From the IMG/VR virus record IMGVR_UViG_3300023119_001136, positions 54,084 through 74,083 of that record: 20,000 bases of DNA; one strand, 5' to 3'. The position numbers and the translations under genes are program-made. Under the pieces are notes generated by a model, which had not been told where the DNA came from, ran no database searches, and was given only the letters and a program-made list of their open reading frames with translations. The DNA is from an uncultured virus (IMG/VR IMGVR_UViG_3300023119_001136) (lineage: Duplodnaviria; Heunggongvirae; Uroviricota; Caudoviricetes). Positions 1 to 20,000 of the stretch are shown here, piece by piece. The stretch's first letter is position 1. Every line of letters begins with the position of its first letter.

Positions 1-18
1 TTGATAACGTGTTAGCAT
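1..18 (-). CDS. 5' end of a gene running off the left edge (MLTRYQ...), function unknown
   Basis: ATG at 18-16 with an AGGAG Shine-Dalgarno at 30-26, just downstream of the stop of the 57-aa ORF. Only 6 codons are visible. Confidence 0.6.
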
Positions 19-42
19 ACGTCTGCTCCTTTACTTTGCTAG

Positions 43-216
43 TTATACTCCTGGAGTTCCTAAACCGCCAAATGTTGAACTCATAGGAATTGTTGTACCA
101 CTTGAGATACCCAAGTAGCTACCCAAAAAACTCATTGTAATTGGGGTTGTTGAAGAGCCAAAATAGTTTCTAATTTGACTCATAGTAATTTGTGATCCTG
201 TTGGAGGTAATGCCAT
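43..216 (-). CDS. 57-aa small protein MALPPTGSQITMSQIRNYFGSSTTPITMSFLGSYLGISSGTTIPMSSTFGGLGTPGV; putative tail-fibre-associated virion protein
   Basis: Hand-translated from ATG 216-214 to TAA 45-43, with an AGGA SD-like site upstream. Below the ORF-track size cutoff. The MALPxxG-x-I-x-MS-x-I N-terminus resembles small proteins I recall downstream of S74-bearing phage fibres. Confidence 0.8.
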   Translation of the reverse strand: MALPPTGSQITMSQIRNYFGSSTTPITMSFLGSYLGISSGTTIPMSSTFGGLGTPGV

Positions 217-246
217 AAGTGATCCTATCTACAGTTAATATAATAT

Positions 247-275
247 ATACTAACTGCAAATAGAATCTTTGTCAA
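247..275 (-). promoter_or_regulatory. sigma70-type promoter: -35 TTGACA (275-270), 17-bp spacer, -10 TAGTAT (252-247)
   Basis: Perfect -35 hexamer, canonical spacing and a near-consensus -10 in the intergenic gap, pointing at the 57-aa ORF. Confidence 0.65.
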
Positions 276-284
276 GAACTTTTT

Positions 285-656
285 TTAATTTTTTTCAATT
301 AATTTTTGCACCATTGCTTTAAGTTCAGCAATCTCAGCAGCCTGCGCTTCAATTTTGTCATCTGCTTCTTTTACTGCTTCGATTAGCAACGGAACCATAC
401 GCTCATACTTAACTGTTAGATAGTCTTCGCCTGACTTACTGTTACCATCTTCGTCTAAGTCGAACGGTGCAGCAACAACTGCTTCTGGTAGTACCTTTTG
501 TACTTCTTGAGCACTAACACCTACTTGTGTATTGTCATTGTTGTATCCGTACTTCTTAGCAGTTTCGTTTTCAACATATAGATAACCATTAAGTGCTTTT
601 ACTTTATCAAGGGCGCCTTCTAGTTTACCTGTGAATGTTTTCAAACGTTCGTCTGA
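285..656 (-). other. Peptidase S74 (intramolecular chaperone, autocleaving) domain, aa ~3245-3367 of the giant fibre
   Basis: SDERLK cleavage-site motif (Ser codon 656-654), G.SAQEV..VLPEAV, Y.R..PLLIEA.KE and a terminal coiled coil. Confidence 0.85.
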
Positions 657-3600
657 GTAGTATGCTGTAACTTCGCTTGTTGCAAGCAATTGACCGTTTA
701 CATACCAACCTTCGTTTTGTGCTCTTGCTTTCCATGCACCATTATAGTAGATGTATGTGTAAGAGTTTTGTTGTCCGTATAAAGACCACTCGTTATTAGT
801 ATCGTTATAGATACCGTAAGCGCCCGCACCATTTGACATAAACACCCAGTCATCTCTAATAGACCACCCTGCGTATGATCCGCTTGTACCGTATACACCT
901 TCTGCTCTGAATGTACCATAGTTCTGTCCATTAGCAGGAGCAATATAGTTAGAAGTGTTACCACCGATACCAATAACATTTTTAACCATCAAGTTACCGG
1001 CAGTAGTAAGTGACATAGCACCATCAGATGCTGCATCGCTTGTATCTCTCCACAGGAAGCCTCTATCATTATCAGCGTTCATAGTAAATGTCATTGCATA
1101 GTCGTTAAGCCAACCATAACTTTGAGCACTTATCATACCAATTGTATATGAACTCGAACTCCAAACCCTGAGCTTATCGTATGAGTTGCCACCATAACCG
1201 TCAATTAAGCCAATGTTATAGCGTGTACTAGGACTAAATCTATCTGGGAATGTACCACTTGTAATGTTACCAGCATTGATACTAGTAATACTTGCACCAT
1301 TACCACTAAACGTACCACTAATAGTACCACCGTTGGTAATATTGTTTGAGTTCATATTCAATGTTGATCTCAATGTAGGAACAGCATTTCCAGTACCTAA
1401 ATACAAGGTATTTGCACTATGATCTCTCCAAATATAGTTTGTTGTGCCGTCTGTAGTATCTTGAACAATAAAGTCTGCATCGTTAACTTTAATCGTAGTA
1501 GCACCGTTGTCTACTCCTGCACCGTTAACAAAATCACCAATGTCTTGTCCGTCAACTGTATCAGCATCTAGACCTGAACCTGCACCATCATTGCCAGCAT
1601 GCCATACTTTATTACCGTTAACATAGAAGTCACCCGGTCCATCGATAGCAACCATTAGGTTTGGTTCTGTTGTTTGGAACTTAAATGACGCACCGTATCC
1701 ACTACCAACTGAAGCACCGTCTGAATGTTCAAAGTTTAGTCTACCATACTGTGTATTTGATGCGTGGTCAGTAAAGTCGATTCTTGCGCCGCCTGCGTTA
1801 GTTGTGTTTCTAATAACAAGTCTTTGTGCGCCAGAGCCTACCAAACTAATAACGCCACTTGCTGTATCATTTGCATCTGAACGTAAGAACTGTGTACTAT
1901 CAATACCGTCTAGCGTATCTGCACTAACATTTGTAAGCCCACTACCGTTACCAGTAAATGTACTTGTACCAATGTTAATGTTACCAAAGCCGCTTGTGAT
2001 TTGACCTGCATTTAGAGCACCTGTACCTGTGATACTTGTATAACTACCACTAATTCTTGCGTTAGGTACTGTACCGCTTGACAAGTTACTTGCATTTAGT
2101 GATGTTAATCCGCTACCATTACCTGTAATTGTTCCACCAACATGTAGGTTTTTAGCAATACCAACACCACCACTTACTTTTACAGCACCAGTTGTTGTGC
2201 TACTTGCTTGAGTTGTGTTTGAGAACGTCTTAATACCACTCATTGACTGGTTGCCACCTAGTCTTGCTCCAGCAACAGTACCACTTGACAAGTTACTTGC
2301 ATTTAGTGTTGTCAATCCACTACCGTTACCAGTAAATGTACTTGTACCAATATTAATGTTACCAAACCCGGAACTAATTGCACCTGCGTTTAGCGTACCT
2401 ACAGCATCAATGTCAGTTTCGTGTTGTGTTACACTTGAACTTGAAATTCTACCATCTGGTACAGTTCCGCTTGTAAGTTGGCTTGCATTAAGTGCAGTAA
2501 GTGAAGAACCAACACCTGCAAAGCCTGTAGTACCACTGAATGATAGTGTTGTAGTGTTAACAGTTAGTCCTACACCTGGTATTCTTACATTTGCATGTGA
2601 AGCATTACCTAATGTAATTTCATTGTTTGTTGTGTTTGCTGTTGGTGCAGCATCTTTACCAATAACAATGTTATTACTACCTGTTGTAATTGTTGCACCT
2701 GCGCCGTAGCCAATAATTACGTTATTACTTGCATTTGCAATTTCTAGTGCTTTATATCCAATAGCAACGTTTGCATTAGCAGTAATTGAGTTTTGCATAC
2801 TTTCAGCACCGATTGCTGTATTACCGCCTGTTGCTGCATCAATTTGTGAAAGGGTATATGCACCCATTGCTGTGTTATTTGCTGAAGCAGTAGCTAATGC
2901 AAGAGCATCTTTACCAACACCTGTGTTTTGATTACCTGTTAATACAGCACCAAATACACCATCTCCGACTCCAACTGAGTCAATACCAGTTGTTACAGCA
3001 GCACCGCCTCCTGCAAAGAAGTTGGTAGCACTACTGCCGCCACCTTCGCCAATTAAGTGTCCGTTTACTGTGATATCACTTGTAAATGTTTTGCCTGATT
3101 GTGAAGTAGGAAGCACTGCATCTGGGATAGTACCACTTAGTAACTGAGACGCATTTAAGTTTGTTAGTCCGCTACCATCACCGTATATAATACCACCAAC
3201 TCTAAGTTTTTTAGCAATACCAACACCGCCTGCTACAACTAAAGCACCGTCTGTTGCTAGAGTAGATTCAGTTGTGTCGCTGACTGTTACAATTGTACTC
3301 GTTGCAAAATTAATGCCTGTACCTGCATCTTTTTGAATTGTATCTAAACTAATTGTACCAACATTTGTGATGTTATTGTCATTAAAACTAGTAGCCCCTA
3401 GGCTTACTGTTCCTGTTGCTGTTAGATTTGATGATCCAATGTTAATATTACCAAAGCCTGAACTTATTGCACCAGTATTAAGTGTTCCTACAACAGTTAA
3501 ACTTGAGTTTACAATATTTGCACCTAGTGTTGTAGAATTTAGAACACTTACGTCATTGATATAATATGCTTTACCGCTTACAAGATTAATGTCTTCGCTT

Positions 3601-6600
3601 GAATCCCAACTAGTGTTTGTAGCATCATAAGTCCATGTTGCATTTGCAGCGTCTACAGTAAGTCCTGCGCCGTCTGCTGCGGCAGCATTCGCTGCGCCCT
3701 TTGCTACTGTAATGTTTAAATCTTCAACATCTAGTGTAGTTGTGTTGAGTGTAACAGTTGTTCCGTTTACAGTTAAATTACCGTCAATAGTAGTGTCACC
3801 TGTTGTAAAGTCAATTGTAAATTTGTTTAAACCGTCACCAAACAGTAAGTTACCAGTTGATGCAACTTGCATACGCTGTGTACCAGCAGTGTAAAAATCT
3901 AGTTCATCGTTATCTGCACCAGCACTACTTTCTGCTTCAATTTTAGTATCTTGGTCTACATCTTTCACACCACCTAGTGATCCCCAGTTACTTCCATCGT
4001 AACCTTCAAATGTACTATCGCTAGTATTATAACGAATTTGACCTTGTGCTGCTGCTGTACTTACACCAGTTTCGCCCGGACGTTGAGCACTTGTACCTAC
4101 TGGAATTTTTAAACCAGTACTTGTTGTAAATACTGCATAACCTGTATAAGTTAAGACGCCACTTGTGTCAATACGTAATCTTTCTGTAGGACTTTGAATA
4201 AAATCGCTTGTTGTTGTAACTGTACCAGTTTCTACAACAAAGTCACCACCTGTACCTGCGCCAGTACCAAGGCCGCCTATAATTTTAATTTCGCCGCCGC
4301 CGATATCTGTACCAATACCTGCTGCGCCGTGTATCTCAACATCTGCTGGTGTTGCACTTGCTTCTGCATCACCAAAAATTACTTTTTGATGTTTAACAAT
4401 TAGTTTATTATTAATTTCTGCACTACCTGCAACGCCGCCTGAACTACTTACTGTAACATTTAATTCTGTTTGCACAGTAAACGAAGTTGCATTAATTGTT
4501 GCCCCTAATACTGGCCATGTACCATCTAGTGAAGCAACACCGCTGCTTGCAATAGTTACAAAATCACCTGCTCTAATACCTAACACTTCTGGTGTGTAAG
4601 TAAATGTTAATGAAGTTGTTGTAGGAATAGTACCTACTGTAGGTTTGTCAATATATACAACATCATCTGCAACACCTGATACTACTGTGTTTGCTTGTAT
4701 ACTTGCACTTCCTGTAACAACCATACCAACTTCAATTGTTGCTGTGCTAGAAAGCGGAATAAAGTCGTCTGTGTTGTTTACGTTTTCATTTGTTGTTCTA
4801 GAAAATCCGTTTAAGTTGACAGCAACAACTTGACTTGTTGCAGCATCATATCCGTCAATAAATGAAGTGATTGCTCTAGTTGTTGTGCTTGCACCAATTC
4901 TAGTTACATCTGCTTCGCCGCTTATTTCAACAGTTGTAAGATTTTCGTTGTAAACCTTACCAGTAGCAGTACTCTTAGAACCTGTATCTGCTGCACCGAT
5001 ATCTAAACTATCTATGATATCAACCGCATCACCCCACACAGGATAACCACCATCTACTACAAGTATATTTCCTTCTCTACCAATATTAAGAGAATTAAGT
5101 GTACCTGATGTTTGTGCATAAATTAAATCACCATCAGCATATGTACTTAGGTTAGTACCGCCTCTGTTAACAGGTACATTACTTGTTAGGTTAGCAGGAT
5201 TGAGGAAATAACTGCTATCTAAACCGTCTAATGTACCTGCATCAACAACACCATCTTTGATAAACACTTGGCCTGACCCAGCAGCGTCAACATCAAATTG
5301 TGCTTGGAAGAATCTACTTGTACCTAGTGTAGAATATGTTCCACCTGGGTCATAATCAGCATTTGAAATACCAATATCTACTGCACCATAATAATCGCCA
5401 CTGGTATTAGGACCAGTAAGTGTAATTGGATTATCAGTTGTGCTGGCTTTTGTAAGGGTTTGAACTGCAACAGCATAAGCACTGTCACCTCTTAAGAATG
5501 TGTCACTACTTGCAATACCGCTTGCACCTAATCTGCTTGGTGATATAGTACCTGAAATAATGTTACTTGCATCAATGTTTGTAACAGCAAGAGTGTTCCA
5601 GTTTGCTTTCAATCTACTTGATGTATTGATTACTACATTAACTTGCACATTGTTTGGAATAACCTCCGCATCGCCTGTACCAGTTGCAGTAATATCTGAA
5701 GCATTTGTTACAAGTCCGTTAATACTGCTTAAAGCATCTGATCGTAGTGTATGTAGTGTAACACTGTTAGTTGTAACAGAACCAATAAAGAATCTTGCAC
5801 CTGATACAACTTGAACACCGTTTATAGAAAATAGTCCAGTTCCAGAACTTCCATCATCTTCTTCTTCTATTCTAATAGCGTCACCAGTTGTTAAACCGTG
5901 GTTCGGAACAATAATACTGTTATCATAAATGTTAACGTTAAATCTTGTCCATTGATGAGCATTATTAGCAGGAGTTGTTAAAAATTCAATTTGATTTAAC
6001 AAACTAAAATCTTCGTATACTTCGATAGTGTCTGCGTCAATACGCTTTGCATAGTACACACTACCATTTAGTAGTCCGCCGATTGCAACATTACCTAATG
6101 TATTATATCTAATAGGATCACCGTCTGTGTACCCATGGGCTGTCATTGTAATTCTATCGAGTGTATAGTCAACATTACCACCGCCTCCTGTGGTACCTGC
6201 TAAAAACTGATTTACAATGCTATCATCTAGTGTGATATTAATTTTAGAACTTACTGCATCATTGTCTTCAATAAAGTCAATTGACGATGCACTTGCTACG
6301 TAAAGTTCACCGCCTAAAATGTTTACATAAGCTCTATCCTCAATAGCAGCAATTTCAATTTCAAAACCACTACCTGTGCCGCCTACATCGCTTGCATTTA
6401 ATTCAAGTAAATCACCTACTGCGTAGCCTGTGCCACCTCTACGTAAATCAACATCGCTGATTTGTCCTGCTGTAACAGTAACATCTGCTTTTGCTCCTGT
6501 ACCTACTCCAGTCTTTGCTTGCAAGTCTACCATTTCGTAAACAAGAGTACCTAGTGTAGGTGTATAACCACTACCGCCAGTGATATTAGCGTTATCTACG

Positions 6601-9600
6601 TTTGTACATATACCATAACGTGTTTCTGTAACTGCACCTTGTGCGTTACCGTCCGCAGAAGTAACAATGGTCCTTACTGTACCTGTTGCTGATTTACTGC
6701 CTTCATTAGATCCTGTATTTGCAATTGTAAAGGTTGTCGAACTTGGTACACTTGTAACTAGGCCATTTACGTTGTAAAGTGTATCATCACACTCAACTTC
6801 AACGTTATTACCAATTGATAGATTATGGTTGCCGCTTGTTGTAATTGTAGCAACATTACTTGTTCTTTCAACATCTGTAATTGTTTCAACTGTAAAGTTG
6901 AAAGGCGCACCACTTGAATCTAATACTAGATACTGACTAGAGTTAGAACTTTTTAAGAAGAAGTTATCGGTAATTTCTGATACTGCACCAAGTGTTAATG
7001 GTGCTTGTCCAGAGTCAACACCCGCAATAAAGATATTGTTTGTAGTATCAAAGTCAGTACCTGTTGAGTCTTCACCTGGTTTGAATTGATTATCTAAGCT
7101 AGCAACTAGTAGGTTAGTTGATGAAGCATAATCACCTTTTGCATATCCAACGGCTCCTGTTGTCGGTTGTGTAATTAAATCACCGTCAGTTGCTGAAATT
7201 GGTGATGAAAACGTTAATTCAATCTGATCATATTCTTCAGTACCAATATCACCTGCTTTTAGATCAATTGCTGGAATTTCATCAACTTGTGTAAGCCTTG
7301 ACAAATATCCATCTGTGTTTGTACTTGTAAACTGTCTTGTAGCAGGAATCAAATCTGGGTTCAACTGACCGTTAGTATTCAACTGAACAATAGCACCTGG
7401 AACTGCCGCTGTTGACACAGATTTATCAATAAATCCGCCCAATCTGTTTGATAAGAAACTTCTTGTTGCTAACTGTGTAGATAGTCTTGCATCACTTGGA
7501 CCGCCGATTTCATCGTCACCTAAGTTAACACTTGTTGAAATTTCTTCAATAGCAACATTAGAAAGACTTAGTCTCAAAGCATCAAGTTCGTCCACTTGAA
7601 CTTTGTTTCTAAATGTAATGTTACCAGTTCTGTTGAACGCTGTAATAAAGTCACCAACTTTAAAGTCACCAAGTTCGTTTGTACCTGATGAGTAACAACG
7701 TCCTGGTAATTCTTCAAACTGTTCAAATTCAGTTCTTGTGTTACCGCCGTTTTGTGGTAGTGCGTTATAGTCTGTACCTGACCCTGCAAATTCCCAAGTA
7801 TGTGATGATGAGTTAACAATTGAAGGTCTATGTAACCAAATTGCTTTCTCAGGAAGTGCAACTAGATTTGTTAGTAGTTCGCCTGCAACTGTAGGTTCGA
7901 TTGTAAATGTTGCAGTTGAATAACCATTAAATGGTTGAACTTCATTTACACCGATATTTGAAAAAGGACTAGGTGTATGATCATCATCAATAATACTTAA
8001 ATTACTAAATTGCACTCTTTGTGTAGATTCACCTACTGCAACTTCTTCAATTGAAACTACAAGTTCTCTAAGATTAGGTGTCCAACTATATACAATAGCA
8101 CGGTTATTTGCTGCGCCTGTTGTAGCAGTAATTTGTCTACCTGGAACAAATGCATAACCTTCACTACCTGATGGTAAAATAAGCTTTTGATATGTTGTGT
8201 GACTTGAAATAACTTCTTTTACAAAGAATTCTTTGATGTTTGTAAGGAATTTGTGAGTACCGCTAGATGTTGCAATAATATTAACATCAAACTCTAAACT
8301 GTCATCAAATGTCAAACTAAATTCATTTAGGTTGATTAGTTTTACATAATAGGTTTGCTCTTCGTCAAGTCCTTGAATTGGAGGATTTCCGTTAGCACTA
8401 TATACAACTTGTTCACCATTTACAAGTCCGTGTGATGTTTTTGTAAAAATATTTGTTACTTCAGAAACACCTGATCCACCATTAATTAAAACTTCATCGG
8501 GCGGATCTTTAAATTGATTTGTGATTTCACCTTCTGAACTTACGTCAAACGATGCTGGAATACTGTCTGGATCTGAAATTGCATCTTTTATCAAATCGAA
8601 CAGTTCATCTACGTATGCTCTAGGCTCACTATCAAGATCTGTAAGTACAATGCCTGTTAGTCTACTTGCTTCTTCAATTGCATCAATTGTTTGTTCTTCT
8701 TGTCCACTGATAGTAATGTTAGAACTATCTGCGATACGTTGTGAATAGTATGCAAGTGCTGCCTGTCTAGTCAAAGCGTTAGCAGTTGCCCATGTATCTC
8801 TACTCACAGCATCTAATATAATACTTAAATCCCTACGACACTTTGCTTCATCGTAATTAAACAAATACCATATATCGCCAGGCGTTGCTGCTGCAACACT
8901 GTTTGTGATGTAAGTTATAGTATCGTCAATAATATTTTGTGTTTCACCTTGAATAAGATCGTAAGCAATTTTATATTCAGGATCTCTAAAGCGTAAAACG
9001 AATTCTTCAACTGGTGCAGTACGGTTTAAACCGACAATACTAATTGTTTGTAAGCCTTCACTTTGACCTGTTGCTGTAACATAAGCACGGTCAAACACAA
9101 ATGCTTTAGGTGAATAACCTGATGAACGTAGTGCATACAAACCAAAGTTTGTAGCAGAGTTAGTAATTGAACAATAACCACCTGACTGTGTATAAACACC
9201 GTTGAGTAGGAAAATTTGGAAACAAGACACGATCTGTGCGTAAGCATCATTGAGTAGTCGCCAGCCTGTACCTCCAAAACTAAGCATAGTAAATGCGTTA
9301 GCAACCATCGACTTACCTTGTTCAGGTGTAGCGCCAATTACTGGATTTTCTTGTTCGATAGGAATCAAACCGATGTTTGGAGAAACAATCTTAGCACCAT
9401 CAATTTTAGCACCGTTTAGACCAAGGAAGGAAAGAATTGAACAGTTTTGGACATACGGTGATGTTGTAATAAAAGGAGCAGTATCAGGTAGATTTGTGTA
9501 ACCTACTCTGTCTACAGTTGCATCAGACGGATCGTCAAATGCAACACAGTAATCACCTGTCCATAACGGAACAAAATTAGCATCAACCTTGTCTCTAAAT

Positions 9601-10388
9601 GTAAATTCACCAAAGTAACAAGCGTTACGAACACGGAGAATATCTTGGTTTGCATTTGCAGGACGAATAATACAACCACGCAAACCGTCACCTTTGATAA
9701 CTGTGTTATCTGGAACAATAACCGGGTTTTGTTCCTCGTAATCACCTACAGCAATTTTAACGTTTACACGTATACCATTTGTTGTACCATCAGGATTATA
9801 AACTAAACCAGAAGCAATTTGACATGCACGTTTAATTGTTCTTACAGGTTTGTTCAGGCCATCATTAGAATCATTACCACGTTCTGCAGACACATACACA
9901 ACGTTACCACCATAAACATCTGGGTTTTCAAATGCTAAAGAACCATCACCTGTTAGACGTAAAACCTGTCCATCGATACCATTTTCTGTTGGTAAAACAA
10001 TATCATATGAACTAGGAAGAGTAGTCGGTGCTTTTATGTTAATACTATCAAGACCTGATGCAGTTGCTTCTCTCATCTTCAATGCCTTAGCATTGTCGAT
10101 AGTAACATCGTCTAGAAATTCCATATCGCTGATAGAAGCAATAAATTTCTTTTCACCGTCGACTGTCATATCAATAGTACCAGATGTACTATCATCAGGT
10201 TCGTTAACTGCTAGTTCTGTATCTTTGGAAAAAATTCTTCTTGTAATGTCTTGAACAGTATTGTCATCTCTAAGCAGGAAAACTTTACCGTCTGCTGTGT
10301 TAATTGCTAGTTCGCCGCTCTCTAATTGTGAAACTATAGGTTTCTTGTCAGCGACCGCACTTCGCTTGTGTCTAATTTTGGTTGCCAT
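285..10388 (-). CDS. 3367-aa giant tail-fibre/virion structural protein. Domains: Mtd_N-like N-terminus, pectin-lyase-like beta-helix, one CxRD helical domain, FCCH-like beta modules, YadA-head-like repeats, fibre repeats, C-terminal peptidase S74 intramolecular chaperone
   Basis: Uninterrupted 10.1-kb ORF with an AGGAG SD. N-terminus KIRHKRS...P...LESGELAINTADGKVF. YVS..GNDSNDG..P.RTIKRA and GDY.EQNP..V..KGDGLR beta-helix entry motifs. NTAIG/NVAIG/NVIIG repeats. ADTLDGIDSTQFLRSD and KVWHAGNDGAGSGLDAD fibre motifs. YYSDERLK...VGVSAQEVQKVLPEAV...VKYERMVPLLIEAVKE followed by a coiled coil. Confidence 0.9.
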   Translation of the reverse strand: MATKIRHKRSAVADKKPIVSQLESGELAINTADGKVFLLRDDNTVQDITRRIFSKDTELAVNEPDDSTSGTIDMTVDGEKKFIASISDMEFLDDVTIDNAKALKMREATASGLDSINIKAPTTLPSSYDIVLPTENGIDGQVLRLTGDGSLAFENPDVYGGNVVYVSAERGNDSNDGLNKPVRTIKRACQIASGLVYNPDGTTNGIRVNVKIAVGDYEEQNPVIVPDNTVIKGDGLRGCIIRPANANQDILRVRNACYFGEFTFRDKVDANFVPLWTGDYCVAFDDPSDATVDRVGYTNLPDTAPFITTSPYVQNCSILSFLGLNGAKIDGAKIVSPNIGLIPIEQENPVIGATPEQGKSMVANAFTMLSFGGTGWRLLNDAYAQIVSCFQIFLLNGVYTQSGGYCSITNSATNFGLYALRSSGYSPKAFVFDRAYVTATGQSEGLQTISIVGLNRTAPVEEFVLRFRDPEYKIAYDLIQGETQNIIDDTITYITNSVAAATPGDIWYLFNYDEAKCRRDLSIILDAVSRDTWATANALTRQAALAYYSQRIADSSNITISGQEEQTIDAIEEASRLTGIVLTDLDSEPRAYVDELFDLIKDAISDPDSIPASFDVSSEGEITNQFKDPPDEVLINGGSGVSEVTNIFTKTSHGLVNGEQVVYSANGNPPIQGLDEEQTYYVKLINLNEFSLTFDDSLEFDVNIIATSSGTHKFLTNIKEFFVKEVISSHTTYQKLILPSGSEGYAFVPGRQITATTGAANNRAIVYSWTPNLRELVVSIEEVAVGESTQRVQFSNLSIIDDDHTPSPFSNIGVNEVQPFNGYSTATFTIEPTVAGELLTNLVALPEKAIWLHRPSIVNSSSHTWEFAGSGTDYNALPQNGGNTRTEFEQFEELPGRCYSSGTNELGDFKVGDFITAFNRTGNITFRNKVQVDELDALRLSLSNVAIEEISTSVNLGDDEIGGPSDARLSTQLATRSFLSNRLGGFIDKSVSTAAVPGAIVQLNTNGQLNPDLIPATRQFTSTNTDGYLSRLTQVDEIPAIDLKAGDIGTEEYDQIELTFSSPISATDGDLITQPTTGAVGYAKGDYASSTNLLVASLDNQFKPGEDSTGTDFDTTNNIFIAGVDSGQAPLTLGAVSEITDNFFLKSSNSSQYLVLDSSGAPFNFTVETITDVERTSNVATITTSGNHNLSIGNNVEVECDDTLYNVNGLVTSVPSSTTFTIANTGSNEGSKSATGTVRTIVTSADGNAQGAVTETRYGICTNVDNANITGGSGYTPTLGTLVYEMVDLQAKTGVGTGAKADVTVTAGQISDVDLRRGGTGYAVGDLLELNASDVGGTGSGFEIEIAAIEDRAYVNILGGELYVASASSIDFIEDNDAVSSKINITLDDSIVNQFLAGTTGGGGNVDYTLDRITMTAHGYTDGDPIRYNTLGNVAIGGLLNGSVYYAKRIDADTIEVYEDFSLLNQIEFLTTPANNAHQWTRFNVNIYDNSIIVPNHGLTTGDAIRIEEEDDGSSGTGLFSINGVQVVSGARFFIGSVTTNSVTLHTLRSDALSSINGLVTNASDITATGTGDAEVIPNNVQVNVVINTSSRLKANWNTLAVTNIDASNIISGTISPSRLGASGIASSDTFLRGDSAYAVAVQTLTKASTTDNPITLTGPNTSGDYYGAVDIGISNADYDPGGTYSTLGTSRFFQAQFDVDAAGSGQVFIKDGVVDAGTLDGLDSSYFLNPANLTSNVPVNRGGTNLSTYADGDLIYAQTSGTLNSLNIGREGNILVVDGGYPVWGDAVDIIDSLDIGAADTGSKSTATGKVYNENLTTVEISGEADVTRIGASTTTRAITSFIDGYDAATSQVVAVNLNGFSRTTNENVNNTDDFIPLSSTATIEVGMVVTGSASIQANTVVSGVADDVVYIDKPTVGTIPTTTSLTFTYTPEVLGIRAGDFVTIASSGVASLDGTWPVLGATINATSFTVQTELNVTVSSSGGVAGSAEINNKLIVKHQKVIFGDAEASATPADVEIHGAAGIGTDIGGGEIKIIGGLGTGAGTGGDFVVETGTVTTTSDFIQSPTERLRIDTSGVLTYTGYAVFTTSTGLKIPVGTSAQRPGETGVSTAAAQGQIRYNTSDSTFEGYDGSNWGSLGGVKDVDQDTKIEAESSAGADNDELDFYTAGTQRMQVASTGNLLFGDGLNKFTIDFTTGDTTIDGNLTVNGTTVTLNTTTLDVEDLNITVAKGAANAAAADGAGLTVDAANATWTYDATNTSWDSSEDINLVSGKAYYINDVSVLNSTTLGANIVNSSLTVVGTLNTGAISSGFGNINIGSSNLTATGTVSLGATSFNDNNITNVGTISLDTIQKDAGTGINFATSTIVTVSDTTESTLATDGALVVAGGVGIAKKLRVGGIIYGDGSGLTNLNASQLLSGTIPDAVLPTSQSGKTFTSDITVNGHLIGEGGGSSATNFFAGGGAAVTTGIDSVGVGDGVFGAVLTGNQNTGVGKDALALATASANNTAMGAYTLSQIDAATGGNTAIGAESMQNSITANANVAIGYKALEIANASNNVIIGYGAGATITTGSNNIVIGKDAAPTANTTNNEITLGNASHANVRIPGVGLTVNTTTLSFSGTTGFAGVGSSLTALNASQLTSGTVPDGRISSSSVTQHETDIDAVGTLNAGAISSGFGNINIGTSTFTGNGSGLTTLNASNLSSGTVAGARLGGNQSMSGIKTFSNTTQASSTTTGAVKVSGGVGIAKNLHVGGTITGNGSGLTSLNASNLSSGTVPNARISGSYTSITGTGALNAGQITSGFGNINIGTSTFTGNGSGLTNVSADTLDGIDSTQFLRSDANDTASGVISLVGSGAQRLVIRNTTNAGGARIDFTDHASNTQYGRLNFEHSDGASVGSGYGASFKFQTTEPNLMVAIDGPGDFYVNGNKVWHAGNDGAGSGLDADTVDGQDIGDFVNGAGVDNGATTIKVNDADFIVQDTTDGTTNYIWRDHSANTLYLGTGNAVPTLRSTLNMNSNNITNGGTISGTFSGNGASITSINAGNITSGTFPDRFSPSTRYNIGLIDGYGGNSYDKLRVWSSSSYTIGMISAQSYGWLNDYAMTFTMNADNDRGFLWRDTSDAASDGAMSLTTAGNLMVKNVIGIGGNTSNYIAPANGQNYGTFRAEGVYGTSGSYAGWSIRDDWVFMSNGAGAYGIYNDTNNEWSLYGQQNSYTYIYYNGAWKARAQNEGWYVNGQLLATSEVTAYYSDERLKTFTGKLEGALDKVKALNGYLYVENETAKKYGYNNDNTQVGVSAQEVQKVLPEAVVAAPFDLDEDGNSKSGEDYLTVKYERMVPLLIEAVKEADDKIEAQAAEIAELKAMVQKLIEKN
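1939..2366. repeat. Intragenic near-identical direct repeats: 50 bp at 1939-1988 and 2317-2366 (1 mismatch); 31 bp at 2071-2101 and 2278-2308 (1 mismatch)
   Basis: They encode the repeated peptides FGNINIGTSTFTGNGSG and LNASNLSSGT. A more diverged GAISSGFGNINIG copy lies near 3437-3480. Confidence 0.9.
2650..2990 (-). repeat. YadA/trimeric-autotransporter-head-like ~14-aa repeats within the giant fibre
   Basis: SVGVG, NTGVG, NTAMG, NTAIG, NVAIG, NVIIG, NIVIG occur at about 13-15 aa periodicity. Confidence 0.7.
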
Positions 10389-10460
10389 AAGGCTTATCTC
10401 CTATCAAGGTACGGGTCAGGTCTATATAGACGCCCATGTTAACGCAATAGAAATTGCTAA

Positions 10461-10471
10461 AAGTATTTATC
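10461..10471 (-). promoter_or_regulatory. T4-like late-promoter motif GATAAATACTT upstream of the 3367-aa gene
   Basis: ATAAATA core (T4 gp55 consensus is TATAAATA). An identical 11-mer lies at 19694-19704. Both copies are intergenic and upstream of structural genes on the coding strand. Confidence 0.75.
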
Positions 10472-10494
10472 AAGGAAATTAATAGTGGTAGTTT

Positions 10495-13400
10495 TTAGAA
10501 AGTACCACCATCTATAGTATCTGTCCAAACTGGTGTAGCATCTGCGTCACTAGTTACTGTAAGTATTTGGAAACTGTTGCTTGCGTCTGCTGTGCCTGCG
10601 GCATCAGTAACTTGTACAGGATCTGCTGTGTTTCCATATAGTATACCGTTTTCAGTAAATGTGCTTGCTCCAGTACCACCATATTGTACTTCAAGATCAC
10701 TAGTTAAAATAAGCGTTCCGATGTCAGCGTTTACAACAGTTATTTTATTATTAACTGCATCAATAATTTCAGTACTATCGTCTGCAAAAATACTACCAGT
10801 AAATCCTGCCGCATCAAGTATACCATCTACAACTAAGTTTGTTGTAAATGTTGAATTTAGTTCGCTGATTCTAAATTTTTCAGTTAGCAATCCATTATGC
10901 ATGGTGCTAATAATCATATCAAAGTCTTCACCACCGCCTGTTACATCTGTGCTAACAACATCAACTTGTGCTGCTGTTTCAAAGTTGTTTAGGAATGTTT
11001 CTAACTCGAACTTCATACCAGTACCAGCACCAGAAGTAATTGCACCAGTGGTAGTATGGTGTGCAAGTGTTAACGGATATACAATATCATCTGCTGCGCT
11101 ATCAGGTGCATCTGTAATAAGTCTAATTGTATCTGGAGCATAAACAGTTTCGCCTCTAATTGTAAGTGTGCTTGTTCCTAAATGACCAATTTGAATATCA
11201 CCGCCTATTGTGCCACCGACATATAAGTTGCCACCTATACCCATGCCGCCTGTAACAACAACTGCTCCGCTTTCAGTACTTCTTGATTGTGTATCACTGT
11301 TAATTGTAATATCAACAGACTCGTCAACATCCAATTCACTTGCATTCAAATACATTCTCTTTGAACCGTCGGCGTAAAATTCTAACGTATCTTCGTCTGT
11401 TCCTGGGCCAGTTTCTGGTCTAATAAATGTATCTTGGTCAGCATCAATAGTACCAACTAATGAACTCCAGTTTACACCATTGTAGCCTTCATAAAACTGT
11501 AAGTCTGTATTAAAGCGTACTTGACCAATTACTGGTACAGACGGACGAGCACTTGTGTCTCCTACCGGAACTTGAATACTCTTGTCACTATCAATAATAA
11601 CAAAGTCGTTGTTAATCGTCAAAGTACCAGTATCTGCACCAATAACAATTGTAGTCGCTTCGCCCATTGCATTAACTGTTGTTACTGTTGTGTTTAGTAA
11701 GTTTACAGTTAATGAATCAGTTGTAACATTGGTAGTAGGATTTTCTCCTAATTTGATATCATCTTTAACAACTAGGCTGTTATTAATAGTTGTTGTACCA
11801 ATCAAATCACCAATGTTAATGTTTGCAGCGCCGCCCGCAAAGTTAACGGTATTAGCATTATCGTTAACTAGATTAAACTCACTTGCAGTAGTTGTCAAGT
11901 CTCCGCCATCGACTGCAATGTCTAGTTCAAAAGTAACATCGCCTTCAACTGTGCCACCCGTGATTTTATTTAGATAGTTGTTGCTTAGGAATTGTACCAC
12001 AGCATTTTGTGTAGGTACAGTATTAATATCTGCTGTACCTGTACTTGCTATAAGATTTGTATTGTCACTAACTTCTTTTAATTCAACACCAACTGGAATA
12101 CCAAATCTTTGGAAAGGACCAATGCTTGCAATACCTGTTAAATCAATTTGGTTAGCATTAAGTGTAATAGCACCTGTAAGTGCGTTAACTGCAAAGAAAT
12201 TACCAACTCTAAAGTTACCAATTTGGTCAACAGTACCACCTGCAAACACTTTACCAGTATTAGACTCGACAATTTCGTTTTCAGCAATCGGTGAACCGCC
12301 AAAGAATGGAAGTGCGTTATAGGTAATACCTGCACCAACATATTCAAATGCATGACCTGAAGTTGACACAGTACTTACACGCTGCATGTTACCTAGTGTT
12401 CCCTTTGTTACTGATAGAACACCTGGGAATAATGTAAGTTCTGCAACACCACCATATTCTAAGTTTAATAATCTAATTGCTTCATCTTCAATGTCTTGTG
12501 CTTTAAACATGATCAATTGTCTGTCAGCATAGTCTGCCATAGATGCTAAACCTGCATAATTATGATCTTGTTCAATAGGAAGATATACTGTGTTTCCTGT
12601 TTCAGCAATTACAGTAGTTTCAATAACTTCGGCAATTTTAGATACAAGCGTTTTTAGAATCAATCCTGCTGCTGCACTACCATTTGTACCATCTGTTTCT
12701 TGTAGTAATGTAGGTGTACCACTAGGTGTAATATCTATGTTTTGTGCAACATCGCTTAAAACTCTTGCTAGATGCTTATATGTAAATTCGGTAATATCTT
12801 GTTGGTCTGCATTACCTTCTGATGCTGCACTTAAAATTGTGCCGCTGTAATAAGCTTCTGCTGCTCTGCGAGTTTGTTTGTTACCACCATACATCATATC
12901 ATAAACTGCTGCATCAATAATGTAGTTTGTATCTCTTTTACACTTTTCTACATTATATCTAAAGCCAATGATATTTTGAGTAATATAATCAATTACTTGC
13001 TGCTGATATGTTGTGCTATTTGTAAGGACATTATCTGCTGCTTCTACAAGACTGCTACTGATCCAACTGTAATCTGGATCAGTATTTTGAGGAGTAGTAC
13101 CTAGTCCTAAACTGTCTGTAATAGCAAGGATTAAAATATTATAAAGATCATTTGCAACTTCACTTTCTGTTGAAGTGCCAAATGTTCCGCTTAAATCTTG
13201 TGTTTCACCGTTTCCAGGTTGTACAGCAATTGGAACACCTTCAATGATACTAACACTAATATCTCTCAAGTGTTCAATAGCATCAGCAGTTTGAAACTCT
13301 TGTCCAACAATAGTAGAAACACCGTCATCAAAATATGCTCTAGTGCTTACTAGTATACTTCTGTTTCCGCCGTATAGCATATCATGTGACACACTGTCAA

Positions 13401-16400
13401 TAATGTATTCACTGTCTCTACGACATTTTGCTTCGTCGTAACTCAAACCATTTAAACTTGTGTTAATATAATCAATTACACTTTGTACAAGATCTGATTG
13501 AGAACTGTCGCCGCTTGCTAAAATTAAATCTCTTGAGTTTGTTAAGTTAGAAGCAACCCAAGTTAAATCGGGCTCATAAAGAGATGGAAGATTTTCTGTG
13601 CTTTCTTCTTGTAACACATCAACAATATAAGTTACTAAGCCTGCCAATTCATCCATTTCTGCTGAACTTGCTGGATTACCTGTAAGCGTTTGTCCTGCTC
13701 TGTTTTCTATAATTATATCGTCAGCAATATCAATTAATTGTTGGTATGCAGCAATTGTTTCGTCTTTTTGTGATGCAGGAATTTGCGATGCAGTTCCTTC
13801 AAAATACGCTAATGCTGCTGTTCTTGTTGCAAAGTTTGTACCGTATTGTATGTCATGCGATACAGCATCAATGATATATCCTGTGTCTCTTTCGCACTTT
13901 GCTTGATCGTAAACTAAAGTTGGGAAACTTAAATTGATCCAAGCAATTAATTCACTAATAATGAACGTTCTGTTACTTTGTAATAGTGTTCTAGCATATG
14001 CTTTATTAACATCTGATCCAGGATCAGTAAATGTTAATGGATCAGCACTAAGGACACCATTTTGTAAAATATCAATAATTTCATCAAACAAGTCATTACA
14101 TGCTGTTACGCTTGCACTATCTGCCGCAACAAGTGTTGCTACTTCTGTTCTTAGATATGTGATTGCTGCAACAGTTTCTGTTAATTGATCACTGATTACT
14201 AAAGAAGCATTTGCATTATAATATGCCAGTCCTGCTTGTACACTGTTATAATTTGTACCTAGAACTAAGTCATAAGTTACAGCATCTAGAATTAAAGCAG
14301 TATCTCTTGCACATTTTGCACTGTCATAAACAAAATAGTTGTTAGCAATATACTTAATTGTATCTTCAACTAGGAAATCTCTGTTTGCTTGTAATAATCT
14401 ATTTGCATCAATTAATTCTTGGCTTGCAGGTGTTGGTGCAGGGAATGTTCTACCTTCACTAGGCAATGCAGTTTGTGCGCCAAAGCCGCCATCTGGAACA
14501 GTAGTTAAGGTTTGATCTGCAAATTCGATTAAGTTTAGAATAATATCAAATCTGTCATTTACTCTTTCAACTGCAACACTGCTACCTGCTGCGCCTGCTG
14601 CTGCTAGTGTTTTTAAATATCTAATTGAAATAATAGTTGCAGGTTTTTGTGCAACATCAAAATATGTTGCTGTTGCTCTTTGATATGCTTGTCCTGCTTG
14701 AATACTATTGTGATTTGTGCCTAGTTTAACATCTCTTACAACAGCATCTAAAATAAGTTCTACATCTCTTTTACACTTTGTTCTATCATATGTAAAGTTT
14801 GGATATGTTGTAAGCAAATAACTTGTAATATTAGTTGCAAAATTATCTTGTGCTGCAAACAATGAACTTCTTGCTGCTTGCACATCTGCTGCTGCCCAAA
14901 TAACACTTGGATATTGTACTTCAGGTAAGTTTGTCAATGCACCTGTGTTAATTACTTCAATAATAATATCAATATAATCGTCTGCACGTTCTGCTTCAAC
15001 ACCTGTTGCATTTGCTGCTGATGTATCTTGTACTAACAAGTTACCAGTAGATCTAAATACTGGATCTCCTTGCAAAATCTGTGTTGTAATTTCTTTTAAT
15101 CTGCCATATGCTGCAATAGTAGCAGTAGTTTCGTCTGCTCCTAATTGACTTGCTGTTCCTACAAAATACGCTTGTGCTACGTCCCTAGTTGCATAGTTAC
15201 CGCCATATAAGATATCGTAAACTAATCCGTCAACAATGTGACCTACATCTTTATAACATGCATCTTGATCATAATCTAATGAAGGATAGTTTTCGTCTAC
15301 CCATTTAACTATTTCTTCTTGAATAAAGTCTTTGTTGTTAACAAGTTGATCTCTTGCATTTTCTCTTGCTGCAATAACACCCGTCGGTGAAGGATATGTG
15401 TAATCGTCTGCACTTGTGCTATCACCTCTCGAAAGGATTTCGATAATCTCATCCATTGCATTGTTTACTCTGCTTGTAGCAGTTGAACTTGCTACAACAT
15501 TAGGTAAAGCAAGCATTAGTGTTTTTAGATATTGGTATGCTGCAATAGTTTGTACTTTTTGTTTTTGGTATACAACACTTGCATTTGCACGAGCATATGC
15601 TCTACCTGCTGTAACACTTGAATAGTTTGTTCCTAAAGCAGTATCATATGCAACCGCAGTTGTAATTTGCCTAACATCTCTTTCGCACTTATCTTGATCA
15701 TATGAAAGATCTGTAAATTGGTCTGAAATATAATTTACAACTTCGTCAATAATAAAGTCTTTATTTTGAACAATATTATCTTTTGCAGCAATTACACCGC
15801 TGTCAATATTTGTAAGTTCGTTATAAACTACATCCGGTACCGCAGTACTATCGCCTTGTGTAATTGTATTTGTAATAATTGCAAAGTTTTCAATTATGTT
15901 ATATCTATAGTCTATGTTAGCAGGATCTGTATCAGGAACACATTTTAGCATTTCGTCTCTTGCTGCTTCAATACCATATATTGTAGGTGCTAACTGTTGG
16001 TTAAGAACTTTTTGTGATGTTGCACGAAGATAACTTCTGCCTGCATTAATACTTTGATAGTTTGTGCCAAGTGCAGAATCTCCTGATACTGCATCAATAA
16101 TTCTTTGTATATCTCTTCTACAAATTGTTTCATCATAAATGAATGGTCGTGTTGTAATTTCAGATGAAGTTACATAATATCTTGTTTCATCGCCTTCAAA
16201 CGTTATAATAGAACCTGTCTGTGGAATATCACGTAAACTATCTACTTCAACTATTCTGTTTGTAATTAAGTTTACAGTACCTGTTGCAGGAACACTAAAC
16301 CCACCGCCTGTAAATGTAATGTTAGGTATAAAATCATATCCACTACCCTGATTACTAATACTTACAGCAACAACTTTACCTGTTGCAGGATCAATACTTG

Positions 16401-17481
16401 CATTGCCTGTTGCTTGTACACCGCCTGGCGTAGTAGGAGGATCAATAGTTACAGAAGGTGCATTTGTATAGCCAGCACCTTGGTTATTAATAGTCACACT
16501 ACCAACAACAGAATAATAGTCTTGTGTAGGTCTAGCAGTTGTAAATACTTTCTCAAATAATCCATCAGCAATAATTGCATAAGTACCAAAGTCACTAACA
16601 GAGTTCGAGATCGAAAGATACCCGCCTGCGGTTGCTTGGAAACCAACTCTTGTAAAAACTGAGAAGCAACTAACAATCTGTGTATATCCTTCATTAAGTA
16701 GCCAAAAGCCAATACCACCTTGTGCAACTTGTGTAAACGCATCAGCAACAAAGGATCGTACAAGACTTCTCTGATCGTAGGCGGCACCGTCAACTTTCAT
16801 ACCGTTGCCGCCACCGTTGTCGTTTACACGTTTTTCAAGCGGTACATTAGGATCATCTATAATTGGTCTAGCACCTGCCGGTACACCTGGAATTTGTTCT
16901 GTTTGAAAAGGAACAAATTCAGTACCGTCGTTTAACCACGGACCATTCATGTTTGTACAGTTTTGTACATATGGTGAAACAGTTACAAGTGCACCTGGTC
17001 TAATTTCTGCACACCAACCTGGATCTGCTAATCCTCTAAATGTAAGTTGAAACAAGTAACATGCACAATCCATATAAAAAATTGTTTCAGTATTATTGAG
17101 CGGCCAAATTTGACAGTTACGTAAACTATCACCTCTAACAGTCATACGTTCTTTTAACGTAATCGGATTATCTTCGTAATAGTCTCCTGGTGCAACTTTA
17201 ATAGTTGATCCTGCTGGTGCTGCTTCAACAGCAGATTTAACTGTTCGTTTTGCACGATCAGGTCCTTGACCTAATCCATCATTTTCGTCACTACCTTGTA
17301 ATGACACATAATAGATTAGTGTATCAGTAGGACCACTTGAACTACCTGTAACTTTTAGATCACCGTTAATTTCAACAGTGCCGCTACCCGGATTAAGTTC
17401 AATTGTACCGTCACCTTTAATTATAAGTTGACGGTCTCCTATTTTCCTGTCGTGTAATATCTGCTGCTTTACATACTTCAT
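10495..17481 (-). CDS. 2328-aa giant virion structural protein with a split pectin-lyase-like beta-helix and eight tandem alpha-helical CxRD repeats; ends in IDGGTF
   Basis: Uninterrupted 7-kb ORF whose ATG abuts the upstream TAA (TAAATG, translational coupling). Shares many motifs with the 3367-aa protein and contains eight YDxxKCxRD-type repeats. Confidence 0.9.
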   Translation of the reverse strand: MKYVKQQILHDRKIGDRQLIIKGDGTIELNPGSGTVEINGDLKVTGSSSGPTDTLIYYVSLQGSDENDGLGQGPDRAKRTVKSAVEAAPAGSTIKVAPGDYYEDNPITLKERMTVRGDSLRNCQIWPLNNTETIFYMDCACYLFQLTFRGLADPGWCAEIRPGALVTVSPYVQNCTNMNGPWLNDGTEFVPFQTEQIPGVPAGARPIIDDPNVPLEKRVNDNGGGNGMKVDGAAYDQRSLVRSFVADAFTQVAQGGIGFWLLNEGYTQIVSCFSVFTRVGFQATAGGYLSISNSVSDFGTYAIIADGLFEKVFTTARPTQDYYSVVGSVTINNQGAGYTNAPSVTIDPPTTPGGVQATGNASIDPATGKVVAVSISNQGSGYDFIPNITFTGGGFSVPATGTVNLITNRIVEVDSLRDIPQTGSIITFEGDETRYYVTSSEITTRPFIYDETICRRDIQRIIDAVSGDSALGTNYQSINAGRSYLRATSQKVLNQQLAPTIYGIEAARDEMLKCVPDTDPANIDYRYNIIENFAIITNTITQGDSTAVPDVVYNELTNIDSGVIAAKDNIVQNKDFIIDEVVNYISDQFTDLSYDQDKCERDVRQITTAVAYDTALGTNYSSVTAGRAYARANASVVYQKQKVQTIAAYQYLKTLMLALPNVVASSTATSRVNNAMDEIIEILSRGDSTSADDYTYPSPTGVIAARENARDQLVNNKDFIQEEIVKWVDENYPSLDYDQDACYKDVGHIVDGLVYDILYGGNYATRDVAQAYFVGTASQLGADETTATIAAYGRLKEITTQILQGDPVFRSTGNLLVQDTSAANATGVEAERADDYIDIIIEVINTGALTNLPEVQYPSVIWAAADVQAARSSLFAAQDNFATNITSYLLTTYPNFTYDRTKCKRDVELILDAVVRDVKLGTNHNSIQAGQAYQRATATYFDVAQKPATIISIRYLKTLAAAGAAGSSVAVERVNDRFDIILNLIEFADQTLTTVPDGGFGAQTALPSEGRTFPAPTPASQELIDANRLLQANRDFLVEDTIKYIANNYFVYDSAKCARDTALILDAVTYDLVLGTNYNSVQAGLAYYNANASLVISDQLTETVAAITYLRTEVATLVAADSASVTACNDLFDEIIDILQNGVLSADPLTFTDPGSDVNKAYARTLLQSNRTFIISELIAWINLSFPTLVYDQAKCERDTGYIIDAVSHDIQYGTNFATRTAALAYFEGTASQIPASQKDETIAAYQQLIDIADDIIIENRAGQTLTGNPASSAEMDELAGLVTYIVDVLQEESTENLPSLYEPDLTWVASNLTNSRDLILASGDSSQSDLVQSVIDYINTSLNGLSYDEAKCRRDSEYIIDSVSHDMLYGGNRSILVSTRAYFDDGVSTIVGQEFQTADAIEHLRDISVSIIEGVPIAVQPGNGETQDLSGTFGTSTESEVANDLYNILILAITDSLGLGTTPQNTDPDYSWISSSLVEAADNVLTNSTTYQQQVIDYITQNIIGFRYNVEKCKRDTNYIIDAAVYDMMYGGNKQTRRAAEAYYSGTILSAASEGNADQQDITEFTYKHLARVLSDVAQNIDITPSGTPTLLQETDGTNGSAAAGLILKTLVSKIAEVIETTVIAETGNTVYLPIEQDHNYAGLASMADYADRQLIMFKAQDIEDEAIRLLNLEYGGVAELTLFPGVLSVTKGTLGNMQRVSTVSTSGHAFEYVGAGITYNALPFFGGSPIAENEIVESNTGKVFAGGTVDQIGNFRVGNFFAVNALTGAITLNANQIDLTGIASIGPFQRFGIPVGVELKEVSDNTNLIASTGTADINTVPTQNAVVQFLSNNYLNKITGGTVEGDVTFELDIAVDGGDLTTTASEFNLVNDNANTVNFAGGAANINIGDLIGTTTINNSLVVKDDIKLGENPTTNVTTDSLTVNLLNTTVTTVNAMGEATTIVIGADTGTLTINNDFVIIDSDKSIQVPVGDTSARPSVPVIGQVRFNTDLQFYEGYNGVNWSSLVGTIDADQDTFIRPETGPGTDEDTLEFYADGSKRMYLNASELDVDESVDITINSDTQSRSTESGAVVVTGGMGIGGNLYVGGTIGGDIQIGHLGTSTLTIRGETVYAPDTIRLITDAPDSAADDIVYPLTLAHHTTTGAITSGAGTGMKFELETFLNNFETAAQVDVVSTDVTGGGEDFDMIISTMHNGLLTEKFRISELNSTFTTNLVVDGILDAAGFTGSIFADDSTEIIDAVNNKITVVNADIGTLILTSDLEVQYGGTGASTFTENGILYGNTADPVQVTDAAGTADASNSFQILTVTSDADATPVWTDTIDGGTF
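12470..16150 (-). repeat. Eight tandem ~140-160-aa protein repeats, consensus YDxxKCxRDxxxIxDAVx(Y/H)DxxxG(T/G)NxxS/TxxAxxAY
   Basis: Cys codons at 16122, 15687, 15258, 14775, 14313, 13896, 13425 and 12942 (C454, C599, C742, C903, C1057, C1196, C1353, C1514). Spacings are 145, 143, 161, 154, 139, 157 and 161 aa. Confidence 0.9.
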
Positions 17482-17814
17482 TTATACTTCCAAATAACTT
17501 ATTGTCGCATTCAGTTTATCCGAATCCGGACTAATCATTACTATTCTGTCACCTTCTTCTAAAATCAATCTCTCAACATTAAAAGAAAATGTTTCCTGAG
17601 CAGGCATAGATATATTGTTAAGGACTTTATTATCGTCTGATTTAACTCCGCCACTTCCTTGTATTACATGCATATCAAAACTACTGTCGTTTACAGATGT
17701 TATCGAAGTAGAATAGTTGCTAACTAACACGGTCGTGATGGCATATTTCTTTCCTGCTGGAACATCTAGCAATGTTGTATCAGTTTCGAGTATTTTTACA
17801 CTGTTAATCGCCAT
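17482..17814 (-). CDS. 110-aa hypothetical protein, probably a beta-rich virion component
   Basis: ORF with an AAGGA SD, tightly packed between the 441-aa and 2328-aa genes on the same strand. Confidence 0.85.
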   Translation of the reverse strand: MAINSVKILETDTTLLDVPAGKKYAITTVLVSNYSTSITSVNDSSFDMHVIQGSGGVKSDDNKVLNNISMPAQETFSFNVERLILEEGDRIVMISPDSDKLNATISYLEV

Positions 17815-17823
17815 CTTTCTTCC

Positions 17824-19149
17824 TTAAAAAATAATACTATAAAGCAGAGCTTTATTCCTGCTTATTAATTCGTCTTGTGTACCTAATTCGTTTATAAAAT
17901 ATAAACCTGTGCCGCCATCAGCTTCGTCTTTTGCATATATCTTTGTACCATCAGTAGGTGGTGTATCTTCTGTATCAGTTAGTGCAGGATCTATTAATTT
18001 AGGAAACAACATAGGTGTTAGTACTTGTACATCACCTAAATTATTACCTGATAATTTCAAATCACTATCAAGTCCAGATGCTGAAATGGTATTTTCATCT
18101 ATGGTAACCAATGCAATTTCTGCAGATGTTTCATAAAAGTATGCAATTTCACTACCGTCTACAGTAATTCTAACATTACTTAGAGATGTAACACCATCTA
18201 GTGTACTAAATGCTTCAACTTTTGTTGTTCCATCTGGTTCAACAGCATTAATTCTATATTGCCAATTATATTTGTGATAATCTCTAACATAATCTTTTAA
18301 GAACTGCAAATTAGGAATAGCATCTGGTTCATACCCTGGCCAATCTGCTCCTGACAATCTGTTAGAATTTGTAGGAACATTTTTTATTTCACTGCCGTCG
18401 TATTCAGCAAGGCGTTTTTCATAATCAAGTGTGCCTGATACAGAAACAACGCCGCCTAAATTGGATCCTGGTAACAAGTTAAGATCATTACCATCTTCAG
18501 TTTTAATGCTGCTTGTATAGATACCTAAGTATCCTGAACCTTCTAAACCAAACTTAAATGCACCTGCATTTGCTTCTAACACACCGTTAGTGTATGACAA
18601 TAAGTTTTCATCGTAAAACATAACAGCATTTGGCAATGTGCCTCTGTCCATTATGATACCAGAAATTTCATCGCCACCAATACCAGTTGCAATTACTCTT
18701 TGTATATTACCATCACTTATGTATGCAATAAACCCTGATGTATCTACAGGAGTAGTTAATGCAAAGTCTGCAAATAATTCAACTGTAGTAGGATCAACAA
18801 CATTTACATAGTAAGTGTTATTGTTTAATTCTACCATTCCTAAAACATTAGTAATAATTACTTCGCTACCATCAGTAAAACTGTGAGCATCTGATAATTC
18901 TACTTGTGCTGGGTTTGCTTGTGTTATACCAACAATGTCGTATAGTGTATTAGATTGATTGTTTAGTGTTAGTGTTTTATCACTTACAATTAATTCAGAC
19001 GAAGTAATCGAAGTTTGAGAGCCGTTGACATCTAAATCACCATTGATAACAACAGTGCCGGAACCTACATTAATTTCAATAGTTCCGCCATCGTTAATTG
19101 TTAACTTATAATCGTCGACTCCATACTGTTCGATTCTAGACGCTGTCAT
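17824..19149 (-). CDS. 441-aa putative virion structural protein with an FCCH-like (ubiquitin-activating E1 FCCH-type) beta module
   Basis: GGAG SD. Contains GITQANPAQV..SDAHSFTDGSEVIITNVLGMVELNNNTYYV.VVDPTTVELF. Its N-terminal GTIEINVGSGTVVINGDLDVNG resembles the N-terminus of the 2328-aa protein (GTIELNPGSGTVEINGDLKVTG). Confidence 0.85.
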   Translation of the reverse strand: MTASRIEQYGVDDYKLTINDGGTIEINVGSGTVVINGDLDVNGSQTSITSSELIVSDKTLTLNNQSNTLYDIVGITQANPAQVELSDAHSFTDGSEVIITNVLGMVELNNNTYYVNVVDPTTVELFADFALTTPVDTSGFIAYISDGNIQRVIATGIGGDEISGIIMDRGTLPNAVMFYDENLLSYTNGVLEANAGAFKFGLEGSGYLGIYTSSIKTEDGNDLNLLPGSNLGGVVSVSGTLDYEKRLAEYDGSEIKNVPTNSNRLSGADWPGYEPDAIPNLQFLKDYVRDYHKYNWQYRINAVEPDGTTKVEAFSTLDGVTSLSNVRITVDGSEIAYFYETSAEIALVTIDENTISASGLDSDLKLSGNNLGDVQVLTPMLFPKLIDPALTDTEDTPPTDGTKIYAKDEADGGTGLYFINELGTQDELISRNKALLYSIIF

Positions 19150-19165
19150 TTATATCTCCAACTTA

Positions 19166-19612
19166 TTACTGTCTTGGTAGAGATACACTTAATACTGCGT
19201 TTGGTACACCTGAATCTTCTCTTGCATCTGGATGATTACCAATTTCGTAGATTACATTGTCTGCTTTGTCACCATCCGGCGGTGTTGCAGTACCTTTTGC
19301 AGTGTTTTCAATTTGCACTGTTCTGTTACGAAGTTGTGTTACTTGATAAACTGTTGAATCAGAACCTGTTGCATCAATTCTAAATGTACCTTCTGGCATA
19401 CTTCCGTTGCCTTCTGTTGTTAATTTTAGAATTTCACCTGCTGTTGGATCTGCATTATCACTATCTAAGCGTACCCAGAATTGATTAGCACCTTTTACTT
19501 TGTAAATGTGTGCTGCTGTGGTTGCTTCTGAACCACCTGTAAAATAGTGACGGCTTACAGCAATTCTACCTGAACCGTATCCTATTTTTGATTTATTAAT
19601 TGGACGTCCCAT
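19166..19612 (-). CDS. 148-aa hypothetical phage protein (MGRPINK...), first gene of the late transcription unit
   Basis: Strong AAGGAG SD, tandem TAA TAA stop, located downstream of the late-promoter motif. Confidence 0.85.
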   Translation of the reverse strand: MGRPINKSKIGYGSGRIAVSRHYFTGGSEATTAAHIYKVKGANQFWVRLDSDNADPTAGEILKLTTEGNGSMPEGTFRIDATGSDSTVYQVTQLRNRTVQIENTAKGTATPPDGDKADNVIYEIGNHPDAREDSGVPNAVLSVSLPRQ

Positions 19613-19693
19613 TTGTTTCTCCTTTTTGACGTTCTAAGTCTACGCGGTTGGTCTTCCGCATAAGTCCTCATCTAGAGGCTCTCCTCTTGACAC

Positions 19694-19704
19694 AAGTATT
19701 TATC
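19694..19704 (-). promoter_or_regulatory. T4-like late-promoter motif GATAAATACTT upstream of the 148-aa gene
   Basis: Identical to 10461-10471. Intergenic and just downstream of a terminator. Confidence 0.75.
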
Positions 19705-19733
19705 CAAAAGATTAAAATGGGTTATTATGTCAT

Positions 19734-19763
19734 AAAAAAAGGCCTGCAATTATGTTGCAGACC
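19734..19763 (-). terminator. Rho-independent terminator: GGUCUGCAA-CAUAA-UUGCAGGCC followed by U7
   Basis: 9-bp stem (one G:U on the minus-strand RNA), 5-nt loop and seven U. A T4 tract on the plus side may make it weakly bidirectional. Confidence 0.85.
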
Positions 19764-19777
19764 TTTTCTATAATATT

Positions 19778-19986
19778 GATAGGTTGGACTACTGATTACC
19801 AACAACCGCACTATGCCCCATCAGGCTCAAAACAGCACGGAACCTCACAATAGAATGGTTAATCCTACTTTTCCTGCAATGCTTTGTCTCCAAAGTCTTA
19901 CAGCGCCACCACAGCGTGTGAGTCAAGTTAATGCCTGGGTAAGCATCGTTTCCTTGCACTATCTAACTTGGACCGTCGTCTTCGTT
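19778..19986 (-). ncRNA. Candidate ~200-nt structured non-coding RNA with a multi-stem fold and pseudoknot, possibly related to the manA RNA motif of marine phages
   Basis: No ORF in the track and higher GC than the flanks. At least eight complementary helices are found by eye, including a GAGA (GNRA) tetraloop, with many G:U pairs that work only on the minus strand. It is flanked by a -10-like TATTAT (19998-19993) and its own terminator. Confidence 0.7.
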
Positions 19987-20000
19987 ATGTTTATAATATA

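Follow-up and report, generated by a model that had tools for sequence, protein, structure and literature searches.

A divergent manA-family RNA of a jumbo-phage clade with a covarying fold and a putative transcription unit of its own

The manA locus and its carriers

The window analyzed here is a 20,000-nt stretch of DNA from an uncultured virus (IMG/VR IMGVR_UViG_3300023119_001136, positions 54,084 to 74,083). At its end, on the minus strand, lies a structured RNA element, preceded by a -10 box and followed by an intrinsic terminator; beyond these, a box resembling a T4-type late promoter and a leader of the freshwater-2 type introduce a gene of 148 aa (Table 1). The sequence and coordinates given for the element in an earlier note on this DNA were as described. 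A blastn search with positions 19600-20000 against 50,697 deposited phage genomes returned no match, ARAGORN found neither tRNA nor tmRNA within the window, and PHROGs and Pfam yielded little on the neighboring genes.

The element belongs to a divergent manA clade present in at least 120 viral contigs. This number refers to loci with a 16-mer, of which, among those listed, 36 without the 3' closing motif were left out of the counts; they comprise matches that arose by chance within coding sequence (L030, L032, L091) and loci cut by a contig end or fetched without flanks. Carriers in which the element is MCP-flanked, the window's own included, look like phages of ~350 kb whose capsid gene is of the T4 type. 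For the capsid protein of the window phage, the nearest counterparts are those of Sinorhizobium phage Phosso, Vibrio phage 2.275.O and PA5oct; RF01745, the Rfam model of manA, gave no match at E ≤ 0.1 in the Vibrio and Sinorhizobium phage genomes, but control genomes were likewise silent, so that this result does not establish absence. Of 11 clade copies scanned at other places in the genome, six lie within a few hundred bases of tRNA genes.

Table 1. Features of the manA locus and of the neighboring leader (window coordinates)
Feature	Position	Strand	Basis or remark
-10 box TATATT of a sigma70-type promoter	19995..20000	-	sequence; -35 beyond the window's end
manA-family RNA core, P1 to 3' strand of closing helix P2	19778..19988	-	RF01745 match, covariation
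P1 hairpin, GACG loop	19964..19987	-	covariation; takes the place of a claimed pseudoknot
L5 loop UGGU, pairs with L7	19908..19911	-	covariation, seed SS_cons_1
L6 GAGA tetraloop (GNRA type) capping P6	19887..19890	-	conserved in alignment A1
L7 loop ACCA, pairs with L5	19856..19859	-	covariation, seed SS_cons_1
L8 loop CUGA, pairs with L9	19821..19824	-	covariation, seed SS_cons_2
L9 loop UCAG, pairs with L8	19792..19795	-	covariation, seed SS_cons_2
Intrinsic terminator GGUCUGCAA-CAUAA-UUGCAGGCC, A/U-pair extension, then U7	19767-19734	-	MFE and centroid folds
GATAAATACT box like a T4-type late promoter, at the head of the leader of the next gene (neighbor, outside the RNA)	19695..19704	-	
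Freshwater-2-type leader (RF02980) with Shine-Dalgarno and ATG of the 148-aa gene (neighbor)	19610..19680	-	

Family assignment and covariation of the fold

RF01745 matched the window at 19986-19773(-) over its full length (model positions 1-192 of 192) with 50.7 bits and an E-value of 4e-12, 4.5 bits short of the gathering score of 55.2 bits, a cut-off that is operational and denotes no structural feature. In gathering mode the whole window gave no Rfam hit; the match was seen in E-value mode only. The clade straddles this cut-off, and default annotation therefore misses most of its members: L008 reached 55.6 bits, and three of 11 further members scanned also exceeded the gathering score (L106, 59.0 bits; L031, 58.0 bits; L082, 56.7 bits). 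At E ≤ 0.001, RF01745 was found at the same site in 8 of the 15 loci that share the window's downstream gene, L008 among them. With our own model, R1, the core of the window RNA scored 199.5 bits, and a model built from the clade recovered 30 canonical manA RNAs. Conserved manA bases present in the window are GACG (L1), GUG after P2, GUGGUG (L5), ACCA (L7) and, in P9, UG and GGUA..A.UCC. The window RNA is a real folded RNA and a divergent manA member, not a new kind of RNA. The earlier note had suggested a resemblance to manA and proposed an Rfam search; the full-model match, albeit below the gathering score, and the scores of up to 55.6 bits in syntenic relatives bear this out. The novelty it implied does not hold, as the family was described in 2010 and is now represented by cryo-EM structures.

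Folded as RNA, 19998-19734(-) yielded -82.9 kcal/mol, compared with -65.4 ± 4.6 kcal/mol for 200 dinucleotide shuffles (z -3.8); none of the shuffles matched the native fold, which thus passed the shuffled control suggested for it. An alignment to which no structure had been fitted gave 87.0% paired cells versus 77.0% after shuffling (0 of 500 shuffles as high), and slid controls on it gave 33-45%. A model-fitted alignment of 86 sequences that includes canonical manA gave 88.5% versus 66.4%, with changes on both sides in 54 of 58 pairs; across this set P2 exchanges GAUAG/CUAUC for GGGAG/CUCCC. MAFFT, and with it the model built from its alignment, mis-registers P4, P7 and P8, and the figures for these helices are blurred by such errors in both alignments (69.5, 63.0 and 53.6% paired in the structure-unfitted one; 74.1, 70.9 and 59-79% in the model-fitted one). 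RNAalifold recovered only 35 pairs from the MAFFT alignment. In single-sequence folds of the central domain, 43 of 59 members adopted the same shape, [[][][]][] (P4-P8). The helix plan of manA, P1, P2, P3, a junction closed by P4 with P5-P7, then P8 and P9, was found in the window RNA.

Nine of the ten helices drawn in the earlier note recur in relatives, and the covariation among homologs that it proposed to test was seen in manA helices within the clade. GAUAG/CUAUC is P2, AUGCUU/AGGCAU is P3b, CUCAC/GUGAG is P4 and GUUGG/CCAAC is P9; the two parts drawn for P6 exist as well, and all of these were observed in relatives. In P6 both sides change in 9 of 11 pairs, and its L6 loop reads GAGA in 58 of 59 relatives of alignment A1 and GUGA in L024. 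Three hairpins needed trimming. In CGCUG/UGGCG the CGC/GCG base of P5 stands, whereas the U.G/G.U extension consists of loop-pairing bases; the stem of P7 stands, but the U-A pair at its top belongs to the loop-loop pairing; and the outer part of P8 stands, whereas the bases of its inner GCCU/GGGC likewise belong to a loop-loop pairing.

The tenth helix, a pseudoknot of CAAGUUA (19970-19964) with UAACUUG (19930-19924), is complementary in the window but finds no support across relatives. It was paired at 89.3% in 59 relatives, which is exactly the shuffle level; none of its pairs changed on both sides, and changes in the 5' strand always broke pairing. The strand forms instead the P1 hairpin, in which UAAC (19987-19984) pairs with GUUA (19967-19964) and GAC (19980-19978) with GUC (19973-19971). 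P1 was 97.6% paired versus 86.9% after shuffling (0 of 500 shuffles as high), with both sides changing in six of seven pairs. CUUG pairs with CAAG (19956-19953) to form P3a, which is invariant. The manA core fold predicted for the window RNA, P1 to P9, is shown by covariation.

Two further pairings join hairpin loops, L5 with L7 and L8 with L9, which correspond to SS_cons_1 and SS_cons_2, respectively, of the 2010 manA seed alignment. Together they were 98.2% paired versus 84.3% after shuffling, with 47 double-changed cells versus 11.5 (0 of 500 shuffles as high), a signal that is blind to whether the loops pair within or between molecules. L5-L7 was 99.2% paired in 59 sequences (pair types AU:42, GC:14, GU:3); the loops read UGGU/ACCA in the window and UAGU/ACUA in other members, a G-C to A-U exchange seen in 14. 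L8-L9 was 97.0% paired, with both sides changing in three of four pairs. Three matched types occur in the clade, CUGA/UCAG, AGGA/UCCU and AUGA/UCAU; a fourth, CUGU/ACAG, is that of canonical manA. These four assort independently of the L5/L7 types. In a third L8/L9 variant (for example in L025 and L038), a possible UUAC/GUAA match picked out by eye was left uncounted because 4 nt of complementarity between two loops are too likely to arise by chance.

Promoter, terminator and neighboring genes

The -10-like element recorded in the earlier note is TATATT, and its -35 is visible in the identical 256-kb contig L006, which reads TTGACA, 16 nt, TATATT, has a TG ahead of the -10 and matches the consensus at 11 of 12 positions. 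In 54 of the 57 distinct clade members listed, such a near-consensus sigma70-type promoter ends just before P1, at a distance of 28-32 nt from AGAUAG, whatever lies upstream. Canonical manA directly follows a sigma70-type promoter in 25 of 28 cases.

The terminator described after the element is present as well. Its hairpin (-12.5 kcal/mol, predicted probability 0.97) starts 10 nt after closing helix P2, and its T-run lies 36 nt after P2 (L086 has the same sequence). The call rests on folds and not on a consensus scan of L006, in which the + strand terminator hairpin was absent and the inner stem appeared on the other strand only. Among the 55 clade members listed, 37 have a terminator at most 60 nt after the RNA, and 18 different hairpin sequences keep the stem; the T-run lies 29-60 nt after P2 and farther away in some members. 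No terminator was found within 220 nt in 13 of the 55, in some of which a small ORF follows directly. These tallies include doubtful terminators of ~-7.4 kcal/mol in L033, L048 and L129, where stronger hairpins stand ~90-107 nt downstream, and count L024 as having no terminator although it carries a short GGUCUAUUUUGAUAGGCC-U7 hairpin. Termination near manA is not unique to the clade, as canonical copies have a terminator within 80 nt in 8 of 28 cases. In 10 of 28 the canonical RNA stands directly before gene 32 without a terminator, and because of this arrangement a leader role exists elsewhere in the family.

The next gene carries regulatory sequences of its own. Exact matches to the GATAAATACT box occur at 19704-19695(-) and 10471-10462(-), and all three matches to ATAAATACTTNTG in the 74-kb contig are on the coding strand. 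The leader scored 46.5 bits with RF02980 (E 5e-6) against a gathering score of 49.9 bits, which it surpasses in six relatives. Both ATAAATAC and the freshwater-2 leader behind it are kept in 15 of 15 relatives, four of which lack manA.

These data bear on the reading under which manA is commonly classed, that of a cis-acting attenuator or riboswitch. The RNA would sense a ligand or protein and thereby set read-through from the early promoter into the 148-aa gene and on into the structural genes behind it. Rfam and the literature list manA as a cis-regulatory riboswitch candidate, true 5' leaders occur in the family, the terminator stands very close to P2, and at least 26 of the 37 members with a proximal terminator show the order manA, terminator, MGRP-type gene. 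An attenuator would be expected to have mutually exclusive terminator and antiterminator structures, but no antiterminator was predicted in any of 33 members: the terminator hairpin formed with p ≥ 0.95 in 33 of 33, with or without the 5' part of the aptamer (last 60 nt kept), these being thermodynamic probabilities whose reach does not extend to kinetic, protein- or ligand-dependent read-through. The one candidate antiterminator, a UUGCAGG match between P6 and the 3' arm of the terminator, is lost in L007-L010, whose arms differ; a second alternative, a CUAU/AUAG hairpin just after P2, was dropped since it would leave the terminator untouched. Further points against attenuation are that terminator sequence and distance both vary, that box and leader of the downstream gene persist without manA, and that no manA ligand is known after 16 years, our literature search having found no experimental ligand work. 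In the window, moreover, terminator and box both precede the next ATG, which is at odds with the 5'-UTR position implied by the Rfam type 'Cis-reg'. We regard the attenuator as unlikely, and the window manA is probably not a ligand-sensing switch on the adjacent gene. The earlier view that the RNA is independently transcribed and not cis-regulatory agrees, as an inference from sequence, with the conserved promoter and terminator, the lack of a predicted antiterminator and the next gene's own box and leader. The genomic context favors a stand-alone transcript of ~250 nt.

Alternatively, the RNA may have no gene of its own and may be the 3' end of a late capsid-operon mRNA, or part of a stable-RNA precursor, released or protected by processing. 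In the window phage the -35 shares bases with the stop codon of a 70-aa ORF upstream; because no terminator lies between them, transcription from the capsid operon into the element is possible. L061, L079 and L106 lack the promoter and follow directly after a tRNA. In two RNA-library runs, contigs began with adapter sequence at window position 19967. This point lies inside P1, away from the predicted start, and could be a processed end or a stop of reverse transcription. The fixed distance of the promoter in nearly all members and the presence, in several relatives, of an upstream terminator before it speak against this alternative, which we consider improbable, although a free manA RNA could come from either route and the two readings are compatible.

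Contigs from RNA libraries span the manA element. In three of four runs a short manA contig was deeper than the contigs of the next gene (word depths of 98 versus 2.6-5.8, 27.7 versus 11.5 and 24.3 versus 3.2), and in one run a 3.8-kb contig ran across everything. The four runs are assemblies from which starts, ends, strand and level are not readable, and uncovered parts in X9, X12 and X13 carry no meaning; the contigs may stem from more than one related phage, and carry-over of DNA is possible. The depth is a weak hint of a stand-alone manA transcript.

Chance structure or a small coding gene (a 56-aa ORF at 19959-19789 or an antisense 62-aa frame) is most improbable, for although both frames (56 and 62 codons) lie across the element and relatives have open stretches of 40-71 codons, at least 50 codons are open from the matching start column in only 4 of 59 relatives, the helix substitutions are compensatory and the Rfam match is full-length.

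Assembly of manA RNAs and comparison with known systems

We consider it probable that the element is a divergent manA of a ~350-kb jumbo phage and gives rise to a free ~250-nt RNA that acts in trans and self-associates, and that it is not the leader of the next gene. A host-type RNA polymerase would start at the sigma70 promoter 0-2 nt before P1 (~19989-19987) and would stop at the intrinsic terminator, releasing an RNA of ~250 nt, while the next gene would use its own late-promoter-like box and conserved leader. The RNA would fold into P1, P2 around P3, the three-hairpin junction (P4 with P5, P6 and P7), P8 and P9, and may then assemble through L5 UGGU with L7 ACCA and L8 CUGA with L9 UCAG.

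Such contacts have been described for other manA RNAs. According to a 2026 cryo-EM preprint (bioRxiv 10.64898/2026.07.01.735769), manA monomers join as pentamers, decamers and a 60-mer cage; L5-L7' and L8-L9' are intermolecular kissing loops in the pentamers and the cage, and one variant shows an L6-P6' GNRA-receptor contact. The interface loops of these cryo-EM assemblies are complementary in the window RNA and covary in the clade, and the GNRA-type L6 is shared; the structures are of other family members in vitro. In the text of the preprint manA figures as a putative 5'-UTR element, and neither in vivo nor genomic-context data are presented. Because the loop pairings under selection are the joining contacts reported there, the most likely mode of action would be that of a free, abundant, self-associating RNA particle serving as a multivalent scaffold or sponge in trans. 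The suggestion of a scaffold RNA in the earlier note gains, by analogy with the reported self-assembly, some plausibility. The fold, the family, the covariation and the conserved promoter and terminator sequences are shown; transcript ends, timing, oligomerization of the window copy and any target are what we infer.

More tentatively, and with rather less confidence than the reading above, throughout the jumbo-phage clade a free, strongly expressed manA might, inside infected cells, build RNA-only particles or cages from pentamers, and these would act in trans. If so, manA would have been misclassified for 16 years as a riboswitch-like 5' leader, in this clade at the least; the selection seen on L5-L7 and L8-L9 would provide the first indication from nature, beyond in vitro work, that the assemblies are of consequence; and the particles may, for example, serve some host or phage factor as a multivalent sponge or as a compartment. 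No function has been known for manA since 2010, and it is still presented as cis-regulatory in a 2025 review and in the 2026 cryo-EM preprint. Beyond the structural work, the clade adds a promoter adjoining the first helix and a terminator behind the last one, neighbors that are independent of manA, copies inside tRNA arrays, and covariation in the loops that hold the oligomers together. This context makes free self-assembly of manA in vivo directly testable with a defined ~250-nt transcript; the gain lies in context and a testable hypothesis, not in a new RNA class.

With manA as originally described by Weinberg et al. in 2010 (PMC2864571; RF01745), the window RNA has in common the helix plan P1-P9, the conserved loop and junction bases and both loop-loop pairings. 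Canonical cyanophage copies score 133-197 bits versus 50.7 bits for the window RNA, and their P2 is GGGAG/CUCCC instead of GAUAG/CUAUC. The window RNA also differs in having an internal loop in P1 and in its J2/3-P3 sequence, which reads CAAGGAAACG where the consensus is CUGAAUAA.CUU. The window's carrier appears to be a jumbo phage with the capsid affinities given above, not a classic cyanomyovirus, and the window RNA is followed by a terminator, not by a gene.

Among other structured RNAs, ROOL, GOLLD, OLE and raiA are, like the window RNA, stand-alone, highly structured and often phage-borne or located near tRNA genes, and they form homo-oligomers by cryo-EM; they are far longer than manA, and their folds are unrelated. 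Like manA, they are not known to have an established function. Listeria SreA/SreB and Enterococcus EutX, whose ligands and targets are known, unlike those of manA, combine an aptamer-like fold with a terminator to yield a free small RNA that acts in trans, as proposed here for the window RNA.

Identity and fold of the RNA

The minus-strand RNA at 19998-19734 has a minimum free energy of -82.9 kcal/mol, compared with -65.4 ± 4.6 kcal/mol for 200 dinucleotide-preserving shuffles (z = -3.8; 0 of 200 shuffles as low). Rfam in gathering mode gave 0 matches over the whole window; in E-value mode manA (RF01745) aligned at 19986-19773 over model positions 1-192, the full model, with an E-value of 4e-12 and 50.7 bits, which is below the gathering score of 55.2 bits. 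No tRNA or tmRNA was found in the window. A 56-aa ORF of the window overlaps the element, and at least 50 codons are open from its start column in only 4 of 59 relatives; we regard the element as non-coding. The earlier note was thus largely right about a folded RNA, and its suggestion of manA is borne out because RF01745 aligns over the whole model; its specific pseudoknot did not hold. It had also allowed for a shuffle-like folding energy, an absence of covariation or a piece of a coding gene; instead the energy lies far below that of shuffles, helices and loop-loop pairs covary among relatives, and the frame is seldom open. The window RNA is a further member of the known manA family, not a new family.

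The RNA was numbered from 19988 (index i is window position 19989 - i), with helices P1-P9 counted from the 5' end. For 59 sequences aligned with MAFFT without structure fitting (A1), the proposed structure left 87.0% of cells paired, against 77.0 ± 0.3% in shuffles (0 of 500 as high) and 33-45% when partners were slid by 1-3 columns. A second alignment (A3) of 86 sequences, 27 of them canonical manA RNAs, gave 88.5% against 66.4% in shuffles, with both-side changes in 54 of 58 pairs; A3 was fitted to the model and is biased toward the structure. P2 is invariant in the divergent clade to which the window copy belongs (GAUAG/CUAUC) and reads GGGAG/CUCCC in canonical manA, so that two of its pairs are cleanly exchanged on both sides. 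Strong covariation was seen on A1 for P3b, P6 (9 of 11 pairs) and P9. P4, P7 and P8 were only 54-74% paired on the alignments because MAFFT aligns the subgroups out of register by one position, as with P4, which is CUCAC/GUGAG in the window and CUAGU/GCUAG in most other relatives. Single-sequence folds gave the shape of a three-hairpin junction plus a hairpin in 43 of 59.

The pseudoknot of the earlier note, 19970-19964 with 19930-19924, is complementary here but not conserved: pairing was 89.3%, equal to that of shuffles, with 0 pairs changed on both sides and breaks in 3-19 sequences at six of seven positions. It was therefore dropped, and two covarying loop-loop contacts take its place. Its 5' strand lies in the P1 hairpin, which is 97.6% paired versus 86.9% in shuffles, has both-side changes in 6 of 7 pairs, and has its stem wholly replaced in three loci (L061, L079 and L106). 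From covariation, we take the true long-range contacts to be the pairings annotated SS_cons_1 (L5-L7) and SS_cons_2 (L8-L9) in the 2010 seed alignment (PMC2864571, supplementary file 5). On A1 their eight pairs were 98.2% paired, against 84.3 ± 1.1% in shuffles (0 of 500 as high) and 11-62% in slid controls, with 47 double-changed cells versus 11.5 in shuffles. Matched loop types are UGGU/ACCA or UAGU/ACUA for L5/L7 and CUGA/UCAG, AGGA/UCCU or AUGA/UCAU for L8/L9 (CUGU/ACAG in canonical manA); the L5/L7 types assort independently of the L8/L9 types. Three small helix extensions in the earlier note also gave way, since its two P5 wobbles, P7 top pair and P8-inner GCCU/GGGC occupy bases of these contacts.

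A divergent manA clade

Of 15 loci related by the 148-aa gene, 8 have an RF01745 match at the corresponding site (E ≤ 0.001); one of the eight, L008, scored 55.6 bits, above the gathering score. A 16-base core word is present in at least 120 viral contigs. Among the 120 word matches listed, 84 had an element that could be recognised as complete, representing 57 distinct versions; the other 36 were left out because the match arose by chance inside a gene, the contig end cut the element or flanks were lacking. Under a covariance model from 59 clade sequences (R1), clade members reached 177-240 bits, compared with 17-43 bits for canonical manA RNAs; RF01745 scored canonical copies at 133-197 bits (9 of 9), and only 3 of 11 clade copies passed its gathering score, at 56.7-59.0 bits. 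From these cross-scores the clade is clearly manA by fold yet straddles the curated cut-off, and default Rfam annotation misses most of it. A blastn search of 50,697 deposited phage genomes returned nothing resembling the element; the two nearest isolates had no RF01745 match, but control genomes gave no match either. One manA copy per contig was found in three of four large contigs checked.

Promoter, terminator and genomic setting

The window covers the final 20 kb of its 74-kb IMG/VR viral contig and ends with it at position 20000; the missing upstream DNA is supplied by L006, a 256-kb contig identical over the element and one of the 15 that encode a relative of the 148-aa protein. On L006 the promoter -35 overlaps the stop codon of a 70-aa ORF, and the -10 is the window's final six bases. 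A start 7 ± 1 nt past the -10 would lie 0-2 nt ahead of the first paired base. Identity of the capsid protein is 79% with the one from Sinorhizobium phage Phosso (469 kb), 74% with Vibrio phage 2.275.O (349 kb), and 70% with PA5oct-type phages. These genome sizes, together with CheckV completeness of 21% for the 74-kb and 72% for the 256-kb contig, suggest a phage genome of roughly 350 kb.

Features of the element and its surroundings
Feature	Position	Strand	Details
Major capsid gene, Gp23-type	L006, upstream of element		PF07068, 290.8 bits
70-aa ORF	L006, upstream of element, after capsid gene		
Promoter	L006		TTGACA, 16 nt, TATATT; TG before -10; 11/12 consensus matches
L5-L7 pairing	19911-19908 with 19859-19856	-	UGGU with ACCA
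L8-L9 pairing	19824-19821 with 19795-19792	-	CUGA with UCAG
Terminator stem	19763-19755 with 19749-19741	-	loop CAUAA, then seven U
GATAAATACT box of 148-aa gene	19704-19695	-	exact match
Freshwater-2 leader (RF02980) of 148-aa gene	19680-19610	-	46.5 bits; gathering 49.9
148-aa gene	19612-19166	-	just downstream of element; protein relatives in 15 viral contigs
441-aa ORF	17824-19149	-	PF16190, 34.5 bits (cut-off 29.5)
Second exact GATAAATACT box	10462-10471	-	24 nt past stop of 2328-aa ORF 10495-17481 (-)
Weak second freshwater-2 copy	G000:C1:41693-41772	-	same box, 32 kb away

Of the 57 listed clade versions, 54 are preceded by a promoter of the form TTGAnn-N15-18-TAnnnT whose end lies 28-32 nt upstream of AGAUAG; the other three each directly follow a tRNA. 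In the 55 listed versions whose downstream sequence extends to 120 nt or more, a hairpin and T-run lies within 60 nt in 37 and at 61-220 nt in 5, with none within 220 nt in 13; the 37 proximal terminators comprise 18 distinct hairpin sequences with the stem kept. The most likely reading, which we hold with reasonable confidence from these sequence features, is a free manA-family RNA of ~250 nt with its own promoter and terminator. Elsewhere, clade copies lie in or head tRNA arrays in 6 of 11 clade loci scanned.

An attenuator acting on the next gene is unlikely. Leader-type contexts exist in the family, judging from gene 32-adjacent copies and loci with a short ORF: of 28 canonical viral-contig copies, 25 begin right after a sigma70-type promoter, and 10 run straight into gene 32 (PF08804, 92 bits, for one example, an L163 ORF), 8 meet a terminator less than or equal to 80 nt away and the remaining 10 are arranged otherwise; in L031, L082 and L100 a ~20-codon ORF follows the RNA, before the terminator and tRNAs. 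Against an attenuator, the terminator hairpin has a predicted probability of at least 0.95 in 33 of 33 members, both in the full transcript and with the upstream fold trimmed to its final 60 nt, and no antiterminator is apparent in their predicted pairing probabilities. In addition, the 148-aa gene has its own box and leader, kept in all 15 relatives, including 4 without any manA. That the RNA is a processed piece of a longer transcript is quite improbable, although capsid-operon read-through into the element is possible in the window's phage.

The short ORF in L031, L100 and L082 has a Shine-Dalgarno site and conserved W codons (e.g. MFKTNTICIICWPPGDWGMS), and the terminator is strong. Canonical cyanophage manA lies 26-80 nt before gene 32 (ssDNA-binding protein) in L163, L193, L144, L172, L182, L146, L190, L183, L208 and L196; the T4 gene 32 leader contains a pseudoknot operator. 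A conserved hairpin, GACCUAAGAUGCAACUC...GGGCAGAUGGUC, sometimes with a U-run, lies just past canonical manA in L183, L208, L196, L155, L210 and L201; at this site every Rfam family stays below its gathering score.

The box and freshwater-2 leader look like a standard 5' leader for one set of late genes. The leader scores above its cut-off in six relatives and is always headed by a ATAAATAC box; the 74-kb contig has three copies of ATAAATACTTNTG, each on the coding strand. We take the GATAAATACT box to resemble the T4 late promoter TATAAATA; its second exact copy presumably heads the next gene. The genes after the terminator (the 148-aa gene and those of loci L021-L100) all start with the conserved N-terminus MGRP(I/L/V)(N/K)K, which is joined to many widely divergent bodies; the window's 148-aa protein had no Pfam or PHROG match. 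The 441-aa ORF matches the E1 FCCH domain of ubiquitin-activating enzyme, unusual for a phage structural-region gene.

Salt-marsh metatranscriptome assemblies contain the stretch. Ends and levels are not readable from the four runs compared because all are contigs, and DNA carry-over is possible. In one run a single 3.8-kb contig spans everything; in the other three a short manA contig (close relatives) is deeper than adjacent-gene contigs (word depth 98.4 vs 2.6-5.8, 27.7 vs 11.5 and 24.3 vs 3.2), a weak hint of RNA abundance only. Two manA contigs, from runs X9 and X12, open with Illumina adapter letters exactly at L006:1146, window 19967, in the P1 3' strand and 20 nt inside the predicted transcript; this may reflect processing of the RNA, a stop during reverse transcription or faulty assembly.

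Comparison with known manA RNAs

Weinberg et al. (2010, PMC2864571) present manA as a riboswitch candidate in potential 5' UTRs from marine metagenomes, T4-like cyanophages and two gamma-proteobacteria; their drawing bears the label 'pseudoknot?'. The cis-regulatory label recurs in the genome paper on S-CREM1 and in a 2025 review; in the manA literature, as far as accessible, we found no description of a separately terminated transcription unit. A cryo-EM preprint (bioRxiv, 1 July 2026; 10.64898/2026.07.01.735769) describes manA RNAs as pentamer-based decamers, octamers and an icosahedral-like cage of 60 subunits and ~430 Å. The pentamer is joined by intermolecular kissing loops L5-L7' and L8-L9'; a Photobacterium variant has an L6-P6' GNRA-receptor contact plus L5-L7' and L3-L8'. 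The preprint is silent on expression and genomic context ('in vivo' 0 times, 'phage' once). Our helix numbers are those of the preprint because both count 5' to 3'; from the numbering and the loop sequences we infer that its L5-L7' and L8-L9' correspond to SS_cons_1 and SS_cons_2. Because the preprint reports such assemblies, the window RNA probably acts as a self-associating particle, not a switch on the next gene. The window RNA also carries a GAGA loop on P6, as do 58 of 59 aligned relatives (GUGA in L024).
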